Part shown: positions 1 through 64,000 of the stretch, in pieces
Layout: each line of letters opens with the position of its first letter
Position numbering within the stretch: position 1 is the first letter of the stretch
NCBI GenBank assembly: GCA_001821135.1
Contig: MHSA01000012.1
Coordinates: forward strand, 6,341-70,340
Reading direction: 5' to 3'
Length of the DNA: 64,000 nucleotides
From: Candidatus Taylorbacteria bacterium RIFCSPLOWO2_01_FULL_48_100
GTDB lineage: Bacteria > Patescibacteriota > Minisyncoccia > Phycocordibacterales > UBA10002
Position numbers and translations under genes: made by a program
The notes under the pieces: model-generated
The model's database searches: none
What the model was told of the DNA's origin: nothing
Seen by the model: only the letters and a program-made list of their open reading frames with translations

Positions 1-395
1 AACCCGCCCGAACGATTGACATCGTTCAGTCGGGCGGGCGAAATAACACGGCATATAAAATCTCATTGGAGGGAATGACATTGGTTTTCTTGGGTGCGCT
101 CTCGGATGCGGCGCTCCCTCCAGAAGTAAAGTCGGCGTTTGAAGACGTGGATATTTTGTTTGTGCCTGTTGGCGGCGGAGGCGTACTCCACGCTGGTGAC
201 GCGCATAAGCTTTCGGTCGCGCTTGAGCCGAAAATAATTATTCCTATGCATTTTGGAAAAGAAGGTAGTAAAGAACTAGCGCAATTTCTGAAAGAAAGTG
301 GGGAGAAGGGCGCGGAGCCAGTGGAAAAACTCACGCTCAAGAAAAAAGATATTGAAGGAAAAAAAGGCGAGGTAGTTGTGTTGCAGATAAGTTGA
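1..395 (+). CDS. MBL-fold metal-dependent hydrolase, C-terminal part (gene starts upstream of window)
   Basis: Reading frame is open from the window edge. The C-terminal motifs (ILFVPVGG, HAGDAHKLS, IIPMHF) are typical of UPF0173/MBL-fold hydrolases. Stop codon TGA at 393-395. Confidence 0.55.
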   Translation, partial: PARTIDIVQSGGRNNTAYKISLEGMTLVFLGALSDAALPPEVKSAFEDVDILFVPVGGGGVLHAGDAHKLSVALEPKIIIPMHFGKEGSKELAQFLKESGEKGAEPVEKLTLKKKDIEGKKGEVVVLQIS

Positions 396-407
396 AAGAG
401 AGAATAT

Positions 408-489
408 GCTTCGCGAAAAGCGAAATTTTTTCCTCTTTACCCTCTCTACGGGGGTCCTACGAGATAAAAAATTTCGCTTTTCGCTTCGC
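408..489. terminator. Long inverted repeat with an 18 bp perfect stem (cgaaaagcgaaatttttt / aaaaaatttcgcttttcg) and a ~34 nt loop, between the hydrolase gene and the next ORF
   Basis: Read directly from the sequence. Its role as a terminator, attenuator or other structured element is not known. Confidence 0.35.
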
Positions 490-499
490 ATATACATCC

Positions 500-898
500 A
501 TGTTTAATTTCTTGGAAAAAATGCGGGATTCAGAAAACGCGCCGCGCGAACGCGCAGCGTTCGTCGCGGCACTTGTCTTGACGGCGGCAATTGGCGCAGT
601 GTGGTTTTCGTTGTCGGGCGACGCACCGCTCGCTTCAGAAGCGGCGCCGAACGAGAATGTGCCGGTAGAAGAAATTTCTGCGCCGATAGACACCGAAGGT
701 CCTATCTCAAAGTTTCGCGCGGAGATGGCGGATGCCGCCGTTTTTCTTGCCGGGCAAGTTCGCAAAATCGGCGATTTGTGGAAGGGGTTCAAGTTCAATG
801 CGCCTATTGACTATAAACAATCAGAAAGTGCCGCGTTTCAAGAAAATACAGAAAAGACAGAAAGGGCGGAACAGGCAAAACAAATTCTGGGCGAATAA
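500..898 (+). CDS. hypothetical membrane-anchored protein
   Basis: ORF has one hydrophobic segment (AAFVAALVLTAAIGAVWF). No family recognised. Start codon uncertain (500 or 524). Confidence 0.4.
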   Translation: MFNFLEKMRDSENAPRERAAFVAALVLTAAIGAVWFSLSGDAPLASEAAPNENVPVEEISAPIDTEGPISKFRAEMADAAVFLAGQVRKIGDLWKGFKFNAPIDYKQSESAAFQENTEKTERAEQAKQILGE

Positions 899-980
899 AA
901 GTCGCTCACATTACGCCACAGTTTTCGGTTCTTGTGTGAACTCTCCCATTTACTTGCTATAGCAGATAAATGGGAGAGTG

Positions 981-1009
981 TTGACAAAGAAAAGAAGGTG
1001 TGTATAATT
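981..1009 (+). promoter_or_regulatory. sigma70-like promoter: TTGACA, 17 nt spacer, TATAAT
   Basis: Consensus -35 box at 981-986 and -10 box at 1004-1009, upstream of an ORF with AAGGAAGGAAAATG ribosome-binding site (RBS). Confidence 0.5.
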
Positions 1010-1079
1010 GAGTGTGGAGGCAGTAAAGAAACACATGATGTGTTTCTGTTGAAAAACAGCGTAAAAGGAAGGAAGGAAA

Positions 1080-1580
1080 ATGAAAACCAAAGAACTGCGC
1101 GCCAGAAAGCGCGCAACAGTAGCAAAATTGCCGGCTTCGCTAAAGCGACTTCCTGGAACTGTTATCGTTTCAGCACAGCCGAGATGTATCGTCGCAAAAT
1201 GCTTCACCGACAAATCGGTCTTCGCCTACCGCGACTACAACTTTAACTCGTGGCTACCAAAGACACTTCCCGTAAGCGTGGAGATAGGAGTATCGGGATA
1301 TGAACTCACCGATACCACCACCGAAGCAGAGATGGCGAAAGTCGGCAAGAAATTCACCAACCTCTCGCAGATTGAAAATCTCATTCTGCGAACGGAGAAA
1401 GGTGAAAACCATGGTCTCGTCACCAACGGCTATGCCAATATCTTCTTCTTACAAGTTGGTGCTTCCGTCTTCATGGTGCACGCGTACCGGTACGATGACA
1501 GGTGGTCTTTGTGCCTGTACCGCTTCAGCGCGAGGAACGCGTGGTATGCCGAGAGTCGGTTCTTTTCCCCCGCAACTTGA
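1080..1580 (+). CDS. hypothetical protein
   Basis: Has a good RBS, a consensus promoter upstream and an intrinsic terminator downstream. No recognisable domain. Confidence 0.5.
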   Translation: MKTKELRARKRATVAKLPASLKRLPGTVIVSAQPRCIVAKCFTDKSVFAYRDYNFNSWLPKTLPVSVEIGVSGYELTDTTTEAEMAKVGKKFTNLSQIENLILRTEKGENHGLVTNGYANIFFLQVGASVFMVHAYRYDDRWSLCLYRFSARNAWYAESRFFSPAT

Positions 1581-1606
1581 CCGCCTGAGTTCTTGTCCCC
1601 TTGAGA

Positions 1607-1641
1607 CCCCCTTGCTCTTCCGAGAGCAAGGGGGTTTTTGT
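1607..1641 (+). terminator. rho-independent terminator
   Basis: Hairpin cccccttgctcttccgagagcaaggggg followed by TTTTT. Confidence 0.7.
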
Positions 1642-1683
1642 TTGAGGGGATTTTAATGTTCTTTTATGCTATAATAAAGAGGT

Positions 1684-4164
1684 ATGTCAGATGCTAAAAA
1701 GGCGAAAGGGGGTCCGCTTCCGGATGGTGTTCCTGCCGGAGGGCGGATTGCGGGGCGCGAAATAACGACCGAGATGCGCGAGTCGTATCTTGACTACGCG
1801 ATGTCGGTCATAACTATGCGCGCGCTCCCAGATGTGCGCGACGGACTCAAGCCCGTGCATCGCCGCATTCTCTACGCGATGCACGAAATGGGGCTCGCGG
1901 CGTCTGCGAAGTTTCGTAAATCGGCGGCGGTGGTCGGCGATGTTCTAGGCAAGTACCACCCGCACGGCGACATTTCCGTATATGATGCGCTTGTGAAAAT
2001 GGCGCAGTCGTTTTCTTTCCGATACCCGCTGATTTGGGGGCAAGGAAATTTCGGATCTGTGGACGGCGACTCGCCCGCAGCGATGCGCTATACAGAGGCG
2101 AAAATGTCGCGCGTTGCGGGTGAGCTTCTGCGCGATTTGGAAAAGGAGACGGTTGACTGGCGCCCCAACTACGACGCGACACGCAAAGAGCCGACTGTTC
2201 TTCCGACTGGAGTGCCGAGCTTGGTACTGAACGGCACGCTCGGCATTGCCGTCGGTATGGCGACCAACATCCCGCCACACAACTTAAAAGAAGTGGTGGA
2301 TGCAACAGCGCACATTATAGACAACCCCGATGCGACCACAGAAGACCTCTTGCATTTCGTGAAAGGCCCTGACTTTCCGACTGGCGGCGTTGCTTACAGC
2401 GCGAAGGACATTGCGCACGCGTACGCGACTGGCAAAGGTCCCGTCGTAGTGCGAGGCGAGGCGGAGATTATTGAAGAAAAAGCGGGACATTCACAAATCA
2501 TCATTTCCTCTATTCCGTACCGTGTAAACAAAGCGGAATTGATTATACGGATTGCCGATCTCGTGCGCGACAAAAAGCTTGAAGGTATTAAAGGGCTTCG
2601 CGACGAATCAACAAAAGATATCCGCATCGTGATTGACTTAAAACAGGGTGCGTACCCAGAAAAAGTGCTTAACGCGCTCTACAAGCATACGCAGTTAGAA
2701 GATGCATTCCATTACAACTGCGTCGCGCTTGTGGACGGCGTGCCGGAAACCCTCTCGCTTAAAGCACTTTTGGAAGCGTTCGTTGAACATCGCAAAGAAG
2801 TTGTACGCCGCCGCAGCGAGTTTGACCTCGCGCGCGCGAAGGAGCGCGAGCATATTCTATTAGGGCTTACGATTGCGCTAAAAAACATAGACGCGATTGT
2901 TAAGTTAATAAAAAATGCGAAAGATGTGGACGAGGCGCGCGCGGGGCTGAGCAAAACATTTAAGCTATCGGAAATACAAGCGAATGCGATTTTGGAAATG
3001 CGCCTGCAGAAGCTCGCGGGTTTGGAGCGCAAGAAAATTGAAGACGAACTACTTGATGTGCAGAAGTTAATCGGCGAACTGGAAGACCTTCTTGCGCATC
3101 CGAAAAAGATTCTCGGTGTCGTGCGCAAGGAACTCATTGAAGTCGGCGAGAAGTATGGCGACGAACGGCGGACACGGATTGTTAAAACAGGAGTTGCGGA
3201 ACTTTCTGACGAGGATTTAATTCCCGACGAGGAAAGTGTTCTTGTGTTTACGCGCGGCGGCTATGTAAAGCGCACCGCTCCAGATGAGTACCGCAAGCAA
3301 AAGCGCGGCGGTGTCGGCGTTGTTGATTTGGATACGAAAGAAGAGGACTTTGTTGTAAGCACTCTCTCCGCGTCAACGCACAGCGACCTCTTGTTCTTCA
3401 CCGACCGCGGCAAGGTGTATCAGATGAAAATGTACGAAATTCCCGAAGGGAAGCGCGCTACGCGCGGCAAGTCCATTGCCAATTTCCTTGCGCTTGCGTC
3501 GGACGAGCGCGTTACCTCCATTCTCCCAATGCCTAAAACAACAAAAGCGCTCGCAGGGCTCGCGCTGATTATGATAACGAAAAACGGCATCGGCAAGAAA
3601 GTCGCGGCAGAAAGCTTTCACGATGTGCGCCGTTCTGGACTCATTGCAATTTCGCTAAAAACGGGCGACGAACTCATCTCCGCATCGTTTGTAGAAAAAG
3701 GCGATGAATGCGCCGTCGTAACTTCAGGCGGGCAGTCCATCAGATTTAGAGAATCGGATATTCGCGCAATGGGGCGCGGTGCGGGAGGCGTGCGCACCAT
3801 AAAATTACGAAAAAGCGACATCGTTGCGGGTGCTCAAGTAGTAAAAAGGGGTGTAGAAAAAACAGCACTTTTCATTCTTTCTGAGCACGGGTACGGCAAG
3901 GCGACTTTATTTAAAGAATACAAAACGCAAAAGCGCGGCGGCTCGGGCATCAAGACAGCGAAAGTAACAACAAAGACAGGGAAGGTAATCGCGGCGCGCG
4001 TACTCTCCGACGGAGGAGAAGAAGAGGTGATTGCGATTTCCAAAAAGAGCCAGGTAATTCGTATTGCGGCGTCGGAAATACCGCACCTCGGGCGAGCGAC
4101 GCAAGGCGTGCGCATTATGCGACTCCGCGACGGCGATGCGATTGCGTCAGTTACCGTTCTCTGA
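1684..4164 (+). CDS. gyrA: DNA gyrase subunit A
   Basis: 826 aa. N-terminal catalytic region ([28 protein letters not shown]) and C-terminal beta-pinwheel repeats are present. Confidence 0.95.
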
Positions 4165-4234
4165 ACTGCGCTAGATGTTGATTGGCGGGAAACTCTTGGT
4201 GCCGTAGGTCGATGTTTTTTAGACAATTTCGTGT

Positions 4235-4999
4235 TTGAATATAATTATGCAACCAACTTCATTAACAGAAGAAACTATAAAACACCAATACACACTTCTT
4301 TGTGCCTCGCATGAAAAGTTTCTGAAAAAGTTTGGTGTCAAGTTGCCAAAATTACAAGATACAGAAGGAAATTTTACGAAAGATGCGCTTGTGTTGGTGT
4401 ATCTTTCGCTTGGGTATCCAAAAACAAAGCCCGTCTCAAAAACAGAACTCACACATTTCATACGAAGTTTTTATCCCGATACACCAGATGTACAGCAAGC
4501 AAGGCATCTTGGTGCGCAGAGTGGCTGGTGGATTGTCGCGGGCGGTCGCGACAATATTGTCGCTAGTTTGCGTCGCGGGTGGTATCAACTGCATACTCTG
4601 GAAAAGCCATACCCATCTTTTCACCTAGGTCACCGCATTACAGAAACCGCGAATTGGGCTTTACTAAAAAAACAATATGGTTTTCGGTGCGCAACTTGCG
4701 GTTCAGAAGAAGGTGAGCCGCATCTCCACTGGCCAGCTACAAAAACAAAAATACAAATAGCCCATAAAGATCCTAATAAACCATTAGTTGCTGGTAATAT
4801 CATTCCACAATGCCAAAAATGCAACAGAGCAGATAGAAATAGGTGGGTGTATGACGACAAAGGAAGAGTTATTAAATTAGCAGACGCCAATTTTGTGAGA
4901 AACTTTGATACAATGGTAAGGTGGAAAATATATAAAATACTCTGTAGGGAATTTCGTGATAAAAATCCACACAAAAATGAACGAGAAATTTTTGAATAA
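4235..4999 (+). CDS. HNH-family restriction endonuclease (putative Type II R subunit)
   Basis: C-terminal HNH motif (CATCG...IAHKDPNK...NIIPQCQKCN). AT-rich relative to flanks. Overlaps the downstream methyltransferase gene. Confidence 0.55.
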   Translation: MNIIMQPTSLTEETIKHQYTLLCASHEKFLKKFGVKLPKLQDTEGNFTKDALVLVYLSLGYPKTKPVSKTELTHFIRSFYPDTPDVQQARHLGAQSGWWIVAGGRDNIVASLRRGWYQLHTLEKPYPSFHLGHRITETANWALLKKQYGFRCATCGSEEGEPHLHWPATKTKIQIAHKDPNKPLVAGNIIPQCQKCNRADRNRWVYDDKGRVIKLADANFVRNFDTMVRWKIYKILCREFRDKNPHKNEREIFE

Positions 5000-5960
5000 A
5001 ATTGTAACAGGTGACGCCCTTAAACTCCTTAATGACATTGAGGATGGTTCCATTGACTTGGTTTTGACCGACCCGCCTTATTTCTTAGATAAACTGGACA
5101 ATGAATGGAATCAACAAAAGGTTTCGCTTCGTCTCAAAAGTCAGTTGGTGGTAAAATCGCTTCCAGCCGGGATGAAGTTTGACAGAGAACAAGGAAAACG
5201 GTTTTACGAGTGGTACAGTTTGGTATCCAGTCAGTTATTTCGTGTGTTAAAGCCTGGAGGTTTTTTCTTTTCCTTTTCAAGCCCTCGTCTGTATCACCGC
5301 ATGGCTTCCGCAGTTGATGATGCCGGTTTTGAAGTCCGTGATATGTTTCTTTGGCTCTATACACAAAATCAAATGAAAGCGATGGGGTTGGCGCATTTTA
5401 TTGATAAACTTAGAGTGTCCTCTGCAGAAAAAGACGTCTTAAAAGAAGAACTACGCGGTTGGAAGACTCCGCAAGTCAAGTCGTGTTTTGAACCGATTGT
5501 CATGGCGCAAAAACCAACCGATGGAACATATCTCTCAAATATCCAAAAGCACCATGTAGGATTAGTCAATACAAATATACGAATTGGAGACGGGATGTTT
5601 CCGTCAAATGTCAGTATAACGGAGCCAATTCATAAAGTGCTTGACCGTGCGTTTCTTTTACCGAAACCGTCGCAAGAAGAGCGAGGTGTGGATAATATCC
5701 ATGAGACCGTTAAACCACTTGTTCTATGTCAGTACATCATTGCTCTTACTGCGTTTGCAAAAGATGCTGTTGTGCTTGACCCGTTTGTGGGGAGTGGAAC
5801 TACGGCATTGGCGGCAGATCGACTTGGCAAGCAGTTTATCGGACTCGATATAAATAAATCGTATGTTGAGATCGCGCGTCGACGTCTGAAGAAAAAAGAA
5901 ATAGTATCATCATTCGCTTCGTTTATTCCAATTACACGACAACCGCAATTACTTGCTTAG
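4956..5960 (+). CDS. beta-class DNA amino-methyltransferase (N6-adenine or N4-cytosine)
   Basis: Motif IV (SIDLVLTDPPY) lies near the N-terminus and motif I (VLDPFVGSGTTALAA) near the C-terminus. Overlaps the upstream REase gene by 23-44 nt; an alternative start is at 4977. Confidence 0.8.
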   Translation: MIKIHTKMNEKFLNKIVTGDALKLLNDIEDGSIDLVLTDPPYFLDKLDNEWNQQKVSLRLKSQLVVKSLPAGMKFDREQGKRFYEWYSLVSSQLFRVLKPGGFFFSFSSPRLYHRMASAVDDAGFEVRDMFLWLYTQNQMKAMGLAHFIDKLRVSSAEKDVLKEELRGWKTPQVKSCFEPIVMAQKPTDGTYLSNIQKHHVGLVNTNIRIGDGMFPSNVSITEPIHKVLDRAFLLPKPSQEERGVDNIHETVKPLVLCQYIIALTAFAKDAVVLDPFVGSGTTALAADRLGKQFIGLDINKSYVEIARRRLKKKEIVSSFASFIPITRQPQLLA

Positions 5961-5970
5961 TAAATGCAAA

Positions 5971-6498
5971 ATGTTCTCCAACCCATCACAAATTATTTCT
6001 CAATTAGACCTGCAATCCAGCGCGCGGGTGGCGGATATTGGCGCGGGGAGCGGGGCGTATGCACTTGCGGCGGCGAAAGCGGTCGGGGAGCATGGCAAGG
6101 TTTTTGCGGTAGAAGTGCAAAAGGAGCTTTTGTCGCGCATAGAAAAAGAAGCACGCTCAAAAGGCATTCATAATATAGAAACAATGTGGGGGGATGCGGA
6201 GAGCGCGGGCGGAACGCATCTTGCGGACGGCGCGTGTAATGCGGTAATTATTGCAAATGTGCTTTTTCAAGCGTCCGATAAACAGGCGCTCGCGCGCGAA
6301 GCCGCGCGGATTCTGGAACCCCGTGGTCGCGCGCTTGTGGTGGATTGGTCGGGCTCGTTTGGCGGCGCGGGTCCTGCGCCCGCCGCCGTGGTTTCCAAGC
6401 AAAAAGCGCAAGAGATTTTTGAAAGCGCCGGGTTTGTATTGGAACGCGCTGTGGATGCGGGCGCAAACCACTATGGTATAATTTTTAGGAAAAAATAA
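5971..6498 (+). CDS. class I SAM-dependent methyltransferase
   Basis: Motif I (VADIGAGSGAYAL). GC-rich, unlike the preceding R-M pair. Start taken at the internal Met (MFSNPS). Confidence 0.65.
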   Translation: MFSNPSQIISQLDLQSSARVADIGAGSGAYALAAAKAVGEHGKVFAVEVQKELLSRIEKEARSKGIHNIETMWGDAESAGGTHLADGACNAVIIANVLFQASDKQALAREAARILEPRGRALVVDWSGSFGGAGPAPAAVVSKQKAQEIFESAGFVLERAVDAGANHYGIIFRKK

Positions 6499-6609
6499 TA
6501 CCAATCTGCGAATTATACCAATGATACAAATGTCTACGAATAAGAAATGAATTTTATTAGTAGTCATTAGTAGAATTGGTATGTATTAGTATATTGGTAT
6601 GTCCATCTT

Positions 6610-7872
6610 ATGCGTCCATTCCAAATAATACTTCTCGCCGTTTTTGTGATAGCCGCCATTGCGGGGCTGGTCGCCTTTTCGCTTTTTAAGGGCACGCCCC
6701 CCGCAGGGGGGCTTGCGGAACTTGAAGTATGGGGTTCATTTCCGTCATCCGCGTTTTCAAGTGCGACGGCGGACTTGTCTGGAGATGAGTTTAAAATTAC
6801 ATACAAAGAAATCTCCGCGGCTCGGTTTGAGCAAGAACTCATAGAGGCGCTCGCGGCTGGAAGAGGGCCAGATGCGATTATTTTGCCGTCAGAACTTGTA
6901 GTGCGGCATAGCGACAAAATCGTACTGATTCCATTGGAGACACTCTCGGAACGGCAATTTAAAGACGCTTTTGTGGAAGCGGAAGAGGCGTTTTGGACGC
7001 CAGCCGGCGCGCTCGCGATTTCGCTCGCCGTGGACCCTATTGTTATGTACTGGAATCGCGACCGGTTGAGTGCGGGAGGAGTCGCGCGGCCCCCTCGCTA
7101 TTGGGATGAGGTTCTTACGGCAGTTCCGAAGTTGACACTTCGCAATCGGCTCGGGCAAATCCAATCTGCAGGCATTTCTCTCGGCGAGTTTCGCAACATT
7201 ACGAATGCGAAAGAAATTATCTCCGCGCTCTTTTTCCAAAGCGGCGGCAAGCTCATTTCGCGCGCACCGGAAGGATACGCAGTATCGCTTGAGGATTGGG
7301 CGAATGCCGGAAGCGCACTCGGCTTTTTCACTGAGTTTGCAAATCCTGTGAAGTCGCTATACACATGGAATCGCGGTCTGCCACAATCACGCGACATGTT
7401 TGCATCTGGCGACCTTGCGCTGTATTTAGGCTTCGCGTCCGAATATGCGGGGCTTCGCGAAAAGAATCCGCATTTAAATATGTCCGTCGCGCCATTCCCG
7501 CAAACGCGCGATTCTAAACTCACGGTAACATTCGGCAAAGCGTGGGGGCTTGCCGCATTAAAGACGGGAAGAAATCCAGCTGGTGCGATGCGGCTTGGTT
7601 TCGCACTTGCGGATTCCACGCGAATAACAAGATTGGCGGAAGCGCTCGGCACGGTGCCGCCACTTCGCGCACTTCTGGAACGCAAAGCAGACAGTGCCGC
7701 GAAGTCGGTATTTTACGAGGCGGCTTTGCAGGCGCGTAGTTTCCTAGACCCAAACCCTACGGAAACGGCAAAATTATTCCAATCGGTTGTAGAAAATATC
7801 ACCGGCGGCAGAGGGCAGGTAGCGAGCGGGGTAGGCGACTTGCGGAGTGGATTAGAAAGATTACTAAAATAA
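6610..7872 (+). CDS. membrane-anchored extracellular solute-binding-protein-like protein
   Basis: N-terminal TM helix followed by a ~390 aa soluble domain. Weak resemblance to family-1 substrate-binding proteins. No permease genes adjacent. Confidence 0.4.
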   Translation: MRPFQIILLAVFVIAAIAGLVAFSLFKGTPPAGGLAELEVWGSFPSSAFSSATADLSGDEFKITYKEISAARFEQELIEALAAGRGPDAIILPSELVVRHSDKIVLIPLETLSERQFKDAFVEAEEAFWTPAGALAISLAVDPIVMYWNRDRLSAGGVARPPRYWDEVLTAVPKLTLRNRLGQIQSAGISLGEFRNITNAKEIISALFFQSGGKLISRAPEGYAVSLEDWANAGSALGFFTEFANPVKSLYTWNRGLPQSRDMFASGDLALYLGFASEYAGLREKNPHLNMSVAPFPQTRDSKLTVTFGKAWGLAALKTGRNPAGAMRLGFALADSTRITRLAEALGTVPPLRALLERKADSAAKSVFYEAALQARSFLDPNPTETAKLFQSVVENITGGRGQVASGVGDLRSGLERLLK

Positions 7873-7874
7873 AT

Positions 7875-8315
7875 ATGGAGCAAAACACATTTTCAAAATG
7901 TCTGGAGCGAATGGTCGCATTGCAGCGACCCGAGCGTTACCGAGGACTTTTGCAAAATGTGTTTTGCGGAATGTTTATATATGTTGTTCTTGTTGCGCCA
8001 CTTTTTGCTCACGCCGCTCCGATTGTCCCGTGCGGAAACCCAGGTCAAGAGCCGTGCGGCTTCAATCACTTCCTCATCGGCATCAACAATGTAATTAACT
8101 TTTTGATTATGATTGGCGGCTCCATCGCCGCGATTGTGTTTGCATGGGCGGGAATTCTGATTTTGACTGCCGGCGCGAACGAAAGTCAAGTAACTAAAGC
8201 AAAAGGAATGTTCTGGGCAGTGCTAAAGGGTTTCGCGCTGATGCTCGCCGCGTGGATTTTGGTGAAAATGGTGCTGGTTGGGCTTGGGGTTCCGGATGCG
8301 TTCTCATTGCTTTGA
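7875..8315 (+). CDS. VirB2/TrbC-like pilin family small membrane protein (paralog 1 of 6)
   Basis: Signal-like hydrophobic segment, then the shared core (LTAGANESQVTKAKG...) and a second TM helix. This architecture is shared by all six paralogs. Confidence 0.55.
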   Translation: MEQNTFSKCLERMVALQRPERYRGLLQNVFCGMFIYVVLVAPLFAHAAPIVPCGNPGQEPCGFNHFLIGINNVINFLIMIGGSIAAIVFAWAGILILTAGANESQVTKAKGMFWAVLKGFALMLAAWILVKMVLVGLGVPDAFSLL

Positions 8316-8319
8316 TAGT

Positions 8320-8742
8320 ATGGAGAAAGAGACACCAGATGTTGATAGGCGGCAAACATCTAGTGTCTTGGTGTGGTACAATAACACTCATATGCAAAAA
8401 GTGTTTTGGGTAATAATTGGATTTTTGCTTTCCGCAGGGCAAACATACGCACTGCATACTGGCGGTGGTTTGCCGCATCTTGATAACCCGCTTGGACCTA
8501 CTACCAATACATTTGAAGCGCTTGCGGCGAAAATACTTGTGATTGTTTCCGATATAGGCGGCGTGGTGGCGGTATTCTTTATTATTTACGCAGGGTTTTT
8601 GTTTGTAACTGCTGGCGGAAACGAAGATAAGCATAAGAGCGCGAAAAAGGCGATTTTGTATGCAGTCATCGGCACCGCAATCCTCCTCGGTGCGCAAGCA
8701 CTCGCAAAGATTTTAGAGGCAACGATAAACTCGTTGAAATAA
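8320..8742 (+). CDS. VirB2/TrbC-like pilin family small membrane protein (paralog 2)
   Basis: Shared core VTAGGNEDKHKSAKKAILYAVIGTAILLG. Start codon uncertain (8278, 8320 or 8392). Confidence 0.55.
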   Translation: MEKETPDVDRRQTSSVLVWYNNTHMQKVFWVIIGFLLSAGQTYALHTGGGLPHLDNPLGPTTNTFEALAAKILVIVSDIGGVVAVFFIIYAGFLFVTAGGNEDKHKSAKKAILYAVIGTAILLGAQALAKILEATINSLK

Positions 8743-8745
8743 TAT

Positions 8746-9066
8746 ATGAAAAAAATATACGCAACATTCTTAATACTCTCACCGCTTTCTGTTTTTGCCG
8801 CGCCAGCCGATTTCAAGGGACTGGTTAATTTGGCGCTGGACAACATCAATGTTGCGCTTTTTGCGCTCCTAATTCTCGCGTGGTTTGTTGTATTTGCGAA
8901 AATAGCCGGTTATATAGGGGCGGGTGTGGGAGGAGATGAAAAAAAGATGAGTGCTTTCAAACAAACGGCACTTTTTGGTGTTCTTGGTATTGCGGCATTA
9001 TTAGTGTATTGGGGCGCGGCAAAAATTATTTGTTTAAGTTTGCTTGGCCCAGGCAATTGCAATTAA
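8746..9066 (+). CDS. VirB2/TrbC-like pilin family small membrane protein (paralog 3)
   Basis: Signal peptide MKKIYATFLILSPLSVFAAP. Core IGAGVGGDEKKMSAF plus second TM. Confidence 0.55.
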   Translation: MKKIYATFLILSPLSVFAAPADFKGLVNLALDNINVALFALLILAWFVVFAKIAGYIGAGVGGDEKKMSAFKQTALFGVLGIAALLVYWGAAKIICLSLLGPGNCN

Positions 9067-9070
9067 GCAT

Positions 9071-9487
9071 ATGAAAAAATTCATCTTTTCGCTTTTTTTC
9101 GCATCTCCTTTCTTAGTGTTTGCACAGACGCTTCGCGATCAACTTTTGCTCAACAACCCTGCGGCGCGTACTCCGCTTGGTAACATTGTACTTATACTTC
9201 TAGACCTCTTAAGTTTGGTTAGTTTTATTGTAGGCACTCTGGCACTCATCTGGTTCTTCTGGGGCATCATCCAGTATGTCTTAAAAGCCGACAATGAAGA
9301 AAAACAAACGGCAGCGCGCAGTTATATGATTTACGCAGTTATTGGAATGTTCGTTATGTTTTCTATATGGGGGCTTGTAAACTTGGTGCGCAATACCTTT
9401 TTCTTTCCCGGTAGTCCTTTTATTCGCTTAAATCCAGGTGATATTCCAATAGTGCCTCGGCTTCCTGAGGGGAATACAGGAACATAG
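9071..9487 (+). CDS. VirB2/TrbC-like pilin family small membrane protein (paralog 4)
   Basis: Signal peptide MKKFIFSLFFASPFLVFA. Core ADNEEKQTAARSYMIYAVIGMFVMF. Confidence 0.55.
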   Translation: MKKFIFSLFFASPFLVFAQTLRDQLLLNNPAARTPLGNIVLILLDLLSLVSFIVGTLALIWFFWGIIQYVLKADNEEKQTAARSYMIYAVIGMFVMFSIWGLVNLVRNTFFFPGSPFIRLNPGDIPIVPRLPEGNTGT

Positions 9488-9603
9488 TTTGTCTACACCC
9501 CGCCATTTGCGCAGGTTGGATTAGAGAATTGAATTATGAACCTCGATTGTTATTATGAAAAACAACACACTGAAAGAAAAGATACAGCGATTTTGAACGA
9601 CCC

Positions 9604-9834
9604 GTGTTGATTATAAGGGTTTTTAATAAAGATTTTGTGCTCGTCGTGCCCATTTCAAGCAAGGAAAAGGAAGGACGATATTATTACGCTTTCAGAAATT
9701 CAGCCAATAAGTGTAATGTGGTTGTGCTGTCTCAGATTAAGTCAATCAGCAGTAAAAGGTTGGTGAGGAAGGTGGGGGAGATTGGAGCAACTGATTTTTT
9801 TGCAATCGCCATTCGGTTAAAAGATTTGATATAA
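9604..9834 (+). pseudogene. MazF/PemK-family toxin remnant (C-terminal ~75 aa; N-terminal ~30 aa missing, no ATG)
   Basis: ERPVLIIRVFNKDFVLVVPISS...VVLSQIKSISSKRLVRKVGEIGATDFFAIAIRLKDLI matches the MazF C-terminal half. The frame is open back only to a stop at 9571, with no ATG. No antitoxin gene is recognisable. Confidence 0.5.
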
Positions 9835-9840
9835 CAAACG

Positions 9841-9886
9841 GTGCCCCCTTGCGGGGGCACCTCGAAGCTTCCTTGCGGAAGTATAA
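9841..9886 (+). terminator. two adjacent GC hairpins (ggtgccccc-ttgc-gggggcacc and cttcc-ttgc-ggaag)
   Basis: Perfect palindromes read directly from the sequence, with no strong T-run. Probable terminator or RNA structure. Confidence 0.35.
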
Positions 9887-10035
9887 TGTATCGTTCAGTA
9901 TAGCAAAAGCAATATATAAGTCAAACGGAGTAATCCACACCCCGCCCCTTGCGCTGTTTTTAGATGTTGTATAATAACAAGCGGTCTTAAATAACAAAGG
10001 TCTTTATTATTTATTAGTTTATTAAGGAATTTACA

Positions 10036-10392
10036 ATGAAAAAAGTTCTTGCAGGTTTGGGGTTATATGCGATTCCGTTTTTAGCGTTGGCGCAGGGGAC
10101 TGGAACGCTTGTTAGTGCTGTGAATACAATTGGGAAAATAGTAAATCTCATTATTCCGATTGTTGGTGCAGTTCTACTCGTCTTTTTCTTTTATGGTGTA
10201 ATTGGATATGTTAATGCGGGCGGAGAAGACGAAAAACGAACCGCGGCGCGCAACACTATGATTTATGCAGTTATCGGTATGTTCGTTGCATTTTCTATCT
10301 TCGGATTGATACAACTCTTACAACGGTCATTTGGCGTTGGTGATACAGCGGGGTTAACTCTACCCGGTCAAAGCGGATTCTTTAACTTCTAA
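10036..10392 (+). CDS. VirB2/TrbC-like pilin family small membrane protein (paralog 5)
   Basis: RBS AAGGAATTTACAATG. Signal peptide. Core NAGGEDEKRTAARNTMIYAVIGMFVAF. Confidence 0.6.
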   Translation: MKKVLAGLGLYAIPFLALAQGTGTLVSAVNTIGKIVNLIIPIVGAVLLVFFFYGVIGYVNAGGEDEKRTAARNTMIYAVIGMFVAFSIFGLIQLLQRSFGVGDTAGLTLPGQSGFFNF

Positions 10393-10398
10393 TAGGTA

Positions 10399-10644
10399 AT
10401 GGGACCAGTTAACACCTTCATCAACAAAATCGGGGAGAACATTCTGAACCCCCTGATTTACCTTATGTTCGGGGTTGCATCCCTCACATTCGCGTGGGGG
10501 GTGTATGTGTTTCTCGCGAATCTAGACAATGAAGAAAAACGCAAAGAAGGCGGGTGGGCAATGCTCTGGGGTGTGCTCGGGATGGCGATAATGCTTGGAG
10601 CGAAGGGGATTGTAGCGGTTATAAAAGAGACGATTGGGGTGTGA
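10399..10644 (+). CDS. VirB2/TrbC-like pilin family small membrane protein (paralog 6, short)
   Basis: Core NLDNEEKRKEGGWAMLWGVLGMAIMLG. 81 aa. Confidence 0.5.
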   Translation: MGPVNTFINKIGENILNPLIYLMFGVASLTFAWGVYVFLANLDNEEKRKEGGWAMLWGVLGMAIMLGAKGIVAVIKETIGV

Positions 10645-10652
10645 GAATAAAG

Positions 10653-10765
10653 ACACCCCTCCGCCTCGCGGACTCGGCACCTCCCCTTAGGTTAAGGGCA
10701 GGATTGGAAAAAGAAAAACCCTCTCGCCCTTTTCATAAGGGGGAGAGGGTAGGGTGAGGGGGTGT
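10653..10765. repeat. GC-rich palindromic MITE-like repeat, copy 1 (modules A then B), with a terminator-like hairpin at 10791-10824
   Basis: Ends acacccctc...gagggggtgt are inverted. Near-identical to the copy at 14632-14744. Confidence 0.7.
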
Positions 10766-10830
10766 TTGAAACAGAAAATAAGAAAAAAATCACCCCCTCA
10801 CTTGTCCGACAAGTGAGGGGGTGTGTGTTT

Positions 10831-11466
10831 TCATTCCATCCGTCCGCTGATTTTCAGCGGAAAGTTGGTGAGCGAGAGGAATCGAAGGACATTCGGCTTC
10901 CCGATGTCGGGGTCGAGTCCCGGGCCGATGATGTGGATGACCCCATCCGCATTCACCGCCAGCACGCCTTCGCGCTTCGTTCCGTCGTCTGCGAACGCAT
11001 CCATCTGCGAACGCCTGCCGTAGAGGTTCAGCGGCTCGCTCCACTGCTCAATCGGCGTGTTGATTGTGCCGATTGGAGCGAGGATGTTGATTTGTTTCTG
11101 GTCGCGAGCAACAGGCGGTCCCGCTTGCGTGGTAATTCCTGCCTGCGCTGGCGCTTGTTGCACCTGCGGCGGCACATAGGTGTAATCGCCTTTCCAGAAC
11201 ATTTTCGGCCCGATGATGAAGATGCAGAGCACGGCGGTGAAGGCAAGAAGTGCAGCGAGTTTCGCAAACGCAATTCCCGTTTCCCACACTTTTTTCCAAT
11301 CGCGTTTTTTTGCGGTTACGGCAGGGGCGGGTGTCGGAGCTCCTCCAGGCACTGGCGTTGTCGGGTTTTTCTTAAACCACCCCGAGATTTTCGTCCAATT
11401 TCCAATCAGAAGAGCGATAATCGCCAACCCAACCGCGCTCCAGATTATGATTGTCAGCCATTTCAT
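10831..11466 (-). CDS. hypothetical membrane protein with Pro-rich linker
   Basis: Good RBS (AGGAAAAATCTTATG). Two TM helices. Terminator hairpin downstream. Overlapping plus-strand ORFs are judged spurious. Confidence 0.5.
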   Translation of the reverse strand: MKWLTIIIWSAVGLAIIALLIGNWTKISGWFKKNPTTPVPGGAPTPAPAVTAKKRDWKKVWETGIAFAKLAALLAFTAVLCIFIIGPKMFWKGDYTYVPPQVQQAPAQAGITTQAGPPVARDQKQINILAPIGTINTPIEQWSEPLNLYGRRSQMDAFADDGTKREGVLAVNADGVIHIIGPGLDPDIGKPNVLRFLSLTNFPLKISGRME

Positions 11467-11537
11467 AAGATTTTTCCTTTCGGTTCAGTGCAGGACTTTA
11501 TGTCAAGCAACTGTTCTAATATATATTATAGCAAAAA

Positions 11538-11570
11538 AGACACCCGAAGTCAAGGACTTCGGGTGTTGTG
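11538..11570 (-). terminator. rho-independent terminator for the SPFH-family gene
   Basis: On the minus strand: acacccgaagtccttgacttcgggtgt followed by TTTTTT. Confidence 0.6.
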
Positions 11571-11580
11571 AATTAACGAC

Positions 11581-12774
11581 TTATTTGTTGATTTGGATAG
11601 CGCCGCCTTCTACCCAAGTAACGCCTGTTTTTATTTTGTCGGCCTTCTCAATGTTAAGCCGAGCAATATCAACCGCGAATTTTGCCTGCAGAATTTCCGT
11701 AGTTACTCCAGTTGCGGTTATCTGCGAGGTGAGCGCGGCGGCATCGGCAGTAGCAACGGTTGTTATCGCCTTCGCGTGCTTCTCTGCTTTCATCACTTCT
11801 GCGTCACCCTCAAGCTCAGCGATTTTCTTTGCTTTAAGTGCTTTCGCCGCTGTGTCATCCAATTTTGACAACTGAATCTGGACGACCCGTGAGTCAATCA
11901 GATACACGCCAAACTCTTCAATCAAACCGCGCGGACCGTAGTTGAGCGGGTCTAACGCTTCCCAGAAGAAGTCCGACTGCGACCCGGTAACTCCCAATTT
12001 TATGAACGCTTCATATCCACCTGGATATTTGCGCAGATAGTCAATGACCGCTGCCTGTATCACTTGTTCCAAGAGCGAGAAGAACCGCTCGCGATAAGTA
12101 AAAACAATAGGTTGCGGCTTCACTATTTGAAAATTATTCTGAAGCAAGACGCTTGCTTCAAACAAATCCAGAAATTCCACATCGCGCACGAGCACAGGTC
12201 GCGGAAACTTCCAAAGAAGCGAGGTTTCTTCCGTCGTGTCGCCGGTTTGATTGTGGACCGAACTGTCCAGCCATTTCTCAATTGGGGCGTTTTCGGGTAC
12301 TGCGGTATCCGGACGGATGCGCAAGTGAACCACTTTGAATTTGTGTATTTTCCAAAGCGGATACAACACACTTACCCAATAAAACCCGCATAACTCAGCG
12401 AGTGGTCGTTTTTTTTCTTTCTTATTCATACCGAGGACAGCACCAGTAGTATCTTTGACTTCTCCGGTTCGCACGATGGCGTTACTCACTTGAATATGTT
12501 TTTCATCAAAGGTCGGTTTTCCGTCAGATCCTTTGATTAGTTTGCCGGTCGCGTTTTTATTGGCTTCTCTCACATAGAGCCACCCCATATTTTTTTGTTG
12601 ATAGTGCCATCCGTCAATGTTTTCCAACACATCGTCAAGTTTTCCGCCCTTAACGATAAACTCAATTGTGTCTTGGTCTACAAATGTCGCCTGCTGTTTG
12701 TTTTTCGCGGCGTTGTAGAGGAATAGCACAATGAGCGGTATGAGAATTAGTAATCCGACTATCGTTTCTAACAT
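11581..12774 (-). CDS. SPFH/band-7 (flotillin-like) domain membrane protein
   Basis: N-terminal TM helix. Ala/Glu-rich coiled-coil C-terminus typical of flotillin/HflK-like proteins. The assignment is a weak recollection. Confidence 0.45.
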   Translation of the reverse strand: MLETIVGLLILIPLIVLFLYNAAKNKQQATFVDQDTIEFIVKGGKLDDVLENIDGWHYQQKNMGWLYVREANKNATGKLIKGSDGKPTFDEKHIQVSNAIVRTGEVKDTTGAVLGMNKKEKKRPLAELCGFYWVSVLYPLWKIHKFKVVHLRIRPDTAVPENAPIEKWLDSSVHNQTGDTTEETSLLWKFPRPVLVRDVEFLDLFEASVLLQNNFQIVKPQPIVFTYRERFFSLLEQVIQAAVIDYLRKYPGGYEAFIKLGVTGSQSDFFWEALDPLNYGPRGLIEEFGVYLIDSRVVQIQLSKLDDTAAKALKAKKIAELEGDAEVMKAEKHAKAITTVATADAAALTSQITATGVTTEILQAKFAVDIARLNIEKADKIKTGVTWVEGGAIQINK

Positions 12775-12868
12775 AGTTTTTCCTTTCGTTTCAGTTGTTT
12801 ATTGTCAAGGTTCTCTGTGCGGAAATATAGCACAAGGCGCGCTTGTAGTCAAGCGCGCCTAAAAGAAA

Positions 12869-12911
12869 GCCGACACCGAATGTTTGAAGCCCATCAACAT
12901 TCGGTGTCGGC
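12869..12911. repeat. conserved-loop hairpin family Y, copy 1 (16 bp stem, loop tgaagcccatc)
   Basis: gccgacaccgaatgtt-tgaagcccatc-aacattcggtgtcggc followed by a T-run. The same loop sequence recurs at 25301, 44201 and 47908. Confidence 0.6.
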
Positions 12912-12919
12912 TCATTACT

Positions 12920-13099
12920 TTTTTACCGACTCCCCACCAACTTGAGAATTGCGCCTACGCCGACGATAATCGGCCAGGTAACCGCAGTCGTTTCCGGCGA
13001 GATATAGCCGAGCGCGTCAAATAGGAATACGAGCGCGAAGAGAAGCGTGAGGAGCGGGAGAATCCCTATATGGTGTCCGCCTTGTCCTTGTGAAAACAT
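12920..13099 (-). CDS. small two-TM membrane protein (59 aa), hypothetical
   Basis: Translated by hand from the minus strand (MFSQGQGGHHIGILPLLTLLFALVFLFD...). Below the ORF-track size cut-off. Weak RBS. Confidence 0.25.
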
Positions 13100-13230
13100 A
13101 GTATTAAAAGTTATAAATAATAAAAGCGACCATTGTTTCTTACCACACCATTATCGCACACAATACAAACTTACTTGCACGCAATATGTGGATATGTTAG
13201 GGTGCGGGCAGAATAAAGAAAGGAGTAAGT

Positions 13231-13509
13231 ATGAGTACAAAATACACCCGAGGGTGGATTCGAATGCAAGTTCTGGATGGGATTGTTGAAATTGGAAAGT
13301 TCACACCGGGCATCGCTAACAGCGATACCGAGCTTGAACGACAGGATGTCCTGCTTCTAATGTCGCATCTCTCCGGTCGGTTGAATAAATCGATTGAGTG
13401 GAACAGACCACAGCCGAGGCATGGAATCAAAGTGTCCACAGTTGTTGGGTACTTGGAAATAGTACTCAATAGCAACGGAACGCACGAAGAATCCGAATCC
13501 ATCTCATAA
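13231..13509 (+). CDS. hypothetical protein
   Basis: RBS AAAGGAGTAAGTATG. No recognisable domain. Confidence 0.4.
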   Translation: MSTKYTRGWIRMQVLDGIVEIGKFTPGIANSDTELERQDVLLLMSHLSGRLNKSIEWNRPQPRHGIKVSTVVGYLEIVLNSNGTHEESESIS

Positions 13510-13617
13510 ACCTCGCACAAAGGGTATGTGCGGGGTTTTCTTTTGGAAAAGTGAAATTCGTGTTATTATGCAGCCGTTGTGTTTTTAGACGATGTAAAAC
13601 CAAAGGAAAATACTGAA

Positions 13618-14163
13618 ATGGATGATGTGGAGATTTTGCGCGCTTCGCGCGACAACCCGGCGCTGTTTGAGGTGCTTGTTTCTCGTTATGAAGAAGCATT
13701 TTTGCGCAAAGCGAAATATATCTTAAAGGATGACGAAAAGGCGCAGGATGTCGTGCAAGACGCGTTTGTAAAAATATATCTGAACGCGGCGCGCTACCAA
13801 CCAATGCCGGGCGCATCCCTTAAGTCGTGGATGTATAAAGTGCTCGTCAATTTATGTTTTACAGCGTGGAAGAAAGGGAAGCGCGCTCAAGAGTTTAACG
13901 CGCTTTTAGACCCCGAACTTATGGAACTCGTACGCGATGCCGGCGAGGAGTTGGAACGCGAAGCGCGTTATGACCGTGATACCATTGTGTCGCTTCTCTC
14001 CAAACTACCCGTAACATTAGTGCGGGTTATTGAGTTGCATTTTCTTGAAGGCAAGCCCCAGCGCGAGGTCGCGCGCGCAGTGGGCATTTCGGAAGGGGCA
14101 GTGCGGGCGCGGGTGCACCGCGCCAAGCAGGCGATGAAGAAGTTACTTATTTCATCCCGTTAG
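13618..14163 (+). CDS. RNA polymerase sigma-70 factor, ECF subfamily
   Basis: Region 2 (DVVQDAFVKIY) and region 4 HTH (REVARAVGISEGAVRARVHRAKQAMKKLL). RBS AAAGGAAAATACTGAAATG. Confidence 0.8.
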   Translation: MDDVEILRASRDNPALFEVLVSRYEEAFLRKAKYILKDDEKAQDVVQDAFVKIYLNAARYQPMPGASLKSWMYKVLVNLCFTAWKKGKRAQEFNALLDPELMELVRDAGEELEREARYDRDTIVSLLSKLPVTLVRVIELHFLEGKPQREVARAVGISEGAVRARVHRAKQAMKKLLISSR

Positions 14164-14291
14164 AGATAGGACGCGGATGGATAAATCAACACTTCTTTGC
14201 CAACTTTTTGAGTTTAATAAATTTAAAATAGTATTAATCCTACATTGAGAAGCGTCCGCTATCTCTAACGGGATTCACTAAATACTATACT

Positions 14292-14630
14292 ATGGCTGAA
14301 TATATTGAATCAGTAAGGCGGGATATTATGAGGCGCGTGTATGTCGTATTTTTTGTGCGAAAAGTGGTGAAGCCGTTTGTCATTAAAATGGGCTCGGTCG
14401 CCGCGCTTGCTGTTGCGGTCGCCGCGCTCGTATCCGTGCAAAATGTGCTCGGCAATATGCCGTCTCCTGCTGAGTTTGTATCCTTCGGCAAGTTTATATT
14501 CTCGGCATTTGCAAATACGGAACTCTCCGTGCAGGCGCTCTCGCTCGCGGTTGCTGTGCTCGCCGCATTTGCCGTCCGCGACCTCGCGCGCGTTTCGCGA
14601 CTTATCGGAGTACGACGGGTTGCAATGTAA
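14292..14630 (+). CDS. hypothetical membrane protein (possible anti-sigma partner)
   Basis: Hydrophobic 112 aa ORF directly downstream of the ECF sigma gene. No SD sequence. The anti-sigma role is inferred only from position. Confidence 0.35.
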   Translation: MAEYIESVRRDIMRRVYVVFFVRKVVKPFVIKMGSVAALAVAVAALVSVQNVLGNMPSPAEFVSFGKFIFSAFANTELSVQALSLAVAVLAAFAVRDLARVSRLIGVRRVAM

Positions 14631-14631
14631 T

Positions 14632-14744
14632 ACACCCCTCCGCCTCGCGGACTCGGCACCTCCCCTTAGGTTAAGGGCAGGATTGGAAAAAGAAAAACCC
14701 TCTCGCCCTTTTCATAAGGGGGAGAGGGCAGGGTGAGGGGGTGT
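14632..14744. repeat. GC-rich palindromic MITE-like repeat, copy 2
   Basis: Differs from copy 1 by a single mismatch. Lies between convergent genes and abuts the polX stop codon. Confidence 0.7.
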
Positions 14745-16414
14745 CATCTACCTCGGTTTCTTTTCAACCTCACCAGCATCTTTTCAACAGGAAGCGTATT
14801 TACAATATCTTTTTTCTCCGCCCAGCCGCGCCGCGCTTGTCCTATTCCAAGACGAAGCGCCTTGAAGCCGTCGGGTGAGTGCGCGTCGGAACCGATAGAA
14901 AGAAGAACGCCAGCTTGTACGCATTGCCGTATCAGTTCGTCGTGCAAATCAAGGCGCTCCGGCGCCGCGTCAATTTCCAAAACCGTGCCGTTTTCTTTTG
15001 CGGCGGCAATCACCTCGCTCCAGTCAGCGGCAATCGGAGGGCGTTTGTTCAGCATTCGCGCAGATGGGTGAAAGATAATATCCACGAGCGGGTGTTCAAT
15101 CGCTTTAATGAGCCGTTTCGTTTGTTCTTTCACCGAAAGCTCAAAGTGACTATGAACAGATGCGCCCGCAAAGTCCATTTTTGCGAGCGCATCGTCCGCA
15201 AGGTCCAGCGAGCCGTCTTTTTTTATATTCACCTCCGCGCTTTTCAGGATTCTTAATTTTACGCTTTCAGTTTTTAATTTTTTATTCAATGCGTCAATCT
15301 CTTTCACTTGTTCAGCAAACTCTTTTTCATTCATTCCACCAGTCATCGCAAGCCCCTGCGTGTGGTCGGTCATTGCAATGTATTCCAAGCCGAGTGCGCG
15401 CGCTGCGCGCGCCATCTCTTCTATAGAGCGCGTGCCGTCGGTCCAGTCCGAATGCGCCTGCAAGTCGCCTTTTAGGTCGTTATACCCAATTAGGTCTGGG
15501 AGTTTATTGTTTTGACTCGCTTCCAACTCACCTGTCATTTCCCGTAATTCGGGTTCAATATATTTAAGTCCTAATTTCGCATAAAGTTCTTCTTCTGTGC
15601 TAAATAATCCATGCTCATTTAATTTCCACCCTTTTTTGAGCGCTCGTTCGCGAAGCGCGATGTTGTGCGCCCTTGAACCAGTGAAATGGTTGAGCACCGC
15701 GCCCCATGACTCTGGCTGTACGATACGCACATTGATACGCTCTATTTCTGGAAGTTTAGCAATTTTCTTCATCGTTTCTTCCGGCTTTTCAGATACGGCG
15801 AGTATGTCTATGTCGCCGACCGTTTCTTTCATTCTGCGCACAGAGCCCGCGGCAACCGCCTTTTTCACTTCCGGAAATGCGCCGATTTTATGCTCCAGCG
15901 CGTGCGCGACGGGAAGTACCGCGCCGAGAATCATCCTCCCACCGACTTCGCGGCGGAACGCGATGCCTTTGAGAATCTTCTCTTCGCTTTTCTCGCCGAA
16001 GCCCGGTAGCGCGCGCAGGGTACCTGCGCGCGCGGCGGCTTCCAATTCGTCTAGATTTTTGATTTTTAATTTCTCCCACAGCGTCTTTACTGTTTTCGGC
16101 CCTATACCTTCCACCGCGACGAGCTCGCCGACTGCTACCGGCGTTTTCTTTTTCAGCCGTTCATATTCCGCAAAGGTTCCGCGCGCGAGGAGCTCGGCGA
16201 TGTGTGCGGCAATACCCGCGCCGATGCCGGGTATTTCCTTGAGCGCGCCGGGACCACCTATCGCAAAGGTCTCGTAGAGCGGTTCCTCGCGCGCCTCAAT
16301 CGCCAGTGCCGCGCGCTCGTACGCGCGCGGCTTGAACGGCTCGCTCTCCATTTCATACAACGCAGCCGTCTCGCCGAGCAGTTCCGCAATTCGGGTATTT
16401 GAGAGTTGCTTCAT
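14744..16414 (-). CDS. polX: DNA polymerase X family protein with PHP domain
   Basis: Pol beta-like N-terminus (helix-hairpin-helix GIGPKT, GSVRRMKETVGDIDIL) plus a C-terminal PHP phosphoesterase domain. Confidence 0.9.
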   Translation of the reverse strand: MKQLSNTRIAELLGETAALYEMESEPFKPRAYERAALAIEAREEPLYETFAIGGPGALKEIPGIGAGIAAHIAELLARGTFAEYERLKKKTPVAVGELVAVEGIGPKTVKTLWEKLKIKNLDELEAAARAGTLRALPGFGEKSEEKILKGIAFRREVGGRMILGAVLPVAHALEHKIGAFPEVKKAVAAGSVRRMKETVGDIDILAVSEKPEETMKKIAKLPEIERINVRIVQPESWGAVLNHFTGSRAHNIALRERALKKGWKLNEHGLFSTEEELYAKLGLKYIEPELREMTGELEASQNNKLPDLIGYNDLKGDLQAHSDWTDGTRSIEEMARAARALGLEYIAMTDHTQGLAMTGGMNEKEFAEQVKEIDALNKKLKTESVKLRILKSAEVNIKKDGSLDLADDALAKMDFAGASVHSHFELSVKEQTKRLIKAIEHPLVDIIFHPSARMLNKRPPIAADWSEVIAAAKENGTVLEIDAAPERLDLHDELIRQCVQAGVLLSIGSDAHSPDGFKALRLGIGQARRGWAEKKDIVNTLPVEKMLVRLKRNRGR

Positions 16415-16510
16415 TGCCGTTATTATCGCACACGGGCGGCAATCGCAAAACTTGCGTTTTGTCCATTATTGCGATAGGTTGATAACGGATGTTTTTTGAT
16501 TGGAGGAAAA

Positions 16511-16996
16511 ATGAAAACTACTGAAAAAAAGGAACCAGAAATCAAACTATATGGAATTCCTATCTGGTGTCATCATCACTGCGGAAAAATGGGAATTGAA
16601 AAAACAGAATCTTCTTTATTGAAACTTGCGGGAAGTGCGGCGTTCCTAGAAATTGTGAACCCAACACTTTTCAGTGGAAAGAGATATTGGAAGGTTTTGT
16701 GGGAGATCCTGTTTGCTGTGGAAGAGAAGGTGAACGGACAAGTGCTTTTCTCAGACGCTCATTTACGCGCCGCTTTCGGACTCTCAAATGAAATGAAGGT
16801 GTCTAGCGATTGGTTGTTAGAAAAATATGGTGGTGATGTCGCGGCACAAGGGTGTTTCATTCGCTATCAGCAGTTTCTGAATATTCCGGGTCCGGGAACC
16901 GGTAATGATGGAGATCCGAATATCTCCATTGAAATCAACGAGGAAATGAAAAATGCAATCGCGGCACTGTTGCTTACGAAAAGCGTCGCCAACTGA
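16511..16996 (+). CDS. hypothetical protein
   Basis: RBS GGAGGAAAAATG. No family recognised. Confidence 0.45.
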
Positions 16997-17078
16997 TGTT
17001 GATTCACAAAGGGTTTGCTGTCGCAAGACGGCAGACCTTTTCTTTTTAACTAATTTGCTGTTTTTGGCGGTTTCTAGT

Positions 17079-17342
17079 ATGATGTTATTCGTGAAAAAAG
17101 ACATTCACCCGAAGTATTATCCGGAAGCGAAGGTGTCGTGTTCGTGCGGCGCGGTTTTTGCCGTGGGTTCTACCAAGCCGGAATTGCGCGTTGAAATATG
17201 CGGGAACTGCCATCCGTTCTACACAGGCACCGAAAAAATTGTTGACACGGCGGGCCGCGTTGAGCGTTTTAAGTCAAAAATTGCAAAGGCCGCTAGCTTA
17301 CCGCGCGCGGTGAAAAAGGCGGCGAAGAAAAATAAAAAATAA
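17079..17342 (+). CDS. rpmE: 50S ribosomal protein L31
   Basis: KKDIHPKYY...CSCG...[10 protein letters not shown] matches L31. Confidence 0.9.
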
Positions 17343-17350
17343 GACAAAAA

Positions 17351-17445
17351 TCCTCTCGCCCTTTTCCAAAGTGGGAGAGGGTAGGGTGAGGGGGTGTAAG
17401 AAAAAAACACCCCTCCCTTTCCCTCCCCTTAGGTTAAGGGCAGGG
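17351..17445. repeat. GC-rich MITE-like repeat, copy 3 (module order B then A, permuted)
   Basis: cctctcgcccttttccaaagtgggagagggtagggtgagggggtgt, then acacccctccc...ccccttaggttaagggcaggg. Confidence 0.65.
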
Positions 17446-17451
17446 TAAAAC

Positions 17452-18420
17452 ATGAACCTAGAATCCTACAAAAAGAATCCGCGCACGGCGCATCTTGTGG
17501 AGTCGTACGCGAGGATTGAAAAAGAAGAAGCGGAACTCACCGCGCTCGCGGAGCGCGAGCGCGGTATGAAAGAAATGGCGGACAAAGAGCTCGCCGGTTT
17601 TGCGGAACAAAAGGATGCGCTTGCGGCGCAAATGCGTGCTCTTGCGGAAGCTGCGAGAGAAGAAGAGGCGTTTCCTAACGAACTCATTTTAGAAGTGCGC
17701 GCGGGGGTGGGCGGCGATGAAGCCGCGCTTTTTGCGAAAGAGATTGCCGAGATGTACCGCGCGTTTGCGGAGCGGAGCGGCTGGTCGTGGAGTCCTCTGT
17801 ACCTTTCCGAAAACGGAATCGGCGGGTACAAGGAAGCCGCATTTGAAATCAAAGGCAAGCAGTGCTACAAGTTACTCCGTTTTGAGACCGGGGTGCATCG
17901 CATTCAGCGCGTGCCGGAAACAGAAAAGATGGGCCGCGTGCACACCTCTACTGCATCAGTCGCGATTATGCCCGTGCGCGCAAGCGGCGGCTTTGAGATG
18001 AACCCTTCCGACCTTGAAGTAGAGTTTTCGCGCGCGGGCGGAAAGGGCGGGCAGAATGTGAATAAAGTGGAAACCGCCGTGCGCATTTTGCACAAGCCGT
18101 CGGGAATTGTGGTGCGTTCAACTGCGGAGCGGAGCCAGAGCCGCAATCGCGAAAAGGCACTCCATGTTTTGACGGCAAAACTTGAAGCGCAAACCGCTGA
18201 GGCAGAAGCGAAAAAGAGCGCCTCCGCGCGGCGCGCGCAAATCGGCACAGGGGACCGTAGCGAGAAGATTCGTACCTACAATGTGCTTCAAGACCGCGTT
18301 ACCGACCACCGCATTAAAGAATCATGGCACAATCTGCTTGGCATTTTCGCTGGAGAAATCGGGGAGATTGTGGAAGCGCTTCAGATTGCGGAAAAAGAAG
18401 CCGCGCAGGCAACTATTTGA
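17452..18420 (+). CDS. prfA: peptide chain release factor 1
   Basis: GGQ motif ([12 protein letters not shown]) and an RF1-type PxT-like tripeptide (RVPETE). Confidence 0.85.
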
Positions 18421-18452
18421 TTTTTATATGGTTTTTGATACACTTTTGTTCT

Positions 18453-19169
18453 ATGACTGAAACCAAGCAAGCAATAAATGACCCCGTGATGGACGCGCTC
18501 TTTAAGGTGGGCGCACATTACGGCTATGCGAAAACGCGGCGGCACCCTTCCACTGCACCGTATATTTTGGGGATGAAAAACCGCGTAGAGATTATTGATT
18601 TGGAAAAAACAAAAATCCTTTTGGAAGCGGCAAAAGCGTTTGTGAGTACGCTTGGTGCCGAAGGCAAGACGCTCCTTTTTGTCGGAGGAAAACCGGAATC
18701 GGAAGATGCCGTACGAAAAGACGCAACGGAAATAGGTATGCCGTTTGTCGCCGGGCGGTGGGTTGGAGGTATGCTCACCAACTTCGCGCAAATCCGCTCA
18801 CGCGTGGACACGCTTCTTGACCTTAAGGCAAAGCGCGAGCGAGGAGAACTTGCGAAATATACAAAGAAAGAACAGCTCCTCATCAGCCGCGACATTGAAC
18901 GGTTGGAGAAGTTGTTTGCTGGACTTGTTTCGCTGAAAGCGTTACCGGCCGCACTATTTATTGTTGACCCGAAAGAGGAAAAGACCGCCGCGAGCGAAGC
19001 GAAGCGGCTAAATATACCAGTGGTTGCGCTCGCGAGCTCCGACTGCGATATTTCCGAAATAGCGCATCCAGTTATCGCCAATGATTCTTCAATGGCGAGC
19101 ATTAAATATTTTGTAAATGAAATTGCAAAAGCGTATCAAGATGGAAAAACACAAGGCGTAAGCCAATAA
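18453..19169 (+). CDS. rpsB: 30S ribosomal protein S2
   Basis: MDALFKVGAHYGY...VGGMLTNF; typical S2. Start taken at the internal Met. Confidence 0.9.
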   Translation: MTETKQAINDPVMDALFKVGAHYGYAKTRRHPSTAPYILGMKNRVEIIDLEKTKILLEAAKAFVSTLGAEGKTLLFVGGKPESEDAVRKDATEIGMPFVAGRWVGGMLTNFAQIRSRVDTLLDLKAKRERGELAKYTKKEQLLISRDIERLEKLFAGLVSLKALPAALFIVDPKEEKTAASEAKRLNIPVVALASSDCDISEIAHPVIANDSSMASIKYFVNEIAKAYQDGKTQGVSQ

Positions 19170-19174
19170 GAAAC

Positions 19175-19624
19175 ATGGAGATCACCACAAACCAAATCAA
19201 AGCATTGCGCGCTCAAACTGGCGTCTCGGTGATGCAGTGTCGCAAGGCGCTTACGGAGGCGGGCGGAGATGCAGAAAAGGCGCTCCTCCTTCTCAAAAAG
19301 CGCGGCGCGGAGGCGGCGGCGAAAAAGTCGGGGCGGACGCTTGGCGCAGGCGCGGTTGCTTCTTATATCCACCCAGGCGCAACCGTTGGCGCGCTGGTAC
19401 TTCTTTCATCCGAAACGGATTTTGTATCACGCAATCCGGAGTTCCAGGTGCTCGCGCGCGACATCGCGATGCATGTCGCCGCTATGAATCCAGAAAAAGA
19501 TGCGCTGTTAGACCAGCCGTTTATCAAAACGCCGGACGAGACCATCCGCGCGCTCCTTGAGCGCGCCGTGCAAAAGTTCGGCGAGCGCATTGAGGTTGCC
19601 GACTTCACCAGATTTGCGGTGTAA
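19175..19624 (+). CDS. tsf: elongation factor Ts (short form, 149 aa)
   Basis: ITTNQIKALRAQTGVSVMQCRKAL UBA-like N-terminus. Synteny rpsB-tsf. Confidence 0.85.
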   Translation: MEITTNQIKALRAQTGVSVMQCRKALTEAGGDAEKALLLLKKRGAEAAAKKSGRTLGAGAVASYIHPGATVGALVLLSSETDFVSRNPEFQVLARDIAMHVAAMNPEKDALLDQPFIKTPDETIRALLERAVQKFGERIEVADFTRFAV

Positions 19625-19677
19625 CGAAGTGTATAAAGATAATTCTCCCACGCCTTAAAAGTTATTTCAAGTAAGAA

Positions 19678-20313
19678 ATGAAGACCTTTTTTGTCGATGA
19701 GTCAGGTGATTTGGGGACAAAGGAGAGATATTTCATAATCGCTCTACTTGCTCCTCAAAGAGTAAAGCGTATAACGAATTTCATGAGGAGATTCTGTGCG
19801 GAACATGCTATCCCAGAAGTAAAAGCAAGCCAGCTCTCATTTTCGCAGAAAACATTTATTCTAAATAGACTCTGTAGCGCAAACGATTATACCGTTTCGT
19901 ATATTGTTGCCGATAAAACTCATCTTCAGCCGCAACTCCTTGCAGACAAAAATCTCTGTTACAACTATCTGTTTTCGTTCTTGGTGAGCAAGACGATTCG
20001 GAGTATCAGAGAGGATATAACGATTCTGCTTGATAATCACTCAACAAAAGTTAAGTCAATCAACTCTCTCGCTGATTACATTAGGATAAAAGCAATCACC
20101 CAGTGGGGATATATTGACCGACTATATATTTCTTATGTAGATTCAAAAAATTCAAAAGTAGTGCAGGCGACAGATGTCATTGCGAACGCAATCTATGCAA
20201 AATATATCTATGGGAAGGAACACTTTTACAACATGCTGACTATCAGCGAGTCCGTTAAGTTTCCAGCAAACAGATTCGGCAGTATAGGAGTTCCTGTGGA
20301 TAAGTCCACTTGA
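19678..20313 (+). CDS. DUF3800 family protein
   Basis: N-terminal MKTFFVDESGD motif characteristic of DUF3800. AT-rich relative to neighbours. Confidence 0.5.
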   Translation: MKTFFVDESGDLGTKERYFIIALLAPQRVKRITNFMRRFCAEHAIPEVKASQLSFSQKTFILNRLCSANDYTVSYIVADKTHLQPQLLADKNLCYNYLFSFLVSKTIRSIREDITILLDNHSTKVKSINSLADYIRIKAITQWGYIDRLYISYVDSKNSKVVQATDVIANAIYAKYIYGKEHFYNMLTISESVKFPANRFGSIGVPVDKST

Positions 20314-20414
20314 CTTTTTGCTTATCACGACTATCATTAAGAGTGATATAAATCTTGCGCGGAGCTTACTGTAAGTAAGTGGCGTGTGCCGTCACCGAAG
20401 CACAAGTAATCTTG

Positions 20415-20444
20415 AAAAGCCCTGTGGGGCTTTTCTGCTTTTAA
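20415..20444 (+). terminator. rho-independent terminator
   Basis: aaaagccctgtggggcttttctgctttt. Confidence 0.55.
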
Positions 20445-20578
20445 GGATTGATTGTTTTGGCTTTTTCTGATATGGTCTTAGGAATGAAAGTCAAAAAAAT
20501 CGGAAAAAAGAATTTCGGAAAAGTTACGATAAGGAAGAATGTTTTTAATCTTCCCGCGTTTGCGTAGTTTTTTAAGAG

Positions 20579-20812
20579 ATGAAAAATCTATATAATATCT
20601 CAAAAGGACAGTTTATAACACTTTGGGTGTTCTCTGTACTTATATGGATTCGGATAATTAATCATTCATGTGCTTGGTACGCGTCTTGCTCACGATTTAA
20701 CTTTTCTGACGATACAGAGATTGCTGATTGGCTATCATTCATTATTCCTTTTCTTATTATTTTTTACACCATTGGTTGGATAAATCACAGAAAAGAGATT
20801 AAAGGTAAATAA
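20579..20812 (+). CDS. small hypothetical membrane protein
   Basis: AT-rich 77 aa ORF with two hydrophobic segments. Confidence 0.3.
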   Translation: MKNLYNISKGQFITLWVFSVLIWIRIINHSCAWYASCSRFNFSDDTEIADWLSFIIPFLIIFYTIGWINHRKEIKGK

Positions 20813-20833
20813 ATTATATTCCCCATAATTTTT

Positions 20834-21223
20834 ATGTTCCTCGCACTGACAATTTTTATTATTTCGCTTGCCGGACTTGCGGCGCTGTTTGCGTTTAAGA
20901 TTGCGGAAATAAGCGGCAAGGAGACGCTTCTTCAGTCGCTCTCGCATCGCGGCGACGAGCTCCTTTCGCGCGGTAGGAAGACGCTCGCGCGCAAGAGCAA
21001 AGAAGTACATCATATTCATATAAAGCCGGCACTCAAGAAAGCGGGGGAAGCGGCGCGCGAGGCGATTGCGTCCGGTTGCGAGTGGTGCATCCGAGAAATG
21101 CGCCAGGCGGCGCGGTTACTGCGCGGCAAAGAGCCGACCGCGCCGCCAGGCGGCTCGGTGTCGGTCTTCCTCAAACAAATGCTGGATTTTAAGAATGGAA
21201 AAAAGGATGAATTGGATAAATAA
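20834..21223 (+). CDS. hypothetical membrane-anchored protein
   Basis: N-terminal TM helix followed by a basic helical region. Confidence 0.4.
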   Translation: MFLALTIFIISLAGLAALFAFKIAEISGKETLLQSLSHRGDELLSRGRKTLARKSKEVHHIHIKPALKKAGEAAREAIASGCEWCIREMRQAARLLRGKEPTAPPGGSVSVFLKQMLDFKNGKKDELDK

Positions 21224-21283
21224 AAACATTCTCACATTCTTAAGAATACGAGAATGTTTTTAAGATACGATCGTATCTTAATG

Positions 21284-22147
21284 TCATACTAAATGAATCT
21301 CGCCCATACTTTCTGAAATAAAACCTTTTATTTCTAAAAGTGAGAGCACTGCGTTGGTCTTGCTAACGGGTAATTTCGCAGCGGCAATCAACGCGTCGCG
21401 CTCCATAGGAATCGTGAGGAGTTCTAGGATTTTTATTTCTTCCGCAGAGCAGTCGTCATAATTTTGTTTTTTACCTTCCGCATCGGGTTCTACTTTAAAC
21501 CCAAGCGCAATTAGCAACTCTTCATGTGTGCGCACGGGCGTTGCGCCGAGCCGCATCAAAAGGTGCGGACCTTCCGTCGCGCCGGAGAAAATTGAGCCCG
21601 GTACCGTGAGTACATCGCGATTGTATTCGCTTGCGAGCCGTGCGGTAATAAGAGTTCCAGACCTCTTTTCTGCTTCCACCACAAGCACTGAGTCTGATAG
21701 CCCCGCCATAATTCTGTTCCTTTGCGGGAAGCTATATAAGGTCGCGCGGAAATCTGGCGGAAATTCGGAGAGGAGAGCGCCGCCCGCGGCAACGATGTTG
21801 TCGGCGAGCGTTCGGTTCGCCACGGGGTGCATTATTTTCCGGCTCAGCCCCGAGCCAGGCACTGCAACACAAGAGAGTTTCGCTTCCAATGCGGCGCGGT
21901 GCGCAATGCAGTCAATGCCAAGCGCAAGGCCCGATACAATAACAACCGGGTGACCGTACAGCCCCGAAATGAGCTTCTCGCACGCCTCGCGCCCGTACTG
22001 TGAAAAGCGCCGCGAGCCGACCACGGCGAGCCATTTGTGTTTTTCGGGCGGAAGCACACCTTCCACCCACAGCTTTTCCGGCGGGTCGGGTATTTCGCGC
22101 AGCCGCCGCGGAAATTGCTCGGGCGACATTGTTCTTATGGACGACAT
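21284..22147 (-). CDS. dprA: DNA processing protein DprA (Smf)
   Basis: Rossmann-like DprA core (LAVVGSRRFSQYG...VIVSGLALGID...GTLITARLA). Confidence 0.9.
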   Translation of the reverse strand: MSSIRTMSPEQFPRRLREIPDPPEKLWVEGVLPPEKHKWLAVVGSRRFSQYGREACEKLISGLYGHPVVIVSGLALGIDCIAHRAALEAKLSCVAVPGSGLSRKIMHPVANRTLADNIVAAGGALLSEFPPDFRATLYSFPQRNRIMAGLSDSVLVVEAEKRSGTLITARLASEYNRDVLTVPGSIFSGATEGPHLLMRLGATPVRTHEELLIALGFKVEPDAEGKKQNYDDCSAEEIKILELLTIPMERDALIAAAKLPVSKTNAVLSLLEIKGFISESMGEIHLV

Positions 22148-22176
22148 TTCTTTATGGTATCATTATTCGTATCTCT

Positions 22177-23439
22177 ATGTTGGATATAAAATTCATTCGG
22201 GAAAACAAAGAACTCATCGCCGAGGCGGCGCGGAAGAAGCACATCGCGTTCAAGGTGGATGAGCTGATTACCGCAGACGATGAGCGCCGCGCGGTGCTTA
22301 AAATCGTTGAAGACAAACGCGCGGAGCAGAATCGCAAAAGCGAGCAGATTACGCGCGCGCACGACGACAATAAGCGCCAGGCGTTTGTGGAGGAGATGCG
22401 CGCGCTCAAAGTCGGTCTTCAAGAGGAGGAAGAACGGCTGAAAAAGACGACCCAAAAATGGCAGTCGCTAATGCTTCTAGTCCCAAATGTTCCAGATATT
22501 TCGGTGCCGGAAGGGGTTGGCGAGGAAGACAATAAAGAAATGCGGACATGGGGAGAAAAGCCGGAGTTCACATTTGAGCCAAAGAGCCATATTGAACTTA
22601 TGAAGGCGCTTGATATGGCGGATTTTGAACGCGGCGCGGCTGTGTCGGGCTTTCGCGGATATTTCTTGAAGAATGACGGTGCGCTTTTGTCGCTTGCACT
22701 ATGGCGGCTGTGTATGGATTTCTTTACAAAGAAAGATTTTTCGCCAATACTTGCGCCGTCCTTGGTTCGGCGCGAATCACTTCTCGGAACCGGGTATTTG
22801 CCTCAAGGAGAAGACGATTTATACAAAACGCAAGACGGCGACTATCTTGCAGGCACCGCGGAAGTGCCGGTTATGTCGTATTTTGCGGACACAATTTTGA
22901 GTGAGGAAGAATTGCCGAAAAAAATAATTGCGTTCTCTCCGTGTTTTCGGCGTGAGGCGGGGAGCCACGGAAAAGATACAAAAGGGCTGATGCGTGTGCA
23001 TGAGTTTTTCAAGTGCGAGCAAGTGGTGCTTTGCGAAGCGAGCCATCAGGCGTCTGTTGCTTTACACGAAGAGATAAATCGCAACGAGGAGGAATTTATG
23101 GAAACTCTCGGTATTCCCTATCGTACAGTTATCAACTGTGGCGCTGACCTTGGTCTTGGGCAAGTAAAAAAATACGACATTGAATTATGGGTGCCGTCGG
23201 AAAAACGGTATCGGGAAATAAGCTCCGCCTCATACTTCCATGATTTTCAGACACGACGGCTTAATATTCGCTACAAAAACAAAGATGATAAAGCACAATT
23301 TGCCCATTCACTGAATTGCACTGCCGCGCCAACGCCCCGTCTTTTGATTTCCATCCTTGAAAACAACCAGCGCGCGGACGGGAGCATTGCGGTTCCTAAA
23401 GTGCTGGTGCCGTATTTTGGAAAAGAAGAAATAAGATAA
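22177..23439 (+). CDS. serS: serine--tRNA ligase
   Basis: N-terminal coiled coil (MLDIKFIREN) and class II core motifs. Start taken at the internal Met. Confidence 0.9.
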   Translation: MLDIKFIRENKELIAEAARKKHIAFKVDELITADDERRAVLKIVEDKRAEQNRKSEQITRAHDDNKRQAFVEEMRALKVGLQEEEERLKKTTQKWQSLMLLVPNVPDISVPEGVGEEDNKEMRTWGEKPEFTFEPKSHIELMKALDMADFERGAAVSGFRGYFLKNDGALLSLALWRLCMDFFTKKDFSPILAPSLVRRESLLGTGYLPQGEDDLYKTQDGDYLAGTAEVPVMSYFADTILSEEELPKKIIAFSPCFRREAGSHGKDTKGLMRVHEFFKCEQVVLCEASHQASVALHEEINRNEEEFMETLGIPYRTVINCGADLGLGQVKKYDIELWVPSEKRYREISSASYFHDFQTRRLNIRYKNKDDKAQFAHSLNCTAAPTPRLLISILENNQRADGSIAVPKVLVPYFGKEEIR

Positions 23440-23441
23440 CA

Positions 23442-23632
23442 CTCGGAATGCTGCTTTTGCGGAACCGGAAAATTTCCCCTGCGAGGAAATTTTCCTTATC
23501 CGCTCGCCTCGCTCTTCCTCGCAGATTCGGAATCCATGCCCGCTCGGCTCCTCGCCCGCCCGTACCGAAACGGTACATTTCGGGCGGGCCGTTCCGCAAC
23601 CTGTCTGCCGACAGGCAGAAAGCACATTGCTT
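23442..23632. repeat. TIR-bounded structured element, copy 1 (long form with two extra nested hairpins)
   Basis: Shares ~110 nt at near identity with 43881-44015. Outer 20 bp stem ggaatgctgcttttgcggaac/gttccgcaa..agcacattgc. Begins 3 nt after the serS stop. Confidence 0.7.
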
Positions 23633-23800
23633 TCGTTATAAAAAACATATATCAATATAATCTGCGACCGCGTACTATATTGATATGCGAGCGTATTTCA
23701 GTATTTTGCAAAATACTTGTATGGATTAATTCGTGAGAATTAGAGAATATAAAAAATAAAAAAGCCGCCCTTACGAACGGCCTGTTTTTTCAGATGCGGC

Positions 23801-24388
23801 TTAATAACTTTCCGCTTTTTCTTTAAACTGTTCAAAGTTTTGATACAACTCTGTGCGGAATCCGAAAGCCGCCGCACCTTCTGTATTTTCAACATCATCG
23901 TCCCAAAAAACTACCGCTTCTTTTTTCATTCCGGTTTTTTCTAAGATGTATTGAAAGAATGCGGCATCAGGTTTTTTCGAGCTGACATAAGCCGAAGAAA
24001 ATACGCCATCAAACCAATTACTCAATCCTCGTTTTTCTACAAGATTATCGGTACGATACTTTTCGTTGTTGGTCGCAAGATAGATTTTCACCCCTTTTGC
24101 CCTCAACGCTTGAATGGTGGTCTTAAATCTCTTATCAATTGCGGTGTGTTTCTCTGAAAACCAACAATCTAGAAAAGCATCAACGCCGTCTTTCCACCCC
24201 CATTGTTTCAAGTATTTCCGGAGTTCTTTTTTCAGATCTAATTTTCCTACCACACAGAGTTGGAATTCGTTACGAAAGAATGGGCCAGTGACCTCAGTAG
24301 AAATTCCGTATTCGCGCGCAAGCCGATTACTGAACCGTTCGCCGTGAACAATCATCCCGTCTGCATCAAGAATAAGTGCCTTTGTCAT
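23801..24388 (-). CDS. HAD-superfamily hydrolase
   Basis: DxD motif I (LILDADGMIV) and a later DDD motif. Minus-strand terminator downstream. Confidence 0.75.
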   Translation of the reverse strand: MTKALILDADGMIVHGERFSNRLAREYGISTEVTGPFFRNEFQLCVVGKLDLKKELRKYLKQWGWKDGVDAFLDCWFSEKHTAIDKRFKTTIQALRAKGVKIYLATNNEKYRTDNLVEKRGLSNWFDGVFSSAYVSSKKPDAAFFQYILEKTGMKKEAVVFWDDDVENTEGAAAFGFRTELYQNFEQFKEKAESY

Positions 24389-24471
24389 ATCTTTTCTTTG
24401 TTATGTTTCTATCCAAAAAGTATACTACACGAAATAATAAAAATGTACAGAATGTGTATTATAATACCCAC

Positions 24472-25293
24472 ATGCCTCTACGCTCCGAATTTCGCGGGAT
24501 GCGCCGCAGCCGCCGCGCGCGGCGGCTGCGGCTTCTCGCATGGCGCGCGTTTTTCGGCGCATCCGCGCTTGCGCTCCTCTTTTTCGGCTTGTCGTGGTTT
24601 TCGTTTTACGCGCCTTTCCAAATTAAAAAAGTCGTCATTGTTGGAGTGAATAATTCCTCACGCGTAGAAGAACTTCGCGCCGAGGCGGAGGTTGCCCGTG
24701 CGTTTAGGGAAGAGGGCATACGCCTTTTTTCTCCGACAAACTTTTTGCTGTATCCGCGCGCCGCGCTCGCCGCCGCCGTCGCTTCGTCCTCTCCGCGCAT
24801 CGCGTCTGCCGCCGCCGCGCGCGGCGGCGGGATTGTGATTGTCGTCGTTTCCGAACGCGCGCCGTTCGCAGAATGGTGCTCATCTACAAGCGAATGTATT
24901 TTTATTGACGAAAACGGTTTTGGTTTTCCGAATGCGAAAGGAGACGCGCCCCCGATTTCAAATGTCGTTTTTGTTGGTGAAAGTCCGCGCGCCGGCGCGC
25001 GCTATCTTCTGCACGAGAAGTTTCTTTTGCTTCGCGACATTGTTTATTCCGCAGAGCGAATTGGTTTGATTGTTAAAAAAGTAAAGCAAGAAGAGGGGGA
25101 CGATTTTTCGTTGTCGCTTGCCGATAATGCAGAGGCGCGTTTTGTGTTATCTTTTGAAACCGCAAAAATATTTTTAGAACTCCCGACTATTCTCCAGGCC
25201 GCAAACCTAAAAATCTCAGGCGGCTCGGTATATCCCGCACTTCAATATCTTGATATGCGTTTCGGCGGCCAGGTAGTGTTTAAGAGGATATAA
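24472..25293 (+). CDS. FtsQ/DivIB-like cell division protein (TM + POTRA-like)
   Basis: Basic N-terminus, TM helix, then beta-rich extracellular domain. The assignment is weak. Confidence 0.45.
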   Translation: MPLRSEFRGMRRSRRARRLRLLAWRAFFGASALALLFFGLSWFSFYAPFQIKKVVIVGVNNSSRVEELRAEAEVARAFREEGIRLFSPTNFLLYPRAALAAAVASSSPRIASAAAARGGGIVIVVVSERAPFAEWCSSTSECIFIDENGFGFPNAKGDAPPISNVVFVGESPRAGARYLLHEKFLLLRDIVYSAERIGLIVKKVKQEEGDDFSLSLADNAEARFVLSFETAKIFLELPTILQAANLKISGGSVYPALQYLDMRFGGQVVFKRI

Positions 25294-25300
25294 ATTAAAC

Positions 25301-25336
25301 TAGACACACGATGTTGATGTGCTTCAAACATCTGGT
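25301..25336. repeat. hairpin family Y, copy 2 (reverse orientation)
   Basis: cacgatgttgatgtgcttcaaacatctggtg; reverse complement of the Y consensus. Confidence 0.55.
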
Positions 25337-25387
25337 GCCCCTGCAATTTATCATTAAGCCACGATCGTATCTTAATAATAAAACTAA

Positions 25388-25435
25388 TATACACTATCTC
25401 TGACGGTCGTTAGAGATAGTGTATTCAGTCATTTT
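25388..25435. repeat. hairpin family X, copy 1 (acactatctct...agagatagtgt + attttgc)
   Basis: Also present at 44097-44140. A related long-range inverted repeat (gttagagatag) lies at 14155-14290. Confidence 0.5.
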
Positions 25436-25518
25436 GCAAAATGTTTGTATAAGATATTGCAATAAAAAAGTCGCTTCGGTTTCCCAAAGCGACTTGTCTC
25501 GTCGTATGACGAGATGTT

Positions 25519-26538
25519 CTAGTTTCCCCTTGTTGATAGTTGCCGGACGCGCACGAGTTCTGTCGCTTTCGCGACAAACTCTGCGGCAATCTGGTGCTCC
25601 TCCTTAAACGGCTCTTCGCCTGTCATTGCCTTGCGGAGCAGTACACACGCTCCCGAGTACATCTCAAAGTTGATTGAGGTGTTCGCTTCAATAAGCACGC
25701 GGACGCGCTCTTTGCTGTCGCGGTTCGTCGCCTGCCAGATGAGGGACTTTTCGGCAAGGGACTTAATTCTCTGGCCGTCTGCGTCCTCTGCATCGCGGCG
25801 CACTTCTCCGAAGGTGCTCCCGACATACGACATCCATTCAAGGATATAAAGCGTCATTTCTTCTGTCGGAGTGATCGGGTGCAGGTCTTCTTCATTGAGC
25901 CACCGGTGCAAACTTGGTGCCAGAAAAGGCCGATTGCCGCATTTCTTGCAGACGGCGCTGTCAATGTTGAAGAGATACGCATTGAGCGAAATCTCCGCTC
26001 CGCAGAGGGAACATTTTCGGTCCCACATGAGCCCGTCAAAGTTCCATTTTCCGGTCGGACGGACGCCTTCGCCGGCGAGCATTTCCAGTTGCGTTGGCGT
26101 AGTGCCTTTCAGAAGGTCCCACTGGTCAATTCGTCCCATGTCCAGAAGATTTTCGCATTCGCAGTCTTCGTAGAATTCCCAGCGGATGCCACTCCCCATC
26201 CAACAGTTCGCGAGATTGTTTCCAATCAGAATGCACACTGCTTCAGGGCTGTTATGCGTAACCCCGATGACCCAAGTTCTCCGCGGCTCACGACCCCAGA
26301 GATACCGTACGCGCACTTTATTTTTGTCTCGCGTGCGCTCCGTGAAGTACGCGCGGTAATGCGATTGCCGTTCTGGCGCATGTTCATCCCGAAAAGAAAC
26401 CATGGCGGTTTCTGCATCCGGATACATTCCGTGGAGCATCAAACGATTTTCCACGATGCCCGCACCGGCAATAGGGTGCATCAGTACCGGAATAACCGGC
26501 AGTTTTTGCGTTGCAACTACTTGTTGTTCTGCTTTCAT
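25519..26538 (-). CDS. hypothetical Zn-ribbon protein, paralog of the upstream gene
   Basis: Shares with the 26535..27617 protein the motifs W-E-x-Y, GR-D-x-DL, KG-W-F-DG, C-x-L-C-G and C-x2-C-G. The two genes overlap by 4 nt. Confidence 0.6.
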   Translation of the reverse strand: MKAEQQVVATQKLPVIPVLMHPIAGAGIVENRLMLHGMYPDAETAMVSFRDEHAPERQSHYRAYFTERTRDKNKVRVRYLWGREPRRTWVIGVTHNSPEAVCILIGNNLANCWMGSGIRWEFYEDCECENLLDMGRIDQWDLLKGTTPTQLEMLAGEGVRPTGKWNFDGLMWDRKCSLCGAEISLNAYLFNIDSAVCKKCGNRPFLAPSLHRWLNEEDLHPITPTEEMTLYILEWMSYVGSTFGEVRRDAEDADGQRIKSLAEKSLIWQATNRDSKERVRVLIEANTSINFEMYSGACVLLRKAMTGEEPFKEEHQIAAEFVAKATELVRVRQLSTRGN

Positions 26539-27617
26539 TTTCTTTCCTTTCTTTCTGTTTTGTTGAGTTTTCGGTAATTCAAGATGAGTTCGTTAATGAG
26601 AATCGGCAATGTCTCCACCGCCACTCTCATATCCAAGTGCATTTGCTTGATTTTTGGATTGCCCGGATTCTTTTTCTGTTCTTCCAACCATAACGGCGAG
26701 AACTGTTCGCTGACGCGGACAATGGCTTTCACAAGCACTTCTCCGTGACCGTTGGTCGCTTTGCGTACACATGCGGTGAAGATATCCTCTAGTTCTGGCC
26801 GGACAATAAGCCGAAACAAACTTTGGTCGTACAAACTCTTAAAATTGTCAAAGCATCCGCCAAACCAGTCAAAGACGCTCTGAAAATTTAGATTGCACTC
26901 CAACTGTTCAATCGGCCAGAACGCAACGGAATTTGCAACGGGGTCTATGAAATGCTGGATTCCCGCTTCGCCACTCGGCGAAGGAGTCCAGTGTTCCGTG
27001 ATTCGTTGTCTCTTCCACCGCACTTGCGATATGAGTTCCATGATGATGTCGCGGCTTTTGCCGAGTGGGGTTTCCACTCCGCAACTTTCGCACGGCTTGC
27101 GCGAAACATATAGAACCGATGTTCGGTCAAATACGCCCCCGCACAGCGGACATCGGTGTGTTAGAAGAATCCCGTCAAAGTCCCAGTCGCCCTTTGGATA
27201 GACGCCGCGTTGTATGAGCGACTTTCGCTCATCTAACGAAACATCTCCTGCAAGGTCTTGGTAGTCAAACCGCCCTTGCTCGATTAGTTCCGAGAGAGCG
27301 AAATCGCGGTAGATTTCCCACCGCGCGATAGTTAACTTGCAACCGGATGCAAAGTTCCCGATAAGAACTTTGATTGCCGGAAGATCGTTAATCGTCATAC
27401 CAACGACAGCGTCTTCAAACTTGCGTTCGTGCCGAAGATTCTTAACCTGCCGTATGATTGCCCGCCCATTTTTTTCTTCTATCCAGAAGACCACGCGGTG
27501 AGGCAAATATTCCGAAGCAAATGTGTTTCGGAAAGATGAGAAAAGTTCTTTAGCGTATGCTTCACGATAACCGTCCTGAAATGCTTGATTTGCAATGGCT
27601 GGTAGTAATTCTGTCAT
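26535..27617 (-). CDS. hypothetical Zn-ribbon protein, paralog of the downstream gene
   Basis: See the previous entry. 360 aa. Divergently arranged relative to the membrane protein / Clp-like pair. Confidence 0.6.
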   Translation of the reverse strand: MTELLPAIANQAFQDGYREAYAKELFSSFRNTFASEYLPHRVVFWIEEKNGRAIIRQVKNLRHERKFEDAVVGMTINDLPAIKVLIGNFASGCKLTIARWEIYRDFALSELIEQGRFDYQDLAGDVSLDERKSLIQRGVYPKGDWDFDGILLTHRCPLCGGVFDRTSVLYVSRKPCESCGVETPLGKSRDIIMELISQVRWKRQRITEHWTPSPSGEAGIQHFIDPVANSVAFWPIEQLECNLNFQSVFDWFGGCFDNFKSLYDQSLFRLIVRPELEDIFTACVRKATNGHGEVLVKAIVRVSEQFSPLWLEEQKKNPGNPKIKQMHLDMRVAVETLPILINELILNYRKLNKTERKERK

Positions 27618-27716
27618 TTTTCTCCTTTTTTAAGGTTGAGTTTTAACTATTTTCAAGGTGTCTAGTCATAGAATACACGAAACAAACTCAGTGTCAAGGT
27701 CTTAAAGAAACACTCG

Positions 27717-28142
27717 GTGTATGCATTTGAGGAACCGGATTTCTTTGTGCGTGATATAATGTTCAGTATGAATCTTATCGCGTTTTTTCCGCAGTATTTT
27801 GTGTGGCATTATACTGTCGCGCTCATGGATTTTGCGCGCACTGTGTCTAATTTCTTTTGGTTTCTTTGGAACTTTTTTTCCATAGAGCTCCTCGCGCGCT
27901 CGTTTTTCGTGCCGTGGAAGCGGCTCGGTGAGGAGCAAGGGTCGTTCGTCGGGCGCGCGATTGTCGGCGCGGCTATGCGCGCCATCGGCATCATTGCGCG
28001 GCTCGCGCTGTTCGCGCTCGCCGCGCTTTCTTTCGTAGTAACCTTCTTTGCGTTGATTTTCGCGCTCGCGTTGTGGCTCGTTCTGCCGTTAGTAATTGCG
28101 TTTTTGCTTTTTATCGGTATTCGCTCGCTTTTTTCAATATGA
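27717..28142 (+). CDS. hypothetical polytopic membrane protein
   Basis: Four hydrophobic helices. Its stop codon overlaps the start of the next gene (ATGA). Confidence 0.5.
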   Translation: MYAFEEPDFFVRDIMFSMNLIAFFPQYFVWHYTVALMDFARTVSNFFWFLWNFFSIELLARSFFVPWKRLGEEQGSFVGRAIVGAAMRAIGIIARLALFALAALSFVVTFFALIFALALWLVLPLVIAFLLFIGIRSLFSI

Positions 28143-30622
28143 CATTCACAGATATAAAACAATCCACAAAAGTGTATCGTCTTGGAGTTGCGATTGAGCG
28201 ATTTTTTCCTCTGCCGTCGCGCCTTCGCCTTGCGCGCGCGCTTGGTTTTTTCGTTATTGTTTCTTTGGCAGGCGCGCTCCTCTTTTCAATTTTCACCGCA
28301 AGTCCCGATTTTGCCGCGCGCCTCTCCGTATCCGAAGGATTGCTGACGTTTTTGCGCTATGCTCCCGGCGTTTTTTACATTGCGCTCGCCTGCTGGCTCG
28401 CGCTTTTTGCCGCGAACGCTTGTTACTATTCTTTCGCGTGCCACTCTCGCCCACCGCTTCTCCGCGAGCTGTTTTGGAAACCAGTGCCTCCCGTTTCTTT
28501 TGACGCGGCGGTCTTGATTGCGGAACTTTACGGAAACGATATTTTTCGGCGCTTCGCAGATGTTTTTTTAGGAAAGCAGATTTTCGCTCGGCTTGGAATT
28601 TCGCGTGCGGCAGTGCGCGCGTTTTTAGAGAAACCGCGCATCACAGTTTCGGCGGATACGCTTTCATTCTCACCAACAAACGGGCGTGCATTGCTGCTCG
28701 GGGATGTTGTTTTTGCTCTTTTCTCTCTTGATACGGACGGCGCACTTTTTCTTGCAGAACAAGGCGCATCCGTTCCTACCGCCATCGGCACGGCGGCGTG
28801 GGTTGAGCGCGGTCTTGCGAATATGCGCCGAAGCAGGCGCTTTTGGGGGCGTGAAAATTTGGGAAGGATTCACGGCATCGGCAAGGATTGGGCGTATGGC
28901 TCTGCGTGGCGGCTTTCGCGGTATGGTAAAGATATTTCTCTAGTTCCTGTATTTTCGCGAGTTGGGAGCGCCGAAGCCGCGCTTGCGGCGGATTCGGCAG
29001 AGCAAGTGGAATCCGTGCTTTCACGCGAGCGTGAGGCGAACGCGCTTCTAGTGGGCGATGTAGGTTCTCCTCGCGAAGCGGCAGTCGCTTTTCTTGCGGC
29101 GCGCATCAAGGAAGGGAGCGTACTTCCGCAGTTGGAGCACAAACGAATGATTGTTTTTGATACGGAGGCGTTTATAGCAGATACAAAAAACAAAACCGCC
29201 TTTGAAGGCGAGCTTATCCGTTTGTTTAAAGAAGTTGAATCCGCAGGCAATTTGATTATTATTATTCCTAATTTTCCTGAATTCTTGGAAAGCGCGGCAG
29301 GAATTGGAAGCGACGCGGTACGACTTATGGACGATTTTCTCGCCTCTCCGCGCATTCAACTTATTGCGCTCGCGGAAACAGGAGCTTTTCACCGCACGAT
29401 TGAGCCAAATGCAGAACTTATGAAGCGGTTTGAAAGGATTCTCGTGCCTCCAGCAGACGAACGCGCGGTTCTTCCGTATCTTGAAGATGAAGCGTTGCGT
29501 ATGGAAAGCGGCGGCAGGATTTTCTTTACATATCCGGCGATTGAAGCGGCAGTAAAATCAAGTGCACGGTATTTTATGGGCGATTCGCTTTTGGATAAGG
29601 CAACGGATGTGCTGTATGAGGCCGCGAGCAATGTGAGAAAAGAAAACCGCCGTGCTGTTTTGTCGTCAGATATTTTAGCGGTAATTGAGAAGAGGACTGG
29701 CGTACCTGCTGGTGCGCTAACCGAGTCCGAGCGAACATCGCTACTTGAACTGGAATCAAAATTGCGTACGCGCGTTGTGGGGCAGGACGAAGCACTCGCG
29801 GCGGTTGCGGGCGCGCTTCGGCGCGCCCGCGCGGGCATTGCGAATCCAAACCGTCCGTTCGGCTCATTTCTATTTCTCGGACCGACAGGAGTAGGAAAAA
29901 CAGAAACCGCGAAGGCGCTTGCGTCTTCTTTTTTTGGGACGGAAGACGCAACACATCGGCTTGACCTCTCCGAATATAGGACTGCGGATGCAATGGAGCG
30001 GCTTATCGGTTCGTTCGCAGTAGGAAAGCAGGGTGTACTTTCATCGCTTTTGCGCGAAAAGCCGTACGGCGTTCTCCTTTTAGATGAGTTTGAGAAGACG
30101 ACCGTGGAAATCCGGCACTTGTTTTTACAGGTACTTGATGAAGGATTTTTCACTGACTCGTCGGGCAAACAGGTCAATTGCCGCAATCTTTTGATTATCG
30201 CGACATCAAATGCTGGGAGCGACCTTATTTGGAACGCCGTGCGGCATGGGAGCGATTTGCAAGATGAAAAAAGGCGGATTATAGACGCGCTTATTGAACG
30301 CGGCGCGTTCACTCCGGAACTTCTTAACCGTTTTGATGGCGTCGTGCTATTCCAACCGCTTGTGGGGAAAAATCTGCGCACTGTAGCTAAGCTTATGCTA
30401 CAAAAGCTTGTGAAGCGGCTCAGCGAGCGCGGCATTTTGTTTGTGCCGACCGAGCGGCTGACGGACTTTGTGTCGGATGCAGGCGCCGACCCGCAGTTTG
30501 GCGCGCGTGCGATGCAGCGCGCAGTGCAAGACAAAGTAGAGCGCGCGATTGCCGACAAAATACTTAAAGGCGATATACGCCCCGGCTCGCGTGTAGAATT
30601 GTCGCCAGAAGAATTGCATTAA
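28139..30622 (+). CDS. membrane-anchored ClpA/ClpB-like AAA+ ATPase with degenerate first nucleotide-binding domain
   Basis: C-terminal D2 domain is intact (GPTGVGKTE Walker A, LLLDEFEK Walker B, sensor and arginine finger). The D1 region has a non-canonical Walker A (GDVGSPRE) and Walker B (IIIIPNFPE). N-terminal ~280 aa contain TM helices. Confidence 0.75.
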   Translation: MTFTDIKQSTKVYRLGVAIERFFPLPSRLRLARALGFFVIVSLAGALLFSIFTASPDFAARLSVSEGLLTFLRYAPGVFYIALACWLALFAANACYYSFACHSRPPLLRELFWKPVPPVSFDAAVLIAELYGNDIFRRFADVFLGKQIFARLGISRAAVRAFLEKPRITVSADTLSFSPTNGRALLLGDVVFALFSLDTDGALFLAEQGASVPTAIGTAAWVERGLANMRRSRRFWGRENLGRIHGIGKDWAYGSAWRLSRYGKDISLVPVFSRVGSAEAALAADSAEQVESVLSREREANALLVGDVGSPREAAVAFLAARIKEGSVLPQLEHKRMIVFDTEAFIADTKNKTAFEGELIRLFKEVESAGNLIIIIPNFPEFLESAAGIGSDAVRLMDDFLASPRIQLIALAETGAFHRTIEPNAELMKRFERILVPPADERAVLPYLEDEALRMESGGRIFFTYPAIEAAVKSSARYFMGDSLLDKATDVLYEAASNVRKENRRAVLSSDILAVIEKRTGVPAGALTESERTSLLELESKLRTRVVGQDEALAAVAGALRRARAGIANPNRPFGSFLFLGPTGVGKTETAKALASSFFGTEDATHRLDLSEYRTADAMERLIGSFAVGKQGVLSSLLREKPYGVLLLDEFEKTTVEIRHLFLQVLDEGFFTDSSGKQVNCRNLLIIATSNAGSDLIWNAVRHGSDLQDEKRRIIDALIERGAFTPELLNRFDGVVLFQPLVGKNLRTVAKLMLQKLVKRLSERGILFVPTERLTDFVSDAGADPQFGARAMQRAVQDKVERAIADKILKGDIRPGSRVELSPEELH

Positions 30623-30642
30623 ATTTATGTTATCATCTTGCT

Positions 30643-31695
30643 ATGAAATCCAAAGAAAAACAGGAAGGGTTTTCGGCGTTGTATCGGAAATATAGGCCGC
30701 GGGAGTGGGACGAAGTGGTGGGGCAGGAGCATGTTGTAGATGCACTTCAGGGCGCGCTTGCGCTCGGGAGGGTCTCGCACGCGTACCTCTTTGCGGGCGC
30801 GCGCGGGACGGGGAAGACATCCGTCGCAAGAATTTTAGCTAGAGCTCTTAAAACAGCCGAAATTGACCTATATGAAATAGACGCGGCATCCAGCCGAAAG
30901 ATTGATGATGCGCGCGAACTTCGCGACACGGTGCTGTCGCTTCCGTTTGAATCGCCGTATAAAGTGTACATTCTTGACGAAGTGCATATGCTCACAAAAG
31001 AAGCGTTCAACGCGCTCCTCAAAACGCTGGAGGAGCCGCCTCCGCATATCGTCTTCATTCTCGCCACGACGGAAATTGACAAACTGCCGGAGACGATTGT
31101 GTCACGATGCGAACTCCATTCATTTCGGAAGCCAAACCAAAAGATGCTGGCAGAAATTGTGTCGCGCGCGGCAAAAAAAGAAGGGTACGATATAAGCCGC
31201 GCGTCTGCGGAGCTCATTGCGCTTCTGGGCGACGGCTCGTTCCGCGATGCGTACGGCATTTTGCAGAAAACAATTACTATCTCGGCTGATAAAAAGATTT
31301 CAGAAGAAGAAGTGCTGCGCGTAACAGGCGCGCCAAAGGGAGACATTGCAAATCGCATTATTCAATCCCTAGCCGAGCGCAATACAGAGAAAGGGCTTTC
31401 GGCGATTGCGGAAGCAGTCGCGGCGCACGGAGACATGAAGATATTTGCGAAGCTTATTTTGCAAAAAATGCGCTTTGCCCTGCTTTTGCGCATCGCGCCG
31501 GAAATGGAAAAAGAAATTGCGCGCGAACTCTCCGAAAGCGACTTTGCATTTCTGAAAAAAATTCCCGCAAACGGACTTACCTCGCAGACACTTCTTACTT
31601 TTCTTGAATACTACGACCTTATTGGCCGTTCTCACATTTCACATCTTCCACTTGAATTGGCTGTTATAAAGGTTTGCGAGACGGCAAAAAAATGA
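30643..31695 (+). CDS. dnaX: DNA polymerase III subunit gamma/tau (short form)
   Basis: LYRKYRPREWDEVVGQEH, GTGKTS, DEVHML and SRC motifs. Confidence 0.85.
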   Translation: MKSKEKQEGFSALYRKYRPREWDEVVGQEHVVDALQGALALGRVSHAYLFAGARGTGKTSVARILARALKTAEIDLYEIDAASSRKIDDARELRDTVLSLPFESPYKVYILDEVHMLTKEAFNALLKTLEEPPPHIVFILATTEIDKLPETIVSRCELHSFRKPNQKMLAEIVSRAAKKEGYDISRASAELIALLGDGSFRDAYGILQKTITISADKKISEEEVLRVTGAPKGDIANRIIQSLAERNTEKGLSAIAEAVAAHGDMKIFAKLILQKMRFALLLRIAPEMEKEIARELSESDFAFLKKIPANGLTSQTLLTFLEYYDLIGRSHISHLPLELAVIKVCETAKK

Positions 31696-31752
31696 TATGT
31701 GTATAACTTAAGTATTAGAACAGTGATATGATACTATAATAAATAGTGTCTA

Positions 31753-32442
31753 TTGTTCATGATACAAAAAACAAAAGAAAAGGAAGAAGCACTTACTTTA
31801 AGACGAAATGGAATGTCATATAGCGAGATCTTGAAACGAATTTCCGTTGCAAGATCAACCCTATCACTTTGGCTTCGAGATGTTGGTTTATCGCAGAGAC
31901 AAAAGCAATGCCTAACCGAAAAGAAACTTAAAGGAATGGCGCGTGGTTGGGCCAATATTCGAAATAGAAGAATTAGAAAATCAGAATATATAAAAGAAGT
32001 TGCTCGCGCTGAAGCGGAGCAACTTATAATTGATCCGTTGTGGCTAACTGGAGTTGTTTTGTATTGGGCAGAGGGCGGTAAAGAAAGAAAATGGCGAACA
32101 GGTGAGAAGGTTTCTTTTTCCAATATGGAGTGGCGTATGCACGCCATCTTTCTTAGTTGGATTTTTCAATATGCAGGAAAGGGTATGAATGATTTAGTTT
32201 TTGAGATTTATATTCACGAAAGTGCAGATATAAGGTTGGCTAGGAAATATTGGTCAAGATTACTAAAGATAAAACCAATAGAACTTAGAATTTACTTAAA
32301 GCGGAAGAATAACAATCCACACAGGCACAATATTAATAATGAGTATCATGGTCTTTTGCGTATTTGTGTTAGAAGGAGCGTTGATCTGAATCGAAAAATT
32401 GCCGGATGGATTGAAGGTGTGGTACAGTATTTTAGTAAATGA
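31753..32442 (+). CDS. HTH-domain protein, possibly a homing-endonuclease-like nuclease
   Basis: N-terminal HTH (MSYSEILKRISVARSTLSLWL). AT-rich. The motif LWLTGVVLYWAEGGK is LAGLIDADG-like but lacks the acidic residues. Ends 5 nt before tRNA-Gln. Confidence 0.35.
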   Translation: MFMIQKTKEKEEALTLRRNGMSYSEILKRISVARSTLSLWLRDVGLSQRQKQCLTEKKLKGMARGWANIRNRRIRKSEYIKEVARAEAEQLIIDPLWLTGVVLYWAEGGKERKWRTGEKVSFSNMEWRMHAIFLSWIFQYAGKGMNDLVFEIYIHESADIRLARKYWSRLLKIKPIELRIYLKRKNNNPHRHNINNEYHGLLRICVRRSVDLNRKIAGWIEGVVQYFSK

Positions 32443-32447
32443 TACAT

Positions 32448-32518
32448 TGCCGGCTCGTCTAACGGTAGGACGTCTCCCTTTGAAGGAGAAAATTGGGGTT
32501 CGATTCCCTGGCCGGCAG
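32448..32518 (+). tRNA. tRNA-Gln(UUG)
   Basis: Cloverleaf folded by hand: acceptor tgccggc/gccggca, anticodon loop cuUUGaa, T-loop ttcgatt. CCA not encoded. Confidence 0.8.
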
Positions 32519-32736
32519 TCAGTTTGAGATACATTTATTATTCATTGCGGCTGGTAAATTTACACAATTTTATAGAATAATTACCAATTATTAAATAACA
32601 AAGAAATTGAGTTTGCGAGAAAAATACAAAATGATTTCTGTAAAAATAAGATATTTTAATCTTTTATACTACCCTCAAACAACATGTAAGCAATCACGCA
32701 GTTGATTTTTTTGAGAGAAGAGTATACGATAGTTTT

Positions 32737-33639
32737 ATGAAGACAGTGTCAATTTTTCTAGGAAGCGCGTTTGTAATCTTTTTTGTAGCGCAAAATGCGC
32801 TCGCGCTTGCGCTTGTTATTCCATCACCGAAAACGGTCGGCGCGCCGCTCGCGCTCACAATTGAAGAAGACGGCGATACGATGATTGACGGTGCGCGCAT
32901 AACGCAAATTACCGGCTCAACAATTTTCGCGTCTCAATATTGGGGTACCCTTCCTGTGCGTTGGATTATTCGTACGGATGCGAAAACATCTATTAAACAT
33001 CGCTTTGGAAATCCTATTGTGATGTCTCAATTGGCAGTCGGACATTTTATAAGCGTAGAAGGAAGTTTCAACGGCAGTTCCGACTCGCTCGGTATTGATG
33101 CGAAATCAATAAAAAATTGGTCGGTATCAACTGAAGGTTCTTCTTTTGCCGGAACTGTTGTATCTGTTCCTGATGCTGGAGGGGCGTTCATTCTCCAAAT
33201 TGGAGACGGAAGTACCGTGTTCGTGAAGCCGAAAGCTACTTCAACGATAATGCGTGGCGTGGTTTCAATAATGCCAGCGGCGATTGCGCTCGGCGACCGC
33301 GTGCTTGAGACGACGGGCGTATACAACCACATTGACCGCTTGCTTTCCGCCGAGAATGTAAAGATTTTTCAGGATAAGCAGAAATTCTCACCGCGAAACT
33401 TTGAGGGGAAACTAGTTCGGCTGGACAGTATCAATCTGCCTACTATTATGGTGGTGAATGTTGGCGGGAAGGAATACACAGTGCATCTACCCGACAAAAC
33501 AATCATTCTGCGCAAAGATAAAGCAAAGACAACTCTCCAGCGATTTGTGGCGGGCGATACAGTGCGTTTTTACGGAGCGATTCGCGAAGCGGAGTGGTCG
33601 GTTGTAGATGCGGAAGTTGTTAGAACGCTTGAATTTTGA
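32737..33639 (+). CDS. secreted/anchored hypothetical protein with internal repeats
   Basis: N-terminal signal/anchor sequence. Repetitive beta-rich domain architecture. Confidence 0.45.
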   Translation: MKTVSIFLGSAFVIFFVAQNALALALVIPSPKTVGAPLALTIEEDGDTMIDGARITQITGSTIFASQYWGTLPVRWIIRTDAKTSIKHRFGNPIVMSQLAVGHFISVEGSFNGSSDSLGIDAKSIKNWSVSTEGSSFAGTVVSVPDAGGAFILQIGDGSTVFVKPKATSTIMRGVVSIMPAAIALGDRVLETTGVYNHIDRLLSAENVKIFQDKQKFSPRNFEGKLVRLDSINLPTIMVVNVGGKEYTVHLPDKTIILRKDKAKTTLQRFVAGDTVRFYGAIREAEWSVVDAEVVRTLEF

Positions 33640-33654
33640 TACATTACTCCTGTT

Positions 33655-33737
33655 GCGCCGGTCGTATAGCGGCAATTACAGGAGACTGTAAATCTCCCGA
33701 CCGTTGGTCTACGCTGGTTCGAGTCCAGCCCGGCGCA
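33655..33737 (+). tRNA. tRNA-Tyr(GUA), class II with long variable arm
   Basis: Acceptor gcgccgg/ccggcgc, anticodon loop cuGUAaa, variable arm cgaccgttggtct, T-loop ttcgagt. Confidence 0.8.
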
Positions 33738-33748
33738 TTTTTTACCTT

Positions 33749-34912
33749 ATGAATACGAATGTACGATCTGGTTTGCGCACTTGGATTGAGATTGACCGAG
33801 AAGCAATACGGCACAATTTTACCATATTCAAGAAATTGCTCGCGCCGAAAACAAACCCGCCACGAGTCGGTCGGGTAAAGCTTATGGCAGTTGTGAAGAG
33901 TAACGCATATGGCCACGGGCTTGTTGATTTTTCTAAAGAAATGGAAAAACTCGGTGCGGACTTTCTCGGTGTGGACTCTATGACCGAAGCGCGCGCCTTG
34001 CGACGAGAGGGAATCACTCTCCCAATTTTAGTGCTCGGTTACACTATGCCGGAGTTGTTTGCCGAAGCCGCTAGCAACAATATTTCTTTGACTGTTTCTT
34101 TTTTTGAGACATTAGATGCATTCAAAGAGGTAAAATTCGCCAAACTGCTCAAGATTCATATTAAAGTTGACACAGGAATGCACCGGCAGGGATTTTTGTT
34201 CGGAGAACAAAAATCCCTGATGTCAAGAATAAAAACTCAAAAGTCAAGAATTATCGTAGAAGGTCTTTATACGCACTTTGCAAATGCAAAGAATCCCGCA
34301 TTTCCTGCTGATACGCGCACACAGATTACGGAGTTTGATAAGTGGATTGCTGCGTTTAATAAGGCAGGTTTCAAACCAATTGTTCACGCGAGCGCAACGG
34401 CAGGTGCTATGCTCTTTCCAGAAGCGCATTACGATATGGTACGCATTGGTATCGGGCTGTATGGGCTTTGGCCCGCGCGCGAAGCGCGCGCGTTTCTGCA
34501 GGACAAAATATCTTTGCGTCCTGTTCTTGAGTGGAAGTCAATTGTAAGCGAAATAAAAAAGATTCCGAAAGGCGCACGCATTGGTTACGACTTTGCGGAG
34601 ACATTACAAGCAGATACTACTATCGCTATTATTCCGGTCGGGTATTGGCACGGGTATCCGCGCGCGCTTTCTGCAATTGGGCGTGTGCTGATTAAAGAAA
34701 AAGAATGTAGAGTGCTTGGCCGCGTCAGTATGGATATGTTAATTGTTGATGTAACTGGCGTAAAAAATCTGCGCGTCGGCGACGAAGTGGTTATTATAAG
34801 CAACGACCAAACATCTCCCGCTTCTGCTGAAGGTATTTCGCTACTCACCGACAGTTCATGGTATGAAACCGTTACGCGCCTGAACCCGCTCATAAAGAAG
34901 ATTTACATTTGA
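33749..34912 (+). CDS. alr: alanine racemase
   Basis: PLP-binding site (AVVKSNAYGHG). Overall Alr fold motifs. Confidence 0.85.
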   Translation: MNTNVRSGLRTWIEIDREAIRHNFTIFKKLLAPKTNPPRVGRVKLMAVVKSNAYGHGLVDFSKEMEKLGADFLGVDSMTEARALRREGITLPILVLGYTMPELFAEAASNNISLTVSFFETLDAFKEVKFAKLLKIHIKVDTGMHRQGFLFGEQKSLMSRIKTQKSRIIVEGLYTHFANAKNPAFPADTRTQITEFDKWIAAFNKAGFKPIVHASATAGAMLFPEAHYDMVRIGIGLYGLWPAREARAFLQDKISLRPVLEWKSIVSEIKKIPKGARIGYDFAETLQADTTIAIIPVGYWHGYPRALSAIGRVLIKEKECRVLGRVSMDMLIVDVTGVKNLRVGDEVVIISNDQTSPASAEGISLLTDSSWYETVTRLNPLIKKIYI

Positions 34913-35022
34913 CACACAGTCAAGATTGTGTATAATATATGTCAGTCGAAAATATGCTGATTCTGCCTTGCGGCAGGGCTGTTTTCGCAAAAGTTCATTG
35001 TCAGTAGAAGAAACAAAAACAA

Positions 35023-36471
35023 ATGAAAAATCAAAGATACCTTATTGTGCTACTTCTTTTCGTTGCAGCGTTATTCACGCTTACCGTAAACCTCACCGCC
35101 GCCATCAGTGTTCAGAAGGTGTGGCAGCCGGACTCGCAATTGGCTCCTGCCAATACACGGGTCAGCTTCATGCAGTTCTTGCTTTTATCCGACACCACAG
35201 AGCGTGTGGACGGGATTACCATTCAAACGACAGGCACAGATGTATCCGTATACCGCCAGTCTTTGCTGGAAAACGGGTTCGGAGATATTGTTGGGACAAT
35301 AGGCATTAGGGAGAGTAACACCCAGTTTATGCCGCTTTCTTTAATCGTGAAGGCGGGTGAGCCGGTTTATTTGACACTAAAAGGAGACATGGAGCGGATT
35401 ATTGATTCTGGATACAGCGGAACGATTATTGGCACCGATGTGGTCGCAATCTGGACAGGCGCAACTGTTTCGGGTTCATTGCCGTTGGTGGGTACGCGCC
35501 ATACAGTGAACACATCTCTACAAGTAGGGGGAATCACCTCTACTGGTAGGAAAGGTTCTCATCAAAACATCACCGCGGGCGAAAATCAGGTTTTGGGAAG
35601 TATTGAAGTGACCACTTCCTCTGCAGAAAATATGCTTGTATATGGATTGCCGATTGAAATTCATTCAACTGGAGGAGACCCATCGCGGATTAGAAATTTG
35701 GTGGCAATGGACCAAAACGGAGCAATTATCGCGTCATCTCGCGGTACTAGTGTCTTACGCAAAGAGTATGGACATGCAATGTTCGCGCTTTATTCGGAAA
35801 AAGGCGGTATTGTTCTACCAAAAGGAACATCCACCATTTTCTTTAAGGGTGATACAACCGACGCGTTTTCGCGCGGTGGTACGATTGCGGTTGAAACCAA
35901 TCCGTCAGAATGGAATGCCTACGGCGTTCTTTACGGTTATCAAGGCGCTGTATCTGGTCTTGGTTCCGTATTAAGCGCAACTAGCTTTGTGCGAGTGCCG
36001 CGGTTGGATGTGAGTACGACTTCGCCACAGTATATGCAAGTGAACGCTGGCACCTTACAAGTGCCGACGCTCTCAATCTTGCTTGATGCAACAAAGTCAA
36101 GCGAAGACATACGGGTAACGCAAATTCCGATTCTCATGGTTACTTCGCCACAATGGAAACGCGATTTATCGCAACTGACACTATATGACGGCTCAACTTT
36201 GATAAGTTGGTTCCACGACGATTTGGGATTAGATGACGGCATCGCCCAACTCACACTTTATTTTGGGGCAAATGGGTTTGTGGTGCCGAAAGGTACTGCA
36301 AAAACCGTTACTGTTAAATTAAATATCAGTCCAAACGCAATCGGGTTCTACGGTATTGCGTTGGGTGATTTCGCAAATGTTGATGGTGTGGCGCTACAAA
36401 GCGGCAAAACACCAACGATGTCTGTTACGATTGGATATACGATTGTGCATGCTCAGTCCGGCAAGGGTTAA
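35023..36471 (+). CDS. large secreted hypothetical protein
   Basis: Signal peptide (MKNQRYLIVLLLFVAALFTLTVNLTAA). Ser/Thr/Gly-rich beta domains. Terminator downstream. Confidence 0.45.
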   Translation: MKNQRYLIVLLLFVAALFTLTVNLTAAISVQKVWQPDSQLAPANTRVSFMQFLLLSDTTERVDGITIQTTGTDVSVYRQSLLENGFGDIVGTIGIRESNTQFMPLSLIVKAGEPVYLTLKGDMERIIDSGYSGTIIGTDVVAIWTGATVSGSLPLVGTRHTVNTSLQVGGITSTGRKGSHQNITAGENQVLGSIEVTTSSAENMLVYGLPIEIHSTGGDPSRIRNLVAMDQNGAIIASSRGTSVLRKEYGHAMFALYSEKGGIVLPKGTSTIFFKGDTTDAFSRGGTIAVETNPSEWNAYGVLYGYQGAVSGLGSVLSATSFVRVPRLDVSTTSPQYMQVNAGTLQVPTLSILLDATKSSEDIRVTQIPILMVTSPQWKRDLSQLTLYDGSTLISWFHDDLGLDDGIAQLTLYFGANGFVVPKGTAKTVTVKLNISPNAIGFYGIALGDFANVDGVALQSGKTPTMSVTIGYTIVHAQSGKG

Positions 36472-36490
36472 GTTTTAGATTCTCACGCGA

Positions 36491-36522
36491 CCGCGCAAAC
36501 GAAAGTTTGCGCGGTTTTTTAT
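36491..36522 (+). terminator. rho-independent terminator
   Basis: ccgcgcaaac-gaaa-gtttgcgcgg followed by TTTTTT. Confidence 0.7.
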
Positions 36523-36544
36523 TGTGTGATAATCTACAAAAACT

Positions 36545-36703
36545 ATGTCCCAAGACCGACTTATCAAACTCGTATGTCCTTCGTGCAAGAGGGTTAATTA
36601 TTGGAGCGAGAAAAACAAGAAGAAAGTAGAGCGCAAGATAGAACTAGCGAAGTTTTGTAACTGGTGCAGGAAGCGCACGAAGCACAAAGAGGCGAAGAAG
36701 TAA
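36545..36703 (+). CDS. rpmG: 50S ribosomal protein L33
   Basis: 52 aa, hand-translated: KLVCPSCKRVNYWSEKNKKK...FCNWCRKRTKHKE. Below the ORF-track size cut-off. Confidence 0.8.
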   Translation: MSQDRLIKLVCPSCKRVNYWSEKNKKKVERKIELAKFCNWCRKRTKHKEAKK

Positions 36704-36705
36704 AT

Positions 36706-36777
36706 CGGGCCCACCAGGACTCGAACCTGGAACTCTTCTTTTGGAGAGAAGTGTTTTGCCATTGAAACTATAGGCCC
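36706..36777 (-). tRNA. tRNA-Trp(CCA)
   Basis: Minus strand. Acceptor gggccta/tgggccc, anticodon loop cuCCAaa, T-loop ttcgagt. Its 5' end overlaps the miaA stop region by ~10 nt. Confidence 0.8.
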
Positions 36778-37748
36778 TCGTGCTCAAGCATATCAAATAT
36801 TTGCTTTTTTTGCGATGGGAGAAACCACTGTATTTCTTTATTTCTTTTAAACCAAGTCATTTGCCGTTTGGCGTAGAGGTATATTTCCGTTTGCAACTTC
36901 TCAATCATTTCTACTTTAGTCATATATCCGCGTAAGTAGCGCGATAGATATCGGTACTCAAGTCCGAGCGATTCCATCCGTTTCCACGACAGGCCGCGCT
37001 TATGTAGCCGCCGCGCCTCTTCTATCATTTTATACCTTCTAATTCGCGCGAATAAGCGCATAGAGATTTTCTTTTTTAATTCCGCGGGTGGAAGTGTGAT
37101 GCCGAGCCATACAACATTAAGCGAGCGGACAAAGGCAAGGCGTTCTGAAAAACTGGGGTGGGGGCGTGGCCATTCAATTCTGATTGAATGGGGGGGTCCG
37201 CCTGAGGCGGACAGAACGCTCTTGTCGGCGTCCGCGAGCGCGATTTCGATTGCACGCACAAGACGACGCGGATTGTGTGAATCTATTGTTTCCGCGCGGT
37301 GCTTGTTAAGTGTTTTGAGAAGTGCGAATAATTCCGGCGCGGATTTTTTCTCCAGTTTTTTGCGGAGCGCGGGGTTTGGCGGCACATCGGGAATTTGAAC
37401 GCGCCCGAGCGCGGCGTCTATATAGTGACCCGTGCCGCCGCAGATAATAGGGAGGCGGCCGCGCGCAAAAATCTCTGAGATTTTTGCGCGAGCAAGTTTT
37501 TCATAATCCGCCGCCGTGAATTGTTTTTTCGGATACGCAACATCAAGAAGGTGGTGGGGGACTCTGCGCATTTCTTTTTTGGTAATTTTACCAGTGCCGA
37601 CATTGAGTCCCTTGTACACCTGCCGTGAATCGGCAGAAATTACCTCGCCGCAAAATTTGCGCGCAAGCGTTACCGCGAGCGCGCTTTTTCCACTCGCCGT
37701 CGGTCCGACAACGACAATTATTTTTTTCTTTTTCCGTTCACTGCGCAT
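36768..37748 (-). CDS. miaA: tRNA dimethylallyltransferase
   Basis: P-loop (VVVGPTASGKS) and MiaA core. Confidence 0.85.
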   Translation of the reverse strand: MRSERKKKKIIVVVGPTASGKSALAVTLARKFCGEVISADSRQVYKGLNVGTGKITKKEMRRVPHHLLDVAYPKKQFTAADYEKLARAKISEIFARGRLPIICGGTGHYIDAALGRVQIPDVPPNPALRKKLEKKSAPELFALLKTLNKHRAETIDSHNPRRLVRAIEIALADADKSVLSASGGPPHSIRIEWPRPHPSFSERLAFVRSLNVVWLGITLPPAELKKKISMRLFARIRRYKMIEEARRLHKRGLSWKRMESLGLEYRYLSRYLRGYMTKVEMIEKLQTEIYLYAKRQMTWFKRNKEIQWFLPSQKKQIFDMLEHEGL

Positions 37749-37793
37749 ATACTCTGTTCTCGTCTTGTGCTAATTATCCACATCTTTCTTTAT

Positions 37794-37815
37794 CTTCTAA
37801 TTCGCGCGAATTAGA
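37794..37815. promoter_or_regulatory. perfect 22 bp palindrome ttctaattcgcgcgaattagaa upstream of arsR-like gene
   Basis: Read directly. A second near-perfect copy lies at 38144-38165 and a partial copy at 37030-37050. Candidate operator. Confidence 0.5.
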
Positions 37816-37825
37816 AAGTAAGGGT

Positions 37826-38101
37826 ATGATGTATCGTATCATGAAAGAGTATGAACGGATATTGAAAGCGCTGGCGAATCGGAGACGATTGGCTATTGTG
37901 GCGTTTCTTAAGAAAAAGCGCGAGGCGACCGTGGGTGATATTGCTGAACAAATTAAACTGTCCTTCACTTCAACCTCAAAACACTTGAACATTCTTTCCC
38001 GCACCGACATTTTAGATAAACGCCAAGTAGGACTTGAGGTCTATTATTTTATCGGTAAGAGCGTGCCGCCAGTTATCGTGTCCGTTGTTGCACGGCTGTA
38101 A
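37826..38101 (+). CDS. ArsR/SmtB-family transcriptional regulator
   Basis: Winged HTH (ATVGDIAEQIKLSFTSTSKHLNILSRTDIL). Confidence 0.7.
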   Translation: MMYRIMKEYERILKALANRRRLAIVAFLKKKREATVGDIAEQIKLSFTSTSKHLNILSRTDILDKRQVGLEVYYFIGKSVPPVIVSVVARL

Positions 38102-38143
38102 CAAGGTGTTCTCACCACTTTCTTTTTTCCGTGTTTTTACTTA

Positions 38144-38165
38144 TTTTCTAATTCGCGCGAATTAG
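38144..38165. promoter_or_regulatory. second copy of the arsR-associated palindrome (ttctaattcgcgcgaattagca)
   Basis: Read directly. Located downstream of arsR and upstream of the minus-strand tRNA-Leu. Confidence 0.4.
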
Positions 38166-38270
38166 CACATAGATTTGAGAGTGGATTTCATATAAATATA
38201 TTTGTGAATCTCTAAATTCAGAAATTAAAAACAAAGAAAGCACATACTGTATGCAGTGAGTCAAGTAAGA

Positions 38271-38354
38271 TGCCGGAGGAGAGAGTCGAACTCTCATGAT
38301 GTTGCCATCGCGGGATTTTGAGTCCCGTGCGTCTGCCGATTCCGCCACTCCGGC
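38271..38354 (-). tRNA. tRNA-Leu(CAA), class II
   Basis: Minus strand. Acceptor gccggag/ctccggc, anticodon loop cuCAAaa, long variable arm, T-loop ttcgact. Confidence 0.75.
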
Positions 38355-38460
38355 GCACCTTTAGTGTAGCCGAAATTGTCCACTGTGCAACTTTTCCTTT
38401 CTTGCATTATACTATTAGTATCCATTTGTAGATTAGTACAATTCGTATATTGGTATTTTT

Positions 38461-39438
38461 ATGAACCCAGAAAGTTTTCAGAACAATGCGGTGTTTTGGA
38501 TTGAGACGGACAAAATAAAGCCGAACCCGTTTCAGCCGCGCCGCGAGTTTGACCCCGAGAAACTCCGCGACCTATCCGAGTCAATCCGCGCGTACGGCGT
38601 GCTTCAGCCGCTCGTCGTAACACGCAAGGAGGTGGTGAAAGATGACGGGGGTATTGTTGTTGAATACGAATTGCTTGCGGGCGAGCGGCGCCTCCGCGCC
38701 TCAAAACTTGTCGGATTACCACATGTGCCGGCGCTTATCCGCGCGGGCGAAAACAGCGACCGCGAAAAGCTTGAAATATCCATTATAGAAAACCTCCAGC
38801 GCGAGGACTTGAACGCCGTAGAACGCGCGCGCGCGTTCAAGCGGCTTGCCGACGATTTCGGTTTTAAGCATCACGAGATAGGCACGCGAGTTGGTAAGAG
38901 CCGCGTGTATGTTACGAATACGATGCGGATTCTAGATTTACCAAATGAAATTCTTGACGCGGTTTCAAGCGGTATTATAAACGAAGGACACACCCGTCCG
39001 CTTTTAATGCTCGTAGATCGTCCAGAAGAGCAGACGGTTCTTTTTAAAGAAATCTCGGTGAAGAAGATTACTGTGCGCGAGGCGGAAGAGATTGCGCGGA
39101 AAATTGCCGTTGACCGTGCGCGGAAGAAAGATGTCACTGTTGACCCGGAGCTCGTGGCGATTGAAGGCAAGCTCCGCGAGTCGCTCGGAACGCGTGTGCA
39201 TATTGAAAAGCGCGAAAATGGCGGGAAGATTCTCATTGATTTCTTTTCAACTGATGACTTGCTCGCGATTCTAGCGATGCTGGAATCAAAGGAGAAACGG
39301 AGTCCCTCCGAAATGATTGACCGCCATCTTGCAAAAATGAAAGCGGAAAAGCCGCCAGTCGCGCAAGAAAATACCGAAAAAGACGAACCACAAGAAGATG
39401 AAGAAGAACTCTACTCCGTCCGCAATTTTACCGTTTAG
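38461..39438 (+). CDS. parB: ParB/Spo0J chromosome partitioning protein
   Basis: ParB box (GERRLRA) and HTH region. No parA gene adjacent. Confidence 0.85.
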   Translation: MNPESFQNNAVFWIETDKIKPNPFQPRREFDPEKLRDLSESIRAYGVLQPLVVTRKEVVKDDGGIVVEYELLAGERRLRASKLVGLPHVPALIRAGENSDREKLEISIIENLQREDLNAVERARAFKRLADDFGFKHHEIGTRVGKSRVYVTNTMRILDLPNEILDAVSSGIINEGHTRPLLMLVDRPEEQTVLFKEISVKKITVREAEEIARKIAVDRARKKDVTVDPELVAIEGKLRESLGTRVHIEKRENGGKILIDFFSTDDLLAILAMLESKEKRSPSEMIDRHLAKMKAEKPPVAQENTEKDEPQEDEEELYSVRNFTV

Positions 39439-39520
39439 TTTTTGCGATATAGACAGATTATATATATTATGCTAGGCTAATTATAGAAAAAACAAATCTT
39501 AAAATAAAGAGAGGTTAAGA

Positions 39521-39901
39521 ATGACTGTATTAGATTTGGCGAAACTACTCTTGGAAAAGCAAGGATGGACACATCAGAGATTATCGAAAGAGTGTGGCAC
39601 TAGCAGACAGAATATACAAAGATTAATTTCTGGAAAGCCGCGCAAAAAGAAAGGATTTTATTTGGGTGTTCTAAGTGCCGCGTTTCGTTATGGGCTTGAA
39701 GCTGAGGCGATACATGTGATTGTTGGTTCCACTAAAGCGTTGCCAAGTATTCTTCGCGCAGTAATTATGTATCCGGATATCACCCAAGAAGAACTCGCGG
39801 AAATTCGCGAAGCGGAGAAAATCACGCACATGTATTCATTGCCGATCGAAGTGATTAGTTCAATTGTTACAGCAAACCGTTTGAAGAAAAATAAAAAATG
39901 A
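39521..39901 (+). CDS. XRE-family HTH DNA-binding protein
   Basis: HTH (QRLSKECGTSRQNIQRLISG). AT-rich. Confidence 0.55.
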   Translation: MTVLDLAKLLLEKQGWTHQRLSKECGTSRQNIQRLISGKPRKKKGFYLGVLSAAFRYGLEAEAIHVIVGSTKALPSILRAVIMYPDITQEELAEIREAEKITHMYSLPIEVISSIVTANRLKKNKK

Positions 39902-40002
39902 TTTTTCAGAAACACACCGACGACCAGCAATGGCCGGCGGTTTTCTTTTATAAAGTTATAAACATGTATAGTTTTGTTCTGTTGCACAAGTAGTGCTATT
40001 CT

Positions 40003-40839
40003 TTGTGCATGGGTAGGATAAGAATAATTTTACAGAAAGATGTTCTAGAAAAGATGTATGTAAAAAAGAACCTAACGCCTGTTGAAATTGGGAGGCGATT
40101 GAAATGCAGTTTTAAGACGGTCCGCAATCGCCTAAAAGAATTCGGCATTCCTTTTAAAAATCCCGCATTAGCTCGAATGCGGTATCAAAAGTTTGATTGT
40201 ACACACGATCCATTTATTCGCTCGTACATGCTTGGATTTCGGCTCGGTGATTTGAATGTATATAAAAGGGGAGAACATTCGGAGACAATAGTCGTGCGTT
40301 GTCACACCACCCACAAAGCTCAAGTGTTGGTCATTCAATCATTATTTAATCCATTTGGCCGCGTTTCGGTAACACCTCGAGAAGAGCATTTTACAGTAAA
40401 TTGTTTTCTTAATCGGAGTTTTGAGTTTCTTCTTCCTAAAAACGAGCGGGTTTGGCAGTGGATAAAAGACGGTGATTCTGTTGCGCAGAGTTTCATTGCG
40501 GGTTATGTTGATGCTGAAGCCAATTTTATTATCAATCAAGGGCGTGCTCGTTTTAAAATTGATTCCTATGACTACGCAATATTAGAGTGGATATGTTCTT
40601 GGCTTTATAAGAAAAGCATTTCTTATAGTTACAGGTGCATTCGCAAGAAAGGACCATCGTGGAGAAATCAACCTCCTTTAAACGGAGATTTATGGCGGTT
40701 GAATATCAACGAAGCAGGTTCACTGGAAAGATTTATAAAAGAGATTTTTCCTTTTTTACGCCATGCGCATCGGATTAGGGATGTAAAAAAATGTATCACC
40801 AATATCAAATTAAGAAGAAAAAATGGCTCAATTAAATAA
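40003..40839 (+). CDS. LAGLIDADG homing endonuclease (double-motif) with N-terminal HTH
   Basis: Two LAGLIDADG-type motifs (SYMLGFRLGDLNV and SFIAGYVDAEANF). AT-rich. Overlaps the lepA start by 17 nt. Confidence 0.65.
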   Translation: MCMGRIRIILQKDVLEKMYVKKNLTPVEIGRRLKCSFKTVRNRLKEFGIPFKNPALARMRYQKFDCTHDPFIRSYMLGFRLGDLNVYKRGEHSETIVVRCHTTHKAQVLVIQSLFNPFGRVSVTPREEHFTVNCFLNRSFEFLLPKNERVWQWIKDGDSVAQSFIAGYVDAEANFIINQGRARFKIDSYDYAILEWICSWLYKKSISYSYRCIRKKGPSWRNQPPLNGDLWRLNINEAGSLERFIKEIFPFLRHAHRIRDVKKCITNIKLRRKNGSIK

Positions 40840-42622
40840 CATCAGAAATTTCTGTATCATAAGTCATGTGGACCACGGAAAGTCCACCTTGGCAGACCGA
40901 CTACTAGAGATTACCGGTACGATTGAGAAGCGCAAGATGCGCGCGCAGGTGCTGGATTCTATGGATCTTGAGCGCGAGCGCGGTATTACGATAAAGATGA
41001 CGCCTGTTCGTATGGCGTATCAGGAATACATTCTGAATCTTATAGACACTCCAGGGCATATTGATTTCTCGTATGAAGTATCGCGCGCTTTGCGCGCGGT
41101 TGAAGGCGCGGTGCTTCTTGTGGATGCAACACAAGGCGTGCAGGCGCAGACCATAACTGTGCTACACGCGGCGCAGGCGGCTGGGCTCACCATTATTCCA
41201 GTCGTGAACAAAATTGATTCGCAACTCGCGCGTGTTCCCGAAACGAAAAAAGAAATCGCGTTATTGCTTGGGTGCGGAGAAGGCGAGATTTTAGAGGTTT
41301 CTGGAAAAACTGGGCAATGGGTACCAGAACTTTTGGAGGAAGTTATCAAACGAGTACCACCCCCTCGCCCCGCCGACTCGGCACTCCCCCTTAAACAAGG
41401 GGGAGATGGATTTAGGGCACTTATTTTTGATTTTAAATATTCAAACCACGCGGGCGTTGTAGTGTACTGCCGAGTTTTTGGCGGCACGATGGCGAAGGGC
41501 GCGCGATTGAAGTTTGCCGCGGCGGGCAGAGAGTTCACCGTAATAGAAGTCGGCACCTTTTCGCCGGAAGAAACGGCTGCGAACGCGCTCTCGGCTGGAG
41601 AAATTGGGTACATTGTAACCGGTGTGAAGGAACCGGGTGTTGCGTCAGTCGGCGATACGGTAGTTGAGGTAAAGGGTTCGCTCTCTGCACTCCCTGGCTA
41701 TGCGCGCCCGAGCCCAGTCGTGTGGGCGAGCTTCTTTCCTGAAAGTGGAGACGAATTTAACGCGCTTCGCCACGCGCTCGGGCGGCTTCGTCTCTCGGAT
41801 TCTGCGTTTACTGCGGAAGAAGAGTCGTCGGGTGCCTTGGGGCGCGGATTCCGATGTGGGTTTCTAGGAATGCTTCATTTGGAAATAATTTCAGAGCGGC
41901 TTCGCCGCGAATTCAAAATAAATCTAGTTGTAACGCATCCATCTATCGCATATGAAGTACTAACGAAGCGCGTTAAGAAAATTACTGCGTACACCATTAT
42001 GCAGTTTCCTGAACACGGAGAGGTTGAGGAAGTTCGCGAACAGTGGGTGGCGGCGGAGCTCATTTCGCCGCCCGAATATCTTGCGCCCGTGATGCTCCTT
42101 CTCGGCAAGCACGAGGCGCGGGTTGGGGAGACCGAAAATATAGGCAACCGCTTCGTGGTGCGTTTTGAGGCACCACTCAGGGAACTTATGCGCGGATTTT
42201 TTGATGAACTAAAAAGCGTGTCGTCGGGTTTTGCATCCTTATCTTACCGCCTTCTCCGTGAGCTTCGGAAAGCAGATGTCGTAAAAATGGAAATCCTTGT
42301 TGCAGATGACCCTATGCCTGCATTTGGACGGGTCGTTTCGCGCCGCGCTGCAAACGACGAGGCGGAAGCCGTTGTGGAAAAACTATCAAAAATCCTCCCT
42401 CGCCAACAGTTTGAACTGAAAATACAGGCGCGCGTTGACGGAAAGATTGTCGCATCGCGGCGGCTCACTGCGCTCCGAAAAGATGTAACGGGTTACTTGT
42501 ACGGCGGAGACCGCACGAGGAAAATGAAGTTGTGGAAACAGCAGAAAGAAGGTAAGAAACGGCTTGCCGAGCGCGGGCGAGTAGAGATACCCGCCGAAGC
42601 GTTCGTGAAGATGCTTCAGTAG
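40823..42622 (+). CDS. lepA: translation elongation factor 4
   Basis: NFCIISHVDHGKSTLADRLL G-domain and the LepA-specific C-terminal domain. Confidence 0.9.
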   Translation: MAQLNNIRNFCIISHVDHGKSTLADRLLEITGTIEKRKMRAQVLDSMDLERERGITIKMTPVRMAYQEYILNLIDTPGHIDFSYEVSRALRAVEGAVLLVDATQGVQAQTITVLHAAQAAGLTIIPVVNKIDSQLARVPETKKEIALLLGCGEGEILEVSGKTGQWVPELLEEVIKRVPPPRPADSALPLKQGGDGFRALIFDFKYSNHAGVVVYCRVFGGTMAKGARLKFAAAGREFTVIEVGTFSPEETAANALSAGEIGYIVTGVKEPGVASVGDTVVEVKGSLSALPGYARPSPVVWASFFPESGDEFNALRHALGRLRLSDSAFTAEEESSGALGRGFRCGFLGMLHLEIISERLRREFKINLVVTHPSIAYEVLTKRVKKITAYTIMQFPEHGEVEEVREQWVAAELISPPEYLAPVMLLLGKHEARVGETENIGNRFVVRFEAPLRELMRGFFDELKSVSSGFASLSYRLLRELRKADVVKMEILVADDPMPAFGRVVSRRAANDEAEAVVEKLSKILPRQQFELKIQARVDGKIVASRRLTALRKDVTGYLYGGDRTRKMKLWKQQKEGKKRLAERGRVEIPAEAFVKMLQ

Positions 42623-42745
42623 TTAAAAGATGGGGGTGTAAAGCAGCACCATTGAAATGATAATCAGAAAACATACGACCGCCCAAATGATCCCGACTAT
42701 CTTTTTGTGTTTTTTATTGAGTAGCATGTGGTAGAGTATAACACA

Positions 42746-43132
42746 ATGCACCAATTTCGCACGAGAAAAACATTTCGCGATTTTTTGTATTCGCCTGTTG
42801 CAATCGCGCTTTTGGTTACGCTTGCGTTCTTTTTGGTGCGCATTGTGTGGGGTTCATTCGTCGGGTATCGTGAAGCCGCGCGCGCGCGAGTGGTGGCGGA
42901 AGCGCGCGCACTTGAATTAGAAACGGAGAAAACAAGAGCTTCGGTGCGCGCGGCCACGGCGGGGAGCGCGCGCGCTGCGGAGGAGGAGATACGGGAAAAA
43001 CTGCATATGGCTCTTCCTGGCGAGGAAGTGATTGTAATTACTGATGAAGAAGATTTCTCACGCGATGAAATACTTGCTGACGAAGAGACATTGTTGTGGC
43101 AACGGTTTGTAGATTGGGTTATAAATAGATAG
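42746..43132 (+). CDS. septum formation initiator FtsB/DivIC-like protein
   Basis: TM helix, coiled coil, and C-terminal EEIREKLHMALPGEEVIVI. Confidence 0.6.
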   Translation: MHQFRTRKTFRDFLYSPVAIALLVTLAFFLVRIVWGSFVGYREAARARVVAEARALELETEKTRASVRAATAGSARAAEEEIREKLHMALPGEEVIVITDEEDFSRDEILADEETLLWQRFVDWVINR

Positions 43133-43133
43133 T

Positions 43134-43204
43134 GCGGATATGGTTTAGTGGCAGAACAGGTGCTTCCCAAGCATCGGGCGGGAGTTCGATTCTCCCTATC
43201 CGCA
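43134..43204 (+). tRNA. tRNA-Gly(CCC)
   Basis: Acceptor gcggata/tatccgc, anticodon loop uuCCCaa, T-loop ttcgatt. Confidence 0.8.
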
Positions 43205-43256
43205 TAAGCGATTCTCGTTTATACTGTAACATATTTATTGGCGTAATTTTTAATTT

Positions 43257-43505
43257 ATGACGCAAGAAACAGTAACCATTTATTCAACGCCGTCGTGTGT
43301 ATATTGCAATTCGGCAAAGAAATTCTTCACCGAACGCGGTGTTGCGTACACTGAATACAATGTGGCGGACGACATTAAAAAGCGAGAGGAAATGACTGCA
43401 AAGAGCGGGCAGATGGGCGTGCCTGTAATCACAATCGGTTCACGCACAATTATAGGATTCAATCAATCGTTGCTTGAAGAGGCACTCGGAGGCGTGGTAT
43501 CGTGA
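43257..43505 (+). CDS. glutaredoxin/NrdH-like redoxin
   Basis: CVYC active site and thioredoxin fold length (82 aa). Confidence 0.8.
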   Translation: MTQETVTIYSTPSCVYCNSAKKFFTERGVAYTEYNVADDIKKREEMTAKSGQMGVPVITIGSRTIIGFNQSLLEEALGGVVS

Positions 43506-43598
43506 TGCAAACCTCCTATAGTTCAATAGATAGAACATCCCCGTCCTAAGGGGAAGATGTGGGTGCAATTCCTGCTAGGGGGATGCTATACTTATATT

Positions 43599-43874
43599 AT
43601 GTCTCCAGAAGAAAAAGCACTGCTTCTCAAGACCGCGGAGTTGGTGAAAGAAAATAATTCGCTACTCCGCAAGATGCGACGCGGCGCGCGTTTCCGCGCG
43701 GTTCTCCACGCTCTTTATTGGGTAGTTATTATCGGGCTTTCGTTCGGCGCATATTACTTTCTTGAACCCTACATCGCACAGGTGGAAAAAATCTATTCGG
43801 GCATCAGAGGCGATATAGACAATGTACGCGGCACGGCGGATACCATAGGCGACTTCGGGAAGTTGCTGCAATAA
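43599..43874 (+). CDS. hypothetical membrane protein
   Basis: One TM helix. Followed immediately by the copy 2 structured element. Confidence 0.4.
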   Translation: MSPEEKALLLKTAELVKENNSLLRKMRRGARFRAVLHALYWVVIIGLSFGAYYFLEPYIAQVEKIYSGIRGDIDNVRGTADTIGDFGKLLQ

Positions 43875-43880
43875 AAGACG

Positions 43881-44015
43881 CTCGGAATGCTGCTTTTGCA
43901 GAACCGGAAGATTTCCCCTGCGAGGAAATCTTCCTTATCCGCTCGCCTCGCTCTTCCTCGCAGACTCGGAATCCATGCCCGCTCGGCTCCTCGCCGTTCC
44001 GCAAAAGCACATTCC
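43881..44015. repeat. TIR-bounded structured element, copy 2 (short form)
   Basis: Near-identical to 23442-23556 plus the shared 3' arm. Outer stem ggaatgctgcttttgcagaac/gttccgcaaaagcacattcc. Confidence 0.7.
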
Positions 44016-44096
44016 TCACTCTCGTTATTTATTTCAACACTATTCCAATTAAACGCTATAGCAAGTAACTGGAATAGTTTACTCAATTCAACATAC

Positions 44097-44140
44097 ACTA
44101 TCTCTAGCAATCGCCAAAGATAGTGTATCCAATCATTTTG
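44097..44140. repeat. hairpin family X, copy 2
   Basis: tacactatctctagcaatcgccaaagatagtgta + attttgc. Confidence 0.5.
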
Positions 44141-44200
44141 CCTGCCCGCCGACGAGGAGGGCAAAATGTCTGTATATCCCGACATCCTCTTTGGCACCAG

Positions 44201-44232
44201 ATGTTGATGGTTTCAAACATCTGGTGCGTCTC
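44201..44232. repeat. hairpin family Y, copy 3
   Basis: caccagatgttgatggtttcaaacatctggtg. Confidence 0.5.
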
Positions 44233-44270
44233 GGGACATAGTTTATATTTTGTGATAACATATATTTAGA

Positions 44271-44566
44271 GCCGAGGTAGCTCAGTTGGTAGAGCGTCCG
44301 CCTGAAATCTTCGGGCCTTTCCGCCGCAAGGCGGATAGAAAAGCGGGTGAAATCGGGGAACATCCAATGACAAACAATCGGACAATCCCGAGCCAAGCTC
44401 GCCGAATAGGCGAGAAGGTGTAGAGACTATTCCTTTGGGAAGTACCCTCTTTTTAACAAAAGATGGGGAAGCGCCCGCCCCCTACTCCATCAAAGATGGA
44501 CGGGTGATGATATAGTCCAAATTATGGAAGAGCGGTAGGTCGGCAGTTCGATTCTGCCCCTCGGCA
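44271..44566 (+). tRNA. tRNA-Phe(GAA) interrupted by a group I intron in the anticodon loop
   Basis: 5' exon 44271-44303 (acceptor gccgagg, D-arm tagctcagttggtagagc, anticodon-stem 5' strand tccgc, loop cu|). 3' exon 44527-44566 (gaaga, anticodon-stem 3' strand gcggt, variable loop, T-arm ggcag-ttcgatt-ctgcc, acceptor cctcggc-a). Confidence 0.7.
44304..44526 (+). other. group I intron (~223 nt) within tRNA-Phe
   Basis: Contains group I core-like elements: P-like aaaagcgggtgaaa, Q-like aatcccgagc, R-like tagagactat, S-like gatatagtcc. The last 5' exon base is U, the intron ends in G, and an internal guide GGGC can pair with the exon end GCCU. Confidence 0.6.
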
Positions 44567-44600
44567 TTTGTAAAATTAGGAATTTTTTATAAAAACCACT

Positions 44601-44789
44601 ATGGCAAAAATTAACTGGGGTCAGGCGTCGGTTGACGGGCTAAATAAGACGGTGTTGGAGGAAAAGAAGAGATTGGAGTTGGAGCAAGAAAAAAGAAAAT
44701 TACATCTCTCGGCATCAAAATCTGATATTGAAACAGTCAGAAAAGTAATGAACGCGCTCGGTGTTAGTGTGGATGATTTGGTGAAGTAA
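44601..44789 (+). CDS. small hypothetical protein (coiled-coil, possibly DNA-binding)
   Basis: 62 aa, AT-rich. First gene of a tightly packed three-gene island. Confidence 0.4.
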   Translation: MAKINWGQASVDGLNKTVLEEKKRLELEQEKRKLHLSASKSDIETVRKVMNALGVSVDDLVK

Positions 44790-44793
44790 AAAT

Positions 44794-45339
44794 ATGCTTA
44801 ACAAAATTGATTTTGAAAATATAGTTCGGGATTTCTTATTTACATATAGGAAATTTCTATTCTACGCTTATTTGCACAAAAGGGTAAATCACGACGCATA
44901 CGAAGCAAACAGGATAACTTGGGATACCTTGCTTATTAGCTTAGAATCAGATGCATTACTTGGATTAGCAAAAATACTTTATGACAGGGAAAAAAGCTTG
45001 GGAAGGCCATTCAACGACGGCTCGGGAAAAACATTTAATAACGAAGAATTTAATAACGAAGAATTAAATGAGATTCGCAAAAAAATACTAAACCTGAGAC
45101 ATGATTACCTAGCTCACCAAAATTTATCGAAGATGCGTAATATGGATTCACTTTTGAAGGAAAACCGCTTGACAGGTACAGATGGCGTGAAAATGATCGA
45201 TGCGCTTAAAAGTAGGTTCATTCAATATGAAAAAAATCTTAAGCTCGATGTCAATGTGCAAAAACTATTTACCGAAAGCCAAAATAATGCGCTTAACGAC
45301 CTTGATAGTTGGTTGAAATCTTTTAAGACAGCGCTGTAA
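44794..45339 (+). CDS. hypothetical protein with HEPN-like R-x5-H motif (Abi-like candidate)
   Basis: LRHDYLAH fits the Rx4-6H HEPN signature. 181 aa, AT-rich. Confidence 0.4.
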   Translation: MLNKIDFENIVRDFLFTYRKFLFYAYLHKRVNHDAYEANRITWDTLLISLESDALLGLAKILYDREKSLGRPFNDGSGKTFNNEEFNNEELNEIRKKILNLRHDYLAHQNLSKMRNMDSLLKENRLTGTDGVKMIDALKSRFIQYEKNLKLDVNVQKLFTESQNNALNDLDSWLKSFKTAL

Positions 45340-45365
45340 GTAGAGACAATTTTAGAAATAGATTT

Positions 45366-47819
45366 ATGGCGAAAAAAATATCCAAATCTGGAAATAACTT
45401 TCTAACTGAGCGCGAGGGTCAGATTAAATTTTTCGACGATTTCAAGATAAGTGTCGATGTCGAACTTACTCATAATACCGATGGTGTATATAAGGGTACA
45501 TTATTCGAGTTCAAACTCACCGTATCAGACATTAACAAAGCACTTTTTCAAGCCATAAAATATCTCAGTCACAGACGAATTAGAGGTGAACCAGTGCCAG
45601 CGCAGATCTTACTCGTAGCACTCAACGAAGAGAATGCATATTTATTTGATTCTGGCGATTTCCTTACAGAGATTGAAAAGGTTTATGCTGGTGCTGCTAG
45701 TAAAAATAATGCTGATTTTAGCACTAAGATTAAACCGGAAAAAATTGATTACGGTGAGGCATTTGGCCTGCAACATATCAAAAAAATCCTAAACAAAGAA
45801 CACTTCACTAAAATAAATATTGATGTTTTTGATGTTGTCGGTTGGGCAAATCGATTTTACCGAGAAAACCCATCTGCTAGTAAAATCGAACTTTTCAAGG
45901 AGCTGCGTGCACCAAAACATTTTGCAACTTACATTTATCCATGGACAGGCGATGAAAAAGATTTCAAGTACATCATGGACCTTCTCAATGACACGCAACA
46001 CAAAAAAGAACTCGGTGCCTTTTATACACCACCAGCGTATTGTCGCAAAGCCACGGAATTAGTCCGAAAAGCTATTAGGCAAATACCGGTTGGCCACGAT
46101 TACATTATTCTTGATCGATGCGCCGGTACGGGCAATTTGGAAGAATTCTTAACCGATAAAGCGGTAAAAGATATAACTATCGGTGAGTTAAGCCGCTACA
46201 TCGATAACACTCTTAAAATAAAATATCTGCAGGACAAGGCTGATATTATTGCAATATTTTATAACAAGCGAAATTTTAACGAAATCACCGTTGGAGAATT
46301 GGAGAATCACAAAACCGGTCTCTCACTTTACGATTATATTTTTGACGATGAGCTATCTCATACCATCGTCAATACCTACGAGTTAAAAGAATGGATAGTG
46401 TTGAACTGGCGCATAGGAAATCGTGTCAAGCTCATAATTCCACCGCCACAGGAGATTGATAATACTGAATCGTTAGTCGATGGTGGCGATGCACTAAGTG
46501 TGCAATTTGTTACTGGCCAGAAGTCTATCGGTATGACGGATGAATATAATGATAGCATCGATATGCTTTCGGAGTGTGTCAAAAACAAAAAGACAAACAT
46601 TATTTTATATGAAAATCCGCCCTATCGAGATACGACATCTAATACGCATTTAGCAAGTTCTGGGAAAGGCGCGAATTTTGTTAAGGATGAAATGGCATCT
46701 GAAAAGAGGTGGGGTGCTACGCAAAACGATATTGCCAACCAATTTATTTGGTCAGGATGGAAGCATTATCTCACAAAGCCAGATGATTATTTTGTACTTT
46801 TCAGCCCCATAAAGTATTGGAAATCACTTGGTCTTGGTGAAAAGAAATTCATTGACGGCTTTTTGTTTAACCGCCAATTTTTTCATGCTGGTCCTAGTGC
46901 TATCAGTTGTATTTTATGGAACAATACTAACGACAGTCGTGAGTCGTTAACACTTAAAGCTTTTGATATAGACACGAATAACACACCAGAACAAGAAGAC
47001 GACACAATCGTTTATTTCAAAGATATAACAGTCAACAAAGTACATGAATCGTTGAAGCCATATTTTGATAAACGAAGATTTGATGACGATGTCGATATCT
47101 CCGTTGTTGTCGAACTATCTGGTCTTGAATCGTCTAAAAAGATTACAAAAAAACCAATCTACAACAAAAATATAGTCGGCCATATAAGAATCACAAGCTT
47201 CAATCTTGATCCGATAAGCATGTCATTGACTACAGTGGTAACACATAACGGTCTAACGAAGACAATTGGTTTTTATTTGCGTTCTGACAATTTTATTGAA
47301 AAATTACCTCTATTTGCAGCCAAACTGTATCCGCAAAAAAATTGGTATGAGCGCGACACATACTTTACTACAGCCGATGGTGGTGACCGTTATCTAAAAG
47401 ACAAAGATTTTTTGAAAGCATGTTTTATATTTGCTTGTATTAGTCAGCGCAACCATTGTCGGAGCTTCGATGGTAGCGATGGTCGATTTTACAAGAACGA
47501 GCTTTGTTTTGATAAAGGCACGGTGGCAAGTAGCAAACTAAAAAGCTACAAATTTACTAATCAGGAACTGGATTTGATAGATACTTTTACAGATGTGCTT
47601 ACAAAAGCAAAATCTACTAAAGAGTACAACTCAAAGTACACATATGGAACATATCAAATCGACGAAGAACTTAACACTCGCTATAAAAATGATAACGATG
47701 AATGGATCTACGATTATCCGGAACTCAACACGGCGATTAACAGTTTAAAGACGAAATTAGCTAAGTATTATGAGATCGCTATTCAGCCAAAGCTGTTTGA
47801 ATATGAACTACTAAAATAG
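45366..47819 (+). CDS. fused PD-(D/E)xK nuclease / gamma-class N6-adenine DNA methyltransferase / specificity protein (Type IIG/IIL MmeI-like R-M enzyme, or a BREX PglX-like enzyme)
   Basis: N-terminus D...EFK (VDVELTHNTDGVYKGTLFEFK). Methyltransferase motif X (GAFYTPPAY), motif I (ILDRCAGTGNL) and motif IV (ILYENPPYRD). Long C-terminal region. AT-rich. Confidence 0.55.
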   Translation: MAKKISKSGNNFLTEREGQIKFFDDFKISVDVELTHNTDGVYKGTLFEFKLTVSDINKALFQAIKYLSHRRIRGEPVPAQILLVALNEENAYLFDSGDFLTEIEKVYAGAASKNNADFSTKIKPEKIDYGEAFGLQHIKKILNKEHFTKINIDVFDVVGWANRFYRENPSASKIELFKELRAPKHFATYIYPWTGDEKDFKYIMDLLNDTQHKKELGAFYTPPAYCRKATELVRKAIRQIPVGHDYIILDRCAGTGNLEEFLTDKAVKDITIGELSRYIDNTLKIKYLQDKADIIAIFYNKRNFNEITVGELENHKTGLSLYDYIFDDELSHTIVNTYELKEWIVLNWRIGNRVKLIIPPPQEIDNTESLVDGGDALSVQFVTGQKSIGMTDEYNDSIDMLSECVKNKKTNIILYENPPYRDTTSNTHLASSGKGANFVKDEMASEKRWGATQNDIANQFIWSGWKHYLTKPDDYFVLFSPIKYWKSLGLGEKKFIDGFLFNRQFFHAGPSAISCILWNNTNDSRESLTLKAFDIDTNNTPEQEDDTIVYFKDITVNKVHESLKPYFDKRRFDDDVDISVVVELSGLESSKKITKKPIYNKNIVGHIRITSFNLDPISMSLTTVVTHNGLTKTIGFYLRSDNFIEKLPLFAAKLYPQKNWYERDTYFTTADGGDRYLKDKDFLKACFIFACISQRNHCRSFDGSDGRFYKNELCFDKGTVASSKLKSYKFTNQELDLIDTFTDVLTKAKSTKEYNSKYTYGTYQIDEELNTRYKNDNDEWIYDYPELNTAINSLKTKLAKYYEIAIQPKLFEYELLK

Positions 47820-47907
47820 TATAGAAAATCCCACTCTCTTTCAGAAAGTTATCAGATGTTATGCAAAACCCACAATCGGGCAAAAGGTAATCGTTAAAAA
47901 ATTATAA

Positions 47908-47948
47908 CACACACCCGATGTTTGAAGCCCATCAACATCGGGTGTTGT
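47908..47948. repeat. hairpin family Y, copy 4
   Basis: cacccgatgtt-tgaagcccatc-aacatcgggtg; loop sequence identical to copy 1. Confidence 0.55.
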
Positions 47949-47977
47949 GGAATGGATGAATTGCCTAGTTTGATTTC

Positions 47978-48042
47978 ACCTTCAGTTTTGTCTGCCTGTC
48001 CTTGTCTATTTTCGGGAGCTTGATGATGAGGTCATGTTTTTT
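47978..48042. repeat. duplicated fragment of the hsp20 3' end (last ~20 codons plus stop)
   Basis: The reverse complement encodes IIKLPKIDKDRQTKLKVKSN*, matching the hsp20 C-terminus at 48164-48230. The nucleotide repeat is tgtctattttcgggagctt(g/t)atgatgagg. Confidence 0.6.
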
Positions 48043-48163
48043 GTTATCCACATAAAGGGCTTGCGCGATAATCTATCTTGTGTATAATAGTGCTATTAAC
48101 ACCACTGCCCCTGCTCGCAAGAGCAAGGGCAGTTTTGTATATTCGTTTGCGAAAAGATACAAA

Positions 48164-48637
48164 CTAATTACTCCTGACTTTCAGCTTCGTCTGGCGGTCT
48201 TTGTCTATTTTCGGGAGCTTTATGATGAGGAGGCCGTGCTTTTCGGAGGCCTCTGACGCTTCAACATCTATTTCTTGCGGAAGAAGCACTGTGCGCGAGA
48301 ATGAACCCCAGTAGAGCTCTTTGTGGAAAAAGTCCTCGTTTTCAACTTCGTGTGATTCCTCGCGCTTGCCTTTGATGGTTACCATATCGCGCGTAATAGA
48401 CAAATCTAAATCATCCGGCCGCACGCCTGCGACCATTGTTTTTATAATCAAATCATCAGGTGTCTGATACACATCCACGGCAAGCTCGCCATCCTCGCTT
48501 TCGGAGATGAGTTCTTCCGGCACCTCGCTTTTTAATTCTTTTCCATTCTTGCGCGGCACAAGTTTGCGCACGGGCTCCTTCTCTTCTTCAGGAACTGCGC
48601 CCGTGAGCCGTTCAAAAAATGAGCGTTTACGAATCAT
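48164..48637 (-). CDS. Hsp20/alpha-crystallin family small heat shock protein
   Basis: Alpha-crystallin domain (FHKELYWGSFSRTVLLP...IIKLPK). Confidence 0.85.
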   Translation of the reverse strand: MIRKRSFFERLTGAVPEEEKEPVRKLVPRKNGKELKSEVPEELISESEDGELAVDVYQTPDDLIIKTMVAGVRPDDLDLSITRDMVTIKGKREESHEVENEDFFHKELYWGSFSRTVLLPQEIDVEASEASEKHGLLIIKLPKIDKDRQTKLKVRSN

Positions 48638-48683
48638 GGTTGAAAGTATTGTAACATAGACAGTCAAGCGAGTAATCCACAGG

Positions 48684-49364
48684 TTAGCGTGGGAGGCGCT
48701 TCACCTTCTCAAACACCGCAAGCACGACAATAATAGTCGCCCACGCAACTGCAAATGCAATCATCAGCGCGTTGTCTTTTTCGGTATTGATAATCAAATT
48801 AAACGCGGCGTGCAGAGCAACCGCAACGAGCAAGCCAGCAAAAATCGCCGCGTCCTTAATTTTCTTGCTTTTGTAAAAGAAAAACGCGGCGAACGCGCCG
48901 ATAATAGATGATGCGGCAATGTGGAGAAGCGTCGCGCCGATGAAGCGAAGATTCCCCGTGAGCAAGCTTTTGGTAATATCGCCGTTTGCAAGCGGTGCAA
49001 TGAGGAAGAGAGTATTTTCCAGCGCGGCGAAGCCGAGCGCCGCGGTTAGCATATATATCATCGCGTCAATCGGCTCGTCGCAAAATCTCTTGCGTAGCGC
49101 AAGCCACCACGCGAACCCAAACTTGAACACTTCTTCTATTGTCGCCCACAACACAAGCGTCGTGGAAAAAGCGAAACCCATTTTCATAATAGAACGCTCG
49201 GCAAAGTACGCTGTTCCCGCAGCGAGCATTCCACCGATAAAGGTAAGCACGAGCGCGCCGCGCGGTTCCGGATGCAAGCGGTCTTCCTTCAGCCAAAACC
49301 AAAGCCATAGAAGAGCGGGGAGAACGCCGCCAAGAAGAGCATAAAGAAGTGTTGATGCATTCAT
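48684..49364 (-). CDS. PrsW-family intramembrane protease
   Basis: Polytopic membrane protein with EExxK (TIEEVFKFG) and HxxxN (LHAAFNLI) motifs. Confidence 0.55.
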   Translation of the reverse strand: MNASTLLYALLGGVLPALLWLWFWLKEDRLHPEPRGALVLTFIGGMLAAGTAYFAERSIMKMGFAFSTTLVLWATIEEVFKFGFAWWLALRKRFCDEPIDAMIYMLTAALGFAALENTLFLIAPLANGDITKSLLTGNLRFIGATLLHIAASSIIGAFAAFFFYKSKKIKDAAIFAGLLVAVALHAAFNLIINTEKDNALMIAFAVAWATIIVVLAVFEKVKRLPR

Positions 49365-49370
49365 ACTATT

Positions 49371-51446
49371 TTATGCAAGAGACCATTTTTGCACTATAAG
49401 CATACCTTCTTTTTCTTTCGGCTGCTTCCACAACTGCCAAATTTCTTCCGTAATAAACGGCATAAATGGATGGAGGAGTTTCAGTGTGTTTTCTAAAAGG
49501 TAATGAAGTGTCGCGCCTCGCTCCTGCATTGTTTTGCTTTCCTCAATAATTTCGTCTGCGAGGCGATGCCATAGATAATGATAGATTTTTTCGGCGGCGA
49601 GGTGGAAGCGGTACTCCTCCATATCACTGGTGATGTCGCGCGCAAGCGCGTCAAACTCTTTTTTGAGTGCTTCATCTATTTCACCTGTATTTTCGCGCGA
49701 GAGAATATATCGCGCGATATTCCACACCTTGTTTGCAAAGTGTTTATATCCTTTTATTTTATCCTCTGAAATGTTGGTGTCCGTCCCGGGCGTGTTGCCG
49801 ACAATGAGTGCCATTCGCCCCGCATCCGCGCCAAATTTCTTTGCGACATCTATCGGGTCTATGCCGTTGCCGAGGGATTTTGAGAATTTCCTGCCCTGCG
49901 CATCGCGCACAAGGCCGTTCAAATAAACAGTGCGAAACGGAACAACTCCGAGTGCATATTCCGACATCAGAATCATCCGCGCCACCCAGAAAAATAAAAT
50001 ATCAGAACCGGTTTCCAGCACATCAGTCGGATGGTATGTTTCTAAATCCTTTGTTTTCTCAGGCCAACCGAGCGTAGAAAATGTCCAAAGTCCAGATGAG
50101 AACCAAGTGTCCAGAGTATCTTCCTCTCCGTCAATCGGAATCTTGTGCCCGTACCAAATCTGGCGCGAGATGCACCAGTCGCGCAAGTTCTCAATCCAGT
50201 GAAAATATGTTTTCGCAAAGTGTTCAGGAATTATTTTTATCTCACCTTTTTCCACCGGCTCGCGCATAAGCTCTTTCAGCGTTTTATTTCCGCGCACTGG
50301 AATCGGCTTGTTTACATCTATAAACCACTGCAATTTCGGAAGCGGCTCAATGATGCCGCCAGTGCGTTCCGCAGTCGCAATATTGTGCGTAATGTCTTCT
50401 TCCTTTTCTAATAATCCTTTTTCTTTGAGCCATGCGTTCACAATTTCGCGCGCTTCCGTAACCTTCTTACCTTCTACGAGCGCACCCGCATTTTGCATCC
50501 GCGCATATTCATTGATAATGATGCGTGTCTTGTCCAGGCCGTTCCGCTCCGCAATCTCCCAATCCGTCTGGCTATGCGCGGGAGTTATACCAACCGCACC
50601 GGTGCCGAATTCCGGGTCCACTTCCGTGTCTCCTACAACTTTGATGGAAAGCGGAACGCCGGCAAAGTCGGCGAACGCAAATGTCTGCCCGATATATTCC
50701 TTCAACTTTCCATCGGGATGCACCGCAACGCCCGTGTCGCCTAGTTTTGTTTCGGGGCGCGTCGTAGCAATCGGGATAGGGAAGTCCTTCGCGTAGCGAA
50801 AGGTATACAATTTTGTTTTCTGTTCAACATAAACAATCTCATCGTCTGAAATTGTTGTTTGGCCTTTCGGGTCCCAGTTGACAATGCGATTACGGCGGTA
50901 AATAAGCCCATCATCGTGCATCATTTTAAACATCGCACGGACTGCCTCACTGCGTTTTTCATCAAGTGTAAACGCCTCACGCGACCAGTCGCAACTCGCC
51001 CCCATCGCCTTTATTTGTGAGACGATAGTATCGTGGCTCTCTTTTGCAAATTTTTCCACGCGCTTCAGGAATTCATAGCGCCCAAGGTCGTGCCGTGTTT
51101 TCTTTTCTGTTTTATAAATATCTTTCTCAACGCGCGCCTGCGTTGCAATCGCCGCATGGTCGGTGCCTGGAATCCAGAGTGTCTTATATCCGCGCATCCG
51201 TTTGTAGCGCACCAATATATCTTGAATAGTTAGCATCAGCGCGTGCCCCATATGCAACACGCCGGTTACATTCGGCGGAGGCATAATGATAGTGAATGGC
51301 TTCGGTTCCGGAGCTTTGCCCTGCTTCGCCAAGGCTACGGCAGGGTGCGCCTCAGGCGCAAAAAACCCGCTGTCTTCCCACTGCTTGTAAATCCGCGCTT
51401 CGGTATCAGCGGATTGGTACGGCTTCGTGAGTTTTTCGGGCAGCAT
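49371..51446 (-). CDS. valS: valine--tRNA ligase (reduced, no C-terminal coiled coil)
   Basis: HIGH region (PPPNVTGVLHMGHA) and KMSKS region (KFSKSLGN). Editing domain present. Confidence 0.9.
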   Translation of the reverse strand: MLPEKLTKPYQSADTEARIYKQWEDSGFFAPEAHPAVALAKQGKAPEPKPFTIIMPPPNVTGVLHMGHALMLTIQDILVRYKRMRGYKTLWIPGTDHAAIATQARVEKDIYKTEKKTRHDLGRYEFLKRVEKFAKESHDTIVSQIKAMGASCDWSREAFTLDEKRSEAVRAMFKMMHDDGLIYRRNRIVNWDPKGQTTISDDEIVYVEQKTKLYTFRYAKDFPIPIATTRPETKLGDTGVAVHPDGKLKEYIGQTFAFADFAGVPLSIKVVGDTEVDPEFGTGAVGITPAHSQTDWEIAERNGLDKTRIIINEYARMQNAGALVEGKKVTEAREIVNAWLKEKGLLEKEEDITHNIATAERTGGIIEPLPKLQWFIDVNKPIPVRGNKTLKELMREPVEKGEIKIIPEHFAKTYFHWIENLRDWCISRQIWYGHKIPIDGEEDTLDTWFSSGLWTFSTLGWPEKTKDLETYHPTDVLETGSDILFFWVARMILMSEYALGVVPFRTVYLNGLVRDAQGRKFSKSLGNGIDPIDVAKKFGADAGRMALIVGNTPGTDTNISEDKIKGYKHFANKVWNIARYILSRENTGEIDEALKKEFDALARDITSDMEEYRFHLAAEKIYHYLWHRLADEIIEESKTMQERGATLHYLLENTLKLLHPFMPFITEEIWQLWKQPKEKEGMLIVQKWSLA

Positions 51447-51658
51447 ATTCTTATATATTAACAAGAAAAAACCCGCTTTGCACACCCCCGCATTTTAATT
51501 GCGTATTATAAGATAGGTAATTAGTGAATGCGGTGGTGAGAAGTTGCACTTTTATTGTTTTTGTCATAAAGATCCTTTCTGGTATGTGCTAGCATAGTAG
51601 CATACCTATGTCAAGCGTTTTCATTTTGGCGGAAAACAGGCATACTATCCGCACGCGT

Positions 51659-52726
51659 ATGCTTAAGAACTACTGGAACAAAATTAAGAGCAAGTTTTCT
51701 AACGATATTGCGATTGACCTCGGCACTGCGAACACGCTCGTGTATGTGCGCGGGAAGGGAATCGTCATAAACGAGCCGTCGGTGGTCGCCGTGAATCAAA
51801 AAACAAATCAAGTGGTTGCGGTCGGCTCTGCGGCGAAGGAGATGCTCGGCCGCACACCACAGCACATTATTGCGGTGAAGCCGATGGTTGGCGGCGTCAT
51901 TTCGGATTTTGAGGTTACGGAAGAAATGCTTGCGTATCTTTTGCGCCGCGCCGAAGGCGGAAGCCGAAGCATACTTGGACCGCGCGTGATTGTCGGCGTG
52001 CCGGCTGGTGTTACGAATGTTGAAACGCGCGCAGTGCGCGATGCGACCGAAAGCCGCGGCGCGCGCGAAGTGTTTCTTGTGGACGAAGCGCTCGCGGCGG
52101 CGGTTGGTATGCGCCTTCCTATAAAAGAGCCGGTTGGCACGATGGTTGTGGACATTGGCGGCGGCACTTCCGACATCGTAGTCGTTTCTATGGGCGGCAT
52201 CGTGCGCTCAAAGGGGCTTAAGATTGCCGGCGACCGATTCAACAGCGATATCACCAATTTCATTCGTGCTGAACATAAAGTGCTTATTGGCGAAAAGACA
52301 GCGGAGAGCGTAAAAATTGCGCTTGGTTCCGCAATACCACTGCGCGAAGCGCTTCAGACATCCGTGCGAGGTCGCGACATCATTACAGGGCTTCCGCGAG
52401 AAATCGTAGTAACCGACTCGGATGTGCGCGATGCGCTCGCACCGTCGCTGGACATTCTACTTGAGTCAATTCGTGAAGTTCTGGAAGGAACGCCGCCGGA
52501 GCTCGTATCCGACATTATGCGTCGCGGCGTGCATGTGGTCGGAGGCGGTGCTCTTTTACGCGGATTAAGCGAATTGATTGAAGAGCATATGAAGATTCCA
52601 GTGCATATTGGAGAAGAACCGCTTACGGCGGTTGCGCGCGGCGCTGGCATTATCCTTGAACGGCTTGACGAGTTTTCCGATTTACTAACAGAACCCGACT
52701 CCAATGAACTACCTCCTCTGGCATAA
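51659..52726 (+). CDS. mreB: rod shape-determining protein MreB
   Basis: Actin-fold motifs (IAIDLGTANTLVYV, DIGGGTSD). Confidence 0.9.
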   Translation: MLKNYWNKIKSKFSNDIAIDLGTANTLVYVRGKGIVINEPSVVAVNQKTNQVVAVGSAAKEMLGRTPQHIIAVKPMVGGVISDFEVTEEMLAYLLRRAEGGSRSILGPRVIVGVPAGVTNVETRAVRDATESRGAREVFLVDEALAAAVGMRLPIKEPVGTMVVDIGGGTSDIVVVSMGGIVRSKGLKIAGDRFNSDITNFIRAEHKVLIGEKTAESVKIALGSAIPLREALQTSVRGRDIITGLPREIVVTDSDVRDALAPSLDILLESIREVLEGTPPELVSDIMRRGVHVVGGGALLRGLSELIEEHMKIPVHIGEEPLTAVARGAGIILERLDEFSDLLTEPDSNELPPLA

Positions 52727-53480
52727 GCGTACGCGTGCTGGTCTCCTACGCGCTTTGGGTGGCGCGACGGTTGCAGTCGTTGCTATTTTCTTCTTGCAGT
52801 GGCTCGCACCCAATATGCTCGCGCCGTTTGCGGTGCGCATTGCCGAGCCGTTCTTTTTTGTGGAAGCGTCTATCTCGAGCGCAGGTGAAGGTATTTCCGC
52901 ATTTTTCCGCTCGCGCGCTGGTCTCGCGTCAGAAAATGCAGCACTTAAGGAGGCGCTCGCGGACGCGCGCGCCGAGAATGAATTTATGAAAGCGATTTCG
53001 GCAGTACAGAAAGACGGCGCGGTTTTTTCTGGCGTTGGAGAAAATACAATAATCGCGTCAATCCTTTCGCGCCCGCGCTGGAGCGCGTACGATACATTGA
53101 TTATCGGTGCGGGCGTGGCTGGTGGCGTGGAAGTCGGTATGCGCGCGTTCGCGTCTGGGTTTGTAATCGGGGAAGTTGTGGAAGTTGGAAGTCGTACCGC
53201 TTCGGTTTTTCTGTATTCAACGCCGGATAGAAAAGTGGTCGCGCAGATTGCGGGAAAGTTCCCCACAGAACTTGCTGGGAGCGGCGGCGGGACATTTGAG
53301 GCAATCGTTCCGCGTGGACTACCCGTGTCCGTAGGTGACGGCGCGTTCGCTCACGATATTTCTCCGAAATTGTTTGCGATTGTAGATGCAGTTGCCGAAT
53401 CTGGCGAGGGGACAGCAAAAATATATCTACGCCTCCCCATCAACATTTTTGAACTGCGTACAGTGGAGGTTGGTATGTAA
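52704..53480 (+). CDS. mreC: rod shape-determining protein MreC
   Basis: TM helix, coiled coil and beta-domains. Synteny after mreB. Confidence 0.75.
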   Translation: MNYLLWHKRTRAGLLRALGGATVAVVAIFFLQWLAPNMLAPFAVRIAEPFFFVEASISSAGEGISAFFRSRAGLASENAALKEALADARAENEFMKAISAVQKDGAVFSGVGENTIIASILSRPRWSAYDTLIIGAGVAGGVEVGMRAFASGFVIGEVVEVGSRTASVFLYSTPDRKVVAQIAGKFPTELAGSGGGTFEAIVPRGLPVSVGDGAFAHDISPKLFAIVDAVAESGEGTAKIYLRLPINIFELRTVEVGM

Positions 53481-53495
53481 ATACGAAATATCTTT

Positions 53496-53768
53496 ATGTC
53501 TCTCTACCGCATACTCGCAATCATTGTGCTTTTGGTGTCCGCGACTGTGTCACCGCACCCAATCACGCTTGCGCTCGCGGCAATCGGTATTTTTTTGTTT
53601 CCAAGATTTTGGGAAGCGGTTGCGTGTGGTGTATTTTTGGACGCGCTCTACAGCGTGTCGGAACCGCGTTGGTTCGGATTTCAATTCATATATACGGTTA
53701 TAATGCTAGCATTGATTGTCGCAATAGAGCGGTTAAAAAAATCACTGCGATGGTATTCCAGAAATTAA
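53496..53768 (+). CDS. mreD: rod shape-determining protein MreD-like
   Basis: Small polytopic membrane protein positioned between mreC and the PBP2 gene. Confidence 0.5.
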   Translation: MSLYRILAIIVLLVSATVSPHPITLALAAIGIFLFPRFWEAVACGVFLDALYSVSEPRWFGFQFIYTVIMLALIVAIERLKKSLRWYSRN

Positions 53769-55435
53769 AAAAAACAAAAAGGCGAGGAGGAGAAATATCG
53801 CCCGACGAGATTTTTCTTGACGACATTAATCTTCCAAAGTTTGATAAATCGCAACTGGAGGGGCGTATTGAGCGTCCTCTTGGATCTGGCTCTGCGCTTG
53901 CGTTAGGAGCATTTTTCGTTCTCGCGCTATTCGTATTCGGCGGTCGTCTGTGGCAAATTCAGATTACAGAAGGCGAACAATATGCAGAACGGAGCCGCGA
54001 CAATACGCTTAAAACAACGCCGCTTTTCGCGGAACGAGGCGGTATTACAGATAGAAACAGAGAACCGCTCGCGTGGAATACACCCGACCCCGAGCATCAG
54101 GAATTTTTAGCGCGCAGTTATACGGCGCGCGCTGGCTCGGCGCATGTAATTGGTTTTCTCAAATATCCGACCAAGGACTCATCTGGATTTTATTTTCGCA
54201 ATGATTTTAACGGAATTGCCGGCGCTGAACGCGAATATAACGAAGTGCTTTCCGGCGAAAATGGAGTGCGCACAATTGAACTGGATGTGCGAGGAAGCCC
54301 TATTTCAGAGAGTTTAATTAAACCACCGAAACGCGGAAATGATTTACTGCTTTCCGTGGACGCGCGTCTATCCGAAGCATTGTACGGATTTCTGATGGAG
54401 CGCATTCGCGCGGCTCCATTTGAGGGAGGCGCGGCGGCAATTATGGATGTATCAAACGGAGAGATAATAGCACTGACGAGCGCTCCTGAATATGTACCGC
54501 AAGTTCTATCCGACGGCACTGACTCGCGTCGCATAAATGGTTTTGTATCCGACCAGCAGAAGCCGTTTCTGGACCGCTCCGCGGCGGGCTTGTATGCTCC
54601 CGGCTCTGTCGTAAAGCCGCTCCTCGCCGCCGCGGCGCTTGAAGAAAACATCATCTCGCCAGAAAAGAAGATTTTGAGTACGGGCTCCATCTCAATTCCT
54701 AATCCGTACGACCCTACACGCACTTCCGTTTTCAACGACTGGAAGGCGCACGGGTGGGTGGATATGCGCGATGCGCTCGCCGTGTCGTCTGATGTGTATT
54801 TTTATGAAATCGGCGGCGGATTTGAAGATCAAAAAGGACTCGGCATCGCACTCATAGAGAAATACTTTCGCTTGTTCGGCTTAGGCGAAGAACTAGCCGA
54901 CCCGCTTCTTGGGCAAGCGTATGGAACAATTCCAAGTCCCGCATGGAAGAAAATTTCATTTCCAGACGATCCATGGCGTGTTGGCGACACATACAATACA
55001 TCAATCGGACAATACGGAATGTTAACTACGCCTTTGCAAATGCTTCGCGCGATAGGCGCAATTGCAAACGGCGGAAACCTGCTTGAGCCGTCGCTCATTG
55101 CCGGCGAGACGGCGAGTGCGCGCCGAGTGCCCGTGTCGGAAGAACATTTGCGCGTTGCCCGCGAGGGTATGCGCCGCGCCGTAACGTGGGGTACAGCAAG
55201 CGGGCTTTACTTGCCGTTTGTTTCCATAGCGGCAAAAACAGGAACTGCCGAAATAGGTATTGCAAAGAAAAGAGTTCATTCATGGGTAGTCGGTTTCTTC
55301 CCGAGCACAGCGCCGCGCTATGCGTTTGTCGCGCTTTTGGAAAAAGGACCGAGCGCAAACACAATCGGCGGCGTGTATGTAATGCGGCAATTTTTTGAGT
55401 GGCTCTATGCAACTGCGCCGGAGTATCTGAAATAA
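53750..55435 (+). CDS. mrdA: penicillin-binding protein 2 (elongasome transpeptidase)
   Basis: TM anchor, dimerisation domain, and transpeptidase motifs (SVVKP, SSD, KTGTA). Confidence 0.85.
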   Translation: MVFQKLKKTKRRGGEISPDEIFLDDINLPKFDKSQLEGRIERPLGSGSALALGAFFVLALFVFGGRLWQIQITEGEQYAERSRDNTLKTTPLFAERGGITDRNREPLAWNTPDPEHQEFLARSYTARAGSAHVIGFLKYPTKDSSGFYFRNDFNGIAGAEREYNEVLSGENGVRTIELDVRGSPISESLIKPPKRGNDLLLSVDARLSEALYGFLMERIRAAPFEGGAAAIMDVSNGEIIALTSAPEYVPQVLSDGTDSRRINGFVSDQQKPFLDRSAAGLYAPGSVVKPLLAAAALEENIISPEKKILSTGSISIPNPYDPTRTSVFNDWKAHGWVDMRDALAVSSDVYFYEIGGGFEDQKGLGIALIEKYFRLFGLGEELADPLLGQAYGTIPSPAWKKISFPDDPWRVGDTYNTSIGQYGMLTTPLQMLRAIGAIANGGNLLEPSLIAGETASARRVPVSEEHLRVAREGMRRAVTWGTASGLYLPFVSIAAKTGTAEIGIAKKRVHSWVVGFFPSTAPRYAFVALLEKGPSANTIGGVYVMRQFFEWLYATAPEYLK

Positions 55436-55497
55436 TTATTTTAATTTTCCTGTTTTTGGTGTACTATGTACTTATTAAAAATTCGTTTTAATTTTTT

Positions 55498-55968
55498 ATG
55501 GCTGACACTGTCGTTCGTTTGACGAAAGAAAAGTTTGATGAGCTGTCGCAGGAGCTTGCGTCGCTTCAGACAGCGCGCCGCAAAGAAGTAGCGGAGAATC
55601 TTGAATATGCGAAGTCACTCGGCGACCTCTCCGAAAACGCCGAGTACCACGAGGCGCGCGCGACTCAGGCGCAGTTAGAAGACCGCATTGCAAAGCTGGA
55701 TTATCTATTAAAAAGCGCTACAATCGTGGAAGGCCGCAAGGCGGGCGATGCAATAGGCATCGGCTCCTCGGTGCTATTGCGGCGCGAAAAAGACAGTAAG
55801 GAGCTTACATACAAAATAGTAGGTTCGGAGGAGGGTGACATCACTGCCGGGCGCGTTTCTGCGGACTCACCGCTCGCGCAAGCGATGACTGGTAAAAAAA
55901 TCGGCAATACTTTCTTGGTCAAAACCCCTGCCGGCGAGAGTAAGTATGAAATATTGAAAATTGAATAA
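55498..55968 (+). CDS. greA: transcription elongation factor GreA
   Basis: N-terminal coiled coil (LSENAEYHEAR) and FKBP-like C-terminal domain. Confidence 0.9.
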   Translation: MADTVVRLTKEKFDELSQELASLQTARRKEVAENLEYAKSLGDLSENAEYHEARATQAQLEDRIAKLDYLLKSATIVEGRKAGDAIGIGSSVLLRREKDSKELTYKIVGSEEGDITAGRVSADSPLAQAMTGKKIGNTFLVKTPAGESKYEILKIE

Positions 55969-55974
55969 GTTTTC

Positions 55975-57180
55975 TTACGGCAAGAACTGCTTGAACCATT
56001 CCGAGATAGTATTTTTCGCGCGCCGCGCGCTTTCCATTCCAAACGATAGCGATTGTCCTGTTTCCAAGAGTCCCATATTGGCTAGACCGTATGCTACAGA
56101 CCAGCTTGCATCTTTTATTTGGCTTTTTCCATTTTCTACTGCGAGCGAGTTTGCAATACGAGCAGGAAGTCGTAGCGCCGCTTTCGCGAGGTCGTCTATC
56201 GTTGCTAGCGATGAGCCGCCGCCGGTTAGAACAACTCCAGCGGGAAGAAGCCCGCTCCTCCCGATTTTTTTCAGGTGCGCTTCAATAAGTTCAAATATGT
56301 CAGTGAGACGCGCCGCAATAATTTCATCCAGCTTTTTCTTCGGAAATGTCGTGCCGGTAATCGCGCCGCGCTTCACGCTCTCGGCTTCTTCCAGAGGAAT
56401 GCGGAGCCCAAGCGCGATATCGTTGGTCACATTACCGCCTCCGACCGGGAACACCTCAAGTGAAATAGGTATATTGTTTTCAAACACAGCAATAGAAACT
56501 GTTTCAGAACCGATATTTGCAAGCACAACTCCAGCGACTTTTTGCGCGCGCGTAAGAGTCACTGTGCTAGCCGCAAGAGGCGATGGTACCGTTCTTTCTA
56601 CTGCGATGTCGGCTGCTTCCACTGCTTCCAGAAGATTTTCCATATGTTGTCCCATACAAGAAACAAAGAACGAACGCGCTTCAAGCTTTGCACCCTTAAG
56701 TCCAACAGGTGAAGATGGAATGGATTTACCGTCAATTTTGTATTGCAGGACTGTTTGATAAATAACACGCTTGTTTTGAAGAAATGAAGATGGAATTGCG
56801 TTCTGACTTGCTTCCTCGGCTTTTTCTGCGTCAAGCGCCGTGATTTCAGAGTCAGCACGCGAAACCGCAATACTTCCGGAAGCGGTTATTGACGAAAGCC
56901 CGATTCCGCATACGCCGACCACAGCGCGCCGTGGCGTTACACCAGCTACTTTTGCTGCGGCTGCGACCGCGGCGCGCACCGCCTTTGCTGTTTCTTCCGG
57001 ATGTTCTATATATCCTTGCCGTACGCCGAATGTCTCGGCTGATCCGCAACCTAAAATATTAGGCACTGGGTCGCCTGCCTGCCCTGCGTGCGCAGGCATG
57101 GCAGGCAGACCGTGCGCCATAATGAGCGCTTTCACGCGCGCTGTCCCTATATCAATTCCGCAGGAGATTCTTTGAGCCAC
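55975..57180 (-). CDS. ftsA: cell division protein FtsA
   Basis: Actin-like ATPase with GIDIGTARVKAL N-terminus. ftsZ is not adjacent. Confidence 0.85.
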   Translation of the reverse strand: MAQRISCGIDIGTARVKALIMAHGLPAMPAHAGQAGDPVPNILGCGSAETFGVRQGYIEHPEETAKAVRAAVAAAAKVAGVTPRRAVVGVCGIGLSSITASGSIAVSRADSEITALDAEKAEEASQNAIPSSFLQNKRVIYQTVLQYKIDGKSIPSSPVGLKGAKLEARSFFVSCMGQHMENLLEAVEAADIAVERTVPSPLAASTVTLTRAQKVAGVVLANIGSETVSIAVFENNIPISLEVFPVGGGNVTNDIALGLRIPLEEAESVKRGAITGTTFPKKKLDEIIAARLTDIFELIEAHLKKIGRSGLLPAGVVLTGGGSSLATIDDLAKAALRLPARIANSLAVENGKSQIKDASWSVAYGLANMGLLETGQSLSFGMESARRAKNTISEWFKQFLP

Positions 57181-57193
57181 GAGTTTATTGGCG

Positions 57194-57592
57194 TCATGGT
57201 TCCGGCAGTCTAAAAAATTTACACAGCCGTCTTTCTGACTGTGTCATTGTAGCGCTATGTGTCTCTCCTTTCAAATGGAGCAAACCGTGGATAAATAGGT
57301 ACGAGATGCGAGCAGACGGAAGAACGCCTTCGCGTCGGGCCTCTCGCGCCGCAATTTCCGGACAAATGAAGACCTCGCCGTCGCTTTCAGCCAGTCGGAA
57401 CGCAAGCACATTCGGAACATACGATTTTTTACGATATACGCGGTTCAAGGCGCGCATGCGCGCTTTTCCGGCAAAAATGAGGCATACGGAGAATCTTTTG
57501 CCGACCGTTTTGTTTTTTATGCGCGTAAAAAGCGCGCTTTGTGAGAGCTTTTTGTTACGCGTCAGGTTAGTGATGGAGAGAGAGCCGTTCAT
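57194..57592 (-). CDS. ybeY: endoribonuclease YbeY
   Basis: HGLLHLKGETH zinc-binding motif. Confidence 0.8.
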   Translation of the reverse strand: MNGSLSITNLTRNKKLSQSALFTRIKNKTVGKRFSVCLIFAGKARMRALNRVYRKKSYVPNVLAFRLAESDGEVFICPEIAAREARREGVLPSARISYLFIHGLLHLKGETHSATMTQSERRLCKFFRLPEP

Positions 57593-57846
57593 CTCCGCCT
57601 TTTTTCAACCTCTTTTATTTTTCCGAGCTTGGACATCTCTTCGTATGCTTCGCGTCTGTTGATGCGCTTCAACGCGTGTGTCTTGCGTTTGTATTTTGAC
57701 GGCGCACGCTCAAAAAACCGTATGGAACGGACGCGGTTTAATACGCCAGAACCCTGCACACGCTTGGTAAAACGCCGTAGGAAGCTCACATTGTTTTCGT
57801 TGTCGTCACGAACGACTTCTGCGTTTGCAATCATAGATAGAGACAC
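57589..57846 (-). CDS. rpsU: 30S ribosomal protein S21
   Basis: Basic 85 aa protein (VVRDDNENNVSFLRRFTKRVQGSGVL). Confidence 0.75.
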   Translation of the reverse strand: MSLSMIANAEVVRDDNENNVSFLRRFTKRVQGSGVLNRVRSIRFFERAPSKYKRKTHALKRINRREAYEEMSKLGKIKEVEKRRR

Positions 57847-57863
57847 AGCGTAGCGCGTTTCTT

Positions 57864-58985
57864 TTATTTAAGCAAGCGCTTTAGGAAGCCGGCGAGCTTT
57901 TCAACAGGTAATGTTTCTTGGAAGCTTCGCTCGCGGTCGCGCACGAGCGCTGTATCATCAAGCGCTTCTTTTTGTCCTATAATTATGAAATATGGGGTCT
58001 TCAACGATTCAGCGTGCGCAATTTGCGTGGACAATTTCTCGCATGCGATTGATTGTGCGACGGGAAGCCCCGCATTTCGCAAGAGTTCCATAATGTGCAA
58101 GCTGCGTAGTTTCGCTTCAGCTCCAAGCTGGATGAAATAAATGTTTGGACTGCGCGGCGCGGCGCTTCGCGCCCGCGCTTGCCCAGCGCGCCCGCGTACA
58201 AACAGCGTCGCGCCGAGGCATGGTATTTCGCGTCGCGCTCCTGCGCGGCGCGCTAGGTGGTTGTAACGGAACCCCGATGCGAGCACCTCTCCGTTTTCAG
58301 CGCGCATTTCAAAAATGGTATGCGAGCAAATACCGGCAGGTCCGACAAGGTGTTCTTTGATGTCGTACGGTAGGTTTAATCGCTCCAGATACTCAAGCAC
58401 TTCTTTGAAATGCGCGCGCGACGCATCCGACAAGAAGCTTATTGGCTTCGGCGCATTCTCGCGTAGTGCTACGCAGACGCCGTGTTCACACGAAAGTAGC
58501 GAGCACACATTTTCTTTGAGTGCCTGACGGCATGGCGCGTGCATATCGGCAATATTTTTTCTATAAAATGCAGAAAGTTCGCGTGTAAATCTGCCGAACG
58601 AATCACGGTCTCCAAGCGAGTTGAGGTATAGCGTTACAGGTTCCGCGACAGTTGCGCGAAGCGTTTCAATAGCGGTTTTTATGAGAATTGCTTCCGCTAT
58701 GCTTTTATACGACCCAAGAAGGTCAAGATGCGCCGAGAGCATATCGGATTCCTTCCCGCGCGTTTCGCGGTAGAGCATTACTGGTTGTGGCATTCGGTCC
58801 ATCTTTTCTTCTTCATATCTGCGAATGAGCGCCATTTTTTCTTCCACGCGGTCTTCGCGCTCTACGCGCGCCGCCTCTATCGGCACGAATCCGTAATAGA
58901 TTGGTATTTCGGAGACACGCGAAAGTCCGAACGCAGTGCGCGCTGGCGGTGCGGAAAATGTGCGTTCTGGTACTGGTGGGTGCAT
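57864..58985 (-). CDS. histidyl-tRNA synthetase-like class II aaRS (HisS or HisZ-like paralog; N-terminus divergent)
   Basis: HisRS-type motif (ASGFRYNHL) and C-terminal anticodon-binding domain (PYFIIIGQKEALDDTALVRDRE). Start taken at the internal Met to avoid overlap with lepB. Confidence 0.55.
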   Translation of the reverse strand: MHPPVPERTFSAPPARTAFGLSRVSEIPIYYGFVPIEAARVEREDRVEEKMALIRRYEEEKMDRMPQPVMLYRETRGKESDMLSAHLDLLGSYKSIAEAILIKTAIETLRATVAEPVTLYLNSLGDRDSFGRFTRELSAFYRKNIADMHAPCRQALKENVCSLLSCEHGVCVALRENAPKPISFLSDASRAHFKEVLEYLERLNLPYDIKEHLVGPAGICSHTIFEMRAENGEVLASGFRYNHLARRAGARREIPCLGATLFVRGRAGQARARSAAPRSPNIYFIQLGAEAKLRSLHIMELLRNAGLPVAQSIACEKLSTQIAHAESLKTPYFIIIGQKEALDDTALVRDRERSFQETLPVEKLAGFLKRLLK

Positions 58986-58995
58986 ATGATTAAAA

Positions 58996-59493
58996 TTACG
59001 GAACAAGAGTAGTTGTCGTTGCTCCTGGGAAAAATCCGATTTGCGTAAGCGGCCACAGGCGCAGAAATGCGCGACCCTTGATATTTGCGCGCGGAAGAGG
59101 GCCCCAATAGCGCGAATCAAAACTCTCGTTGCGATTGTCTCCTTCTACGAAATATTCGCCATCTTTAAGAATTACGCTGTTCGTTAGGCCTTGCACGGTG
59201 CTTAATTTCTCAGGAAATAAAAATTCTACAGTTTCCCCCGGGAGCCCTATCACGCGCTTAATCAGATATTTACTCGGCTCAACGGGCGAGCGAAAGATGA
59301 CCACCTCGCTCTTCGTGGGCTCGCGGAATCTGTACGAAAGTTCGTCAACTATAAGATAGTCATTGTTGTGGAACGAAGGGACCATTGAGTCGCCCGATAC
59401 GAGGAATGGTTGAGCAATTAGGAGGCGGAATGGAATAACAATAACTGCGGCAATCACTGCAAAATGGAAAATCTCTGCAATTTTTTTCGCCAT
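58996..59493 (-). CDS. lepB: signal peptidase I
   Basis: SGDSMVP catalytic Ser box, KRVIGLPGE, and GDNRNESFDSRYWG. Confidence 0.9.
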   Translation of the reverse strand: MAKKIAEIFHFAVIAAVIVIPFRLLIAQPFLVSGDSMVPSFHNNDYLIVDELSYRFREPTKSEVVIFRSPVEPSKYLIKRVIGLPGETVEFLFPEKLSTVQGLTNSVILKDGEYFVEGDNRNESFDSRYWGPLPRANIKGRAFLRLWPLTQIGFFPGATTTTLVP

Positions 59494-59576
59494 ACGGATA
59501 TATTATAGCGCGCACGGCGCGCGACACAAGAAAAAAGTTGTGGCGTGACGCTCAATATCGTGGTATGTTATAAAAA

Positions 59577-60095
59577 ATGTTGTACACGATAGTCGGACTT
59601 GGAAATCCTGGAGAAAAATACGAGCAAACGCGCCACAACGCTGGGCGTATGGCGGTTTTGGCGTTGAAAGATGTGTCCGCAAGAATCATAACCCCCGACA
59701 CTTTTATGAATAAGTCGGGAGAGGCGGTGAAGCCACTTATAAAGAACGCGAAACAGGCGGAAAAGCTTGTTGTTGTTCACGACGACCTTGATGTGCCGTT
59801 TGGAACATTCAAGATTTCTTTCAACAAAAGCTCCGGCGGACACAAAGGAGTGGAATCAATCATCCGTGCTGTGAAAACACAGGCGTTCACGCGCATCCGC
59901 ATAGGCATTTCACCCATTACATCAGGAGGAAAATTAAAGAAGCCGAAAGGCGAGGAGGATGTAGAGCGCCACATACTCGGCAAGTTCAAGCCCGCAGAGC
60001 TCGCGGTTCTCCAAAAATTGCACAAAAAAATAAACGAATCCGTTATCTGCCTAATAACCGAGGGGCGTGAAAAAGCGATGAATAGGTTTAATTAG
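59577..60095 (+). CDS. pth: peptidyl-tRNA hydrolase
   Basis: VGLGNPG...TRHNAG N-terminal motif. Confidence 0.9.
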   Translation: MLYTIVGLGNPGEKYEQTRHNAGRMAVLALKDVSARIITPDTFMNKSGEAVKPLIKNAKQAEKLVVVHDDLDVPFGTFKISFNKSSGGHKGVESIIRAVKTQAFTRIRIGISPITSGGKLKKPKGEEDVERHILGKFKPAELAVLQKLHKKINESVICLITEGREKAMNRFN

Positions 60096-61284
60096 ATGTC
60101 TTGTACGACAGTGTCATCCTCTGCTCTTTTGGTTCAAAGATGGTGATGGTGAAGTTATAGGATTTTCCAAGTTCCAACGAAGAGCGCAGTTTCGTTTCAT
60201 CGCCGCCAAACTCGGAAATATGCACGAGCCCGGCGACACCTTCCTCAATAGACGCGAGCGCGCCGTATTTGTTGTACTTTATAATCACGCCCTGCACTGT
60301 GTCGCCTTTCTTAAATCGCTTTTCTGCATCCATCCATGGGTTCGGTTGGAGCGCTTTGATGGAGAGCGAAACCTTGCCATCTTTGATATCTATAATCTTC
60401 ACTTTTACCTTTTCGCCTGTCTTGTAACGCAGGCGCGGATTTTCTACCAACGCCCAATCCATTTCCGAAATATGTACAAGACCTTCAAGCCCGTCTTCAA
60501 TTTTTACAAACACACCGAAATCCACCGCGCCTGTTATCGCGCCGTCCATATCATCGCCAATCGTATACTTGCCGACCATCTGCGCGCGGTCTTTTTCCGT
60601 AAGTGCCTTCTCAGAAAAAATAAGCTTACCTTCTTTTGGAAGCACGGAAATAATCGCCACTGTTAGCTTTTGTCCAACAAGTTTTTTTAGTTCTTCAAGT
60701 ATTTTATCTTTATCTCCATCTTCAACACGCGGGTAGTGGTTTGCGCCGAGTTGGGACGCTGGGAGGAAGCCCTGGATTCCTTGCCATTCCATAATGAGAC
60801 CGCCCTTATTCGCTTCGCCAACCGAGATGTCAAACGATTTGTGTTCGCGCGACGCGGCTTCCGCGTCGCCCCAAAGCATCGCTTGGCGCGCTTCCTTGAG
60901 CGAGAGTTCTATGTAGCCGTGCTTACTGTCCGTCTCAATAACCTTCGCGGTTACAGAGTCGCCAATCAACACTTTCTTAAGAATTTCGCGAGCCGCAAGG
61001 TATTCGCGCCCGTAAATCACGCCAGTGCCAAACGGAGGCAGGTCTATGTAGATGCGGCCGCGAGCGTTCGCAATGACGATGCCTTCGGCGAGGTCGCCGA
61101 CTTTCGGTGGGTTCTTTACTCCTGCGAGCGCTTTTGCGCTAGGAGTCAATTCATTGATAATTTCTTTTCTCTCCTTGTGTTTATAGGAAGAAAGAGTAAC
61201 GGTTTTTGCCTCAGTCACAAAATTAAAAGGTAAGTTACTAATAAGTGCCTTTTCATCCCGACCGTAGTGGAGGGGATTATGCAT
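60088..61284 (-). CDS. rpsA: 30S ribosomal protein S1 (four S1 domains)
   Basis: Repeated S1 OB-fold motifs (G.V..I...G.FV). Confidence 0.8.
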   Translation of the reverse strand: MHNPLHYGRDEKALISNLPFNFVTEAKTVTLSSYKHKERKEIINELTPSAKALAGVKNPPKVGDLAEGIVIANARGRIYIDLPPFGTGVIYGREYLAAREILKKVLIGDSVTAKVIETDSKHGYIELSLKEARQAMLWGDAEAASREHKSFDISVGEANKGGLIMEWQGIQGFLPASQLGANHYPRVEDGDKDKILEELKKLVGQKLTVAIISVLPKEGKLIFSEKALTEKDRAQMVGKYTIGDDMDGAITGAVDFGVFVKIEDGLEGLVHISEMDWALVENPRLRYKTGEKVKVKIIDIKDGKVSLSIKALQPNPWMDAEKRFKKGDTVQGVIIKYNKYGALASIEEGVAGLVHISEFGGDETKLRSSLELGKSYNFTITIFEPKEQRMTLSYKTSN

Positions 61285-61349
61285 ACGCGCCCCTTACGGG
61301 ACAGGCGACTTTAATATAGCAGAAATTATCTGTAATGTATACTACCCTT

Positions 61350-64000
61350 ATGAAGGAAGCGGTGTTTAATGAGTTGTACAAAAATCTGAACGCAGAACAG
61401 CGCGAGGCGGTGGATGCGATTCAGGGTCCTGTGATGGTGATTGCCGGTCCTGGGACGGGGAAGACATCTATACTCACTTTGCGCATCGCAAACATACTGA
61501 AGCGCACCGACACGCCCGCGGACACAATTCTTGCGCTTTCATTTACCGAAGCGGGCGTGTCCGCGATGCGCAAAAAGATATTGGGAATAATCGGGCCGCG
61601 CGCGTACGAAGTGCGGATTCACACCTTTCATAGTTTTGCGAACGACTTGATAAAAAGGTATCCAGAGGCGTTTCCGCGCATTGTCGGCTCTGAGCATATG
61701 GAGGACTTGGAACAAGTGAAGATTGTGGAAGAATTGCTAAACAAGTATGCTTCTGAAAAATTGCGGCCAAAAAACAATCCAACATACTATGTTTTACCCG
61801 TGATTGATGCCATAAGGCAATTAAAACGAGAGGCAGTGTCGCCGAAGGAGTTTGAGAAGTTGTTGAAAAATGTAGAAAAAAATGAAAAGCACACGCGAAG
61901 CAAAGAACTTGCAAAACTCTACCATGCATACGAAAAGGAATTGCGCCGACGGCGTTTGTACGACTTTGAAGATATGATTACAGAGGCGGTGGGTGCGCTC
62001 CAGACGGCACCGGAGTTTAAGCAGGAATTGCAGGAGGAGTATCAATACATTCTCGCCGACGAGCATCAGGATGCGAACCGAAGCCAGAACCGTCTGTTGG
62101 AACTTCTCTGCGATTACGATACTGCTCCTAACTTGTTTATCGTCGGCGACGAGAAGCAGGCGATTTTCCGTTTTCAAGGCGCATCACTGGAAAACTTTTT
62201 GTATTTCAAGCGGCGGTTTCCGAAAGCGCGCATCATCGCGCTTGTGCACAATTATCGCTCCCAACCCACTGTGCTCGTGGCGGCACATTCGCTAATAGGC
62301 AAGTCCGTGGCGGCGGGAAGCATCTTCCACATAGAACTCGCGGCGCGTGCAGGGCACGCGCCGCTCCAAATACAAATTGCCGAAGCAGCAGATGAACGCG
62401 ATGAGCTTGCGTGGCTATCGGGCAAAATTGAGCGGATGATTAAAAAGGGAACTTTACCGGAAGAAATCGCCGTACTTGTGCGCGAGAATAGAGATGCGGA
62501 GAAGGTAGAACGCGCGCTTCGCGCGCGCGGAATACCAGCCGTTCGTCGTGGAGACGCAAATGCACTTGACTCGGTGCGCATAGATGCTTTGCGAAAGTTG
62601 TGCGCGGCAATTCTTGAACCGTCCAACGATGCGCTTCTCGCTCCCGTTTTGTTTTTTGATTTTCTGAAGTTACCCGCGCTCTCGGTTATTGATATGGTGC
62701 GCGATAAAGACAAAGGTTTTCTTATTCGCCGAATGGCGCGGTACGGAAAGGAATGCGAGAAAATGCAGGAAAAAATTTTGGAGTGGAACAAGATTTCGCA
62801 CAACGAACCGCTTGTTGAAGCGGTTGAAAGCATTGCGCGCGAGTCGGGTTTTATTGAACAAATGCTCGCGCGAGAAGACGCGCGTGAAGAGCTTCGCGCA
62901 TATGCGGTATTTCTCGGAAGCGCGGAGCGCCTCGCGGAGCGCGATAAACGCGCGAAGTTGGTCGATTTCACCGCGCGTCTCGCGCGAGCGGAGGCGCACG
63001 GTATCGGTATCGCGGCATCACGCGAAGCGCATAGCGGCGTACAAGTGATGACAGCGCACAAAGCAAAAGGTTTGGAATTTGATGCCGTGTTTATCGTGTT
63101 CGCACAGGAAGGGAAGTGGGGAGGAAGGCGAAGCCGCACGCTGTTCGATTTACCTATATATGCAGATACAAAAGAAAATACAGATGACGGTTCGCACGAC
63201 GAGCGGCGGCTCTTCTATGTTGCGCTTACGCGCGCGCGCAAGGAAGTGTTTGTGAGTTGGCACGCCACAAACGAGGACGGCCGCGCGCTCCTCCCTAGCC
63301 GTTTTATTTTTGAGATGGAGGAAAAGACGAGGGAGCATATACAAATTACATCCCTCCCCCTCGCTCCGCTCGGGTACTCCCCTCAAGGTGAGAATAAAAG
63401 AGATTCCCCTTTGGAAGGGGGTGTCTCCAGTAGGGAGACGGGGGATGTTTTGCAAAACAAGAAATATCTGAACTTTTTATTCCTCAATCAGGGTTTTGCC
63501 GTAACGCATCTCAATAATTTTCTGGAATGTCCTCGCAAATACTTTTTCTTAAACTTGGTGCGCTTGCCGCGCGCACAGTCGGGCGCGGAACTGTACGGTT
63601 CGGCAATACATACCGCGCTCGCGGCGCACTTCAATGCGTACCGTCGCGATGAAGACAAGCCGTTTGCCGACACCTACCGCATTTTTGAGGGCGCACTGCG
63701 GCGCACGCATCTATCGCTTTTGGATTTTAGAGAATATCTGGCGCAGGGGAAAAAAGAGTTGAAGGGTTATCTTTCTTCGCGCGCGTTCCCGCGCGCGTGT
63801 TGGAACGAATATCATATCGCCGGTGTTATGCTGAAAGTTGGAAAAGAAGAATTAGAACTCACGGGCAACTTGGATAAAGTTGGGATGTTATCAAATGGAA
63901 GTGTGTCAGTAATTGACTACAAAACAGGGAAGCCGCGAACGCGGAACGAGATTTTAGGAAAGACAAAAACGAGCGACGGCAACTATTATCGCCAACTCGT
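61350..64000 (+). CDS. UvrD/PcrA-like helicase fused to a C-terminal PD-(D/E)xK (RecB/Cas4-like) nuclease, partial (continues past window end)
   Basis: Hand-translated; not in the ORF track because it is open at the window edge. Helicase motifs: AGPGTGKT, FIVGDEKQAIFRFQGA, VHNYRS, TAHKAKGLEFDAVFIV, LFYVALTRARKEV. Nuclease motifs: LECPRKYFF and SVIDYKTGK. Confidence 0.75.
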   Translation, partial: MKEAVFNELYKNLNAEQREAVDAIQGPVMVIAGPGTGKTSILTLRIANILKRTDTPADTILALSFTEAGVSAMRKKILGIIGPRAYEVRIHTFHSFANDLIKRYPEAFPRIVGSEHMEDLEQVKIVEELLNKYASEKLRPKNNPTYYVLPVIDAIRQLKREAVSPKEFEKLLKNVEKNEKHTRSKELAKLYHAYEKELRRRRLYDFEDMITEAVGALQTAPEFKQELQEEYQYILADEHQDANRSQNRLLELLCDYDTAPNLFIVGDEKQAIFRFQGASLENFLYFKRRFPKARIIALVHNYRSQPTVLVAAHSLIGKSVAAGSIFHIELAARAGHAPLQIQIAEAADERDELAWLSGKIERMIKKGTLPEEIAVLVRENRDAEKVERALRARGIPAVRRGDANALDSVRIDALRKLCAAILEPSNDALLAPVLFFDFLKLPALSVIDMVRDKDKGFLIRRMARYGKECEKMQEKILEWNKISHNEPLVEAVESIARESGFIEQMLAREDAREELRAYAVFLGSAERLAERDKRAKLVDFTARLARAEAHGIGIAASREAHSGVQVMTAHKAKGLEFDAVFIVFAQEGKWGGRRSRTLFDLPIYADTKENTDDGSHDERRLFYVALTRARKEVFVSWHATNEDGRALLPSRFIFEMEEKTREHIQITSLPLAPLGYSPQGENKRDSPLEGGVSSRETGDVLQNKKYLNFLFLNQGFAVTHLNNFLECPRKYFFLNLVRLPRAQSGAELYGSAIHTALAAHFNAYRRDEDKPFADTYRIFEGALRRTHLSLLDFREYLAQGKKELKGYLSSRAFPRACWNEYHIAGVMLKVGKEELELTGNLDKVGMLSNGSVSVIDYKTGKPRTRNEILGKTKTSDGNYYRQL

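Follow-up and report, generated by a model that had tools for sequence, protein, structure and literature searches.

Two pairs of genes stand back to back in a 64,000-nt stretch of DNA (the window) from Candidatus Taylorbacteria bacterium RIFCSPLOWO2_01_FULL_48_100, and the question that they raise is whether all four belong to one machine. The initial annotation of the locus had treated them as an unrecognised four-gene module, possibly with a surface, translocation or defence role. Our analysis leads to a different reading, in which the region comprises two unrelated, independently conserved two-gene operons placed back to back; we lean towards this explanation as a whole, and its genomic statements we hold with high confidence. 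The case corrects a plausible operon-level reading, since adjacency in one genome proved to be an insertion event.

Gene layout and the insertion site

On the minus strand, the list of open reading frames (ORFs) gives an A1-type gene (positions 25519-26538, 339 aa), which is the downstream member of the pair, and an A2-type gene (26535-27617, 360 aa), which is the upstream member. Their reading frames share 4 nt (ATGA), and the lengths and overlap described earlier are thereby confirmed. Divergent from A2, and separated from it by 100 nt, a gene for a small membrane protein (TM; 27717-28142, plus strand) is followed by one for a membrane-anchored ClpA/B-like AAA+ protein (Clp; 28139-30622, plus strand), recognised by domain matches, motifs and hydropathy. 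The TM gene encodes 141 aa when read from a GTG; gene callers place its start at about 27759-27768, which gives 124-127 aa. Its stop overlaps the Clp ATG at 28139 (TCAATATGA), in agreement with the translational coupling by ATGA overlap that had been proposed. From this ATG the Clp ORF runs for 827 aa, and a GTG at 28073 opens the longest ORF, of 849 aa; the ClpA/B-like assignment of the initial annotation stands, but the length of 828 aa does not. To the left of the pair lies a gene for a 273-aa membrane-anchored protein (24472-25293, plus strand), which synteny shows to be the conserved gene on the left side of the insertion. A motif-based label of "FtsQ-like" for this protein was rejected, as it had no Pfam support.

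In related genomes, the genes for DprA, SerRS, the 273-aa membrane protein, TM and Clp are contiguous and the pair is absent. At L027, L031 and L032 the 273-aa and TM genes are 38-112 nt apart, and at L024, L028 and L030 the junction between them holds either a PemK/MazF gene (identified at E=1e-10) or a 289-aa orphan gene. Comparison with these genomes delimits the inserted segment in the window as 25294-27716, which reaches from the 273-aa gene to the TM gene and contains the complete pair cassette. Because relatives keep the block of 273-aa, TM and Clp genes without the pair, the neighbourhood of the pair and TM-Clp in the window is an insertion and not a functional linkage. The resident TM and Clp genes belong to a lineage-conserved block running from DprA through SerRS and the 273-aa protein to TM and Clp, and a cassette of about 2.3 kb has very probably entered this block at a variable junction.

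The initial annotation had suggested examining the phyletic co-occurrence of the four genes and whether the pair always adjoins TM-Clp; when both checks were run, linkage was seen in the window alone. Among Clp loci gathered by a metagenome scan, those with upstream DNA have the TM gene preceding Clp in 12 of 12 cases and the paralogs in none of the 12. Among 15 distinct pair loci, a TM or Clp homologue lies near the pair only in the window, as judged by tblastn for L001-L016 (flanks of at most 10 kb, some contigs having less than 2 kb on one side) together with gene and Pfam tables. The claim of a single module thus finds no co-occurrence in either direction. A reading in which all four genes form one translocation, surface or defence machine can appeal to the short distance between the divergent genes, and to L017-L020, which show the window's arrangement; however, these loci carry exactly the same Clp protein and gene order and are therefore not independent evidence of linkage. 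It is contradicted by both counts, by the position of TM directly after the 273-aa gene in relatives, and by the promoter and terminator that the pair has of its own. We regard this reading as highly improbable and largely refuted already. TM belongs with the Clp gene as its resident partner, and the pair does not include it.

A membrane-anchored Clp-like protein and its partner

The Clp protein matches the Pfam domains AAA_2 (E=1e-35) and ClpB_D2-small (E=3.7e-18). In its first ATPase domain (D1), GDVGSPRE (29054-29077) and IIIIPNFPE (29255-29281) stand in place of Walker A and Walker B. This degeneracy is common to all close orthologues, where GEPGGGAMD and VIGDLPGF are found. The second domain (D2) is intact, with GPTGVGKT (29879-29902) and LLLDEFEK, both invariant in orthologues. 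Hydropathy analysis places two hydrophobic segments near the N-terminus of Clp (residues 29-57 and 74-96) and a strongly hydrophobic region at the C-terminus of the TM protein (residues 81-141). Hydropathy, Pfam matches and motifs together bear out the earlier description of N-terminal TM helices, a degenerate D1 and an intact D2. A homologue search with the N-terminal 330 aa of Clp returned nothing.

With ClpB and ClpA (Hsp100 class I), the window protein shares the two-tier AAA+ layout, a canonical D2 with intact Walker A/B and the ClpB_D2-small domain, so that a functional D2 module of the ClpB/ClpA kind is predicted. It departs from them in other respects. The functional D1 Walker A (GxxxxGK[ST]) and Walker B (hhhhDE) of ClpB/ClpA are lost in the window protein and its close orthologues, the soluble start is replaced by two N-terminal TM segments, and there is an obligate small membrane partner (12 of 12 loci). 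Its scores fall far below the NCBIfam equivalog cut-offs for both ClpB (TIGR03346, 399.5 versus 1232.1 bits) and ClpA (TIGR02639, 333.8 versus 993.15 bits). The protein begins with about 100 membrane-anchor residues, and its alignment to ClpA covers residues 310-843 of the 849-aa ORF; given this length, anchor and alignment, a ClpB-type middle domain would seemingly not fit. On reading the matching stretch of the sequence, no IGL/IGF ClpP-docking tripeptide was seen. The resident element thus consists of a small membrane protein coupled to a membrane-anchored ClpA/B-like unfoldase with a catalytically dead D1 and an intact D2. This conserved combination is an undescribed Hsp100 variant, of note for the envelope biology of the Candidate Phyla Radiation (CPR).

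Distribution and edges of the pair cassette

The pair is rare. Homologues of A2 number only 18 in 5.8e9 proteins, the family has 71 representatives among 1.84e9 clusters, and an A1-type alignment used as query found the pair in 5 of 185,579 species genomes; a single pair protein as query of the species genomes found no loci. So far the pair occurs in CPR-type metagenome assemblies only, and viral contigs, phage genomes and plasmids yielded no relatives. In all 15 distinct loci A2-type and A1-type genes are adjacent with A2 first, and the A2 stop either overlaps the A1 start or precedes it by no more than 41 nt.

Two copies, at L002 and L035, are 79.7% identical in nucleotide sequence over 2313 nt and have unrelated flanks, their homology extending from about 145 nt 5' of A2 to about 55 nt beyond A1. 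The edges of the cassette coincide with a promoter and a terminator, and homology between cassettes stops just past the latter. In the window, a sigma-70-like promoter match (27670-27697, minus strand; TTGACA, 16 nt, TATTCT) lies 53-80 nt 5' of the A2 ATG. It agrees with 10 of 12 consensus positions, and as the regional count of such matches is not above that in shuffled sequence it is weak alone; TTGACA/TAtAAT boxes at the equivalent relative position in L002, L006 and L035 support it as the candidate promoter of the pair. An intrinsic terminator (25462-25495, minus strand), whose 12-bp stem closes a 4-nt loop and precedes a T-run, lies 24 nt past the A1 stop, and an equivalent hairpin with a T-run is present after A1 in 11 of 12 loci. 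As a unit, the cassette comprises a candidate promoter of its own, a ribosome-binding site, the coupled A2 and then A1 genes, and an intrinsic terminator. A 5' leader, TTTGTCAATTTCATAACTCACAAC, was considered as a general cis element and rejected, being confined to one clade (L002, L006, L015 and L035) and absent from the window.

A self-contained unit of this kind might serve a selfish, IS-like element, the two proteins forming a heteromeric transposase or recombinase whose core is RNase H-like. We also counted the RNase H-like/ASKHA superfold (integrase cores, RuvC/YqgF, sugar kinases) among the closest known systems. Around the pair there are no flanking inverted repeats and no meaningful direct repeats, only short chance matches; the terminal repeats or target-site duplication of an insertion sequence were not found, and the unit ends instead at its promoter and terminator. 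Nor was there the significant superposition on the five-stranded core, with catalytic D/E on strands 1 and 4, that would mark an RNase H-like enzyme. We consider this possibility very unlikely.

Protein features and possible roles of the pair

The two proteins had been described as clear paralogs that match no nameable family, and both statements hold; their relationship greatly exceeds chance and is an ancient one. BLASTP aligns A1 with A2 at E=2e-22 (30% identity over 161 aa), and hhalign aligns the subfamily profiles with a probability of 100% and E=1.2e-41 over 267 columns, a span which indicates that the C-terminal helical domains are homologous as well. The motifs reported as common to both proteins are all present (RWEFYED/RWEIYRD, GRIDQWDL/GRFDYQDL, CSLCG/CPLCG and CKKCG/CESCG), although KG-x-W-x-FDG is exact in A2 only (KGDWDFDG), the A1 counterpart being TGKWNFDG. 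With hmmscan against Pfam, NCBIfam, PADLOC and PHROGs, no family was assigned to A1, A2 or the TM protein, A1 and A2 giving sub-threshold zinc-ribbon matches only, and no match to a housekeeping family was found. PADLOC-DB 2.0 defence models gave 0 families at E<=1 for either paralog. A family profile against PDB sequences and a Pfam scan of 75 members returned only weak zinc-ribbon matches, and literature searches turned up nothing relevant. One homologue (P0012) bears the JGI name of RNase P subunit Rpr2. This identification was rejected: Rpr2 is absent from the Pfam table of the window A1 and from 25 of 35 families listed (75 members, E<=0.1), and generic zinc-ribbon models alone recur. A1 and A2 form a real, previously unrecognised protein family. 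The AlphaFold2 model of A1 is confident (pLDDT 94.6, pTM 0.88), and the fold is without a detectable relative in the PDB.

Each paralog contains a putative four-cysteine zinc ribbon with two CxxC knuckles, formed in A2 by C156, C159, C176 and C179 (27081-27152, minus strand; invariant columns with sub-threshold Pfam and PDB zinc-ribbon matches only) and in A1 by C176, C179, C197 and C200 (25939-26013, minus strand; conserved columns). These putative zinc ligands are invariant or nearly so across 75 sequences. The CxxC...CxxC pattern is that of zinc-ribbon domains such as DUF4428 and Zn_ribbon_8, but the best Pfam model of this kind reached only E=0.013 and 15.8 bits, where the cut-off is 27.8; unlike plain zinc ribbons, the ribbon makes up about 25 of 340-360 residues and sits inside a larger unmatched fold. 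We envisage both proteins as an alpha/beta core with the ribbon embedded in it, followed by a helical domain. In A2, K66, D69, E101, D105, D118, D121, D146, D148 and H154 are conserved in 87-100% of A2-type sequences. The acidic set is strict in the A2 subfamily and partly relaxed in the A1 subfamily, with N166 in the window copy of A1. W100, W145, W234 and F147 are among the many invariant residues that are aromatic.

These residues bear on whether the pair is an enzyme at all. The proteins could instead form a non-enzymatic, heteromeric zinc-ribbon complex that binds nucleic acid or has a regulatory or structural role, with the W, D and R residues serving as interfaces, and the presence of a zinc ribbon, the many invariant aromatics and the lack of a recognisable catalytic motif of a known class would suit this. 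Seven invariant acidic residues together with K, R and H would, however, be unusual for a pure binding protein, their asymmetry between the paralogs speaks against it, and A1 and A2 are near-neutral (pI 6.0 and 7.6) rather than basic; we think it improbable. Alternatively, the pair may serve ordinary physiology as a lineage-specific accessory enzyme, for example a heterodimer for the modification or processing of nucleic acids or nucleotides. About half of the pair loci lie in housekeeping surroundings (TopA/ParB, aaRS/TGT/RecO, GyrB/TsaD, rpsL-fusA/MurA, S9 and ThyA/DHFR/Tmk), and many neighbours act in replication, translation or nucleotide metabolism; at L039, dCTP deaminase, ThyA, DHFR and Tmk genes lie directly 5' of the pair on the same strand. 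Each contig carries one copy, and both genes are under purifying selection. An enzyme of this kind fits less well with the extremely patchy distribution, the absence of the pair at the syntenic site in relatives, its cassette-like form between unrelated flanks, and the recurrence of recombinase and toxin genes beside it; we find it possible, if unlikely.

The cassette behaves as an accessory gene pair that moves horizontally, and we favour the reading that it most probably takes part in genetic conflict, whether for defence, for addiction or in a toxin-antitoxin-like manner, and not in core physiology. Serine recombinase genes neighbour the pair in L001 and L035, and its neighbours in some loci include a replication-initiator-like HTH protein, a weak Y1 transposase match and a zeta-toxin-like kinase; genes for the toxin-antitoxin pair MNT/HepT and for an SDH protease occur in one neighbourhood, and a SLOG protein lies directly 3' of one copy. 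PADLOC on ten pair neighbours gave one clear match, the SMC-like ATPase (mad3/LmuB) at L004. Given the small size and dense packing of CPR genomes, a toxin or recombinase gene may now and then lie beside the pair by chance. The pair resembles two-gene toxin-antitoxin and defence cassettes in being a compact, autonomous and patchily distributed unit, in its insertion at a hot spot (where relatives have MazF) and in its MNT/HepT, zeta-like, SLOG and recombinase neighbours; unlike them, it encodes two large proteins (340-360 aa) that are mutual paralogs and have no PADLOC model. The defence-type idea of the initial annotation fails for the four genes and survives for the pair alone, where it is inferred from context. 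That the pair is an enzyme in such a conflict role we suggest only tentatively.

Paralogous heterodimers of an active and a degenerate subunit, encoded by adjacent genes, are exemplified by TsaD-TsaB. The pair is similar in that its genes are adjacent, coupled and paralogous, one product keeping putative active-site residues and the other having relaxed them; it differs in that A1 and A2 have no homology to any such system and the heterodimer is proposed from sequence. A2 and A1 would assemble as a 1:1 hetero-oligomer, an arrangement that we consider fairly probable. A2 would be the catalytic subunit, its acidic cluster with K, R and H suggesting phosphoryl transfer that depends on a divalent metal, with a nucleic acid or nucleotide as the likeliest substrate; that the acidic residues lie close together in space is an assumption here, and a structural or interface role, rather than a catalytic one, could also account for the conserved W, D and R residues. 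Whether the pair represents an undescribed class of mobile two-subunit defence or addiction system, with an active/degenerate heterodimer, a new fold that contains a zinc ribbon and a metal-dependent site directed at nucleic acid, is doubtful on present evidence. The CPR is a large reservoir of unexplored folds and poorly known conflict systems, and a new enzyme fold moving as a cassette, if true, would extend both repertoires. The pair is in any case a compact and tractable two-gene unknown, its products confidently modelled and without a match to a solved structure or curated family, in which one paralog has the look of an active protein and the other of a degenerate one. A1 would be structurally equivalent to A2 and partly degenerate, regulating or scaffolding it. 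A1 also has invariants of its own, an N-terminal LP..LP..MHP peptide and a NIDSxVCxxCGNRPFL motif.

The four genes and their linkage

All four open reading frames described in the initial annotation were found in the window: the minus-strand paralogs A2 (26535..27617, 360 aa) and A1 (25519..26538, 339 aa), which overlap by 4 nt (ATGA), and, on the plus strand, TM, encoding a small hydrophobic protein (27717..28142), and a ClpA/B-like gene (Clp). The coupling of the latter two also held, as the ATG start of Clp at 28139 overlaps the preceding stop (TCAATATGA), and the size of the Clp product was corrected from 828 to 827 aa. Deposited records of all four are hypothetical or uncharacterised. These observations were confirmed, as distinct from the interpretation placed on them, that the four genes form one module; this was refuted by phyletic co-occurrence, the check that the initial annotation had itself proposed.

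An A2-type gene is followed directly by an A1-type gene in 15 of 15 distinct loci (the window, L001, L002, L004, L006, L010, L011, L013, L015, L016, L035, L037, L038, L039 and the P0077 contig), with the A2 stop overlapping the A1 start in about 10 of them and a spacing of at most 41 nt in the remainder. Whether the pair always adjoins TM-Clp was to be checked, and among these loci it does so only in the window. At the other distinct loci, neither tblastn (L001-L016) nor Pfam gene tables (other loci) revealed TM or Clp homologues in the available flanks, which reached up to 10 kb and on some contigs less than 2 kb on one side. Four further loci (L017-L020) carry all four genes together, with the exact window Clp protein and identical gene order; because their organisms and that of the window are the same or nearly so, they are no independent evidence. 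For the reverse test, the N-terminal half of the Clp protein was used to scan metagenomes; of the 14 loci recovered, 12 were at least 35% identical and included upstream DNA. A TM homologue (36-43% identity) ends just 5' of Clp in every one of the 12, so that TM and Clp are indeed linked, and none of the 12 contains an A1 or A2 homologue. The position of the pair beside the Clp operon is incidental.

Eight Clp loci retain the order of the window: DprA(-), SerRS(+), a 273-aa membrane-anchored protein gene(+), TM(+) and Clp(+). The junction between the 273-aa gene and TM measures 38-112 nt in L027, L031 and L032, carries a PemK/MazF toxin gene in L023, L024 (4558-4950) and L026 (Pfam E=1e-10, above cut-off), and carries an unrelated orphan gene of 289-294 aa in L028 (3461-4330), L030 (4525-5409) and L033; in the window (25294-27716) it holds the A2/A1 pair. 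At this junction the conserved block has a variable hot spot, and the pair is therefore an insertion there. Syntenic relatives also lack the HAD-family hydrolase gene (23801..24388, minus strand) that lies between SerRS and the 273-aa gene in the window; it is probably a second, independent insertion.

Family, fold and asymmetry of the paralogs

The paralogy of A1 and A2 was borne out by BLASTP (E=2e-22) and by profile-profile comparison of the two subfamilies (probability 100%, E=1.2e-41); because the latter alignment spans 267 columns, homology takes in the C-terminal helical domain as well as the core. As the initial annotation had supposed, they belong to no nameable family: searches of the two proteins against Pfam, NCBIfam, PADLOC and PHROG models gave no match, and both a Pfam scan of 75 aligned family members and a comparison of the family profile with PDB sequences gave zinc-ribbon matches only, all sub-threshold. 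One A2-type protein (P0012, L006 2696-3796) bears the JGI name 'RNase P subunit RPR2'; only a generic zinc ribbon fits, and the name looks like an annotation artefact. Neither A1 nor A2 has hydrophobic segments. A very confident AlphaFold2 model of A1 (75-sequence alignment, pLDDT 94.6, pTM 0.88) consists of an extended N-terminal peptide, an alpha/beta core (residues ~42-205; three antiparallel strands, a helix and more strands) ended by a four-cysteine zinc ribbon, and a C-terminal helical domain. The fold is thus confidently predicted and, as modelled, appears to be without a PDB relative. RNase H-like folds (integrase cores, IstA, IS621/ISCro4, YqgF, ASKHA kinases) were abundant in the insignificant tail of both fold match lists, which offers a lead and no classification.

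A2 has extremely few homologues, 18 in a word-indexed search of 5.8e9 proteins. An exhaustive HMMER scan of 1.84e9 clusters with A1 found 71 representatives. The pair occurs in 5 of 185,579 species-representative genomes, labelled Taylorbacteria, Uhrbacteria, 'Saccharibacteria' (two) and 'Gammaproteobacteria' (one), the last three labels being automated.

Column statistics revealed an asymmetry between the subfamilies. In A2-type proteins K66, D69, E101, D105, R116, D118, D121, D146, D148 and H154 are conserved at 87-100%, and besides these candidate active-site residues no subfamily-specific conserved features were noted. In A1-type proteins the corresponding positions are relaxed (E121 80%, D141 67%, D166 77%, D168 73%; position 166 of the window copy is N), there is no conservation at the K, D and H positions, and the subfamily has features of its own, an invariant N-terminal LP..LP..MHP..G peptide and NIDSxVCxxCGNRPFL. 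One paralog keeps the charged cluster and the other is losing it, and the genes strictly co-occur in fixed order with translational coupling. Together these features are what would be expected if an active subunit and a degenerate partner formed an obligate complex.

A mobile cassette and its possible role

The pair forms an autonomous cassette. The L002 and L035 copies share 79.7% nucleotide identity over 2313 nt, in a stretch that begins ~145 nt before the start of A2 and extends ~55 nt beyond the stop of A1, and their flanks are unrelated (aminoglycoside-type and zeta-like kinases versus a serine recombinase and SDH protease). Comparisons of L006/L015, L015/L035 and L002/L006 gave a similar picture. 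Edge alignments place a TTGACA...TAtAAT promoter and leader at the upstream edge and a GC-rich hairpin with a T-run at the downstream edge, beyond which similarity ends abruptly; such a terminator lies 3' of A1 in 11 of 12 loci. The window pair has a promoter match (TTGACA-16-TATTCT, 27697-27670, minus strand) and a terminator with a 12-bp hairpin (25495-25468, minus strand). Searches of viral contigs, phage genomes and plasmids turned up no relatives of the pair. In one clade the 5' leader (TTTGTCAATTTCATAACTCACAAC...TCAA; L002 10030-10100, L035 1730-1800, L006 2625-2695, L015 8846-8890) is better conserved than the coding sequence, which points to a clade-specific regulatory element; the window lacks it.

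A horizontally moving accessory function is indicated by the patchy distribution, the transfer as a cassette, the absence of the pair from the syntenic site in relatives and its insertion at a hot spot where MazF is found elsewhere. Mobile or conflict-type neighbours are present in some loci: a large serine recombinase and a replication-initiator-like HTH (L001), a serine recombinase, SDH protease and MNT/HepT pair (L035), a weak Y1 transposase match (L037), a zeta-toxin-like kinase (L002), a SLOG-domain protein directly 3' of the pair (L013) and an SMC-like ATPase matching mad3/LmuB (L004). A tentative reading is that the pair is a metal-dependent, nucleic-acid- or nucleotide-directed enzyme in genetic conflict. 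About half of the pair loci have ordinary housekeeping neighbours, and an accessory enzyme with no part in conflict is an alternative only slightly less likely.

We give smaller weight to an IS-like selfish element; neither terminal inverted repeats nor target duplications were found around the pair. Similarly small weight goes to a non-enzymatic complex of the two proteins. The rare, mobile two-gene cassette of paralogous zinc-ribbon proteins is a real and new finding, and the functions proposed for it are inferential. In a divergent lineage (L039 2536-9041), the pair lies directly 3' of a co-directional nucleotide-metabolism cluster (dCTP deaminase, P-loop kinase, thymidylate synthase, DHFR, thymidylate kinase), which may hint at a substrate related to nucleotides or DNA.

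The resident TM-Clp operon and other features of the window

TM-Clp (27717-30622, plus strand) is a resident, lineage-conserved operon in its own right (L022-L033; 12/12 with upstream DNA). The N-terminal membrane anchor assigned to Clp was recovered as two hydrophobic segments, and its first ATPase domain (D1) is degenerate as described, its Walker A and B sites reading GDVGSPRE and IIIIPNFPE; the second (D2) is canonical. All close orthologues have lost the D1 motifs (GEPGGGAMD; VIGDLPGF) and keep D2 invariant; a remoter homologue (L034) retains GEPGVGKD. The scores of Clp against the ClpA and ClpB equivalog models fall far short of the cut-offs and, by our reading of the sequence, the protein lacks a loop for docking ClpP as well as the middle domain of ClpB. 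The most fitting description is a putative Hsp100 variant that is tethered to the membrane, has a single motor and has the small membrane protein as its obligate partner, and TM-Clp appears to be undescribed as such. A role related to the envelope is hinted at by the fixed position of TM-Clp 3' of the gene for the 273-aa membrane protein.

Elsewhere in the window, an Rfam group I intron match (44294-44532, plus strand; 58.6 bits, above the gathering score) overlaps no rRNA hit or ARAGORN tRNA and lies just past tRNA-Gly and tRNA-Arg, at the edge of a low-GC stretch. A low-GC island (44794-47819, plus strand; GC 0.375-0.39 against ~0.48 elsewhere) carries genes for a protein of 181 aa and one of 817 aa, the NPPY motif of the latter pointing to an N6-adenine methyltransferase or fused restriction-modification enzyme; the stretch may be a defence island that was acquired. 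Finally, a 229-aa protein (31753-32442, plus strand) with a weak resolvase-type HTH (HTH_7/HTH_23, E ~1e-4, just below cut-offs) is encoded by a gene ending 5 nt before tRNA-Gln (32447-32520, plus strand), and could be a remnant of an integrative element.

Follow-up and report, generated by a model that had tools for sequence, protein, structure and literature searches.

The homing endonuclease gene (HEG) that precedes lepA, an essential gene of translation, in the 64,000-nt stretch of DNA analysed here (the window) is likely to be the cargo of a homing cassette that has equipped lepA with a replacement 5′ end; this judgment covers all points of the model jointly, predicted cleavage and immunity included. 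As we envisage it, a cassette of ~880 bp (~39989-40870), needing neither intron nor intein, would have entered the G1 (P-loop) motif of lepA, ...N-F-C-I-I-A-H^I-D-H-G-K-S-T, at the marked junction of His and Ile codons. The 3′ end of the cassette would provide a new lepA start and ~16 codons; this segment would overlap the HEG stop and read in frame into the resident lepA body, and the original lepA 5′ end would stay upstream as a decaying orphan. In a cell that lacks the HEG, the canonical sequence ..ATT ATT GCN CAY ATT GAY CAY GG.. would be the substrate of the enzyme, and repair from the invaded allele would copy the cassette in, with the orphan fragment and the lepA body acting as homology arms. 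Because the IIAH(I) codons borne by the element are changed, the predicted recognition site would not be re-formed, which should make the invaded allele immune. On this model the cassette would also be mobile at present.

All features of the locus lie on the forward strand. The HEG (40009-40839) and the lepA reading frame (40823-42622) overlap by exactly 17 nt (40823-40839), as the original prediction had stated. The HEG had been described there as abutting lepA; it does adjoin and overlap the lepA start, but the comparisons presented below place it inside the reading frame, at the G1 codons, with a new start supplied. Read from a TTG at 40003 the HEG would encode 278 aa, and from an ATG at 40009, 276 aa; the latter is probably the true start, as judged from the MGRxKI N-terminus of the family and from a TAnnnT box 6 nt 5′ of this codon. 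Upstream are parB (38461-39438, from the ORF list), a 126-aa XRE-type ORF (39521-39901) that matches Pfam HTH_3 at 27.8 bits (cutoff 23), a remnant of the intrinsic parB terminator consisting of a hairpin plus T-run (39922-39949), the original 5′ end of lepA as a decayed orphan (39964-39988, positioned 20 nt 5′ of the HEG ATG) and a putative −10 box, TATTCT (39998-40003, 6 nt 5′ of the ATG). Codons 1-16 of lepA (40823-40870, MAQLNNIRNFCIISHV), in which the IIAHI codons are altered to IISHV, would be the element-borne replacement. They are followed by the resident lepA (EF4) body from ..DHGKST onward (40871-42622; Pfam GTP_EFTU and LepA_C), which is 84% identical in nucleotides and 88% in amino acids to the counterpart at L081, the locus of the nearest relative. 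The GC fraction is 0.34-0.42 over 39200-41000 and ~0.48-0.59 in parB and lepA, in agreement with the AT-rich insert that had been described.

The 276-aa product is predicted to be a single-chain endonuclease of the LAGLIDADG homing type with an extra N-terminal HTH module, an identity that follows from its fold and its invariant catalytic acids and that bears out the two-motif protein with an N-terminal HTH of the original prediction. Direct searches of Pfam, NCBIfam and PDB sequences with the window protein were near-empty or sub-threshold, so that structure prediction was needed. The match to Pfam LAGLIDADG_3, spanning residues 162-248, reached 17.2 bits (cutoff 22.5, E = 0.006), and a family profile run against PDB sequences gave a weak match to PI-PfuI and a spurious one to a designed repeat. 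PF14528 is carried by many of the homologues, and a metG-type relative from L053 scores 27.9 bits. The AF2 model (pLDDT 90.3) contains two αββαββα halves in the predicted order H70-83/E/E/H/E/E, then H161-172/E/E/H/E/E/H. Motif 1 (LGFRLGDLNVY, residues 77-87, 40231-40263) forms the end of helix 70-83 and is followed by β strands, and motif 2 (IAGYVDAEANF, residues 165-175, 40495-40527) aligns with FIAGLFDAEG (SFIAGLFDAEGHV) of PI-PfuI. D83 (GFRxGD) and D170/E172 (AGYxDAE) are invariant among 37 homologues, and the family alignment has 37 invariant columns. In a Foldseek comparison with the PDB, the best 50 matches were all LAGLIDADG enzymes (E = 2e-9 to 8e-7, probability 1.0), with PI-PfuI (E = 2e-9) ahead of I-DmoI, I-AniI, E-DreI and I-OnuI (probability 1.0). 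The N-terminal module (residues ~10-58, 40030-40176) is modelled as three helices (12-21, 26-32 and 37-46), with weak matches to Pfam Sigma70_r4 and HTH_Mga and one to PHROG 8446 (E = 6e-8), and it occurs in one to four tandem copies among relatives. LAGLIDADG endonucleases make double-strand cuts in targets of ~20 bp, leaving 4-nt 3′ overhangs. Site-specific cleavage by the HEG product would be consistent with the common truncation point of the orphans and with the altered codons of the invaded alleles.

The placement of the cassette is suggested by the two lepA 5′ ends found at one locus, an orphan M..IRNFCIIAH on the 5′ side of the HEG and a new M..IRNFxIxxH(I/V)DHGKST on its 3′ side. Nearly every locus retains, ~20-30 nt 5′ of the HEG, an orphaned lepA 5′ end that breaks off at ...IRNFCIIAH; in at least 12 loci M..IRNFCIIAH ends at one and the same codon, and the orphan is undecayed in L014, L017, L028, L029, L008, L034 and L043. 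The sequence ATTATTGCACA was found with two or fewer mismatches 18-33 nt 5′ of the HEG start in 40 of 49 HEG-bearing loci, compared with 1.3% of control windows. Matches in the orphan segment are exact in 15 of the 49, and its wobble positions are more uniform than those of functional alleles; the last 11-17 nt may thus be part of what the element carries along or be under selection as a −35 box, so that the left boundary of the cassette is blurred. The orphan in the window itself, ATG..TTT TGT TCT GTT GCA CA, reads F-C-(S-V)-A-H, from ..NFCIIAH. Its 3 mismatches in 11 positions are equalled by ~11% of random windows, and it can be believed only on account of where it lies and how it aligns with the orphans of L001, L002 and L099; its end would mark the point of insertion or cleavage. 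The orphan end, together with an intact lepA that has an altered, element-borne N-terminus, places the cassette inside lepA at IIAH^IDHGKST, where it would have supplied the replacement 5′ end. A search for a target resembling the insertion junctions had been suggested; the predicted target is the canonical sequence at this point, the orphans ending at IIAH and most alleles without a detected HEG keeping IIAHIDHGKST.

The replacement 5′ end can be told from the resident gene by its codons. IIAHIDHGKST is altered in 49 of 50 HEG-bearing alleles, compared with 5 of 77 alleles without a HEG detected upstream (Fisher p = 3e-28, for allele sets that were sampled differently and with kinship ignored). 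The altered versions are IISHV in the window and ILAHI, IMAHV, IIAHV or HIDAGKST elsewhere; orphans of the same genomes keep the canonical codons and so constitute a within-genome control. In L081 the canonical lepA G1 sequence is AACTTCGTCATCATCGCGCACATTGACCATGGCAAATCC, with the site ..AACTTCGTCATCATCGCGCAC ATTGACCATGGCAAATCC.., and the window's own lepA allele reads ..TTCTGTATCATAAGTCATGTGGACCACGG.. at this site. Homology between the window and L081 restarts exactly at 40871, the GAC of Asp17 (blastn). Divergence over the RNFxIIAHI codons is 41% between the window and L081, compared with 14% downstream, and 30% compared with 9.5% between L099 and L104 (excess 5′-codon divergence, p = 0.003-0.013 for these two pairs, more distant pairs being saturated). 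A MAQL(N/S)N start is common to the HEG-bearing alleles of the window, L001, L002 and L099, whereas their HEG-less sisters begin MKN... Five HEG-less loci (L104, L106, L108, L123 and L141) have an orphan, a structured insert of 45-75 nt at the same site and a canonical regenerated site, and the simple cassette model gives no account of them. The short inserts had no Rfam match, and the AsrC matches at these five loci reflect only antisense overlap with the lepA coding sequence.

The distribution of the HEG is that of a gene with a fixed address and an irregular presence. Eighty genome loci were retrieved, and 48 of these contain a HEG 37-80% identical to that of the window; in all 48, GTDB loci from many CPR lineages, the HEG lies directly 5′ of lepA. 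The HEG-lepA overlap ranges from 1 to 73 nt across loci. The conserved unit is HEG-lepA; parB, which had been taken as part of a core synteny with lepA, stands upstream only in the window and L081 among the loci compared. Close relatives were sampled through 80 lepA-anchored metagenome loci, including 66 lepA loci with LepA 58-88% identical, and only one of these 66 has the HEG. A comparison of parB-lepA spacing in orthologous loci had been envisaged from the start, and the sister locus L081 (LepA 88%, ParB 92% identical) has neither the HEG nor the HTH_3 ORF. Since the position is the same throughout the distant loci but the gene is nearly absent among close relatives, its positional conservation reflects target specificity and not core-gene status. 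The concern that this might be a conserved core gene therefore holds for its location and not for its presence: the HEG is polymorphic for presence and absence at a single fixed site, as expected of the homing site that the original prediction had considered. In the matches at L014 and L017, lepA appeared to be split; this was rejected as a HEG scar on the basis of an in-frame variable-loop insertion shared with L002. The lepA of L042 carries a frameshift.

Inheritance of the HEG appears to be mixed. HEG-bearing tips are scattered among HEG-less tips in an NJ tree of LepA, requiring at least seven state changes, and identity among the window, L001, L002 and L099 is 76-80% for the HEGs and 65-67% for the LepA proteins. 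This greater likeness of the HEGs, along with the low GC content of the cassette, would signal that transfer is partly horizontal. Overall, LAGL and LepA identities are correlated (r = 0.75), so that much of the inheritance is vertical.

This correlation, and the fact that nearly all HEG copies are intact ORFs (that of L025, for example, is intact and ends ..QQRCK*), bear on two histories that would dispense with present-day homing, neither of which we consider likely. In one, the protein would be a domesticated LAGLIDADG/HTH DNA- or RNA-binding factor, immobile and fixed as an operon partner of lepA in a manner reminiscent of WhiA; the strong purifying conservation represented by the 37 invariant columns and the tight lepA stop/start overlap in nearly every locus would suit such a role. 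However, both catalytic acids are invariant, the same protein family also precedes metG, ileS and other genes, and the orphaned pieces of lepA and the changes in the target codons bear the mark of an insertion and not of an ancestral operon. The lepA-anchored metagenome loci, with the HEG at one of 66 and missing from the sister genome, led us to reject a core or domesticated gene as the main explanation. Intact copies in such numbers are unusual for a purely selfish HEG, which may leave room for a host benefit or addiction. In the other history, of comparably low probability, lepA would have been invaded once in an early CPR ancestor and the insertion inherited vertically with many losses, leaving a frozen scar whose endonuclease is inactive or irrelevant. 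The decayed orphans of the window and its relatives fit this account, as does the correlation, but it would need many independent and exact reversions to a single-copy canonical lepA (of ~66 loci without the HEG, no more than 5 retain an orphan) and a HEG whose evolution in the window clade is slower than that of LepA (80% vs 65%). The maintenance of the catalytic residues also speaks against it, and the undecayed orphans with intact start codons at several loci imply recent events.

Far less probable, in our judgment, is that the XRE-type ORF and the HEG constitute a two-gene mobile insert in the parB-lepA spacer, or that the HEG is the relic of a lepA intron or intein. L081 has neither ORF, and the two are alike in being AT-rich, which is what a joint insert would lead one to expect, but no HTH_3 homologue adjoins the HEG in the 49 HEG-bearing loci, and the XRE-type protein consequently loses the role of HEG partner that had been assigned to it. 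Moreover, the remnant of the host parB terminator stands between the two ORFs, which argues for two separate insertions. This remnant is 89% identical over 28 nt to positions 2088-2115 of L081, directly 3′ of the L081 parB stop (blastn), with a fold energy of −12.5 kcal/mol (z −2.0) in the window and −18.6 kcal/mol (z −3.3) in L081. The remnant was called by blastn and folding and the HEG promoter by cross-locus conservation; a generic promoter/sigma-70 scan of the window called neither. The HTH_3 ORF thus inserted separately, after the parB stop and ahead of the old terminator of that gene, and lies outside the homing cassette. With respect to introns and inteins, Pfam detected only LAGLIDADG_3 and HTH in the HEG protein and no Hint/intein domain, an Rfam cmscan of 39300-41200 at E ≤ 1 returned no intron RNA, and lepA has a duplicated 5′ end in place of splice junctions. 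An intein- or group I intron-encoded HEG was rejected for lack of Hint blocks and of an Rfam ribozyme; the HEG is free-standing, as originally proposed, and the suggestion of a former intron has to be abandoned.

The homing cassette, which we prefer to these alternatives, appears to be organized for its own expression. In 44 of 49 loci the HEG start is preceded by a TAnnnT hexamer at a distance of 5-9 nt, in most cases exactly 6 nt, which suggests that the HEG has its own −10 box and a leaderless mRNA. The spacing TTGCAC-N16-17-TATAAT-N6-ATG recurs in many loci, and the orphan half-site TTGCAC, at −35 distance in these cases, may act as a putative −35 element. Translation of lepA is probably coupled to that of the HEG via the stop/start overlap.

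Related HEGs immediately precede metG in CPR and DPANN genomes, where orphan metG 5′ ends stop just before the HIGH motif; the metG loci serve as an independent replicate of the lepA pattern. Four loci in DPANN have an in-frame fusion of the HEG to MetRS, and the family as a whole comprises 356 clusters at 50% identity (E ≤ 1e-30). We raise the possibility, with more doubt than attaches to the lepA cassette itself and short of adopting it, that these genes represent a large class of prokaryotic homing elements that spans the domains, occurring in CPR bacteria and DPANN archaea. Such elements would target the codons of N-terminal nucleotide-binding motifs in essential genes, lepA, metG, ileS and others, without intron or intein, and would carry their own leaderless promoter, a LAGLIDADG enzyme with HTH repeats and an immunising 5′ end, with HEG-MetRS fusion in some DPANN. 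Our literature search, which was incomplete and is no proof of novelty, brought up no account of HEGs linked to lepA or metG in CPR or DPANN and no earlier description of such a 5′-end-rebuilding HEG in bacteria or archaea. If the model is true, replacement of the 5′ end would be a third way, besides introns and inteins, for a HEG to reside inside an essential protein-coding gene, in the setting of the chromosomes of the ultrasmall-cell radiations CPR and DPANN. It would account for odd variants of the LepA G1 motif and the MetRS HIGH region in CPR/DPANN, as well as for mis-annotated giant ‘HTH-LAGLIDADG-MetRS’ fusion ORFs, and the family would supply natural meganucleases whose predicted targets lie in coding sequence that is universally conserved. 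The distribution of the HEG suggests that genes move among CPR lineages and possibly also across the divide between bacteria and archaea. The predicted target and the immune alleles make the cassette model directly testable.

Several known systems share part of this design. The window HEG resembles I-DmoI, the PI-PfuI domain and I-AniI in its two-domain αββαββα architecture, with an acid ending each LAGLIDADG helix, but its sequence identity to them is only 12-17%, and those enzymes are intron- or intein-encoded and lack an N-terminal HTH repeat module. WhiA likewise pairs a double LAGLIDADG scaffold with an HTH; in WhiA, however, the HTH is C-terminal, no catalytic acids are known and the gene is vertically conserved, whereas the HEG has an N-terminal HTH, invariant acids and a patchy distribution. 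The free-standing HEGs of phages (T4 Seg/Mob, F-CphI; ‘intronless homing’) have no intron or intein, cut HEG-less alleles near the insertion point and spread by double-strand-break repair with co-conversion of the flanks, and immunity results from sequence differences in the donor allele. They are GIY-YIG, HNH or EndoVII-type enzymes, are intergenic and are not known to rebuild a gene end; the lepA cassette, in contrast, has a LAGLIDADG enzyme, lies within an ORF and leaves a duplicated gene terminus.

In CPR bacteria, rRNA insertion sequences and group I introns carry LAGLIDADG endonucleases (PMC11270868), and the lepA cassette shares with these elements the radiation, the superfamily and homing to highly conserved sequence. 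The rRNA elements differ in that they reside within intervening sequences, which are cut out of the transcript (PMC11270868), whereas the lepA HEG family has protein-coding targets, an N-terminal HTH and end replacement instead of RNA excision. The closest known analogue is the fungal mitochondrial mORF, described in Allomyces macrogynus atp6, Glomus atp6, atp9, cox2 and nad3, Rhizopus atp9 and Mortierella cox2, in which the ORF of an endonuclease, LAGLIDADG or GIY-YIG, sits directly within a protein-coding gene, with no intron or intein (PMC3630166). The mORFs carry a foreign gene terminus that replaces the native one in frame, the native end remains as a non-functional duplicate, and the inserted segment is horizontally acquired and more diverged than the rest of the gene (PMC3630166). 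The lepA cassette would match this arrangement in its ORF insertion without intron or intein, its duplicate native end and its foreign, diverged terminus. In mORFs, however, it is the 3′ (C-terminal) end that is replaced, downstream of the gene body and in organelle genomes (PMC3630166). In the lepA cassette the 5′ (N-terminal) end is replaced and the HEG lies upstream, with a start codon and apparently its own promoter; it also differs in its location on CPR/DPANN chromosomes, in its targeting of nucleotide-binding codons of translation genes and in its extra N-terminal HTH modules. Because the end replaced is N-terminal and the host is not an organelle, the lepA cassette would best be regarded as a variant of the mORF type and not as a member of it.

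In the window, parB (38461-39438, + strand) is followed on the same strand by a 126-aa ORF that matches HTH_3 in Pfam (39521-39901), a 278-aa ORF for a LAGLIDADG protein (40003-40839) and lepA (40823-42622), whose ATG lies within a 17-nt overlap with the 278-aa ORF. GC content is 0.34-0.42 across 39200-41000 vs about 0.5 in the flanks. The original prediction had described this gene order, the lepA overlap, two LAGLIDADG motifs, an N-terminal HTH and low GC, all of which were confirmed by the ORF map, GC profile, alignment, AF2 model and Foldseek; its interpretation found partial support. The 278-aa protein scores 17.2 bits against Pfam LAGLIDADG_3, under the cutoff of 22.5, and is 100% identical to a hypothetical protein in a Candidatus Taylorbacteria MAG. 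Hundreds of homologues, about 275-280 aa long, occur in Patescibacteria, many of them with PF14528, and in an alignment of 37 of these D83 (GFRxGDLNVY) and D170/E172 (AGYxDAEGNF) were invariant. The confident AF2 model (pLDDT 90.3) consists of an N-terminal three-helix module and two alpha-beta-beta-alpha-beta-beta-alpha halves, and Foldseek searches of the PDB with this model returned LAGLIDADG endonucleases only (PI-PfuI, I-DmoI, I-AniI, E-DreI and I-OnuI; best E=2e-9). Its fold and catalytic residues place the protein among the single-chain LAGLIDADG homing endonucleases. Pfam domain and Rfam searches indicated that its gene (HEG) is neither intein- nor intron-borne.

The position of the HEG is fixed, while its occupancy is sporadic. 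A search of one genome per GTDB species with the HEG family alignment retrieved 80 loci, and wherever the HEG was 37-80% identical to that of the window (48/48 loci) it lay immediately upstream of lepA on the same strand, its stop codon overlapping or abutting the lepA ATG in nearly all cases. The hosts include Taylor-, Nomura-, Staskawicz-, Berkel-, Wolfe-, Howlett-, Nealson-, Portnoy-, Falkow-, Moran- and Kerfeldbacteria, among others. Conversely, a LepA-anchored search yielded 80 metagenome loci whose LepA shares 58-88% identity with that of the window; upstream sequence was sufficient in 66, and among these the HEG occurred in L099 alone. The nearest relative of the window, L081 (LepA 88%, ParB 92% and MiaA 76% identical), is HEG-less. 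In a neighbor-joining tree of LepA, HEG-containing (HEG+) alleles formed isolated tips or small clades among HEG-less (HEG-) ones (the window, L001/L099, L002, L005 and L003/4/6/10), requiring a minimum of 7 state changes. HEG identity among the window, L001, L002 and L099 is 76-80%, vs only 65-67% for their LepA proteins. This combination of fixed site and sporadic presence is the signature of a site-specific mobile element and not of a core gene. Because LAGLIDADG and LepA similarity are correlated overall (r=0.75), vertical inheritance is common between transfers. Two loci contain frameshifts that could be due to decaying copies or to sequencing errors, one in a poly-A run in the N-terminal HTH region of the HEG (L028, 4945-5010) and one about 200 codons into lepA (L042, 5353-5990).

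The original prediction had placed the insert next to lepA; the adjacency holds, but orphan 5′ ends and altered codons locate the insert inside lepA, at the codons of the G1 P-loop motif. HEG-less alleles nearly all encode the universal ..IRNF(S/C)IIAHIDHGKST.., whereas 49/50 HEG+ alleles deviate in IIAHI or the next H (ILAHI, IMAHV, IISHV, IIAHV, VISHV, IVAH(V/I) or HIDAGKST) vs 5/77 alleles in which no upstream HEG was detected (Fisher p=3e-28, without phylogenetic correction). Translation of the upstream DNA revealed a second, truncated lepA start ahead of the HEG in many loci, e.g. METEKIRNFCIIAH (L014), MDQEKIRNFCIIAH (L017), MNSTENIRNFCIIAH (L028), MNKIRNFCIIAH (L029), MQNIRNFSMIAH (L008), MNNIRNFCIVAH (L034) and MENKSIRNFVVIAH (L043), and likewise in L015, L018, L019, L023 and L033. 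In addition, ATTATTGCACA with up to 2 mismatches occurs 18-33 nt upstream of the HEG start in 40/49 loci vs 1.3% of same-locus control windows. By these orphans and matches, each invaded locus consists of the old lepA 5′ end, cut short behind its His codon; a spacer of 20-30 nt; the HEG; a new ATG for lepA, in overlap with the HEG stop, with about 16 codons; and the resident lepA from (I/V)DHGKST on. Within the same genome the orphan has the canonical IIAH and the copy borne by the element is variant, a contrast that controls for phylogeny. Split tblastn matches of lepA in L002, L014 and L017 proved unrelated to the HEG; they reflect in-frame loop insertions in CPR LepA after residue ~66, between ..MTPVRM.. 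and ..LNLIDTPGH.., of about 29 aa in L002 and longer in the other two.

The orphan of the window is decayed (39964-39988, ATG..TTTTGTTCTGTTGCACA) and weak taken alone, and it aligns with equally decayed orphans of L001, L002 and L099. In blastn comparison with L081, homology ends at a remnant of the parB terminator (39922-39949) and picks up again at precisely 40871, where the HVDHGKST of the window lepA has its Asp codon. In the two closest HEG+/HEG- pairs, divergence in the RNFxIIAHI codons is 41% (window/L081) and 30% (L099/L104), vs only 14% and 9.5%, respectively, over the next 35 codons. Four related cassettes (HEG plus replacement lepA 5′ end) share a MAQL(N/S)N N-terminus, which their HEG-less sisters lack; those begin MKN... 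The left boundary of the cassette is soft, because the final 11-17 nt of the orphan vary unusually little from locus to locus and may either move together with the element or be under selection as a -35 box.

The proposed HTH partner and parB setting of the HEG did not hold, as neither gene was found upstream of the HEG in any of the 48 lepA-linked loci, and the upstream genes of the closest relatives are unrelated. The HTH_3 ORF lies between the parB stop codon and the former parB terminator; since the terminator directly follows parB in L081, this ORF looks like a separate small insertion. The parB-lepA region of L081 lacks both HEG and HTH_3 gene and reads parB, terminator, a 73-aa ORF without Pfam match and a 32-aa fragment, MNIYYHPRFRRSFRNLENQVKAQVEESIALFR (both within 2125-2441), then lepA. 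We presume the fragment to resemble the N-terminus of a RelE/ParE-type toxin, in which case the spacer would be a landing place for small selfish modules.

Five HEG-less loci (L104, ~640-790; L106, ~2460-2610; L108, ~3340-3500; L123, ~3350-3505; L141, ~1960-2120) contain an orphan lepA start (..IRNFxIIAH), a 45-75 nt insert at the same insertion point as the HEG cassette, and an intact canonical lepA. The inserts have conserved ends, CYCRGTA ... CTACGGRRCARG, around a hairpin with a covarying stem, and gave no Rfam match. They may be scars of HEG deletion, or a second element that is non-autonomous and exploits this site.

Distant homologues (31-38% identical; L049-L080) exhibit the same design at another gene, lying directly 5′ of metG in 22 loci, in hosts that include Woese-, Wildermuth- and Yanofskybacteria, Woese- and Pacearchaeota, Iainarchaeum and a Thaumarchaeota MAG. 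Orphan metG 5′ ends that stop just before the HIGH motif precede these HEGs (MKNKNNFYITTPIYYQND, L066; MTKKKFYITAAIPYVNA, L073; MTKFYITTAIPYLN, L079; also L071 and L056). In four DPANN loci, the HEG, with three HTH repeats, runs on in frame into MetRS as a single ORF of 856-1015 aa (L050, 4992-8036; L054, 2762-5347; L056, 645-3212; L063, 1651-4665), which may yield a fusion protein or be translated from an internal start. Other members lie 5′ of ileS (L055, L161), a NIF3 gene followed by metG (L165/L166), an aminotransferase gene (L167) or an M20 peptidase gene (L049/L051), or converge tail-to-tail with the uvrA 3′ end (L057, L064), suggestive of further target specificities. A profile search of 1.84 billion cluster representatives found 356 clusters at E<=1e-30, rising to 1826 at E<=1e-10; many of them have 2-5 N-terminal HTH repeats. 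The window also contains a class I aminoacyl-tRNA synthetase-like gene (49440-51302, - strand), 25-27% identical to the MetRS of the homologous locus L053; no HEG relative adjoins it, and the window holds one copy only of the family.

With fairly high confidence, the locus is best explained by a LAGLIDADG homing cassette that entered lepA at the G1 codons and replaced the 5′ end; from sequence we infer its cleavage, target site, promoter and translational coupling. LAGLIDADG enzymes typically recognize about 20-22 bp and tolerate wobble-position variation. The shared truncation point and altered codons suggest that the recognition site spans about 20 bp, with GCN CAY/ATT GAY, the codons of IIAH/ID, at its centre. 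Cassette insertion would split this site, and the element-borne 5′ end would keep it from being restored, since its residues are ones that paralogous translational GTPases tolerate, AHVDHGK resembling EF-Tu and AHIDAGK EF-G. In homing into a naive allele, the 5′ end and body of the recipient's own gene would serve as homology arms, which would produce the observed orphan-plus-replacement structure. In 44/49 loci a TAnnnT hexamer precedes the HEG start by 5-9 nt, mostly by exactly 6 nt, and in many TTGCAC from the orphan half-site lies 16-17 nt further upstream. This placement and spacing suggest a leaderless HEG mRNA from a putative promoter that takes its -35 element from the target half-site. 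In the window, TATTCT-N6-ATG(40009) argues for ATG 40009 as the true HEG start. From the stop/start overlap, translation of lepA appears to be coupled to the HEG; such coupling would penalise HEG loss and may explain why HEG copies stay intact.

We found no description of lepA- or metG-linked HEGs in the full-text literature, for which searchable coverage is incomplete. The lepA cassette differs from the LAGLIDADGs of rRNA introns previously described in CPR (PMC11270868), and its protein differs from WhiA, while it shares the logic of intronless homing with free-standing phage HEGs. Its closest mechanistic analogue is the fungal mitochondrial mORF or 'gene hybrid', in which a LAGLIDADG or GIY-YIG ORF inserts in atp6, atp9, cox2 or nad3 and brings a foreign C-terminal gene segment, the native C-terminus staying as a duplicate (PMC3630166). 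The lepA cassette would be the mirror image of this arrangement, with the HEG upstream and the 5′ end replaced, and differs further in bringing its own start and putative promoter, in its added HTH module and in residing in prokaryotic chromosomes.

Follow-up and report, generated by a model that had tools for sequence, protein, structure and literature searches.

The window, i.e. the whole 64-kb stretch of DNA analysed here, contains an intact gene for elongation factor 4 (EF4, LepA). Its product is 100% identical to EF4 of Candidatus Taylorbacteria bacterium RIFCSPLOWO2_12_FULL_48_11 (Parcubacteria/CPR), contains all LepA Pfam domains and was aligned end to end with the solved EF4 structures 5imq (T. 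thermophilus) and 3cb4. The original prediction, made from the sequence alone, claimed that an in-frame segment of this gene at 41355-41410 resembles an intergenic repeat of the window and encodes an extra linker peptide. The features of lepA that bear on this claim are as follows:

40823..42622, plus strand: lepA (elongation factor 4), 599 aa, intact (open reading frame, LepA Pfam domains).
41356..41410, plus strand: in-frame palindromic repeat unit ACCACCCCCTCGCCCCGCCGACTCGGCACTCCCCCTTAAACAAGGGGGAGATGGA (profile match, identity to metagenome locus L033, absence from the closest orthologues).
41357-41410, plus strand: codons 179-196, 54 nt in frame in lepA, encoding PPPRPADSALPLKQGGDG.
41357..41366, plus strand: head of the unit, CCACCCCCTC, source of the conserved LepA P-x-P codons (family alignments).
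41367..41383, plus strand: long-form middle, GCCCCGCCGACTCGGCA (16/18 match to the GCCTCGCGGACTCGGCAC core).
41384..41405, plus strand: perfect 9-bp hairpin, CTCCCCCTT-AAAC-AAGGGGGAG (RNA fold).

The lepA copy is a single unit without terminal inverted repeats (TIRs) of its own. Where its head CCACCCCCTC stands, the lepA genes of relatives contain CCnNNNCCn. The hairpin folds as RNA at -21.7 kcal/mol (z -2.8), none of 200 shuffles being as stable, and all nine positions of its stem are paired, which is better than in many intergenic copies. In the AlphaFold model of the protein (mean pLDDT 75), residues 178-197 form a coil, preceded by the last helix of the G domain (167-177) and followed by the strand that opens domain II (198-207); pLDDT falls below 50 at residues 189-193. 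In the HMMER alignment to EF4 of T. thermophilus (5imq), the extra residues fall directly before domain II. The repeat site in LepA is thereby modelled as a flexible interdomain linker that would be compatible with the fold. As a separate observation, residue 67 is another hot spot of insertions in the LepA proteins of Parcubacteria, and some of the inserts there include a whole PD-(D/E)XK domain.

The repeat itself is found between genes at three places in the window:

10653..10765, plus strand: intergenic composite copy 1, a long-form unit A followed by an inverted unit B, closed by ACACCCC...GGGGGTGT (repeat search).
14632..14744, plus strand: intergenic composite copy 2, 98% identical to copy 1 (repeat search).
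17341..17444, plus strand: intergenic copy 3, rearranged, with unit B followed by a short-form unit A (repeat search).

Copies 1 and 2 are bounded by the terminal inverted repeats ACACCCCTCC...GGGTGAGGGGGTGT, and copy 1, a MITE-like composite of 113 nt, folds at -57.9 kcal/mol (z -4.0). The right end of copy 2 adjoins a PolX-like ORF on the minus strand, and copy 3 is located between the L31 gene and prfA. The basic unit was defined from the window, 16 loci of three related genomes and 24 metagenome loci. It measures ~50-55 nt and consists of a head, (A)CACCCC(C)TC, a variable middle of a few bases (short form) or of GCCTCGCGGACTCGGCA (long form), and a hairpin of 9-12 bp, typically CCTCCCCTTAggtTAAGGGCAGG or CTCTCCCCCTTatgaaAAGGGCGAGAG. 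Units are found alone, as inverted pairs (composites of ~100-116 nt) or in tandem arrays with a period of 83 nt. The stems covary across the family, with paired T-A to C-G changes and 8-12 pairs kept, and the hairpin is therefore regarded as a conserved feature of the family. In total, 92 profile matches were obtained in 468 kb (the window and related loci), and the exact 23-mer hairpin was found in three other genomes. The family is dispersed, mostly between genes, in a Parcubacteria clade related to Candidatus Taylorbacteria. Using cmscan at the gathering thresholds, no Rfam family was placed on any of the repeats, the only matches being tRNAs and a group I intron.

Two regulatory roles were considered for the intergenic units. 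Several copies abut an ATG, and their 3' arm resembles a Shine-Dalgarno sequence; by a crude count, 12 of 85 units lie within 25 nt of the start of a long ORF, compared with 17% at random, and a role as hairpins proximal to ribosome-binding sites was rejected because there is no enrichment near ORF starts. Units A and B were not flagged in a scan for intrinsic terminators; in copies 1 and 2, unit B read as its reverse complement is followed by a T-run, and this orientation misfits some copies as a terminator.

The lepA segment shares 30/36 ungapped positions with 10654-10689 and 14633-14668. With two mismatches at most, the 18-mer core GCCTCGCGGACTCGGCAC is confined in the window to lepA and the first two intergenic copies, and 100 shuffles yielded no occurrence. 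Comparison of the composite repeat with the window by blastn-short gave a lepA match that was not significant (E 0.36), and profile searches were therefore needed. The first nhmmer profile was built from six long-form units collected via a hairpin 23-mer that lepA does not match. The lepA segment scored 21.2 bits (E 1.4e-5) with this profile, the best value in the window once the three known intergenic copies are set aside, against a maximum of 8.5 bits over 300 block-wise dinucleotide shuffles of the window. With the second profile, built from 21 copies excluding lepA, the segment at 41356-41410 was matched over the full length (model positions 2-56) at 48.1 bits (E 4.2e-14) against a maximum of 10.0 bits over 300 shuffled windows, a score partly favoured by ascertainment, since part of the profile consists of metagenome copies collected by means of a 19-mer that lepA also matches. 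The in-frame resemblance claimed for lepA is upheld by these results and is significant relative to shuffled controls.

The first profile is free of this ascertainment bias, and the same is true of a match in locus L007 of the related genome CAYIUC01, which was retrieved with a pattern absent from lepA and contains the exact 22-nt lepA hairpin including its loop. The intergenic metagenome unit L033 4150 is identical to the lepA unit at 47/52 positions, compared with 40/52 for the window's own composite copies; the ORF just downstream of it has an N-terminus that we take to resemble GMP synthase. These comparisons show that the lepA segment is a full-length unit of the dispersed palindromic repeat family, at a level well above chance, and that it is nearer to the subfamily seen in other metagenomes than to the composites of its own window.

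The distribution of the segment was analysed in an alignment of 120 LepA proteins. The ten closest orthologues (P0002-P0011, 73-90% identical) have 6-9 residues fewer between V-P-x-P and F-R-A-L-I-F-D. The extra length that had been claimed for this LepA is thus confirmed, including by the six closest relatives with comparable sequence, which are likewise 6-9 residues shorter, and the orthologue alignment supports a lineage-specific linker peptide, joining the G domain to domain II, as an addition in this LepA. A plain insertion, as first supposed, does not describe the event. At the site of the unit, the nearest orthologues (81-90% identical) have an unrelated A-rich linker, as seen in the codon alignment with five relatives, e.g. 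CCGAAAGAAGAAACGCAAAAAACAAACAAG, so the native linker was replaced and not simply added to; ~27-36 nt of A-rich native linker were exchanged for the 54-nt unit. The proposed comparison with repeat-free relatives also started from a premise that did not hold, since at least two relatives without the lepA copy carry the family. These are CAYIUC01 and VMFZ01, which contain many family units elsewhere and none in lepA, and the missing lepA copy is therefore not due to absence of the repeat.

Within the species, the segment is present in 4/4 near-identical cluster members, which the sources name as several independent Rifle MAGs and which were seen on ~20 contigs, and no strain variant without the lepA copy was found among these four members. 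Because all four carry it, the segment is fixed and not an assembly artefact. The lepA unit is specific to this species lineage.

Units of the family were also found in frame in other proteins. About ten of the 92 profile matches in the 468 kb lie deep inside ORFs of 474-1164 aa (counted from stop to stop), mostly at interdomain linkers. The hosts include PolA, a Mur ligase with the unit at the M/C domain junction just before Mur_ligase_C, and a protein of 1164 aa. The LepA proteins P0030 and P0056 contain short-form units at the same G/II junction as the lepA of the window. At a second helicase site, in locus L023, HHHPVSRTRHPSLEKEGR (54 nt) stands in place of NVEKNEKHTR (30 nt) of close relatives, with near-identical flanks and in a different reading frame. 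Most in-frame units use the frame giving L(A/E)DSALPL(R/K)KGG. Direct reading of the common loop TTAGGTTAA reveals stop codons in two of its three forward frames, and the predominance of the 'DSALPL' frame therefore fits a survival filter.

At the end of the window, a second gene contains an element in frame:

61335..64000, plus strand: UvrD-like helicase fused to a PD-(D/E)XK nuclease, running past the end of the window (Pfam).
63348..63448, plus strand: in-frame composite palindromic element, residues ~672-705, ITSLPLAPLGYSPQGENKRDSPLEGGVSSRETGDV (orthologue alignment, blastn).

The UvrD_C domain extends to residue 644 and PDDEXK_1 starts at residue 721. The element between them is ~100 nt long, with the end repeats ACATCCC...GGGATGT and hairpins inside. 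Among the orthologues, it occurs only in the window and in Gr01-1014_17 (72% identical), where 45 of the first 46 nt are the same. Two closer relatives (P0122 and P0123, 83-85%) contain a different palindromic element at the helicase-nuclease linker, and the distant orthologues, from about 60% identity down, mostly have a linker of ~20 residues. Long-form profiles scored weakly on the helicase element (8.8 bits, E 0.11, with the first; 4-5 bits with the second), and the assignment of its repeat nature therefore rested on blastn against the fetched loci, in which homologous copies were found at E 3e-10 and 2e-7. The match at E 3e-10 is an in-frame copy in the LeuRS of Gr01-1014_17, the peptides being SSLEGGVSRRETEDV and SPLEGGVSSRETGDV. 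The first 31 nt show 30/31 identity (97%) to units in three loci (L044, L045 and L030), the copy in L030 sitting within an ORF of 844 aa, and p was about 0.01 in a pairwise comparison with one B-type unit. The original prediction had described this linker as a similar C-rich, repeat-like stretch. Its in-frame position, its restriction to a lineage and its derivation from a repeat were all recovered, and identity with the lepA-type unit was not (8.8 bits); the element is a related composite.

We consider it very probable that the lepA unit is a copy of the ~55-nt palindromic repeat which replaced the native linker and is tolerated as a selfish passenger in the manner of the RPEs of Rickettsia. 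In the lineage of this species, a copy of the unit would have taken the place of the short linker that natively joined the LepA G domain to domain II. Its persistence would depend on a flexible interdomain coil, the only orientation and frame in which the element is open, and a gene kept in frame, and because these three conditions hold, the unit reads through as the Pro/Gly-rich linker PPPRPADSALPLKQGGDG. By the same logic, the helicase-nuclease linker holds a larger composite of a related subfamily. The lepA copy would accordingly be a tolerated passenger rather than a selected feature. The domestication that was originally suggested goes beyond the data, which show tolerance and fixation in a low-confidence coil rather than an acquired function.

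Chance resemblance, in which the Pro (CCN) and Gly (GGN) codons of a variable linker mimic a C-rich/G-rich repeat, is extremely improbable. It would agree with the blastn-short value of only 0.36, with the contribution of the PPP codons to the head match and with the occurrence of PPPKGDPEAPLK at the same place in T. thermophilus EF4. It does not account for profile E values of 1.4e-5 and 4e-14 when shuffles never exceed 10 bits, for the 16/18 match of the middle GCCCCGCCGACTCGGCA, which is neither Pro nor Gly coding, or for the exact 22-mer hairpin, with its loop, in a relative; moreover, CPR coding sequence of similar composition does not routinely exceed 20 bits with the profile in the 468 kb. 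It is also very unlikely that an ancestral LepA linker, the canonical PPPxxDxxxPLK, was retained here and lost by the close relatives. HMMER does pair PPPRPADSALPLK with PPPKGDPEAPLK of 5imq, but this pairing is considered coincidental because the window keeps GFR and the relatives are without the PLK stretch. The relatives keep (G/K/N)F(R/C)ALIFD, the true counterpart of PLKALIFD, and the window has both PLK and GFR. The segment is missing from all ten closest orthologues, and at the DNA level it shares 90% identity with units found between genes at unrelated loci.

Misassembly of metagenome-assembled genomes classically occurs at repeats, and a chimeric join induced by the repeat might have produced the lepA segment; the probability of such an assembly or binning artefact is practically negligible, given a continuous reading frame, flanks that are both collinear with the orthologues, and an identical segment in four cluster members, on about 20 contigs from independent assemblies. 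A different explanation concerns the nucleic acid, in that the hairpin and the purine-rich GGGGGAG arm could be maintained for a candidate function of the lepA mRNA or DNA, e.g. pausing of translation where the two domains meet, processing or stabilisation of the mRNA, or the binding of a protein, with the peptide as a by-product. The perfect 9-bp stem, which folds better than 200/200 shuffles, could mean selection on the hairpin itself, and the covariation of stems across the family, the clustering of in-frame copies at domain boundaries and the fixation of the lepA copy in all sampled genomes of the species point in the same direction. However, orthologous lepA genes do not share the hairpin, an intact stem is expected anyway in a recently copied unit, and tolerance explains the location at domain boundaries equally well. 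We therefore regard an exapted element as unlikely, and a tolerated copy of the palindromic repeat in place of the native linker is preferred.

Under this preferred reading, the lepA unit may have arrived by copying from another unit, e.g. by microhomology-guided template switching, rather than by cut-and-paste transposition. Classic transposition is not supported because the native linker is replaced rather than interrupted; no target-site duplication was found at the junctions in lepA or in the L023 helicase, where native nucleotides are missing instead. A Pfam scan of the window ORFs (57/58 candidates of at least 110 aa), which represents 64 kb of the genome only and left out two minus-strand ORFs overlapping the helicase gene, yielded no transposase or RAYT, and Y1_Tnp had no match in the 64-kb window. 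We speculate that template switching or illegitimate recombination at C-rich or A-rich microhomology fits these junctions better than cut-and-paste transposition. A bolder proposal, which we regard as doubtful, is that Parcubacteria harbour an undescribed class of tiny modular palindromic elements that are copied into proline-codon-rich interdomain linkers of essential proteins and repeatedly overwrite the same junctions, with hairpins possibly exapted at domain boundaries, e.g. as translational pause sites, thereby constituting a new mechanism of protein remodelling in streamlined genomes. At the LepA G/II junction, at least two independent events of this kind would have occurred, and the linker between helicase and nuclease is occupied by different elements in sister lineages. 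If units are indeed copied into linkers in this way, linker replacement would be more than an RPE-like passive tolerance.

The closest known parallel in function is found in Rickettsia. In the account of RPEs relayed by PMC10969869 (Ogata et al. 2000), many copies are located in frame in housekeeping genes that are unrelated to one another, the products of these genes remain intact, and the copies seem to be inserted where the protein fold can accommodate them. To the extent of that account, the element described here is similar in being a dispersed palindromic repeat of a reduced genome with in-frame copies in intact hosts at fold-compatible sites (PMC10969869), and differs in size, the RPEs being given as about 100-150 bp, compared with a unit of about 55 nt and composites of about 100-116 nt. 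Unlike RPEs, the unit is also modular (head, optional middle and hairpin), is translated in each of the three forward frames, depending on the host, has replaced the native linker in the two best-resolved cases (lepA and L023) and belongs to a Parcubacteria (CPR) lineage. A dispersed palindrome located in frame in intact hosts at fold-compatible sites is what defines the RPE-like class, and the element is grouped by function with such in-frame palindromic repeats; homology to RPEs is not claimed, and kinship in sequence would not be expected.

The family also resembles the REP/BIME mosaics of Proteobacteria, which are short imperfect palindromes, mostly extragenic, in direct or inverted mosaics. 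REPs are extragenic by definition. Unlike in REP/RAYT systems, the window showed no RAYT transposase, and in place of the GTAG/CGTC tag that PMC3733652 assigns to the REP superfamilies the unit has the head CACCCC(C)TC. Bacterial MITEs, including intragenic ERIC, BOX and Anabaena MITEs, can form in-frame fusions (PMC10969869), and the composites described here share with them TIRs, strong secondary structure and occasional intragenic copies that extend ORFs (PMC10969869). TIRs were found in the composites and in the helicase element. Unlike MITEs, the family shows no target-site duplication and has no identifiable parent IS among the window ORFs scanned, and lepA holds a single 55-nt unit and not a TIR-bounded composite. 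No description of in-frame palindromic repeats in CPR/Patescibacteria was found in the literature searched, the coverage of which was incomplete, so that this is absence of evidence only.

The present analysis describes an ultra-small, streamlined CPR genome, that of a groundwater bacterium, which carries a proliferating palindromic repeat that has rewritten the linkers of housekeeping proteins. The linkers affected belong to essential proteins, namely EF4/LepA and the UvrD-like helicase here and, in relatives, LeuRS, PolA and a Mur ligase. They amount to an independent counterpart, in another group of bacteria, of the RPE phenomenon of Rickettsia. Repeat segments of this kind inflate and distort marker-protein alignments, explain many length differences among the LepA orthologues of Parcubacteria and could be misannotated as lineage-specific protein motifs. 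Replacement-type junctions without target-site duplications raise a testable question as to how the element spreads, and the repeat segments mark sites at which proteins are naturally tolerant of insertions.

The long form of the dispersed palindromic unit, which has the full middle segment, was also found together with a fixed spacer in tandem arrays with an exact 83-nt period and 2–3 or more copies, namely at L041 (5213–5397) and also at L042, L049 and L031, all loci from related genomes or metagenomes. Further repeats and palindromes in the window were located as follows:

10782–10832: perfect 15-bp hairpin, CACCCCCTCACTTGTC-cga-GACAAGTGAGGGGGTG, made of unit-head sequence
23439–23556 and 43878–43995: two copies of a 118-nt dispersed repeat, 96% identical to each other
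25386–25437, 44090–44141 and 14144–14169/14259–14284: palindromes ATACACTATCTCT...AGAGATAGTGTAT, at several intergenic sites
37016–37056, 37774–37814 and 38125–38165: three copies of palindrome TTCTAATTCGCGCGAATTAGAA, upstream of parB

The hairpin lies beside the intergenic composite copy formed by unit A and inverted unit B (10653–10765); it has T-runs on either side and was picked out as resembling a terminator in both directions. Within the 118-nt repeat, TCCTCGCAGACTCGGAA bears a weak likeness (6.4 bits) to the long-form middle segment. The ATACACTATCTCT...AGAGATAGTGTAT palindromes are a separate small repeat family of their own, and the TTCTAATTCGCGCGAATTAGAA palindromes may be partition or origin-related sites.

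Two ORFs were observed between parB and lepA (39521–40839), encoding an HTH_3 protein of 126 aa and a 278-aa product without Pfam match, the latter ORF overlapping the lepA start. In the relatives' loci L002–L005, lepA comes next after parB, either directly or with tiny ORFs between them; the two-ORF stretch looks like an inserted cassette. Elsewhere, a group I intron seems to interrupt a tRNA gene at 44271–44570: the Rfam model Intron_gpI matched 44294–44532 (58.6 bits), with the tRNA 5′ half directly upstream and the 3′ half (T-arm/acceptor) at about 44538–44567; ARAGORN called no tRNA at 44271–44570.

In close relatives, the linker between the helicase and nuclease domains of the UvrD-like protein was occupied by a different long palindrome (L023, about 8430–8560, in the helicase gene of P0122), arranged as GCAAAACTT...GGAAGTGCCGAGCGGAA...TTCCGCGAGGCACTTCC...AAGTTTTGC. 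At the 3′ side of this palindrome, the end repeat shares bases with the conserved codons for VLQ, a hint of local inverted duplication.

Residue ~67 in the G domain was a second insertion hot spot of LepA (P0047, P0091, P0093 and about 25 other orthologues, all from outside the window). Repeat-like peptides of 25–40 residues were present there in many Parcubacteria, and in three orthologues (762–814 aa) an entire PD-(D/E)XK domain (PF13366), bordered by repeat peptides 'xADxTQNxAE ... SASxxRxSA', was inserted. At the junction between the G domain and domain II (residue ~193), other Parcubacteria (P0025, P0026, P0080, P0091, P0100, P0102 and P0115) carried another repeat-like peptide, 'xADxxTxIxADxNQRxSASxLRxSA'; the junction thus seems to be a target of more than one repeat family, with several involved.

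Follow-up and report, generated by a model that had tools for sequence, protein, structure and literature searches.

A compact group I intron interrupts the anticodon loop of a tRNA-Phe(GAA) gene in a Patescibacteria genome

Results

In the 64-kb stretch of Patescibacteria DNA analysed here (the window), from a tiny bacterium of groundwater, the tRNA-Phe(GAA) gene at 44271..44566 of the forward strand (296 nt) is split between U33 and G34 by a 223-nt insert. The insert has the fold of a group I intron, carries group I splice-site signatures and has coevolved with its exons, and a relative of the host carries the same site precisely empty. We put the probability at about 0.92 that this is a functional tRNA-Phe(GAA) gene interrupted by a compact group I ribozyme without a reading frame. 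The gene is laid out as follows.

44271..44566 (+): complete gene, without encoded CCA; called by ARAGORN when introns are permitted and when the spliced sequence is submitted, and identical in three assemblies
44271..44303 (+): 5' exon, tRNA positions 1-33, last base U33
44304..44526 (+): group I intron, 223 nt, no reading frame, terminal G (omegaG) at G44526; matched by Rfam RF00028 and absent from contig L125
44527..44566 (+): 3' exon, tRNA positions 34-73, anticodon GAA, G37

With default settings, ARAGORN reports six tRNAs in the 64-kb window and none at 44271-44566. Allowing introns recovers tRNA-Phe(gaa) with a 223-nt intron at this locus, and the 73-nt sequence obtained by taking out 44304-44526 is also called as tRNA-Phe(GAA). 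A previous reading made from the letters alone (the sequence-only reading) had proposed this tRNA identity and had held that a cloverleaf can be assembled only once the insert is removed; the three runs agree with it on both points. The spliced tRNA-Phe folds as a normal cloverleaf, with an acceptor stem of seven pairs, regular D and T arms, and an anticodon stem of five positions, four of them paired and one a U27/U43 mismatch. A separate intact tRNA-Phe alongside a degenerate copy here would have spoken against an interrupted functional gene, and the window holds neither: ARAGORN and the Rfam scans found no second tRNA-Phe within the 64 kb, and the locus is not degenerate.

The gene content of the window is that of a bacterial chromosome (GyrA, PolX, SerRS, a Clp-type ATPase, LepA, ValRS and PBP2). 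A phage tRNA cluster, suspected from the six other tRNAs, is ruled out by gyrA, PolX, serS, lepA, valS and mrdA, and a search of a phage collection gave no match to the interrupted tRNA-Phe gene. Scanning 43900-44800 for sigma-70-type promoters found no site, and four terminator-like matches on the minus strand inside the intron proved to be the intron's own GC-rich helices. Elsewhere in the window, the valine-tRNA ligase frame (49371-51485, minus strand) encodes 704 aa, compared with models of 860-863 positions, and its best-scoring residues, 21-451, span just the first ~410 model positions. This enzyme may be shortened; shortened enzymes are often reported for reduced genomes.

The Rfam covariance model RF00028 (Intron_gpI) matches 44294-44532 on the forward strand over its full length (model 1-253), with 58.6 bits against a gathering score of 50 bits and an E-value of 2.7e-12. 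This is the sole group I match in the 64-kb window, and it upholds the class that the sequence-only reading had given to the insert. We looked for a reading frame in the intron and found none, the longest stop-free stretch being 59 codons; the 223-nt intron thus lacks the encoded homing endonuclease of a mobile group I intron. Its secondary structure was drawn by hand from the Rfam alignment and then checked base by base, giving the following elements.

44300..44316 (+): P1, GCCU (exon) and GAA (intron) at 44300-44306 with UUCGGGC at 44310-44316, U44303.G44313 at the exon-intron border; fully paired across 61 sequences
44309..44312 (+): guide bases CUUC, forming P10 with the 3' exon GAAG at 44527-44530; C44309-G44530 covaries
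44320..44335 (+): P2 hairpin, UCCGCC/GGCGGA, 44320-25 with 44330-35, GCAA loop; covariation and thermodynamic fold
44343..44349 (+): P3 5' strand GCGGGUG, partner 44472-44478; 98.8% paired
44353..44391 (+): P4, 44353-58 with 44386-91, around P5, 44363-68 with 44377-82 (one A.C mismatch); alignment and thermodynamic fold
44392..44419 (+): P6, 44392-94 with 44417-19, around P6a, 44398-403 with 44409-14; alignment pairing
44423..44429 (+): P7 5' strand, G-A(bulge)-GACUA, in which G44423 and 44425-29 pair with 44513-44518 (UAGUCC); six pairs invariant
44430..44467 (+): P7.1, 44430-33 with 44438-41, then GUA, then P7.2, 44445-53 with 44458-67; refolds in 13 type B relatives
44472..44478 (+): P3 3' strand CGCCCGC; alignment pairing
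44479..44504 (+): P8, 44479-81 with 44502-04 and 44486-91 with 44495-500; thermodynamic fold and compensatory change relative to the related locus L068
44505..44518 (+): J8/7 UGAUGAUA and the P7 3' strand UAGUCC; invariant or nearly invariant columns
44519..44526 (+): 8-nt 3' tail AAAUUAUG, last base terminal G44526, no P9 hairpin

The elements that define a group I intron are all present. A U.G wobble in P1 marks the 5' splice site (U44303.G44313), the intron ends in G (G44526), and the guide pairs with the 3' exon in P10 (CUUC 44309-12 with GAAG 44527-30). The P3-P8 core is complete, P7 forms a pseudoknot with P3, and a P7 G-C pair lies beside the bulged base, A44424; by homology, P7 would be the guanosine-binding helix. 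Thermodynamic folding of 239 nt (the intron with eight exon bases per side) reproduces P1, P2, P3, P4, P5, P6a, P7.2 and P8, with an energy of -85.9 kcal/mol where shuffles give -67.1 +/- 4.6 (z = -4.07). Hairpins at 44430-41 and 44445-67 occupy the place where, in the Michel and Westhof scheme, extra helices P7.1 and P7.2, inserted after the 5' strand of P7 and ahead of the 3' strand of P3, reportedly denote subgroup IA, and they point to that subgroup for the window intron.

Splicing would follow the two-step chemistry that is the established group I mechanism. The gene would be transcribed as a 296-nt precursor, in which P1 would form between the guide at 44309-44316 and the seven bases around the 5' splice site, four of the exon and three of the intron, placing U44303.G44313 at the 5' site. 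Free guanosine held in the P7 pocket (G44425-C44517, by bulged A44424) would attack after U33. P1 would then yield to P10 as the guide pairs with the 3' exon GAAG, terminal G44526 would take the same P7 pocket, and ligation of the exons would give the 73-nt tRNA-Phe. We infer that the intron itself catalyses these steps and needs no protein. In the Patescibacteria rows consulted in the per-genome table of Nakagawa et al. 2026 (PMC13011429) there is one tRNA-Phe gene each, and in the row of GCA_016699995.1 it is the interrupted one. Since the window likewise holds no other tRNA-Phe, splicing of this gene is probably essential.

Three features count against activity, namely the missing P9 hairpin, the A.C mismatch in P5 and the U27/U43 mismatch in the anticodon stem, and they could lower it or impose protein dependence. 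A genuine group I intron that needs a protein helper in the cell, as CYT-18-dependent and maturase-dependent introns do, would also fit the reduced periphery, the absence of P9 and the 8-nt tail, with which the tertiary contacts of many group I introns are missing. Yet the intron encodes no protein, it is retained in minimal genomes, and both related Patescibacteria introns (those of tRNA-Asn and tRNA-Asp at 35/36) and classical bacterial tRNA introns self-splice in vitro (PMC13011429). We consider dependence on a helper unlikely, and autonomous splicing the better account of this intron.

A search of public metagenomes with the 30 nt of the spliced junction, matched exactly, yielded 46 contigs with uninterrupted tRNA-Phe genes. 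Contig L125 (Ga0209211_10159931) is syntenic with the window, with tRNA-Gly(CCC), tRNA-Arg(CCT) and tRNA-Phe in the same order. Its upstream 1,246 bp show 84.8% identity to window positions 42660-43898, and the 60 bp preceding tRNA-Phe are conserved between the two. The L125 tRNA-Phe is identical to the predicted spliced product of the window at 73/73 positions, precisely the 223 nt of the insert are missing, and similarity fades directly after the gene. This empty site therefore defines the limits of the insert independently. It agrees with the splice register on 44304-44526, the boundaries and 223-nt length that had been proposed from the letters alone.

The empty site also indicates that presence of the intron varies among close relatives, and L068, which lies at a distance from the window similar to that of L125, keeps its intron. 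Gain, or precise loss, without a homing endonuclease is implied. We offer only tentatively, as a rather doubtful possibility, that the intron is still moving or being precisely lost among close Patescibacteria without such an enzyme; reverse splicing into tRNA-Phe, or recombination with a copy already spliced, would be examples of a route.

Downstream of tRNA-Phe, 4 kb (44567-48000) are AT-rich, with a GC content of 0.375-0.39 compared with ~0.49 for the window. This region encodes proteins of 62, 181 and 817 aa, none of which matches a Pfam family at the required score; a weak match of the 181-aa protein to HEPN_AbiU2 reaches 19.2 bits, below the 26.8 cut-off. An island integrated at tRNA-Phe is not demonstrated, there being no repeat of the tRNA 3' end in the window and only sub-threshold Pfam matches.

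A scan of one genome per prokaryotic species, using the pattern of a tRNA-Phe D-arm, CTGAA, 2-12 bases and TTCGG, returned 85 loci. Sixty are tRNA-Phe(GAA) genes split after U33, with inserts of 198-336 nt, and four are of the split type but cut off at contig or locus ends. About 19 are uninterrupted tRNA-Phe genes of other phyla that match the pattern by chance, and two are duplicated tRNA 5' halves. Nearly all of the 60 split loci have hosts whose labels place them in Patescibacteria (candidate phyla radiation) lineages, among them Saccharibacteria, Berkelbacteria, Magasanikbacteria, Kerfeldbacteria, Peregrinibacteria, Falkowbacteria, Buchananbacteria, Doudnabacteria, Yanofskybacteria, Colwellbacteria, Liptonbacteria, Giovannonibacteria and Paceibacterota. 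Eight loci (L026, L032, L043, L059, L063, L070, L077 and L083) come from bins labelled 'uncultured Gammaproteobacteria' and contain tRNA-Phe introns of the Patescibacteria type; the labels of these third-party assemblies are probably wrong.

The window, the 60 related loci and a published Doudnabacteria intron make up 62 family members, and all 62 mapped introns follow a U and end in G. In a MAFFT alignment of 61 sequences, standard pairs fill 82.6% of cells, against 69.9% in shuffles (0 of 500 reach the observed value), and the covariation score is 0.321, against 0.116 in shuffles. Sliding the partners by 1-3 columns as a control leaves 30-49% paired. Support extends along the intron: P1 is 100% paired, with its U.G invariant (61/61) and two pairs covarying with the exon (GC54/CG7; CG35/AU25/GC1); P2 is 83-98% paired and all of its pairs covary; P3 is 98.8% paired (CG30/UA24/GC6 and CG30/UA27); and P4 is 98.9% paired, with two covarying pairs. 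P6 (99.5% paired) is nearly invariant, all six pairs of P6a (98.6%) covary, and P7 (99.7%) is invariant, including the bulged A. Pairing is lower in P5 (68%) and P8 (54-70%), because MAFFT does not align the length-variable hairpins of P5 and distal P8 structurally.

Coevolution reaches into the tRNA. The fourth P10 pair, C44309-G44530, joins a guide base to tRNA position 37 and is 95% paired (CG in 32 sequences, UA in 26, other in 3). The guide sequence of each intron tracks positions 30 and 31 of its own tRNA, in the anticodon stem, as well as position 37, which is the signature expected of a ribozyme recognising those exons. Bacterial tRNA-Phe usually has A37. The window tRNA-Phe has G37 (44527-44533), and a MiaA-type isopentenyltransferase gene lies nearby at 36768-37748; across the family, G37 occurs in ~35 sequences and A37 in ~27, and the intron guide base covaries with it.

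Two structural types are found. Type B, with P7.1 and P7.2, is that of the window and of 13/62 family members in all, whose P7.2 sequences differ and covary; type A, with a single P7.1 hairpin and a conserved 17-18-nt loop, accounts for 48/62. Of the 62 members, 28 have a P9 hairpin, capped by a GNRA-type loop, and 34 have none at all. Closest to the window intron is that of L068 (84.5% identical), and the differences between them cluster in P5, P6a, P7.2, P8 and the tRNA T-stem and are largely compensatory. Of the 84 alignment columns conserved at 90% or more, the window copy deviates at one, within the variable P7.1/P7.2 stretch.

These comparisons bear on whether the locus could be a decayed, non-splicing relic, that is, a tRNA pseudogene whose function is covered by a second, intact tRNA-Phe elsewhere in the genome. 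The view here is limited to 64 kb of that genome, and the window copy lacks P9 and carries one mismatch each in P5 and the anticodon stem, all of which a relic would accommodate. It would not be expected, however, to have kept all invariant core positions and to match 83/84 of the conserved columns, with both exons intact and identical to the uninterrupted tRNA-Phe of L125. About half of the family likewise lacks P9, and the published Patescibacteria rows cited above, with their one tRNA-Phe each and the interrupted copy in GCA_016699995.1, leave a spare gene improbable. We judge a relic to be very unlikely.

Several family members have further features at their 3' ends. In many (L012, L025, L063, L069 and the Doudnabacteria intron among them), the 6-12 bases that lead up to the terminal G repeat the 5' strand of the host tRNA's own anticodon stem. 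Such tails can pair with exon positions 39-43, with full 5/5 pairing in 29% of cases compared with 3.5% when stems of other loci are used, and could serve as a helix positioning the 3' splice site. The window intron has no tail of this kind. At the two duplicated halves, L036 (DJWS01000008.1) and L058 (JANPEU010000354.1), an intact tRNA-Phe is preceded, 83-134 nt upstream, by a partial copy of its 5' half. They were rejected as introns, having no terminal G and no group I features, and resemble the duplicated attachment site that an integrated element leaves behind.

The exact splice register is constrained by the same alignment. Because GAA stands at both junctions, four registers give one identical product, and an intron lying 1-3 bases further 3' (34/35, 35/36 or 36/37) would leave the tRNA unchanged. 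ARAGORN puts the intron after position 34, and 35/36 is the commonest site in Patescibacteria (PMC13011429). Only the U33/G34 register, however, combines a U before the 5' site with a G at the intron end, in keeping with the start after U and the final G described from the letters alone. The U33.G pair is moreover invariant (61/61), and the flanking P1 and P10 pairs covary in the 33/34 register, making a shifted intron highly improbable. The GAA repeat is itself explained by P1 and P10, in which the start of the intron and the start of the 3' exon pair alternately with the same guide bases. Boundaries are misplaced by ARAGORN (introns allowed) at other loci too, where it calls tRNA-Ile(GAT) for L009, L046, L049 and L057 and tRNA-Phe(AAA) for L032; the register with U(-1) and terminal G gives tRNA-Phe(GAA) in all five.

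The LepA protein of the window is also encoded on MHRG01000010.1 (GCA_001820885.1), as well as on metagenome contigs of other samples in ENA and JGI. The species-representative scan did not return MHRG01000010.1 although its pattern matches the window, so GCA_001820885.1 is evidently not one of the representatives. The 296-nt interrupted gene is identical in three independent assemblies (NCBI, ENA and JGI), so the insert is not an assembly artefact. With this identity across different samples, 60 homologous loci in other genomes and the covariance-model E-value, an assembly chimera or an unrelated insertion resembling an intron by chance is effectively refuted.

Discussion

The window locus is a further member of a published class, and not a new host tRNA, site or intron type. 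Williams 2020 (bioRxiv 10.1101/2020.01.27.920355) raised the number of host/site classes for group I introns in bacterial tRNAs from the four classical ones to 21. Its seed alignment contains 'Mba55.Phe.2Ug', which lies in tRNA-Phe at loop position 2 (33/34), follows a U and ends in G. The supplementary table of Nakagawa et al. 2026 lists Phe(GAA) 33/34 in Doudnabacteria GCA_016699995.1, and its Table S5 lists a Phe(GAA) intron at 31/32, of subgroup IA3, in Elusimicrobiota GCA_023213235.1. The window intron belongs to class 'Phe.2Ug' (tRNA-Phe 33/34) by its tRNA-Phe(GAA) host, its U33/G34 site and its homology to the published members. The sequence-only reading had expected a Phe host to be uncommon. 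Phe is indeed not one of the four classical hosts, yet these two reports and the 60 further genomes found here show that it is no new host.

The nearest published relatives, the Doudnabacteria GCA_016699995.1 and Mba55 introns, are like the window in host (tRNA-Phe(GAA)), site (33/34), U and terminal G at the intron borders, and G37. They share its P1/guide string (GCCU, the splice site, then GAA..CUUCGGGC) and have identical core strings (GACAAUCCCGAGCCAAGC, GAAGGUGUAGAGACUA and GAUGAUAUAGUCCAAA). The Doudnabacteria intron is ~65% identical to that of the window over 197 aligned positions, and both lack a reading frame and P9. It is shorter, however (211 nt against 223 nt), and of type A, with a single P7.1 whose loop is GUGAGCCCAACAAUAAU, whereas the window is of type B with P7.1 and P7.2; its 3' tail, unlike that of the window, copies the anticodon-stem 5' strand.

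The Patescibacteria Asn and Asp introns at 35/36 in the 2026 paper come from the same phylum and resemble the window intron in core sequence and size. Those of Paceibacteria tRNA-Asn (GCA_025999335.1 and GCA_026016225.1) have the same P7.1-GUA-P7.2 module, at ~60% identity. As a group, the Asn and Asp introns differ from the window intron in host tRNA and in site (35/36 rather than 33/34), and hence in guide sequence; in addition, most have P9 and some have homing endonuclease genes, whereas the window intron has neither. The Elusimicrobiota 31/32 intron also sits in tRNA-Phe(GAA) of an uncultured bacterial lineage, but its site is two bases upstream, its subgroup is IA3 and its identity to the window is ~50%; it is probably an independent insertion.

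The classical IC3 set comprises the introns of cyanobacterial tRNA-Leu(UAA) at 34/35, tRNA-fMet at 33/34, Azoarcus tRNA-Ile(CAU) and Agrobacterium tRNA-Arg(CCU). Like the window intron, these are small, belong to the self-splicing class, have no reading frame and lie in the anticodon loop, with the anticodon stem-loop contributing to P1 and P10; the tRNA-fMet intron also has the 33/34 position in common with it. IC3 introns possess a P9 hairpin but lack hairpins in the P7-to-P3' interval, and the sequence of the Anabaena tRNA-Leu intron agrees on both counts. The Anabaena intron is ~50% identical to that of the window, near background for aligned group I cores.

Among the Patescibacteria tRNA introns of PMC13011429, none is assigned to IC and nearly all are IA. 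One member of the family collected here, L011:74-324 (DATIHX010000004.1, Saccharimonadales), shares the P1-P6 region and has no hairpins between P7 and P3', and the 3' half of this intron resembles IC3 introns (GACUAUGCACCCAAGGCCUAAAUCGAAAGACAAGGUCAAGAGAGAGUCC). If truly of IC type, it would be an exception to the published claim that Patescibacteria tRNA introns are never IC.

The window intron leaves current understanding unchanged, and is mildly novel only in its empty-site relative and its very compact form without P9. Should the intron indeed still be moving or being precisely lost without a homing endonuclease, this 223-nt, P9-less form would be an IA-type ribozyme of unusually small size and might serve as a minimal model. 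For genome annotation, a default tRNA finder misses the gene, so that the genome would falsely seem to lack tRNA-Phe; inferences of completeness and codon usage for candidate-phyla-radiation genomes are affected accordingly. The 61-sequence set, the case of coevolution between guide and anticodon arm, and the relative with a precise empty site are usable for studying intron gain and loss. Earlier work describes minimal genomes that keep self-splicing introns in tRNA genes that are possibly single-copy, and the locus adds one more well-documented case.
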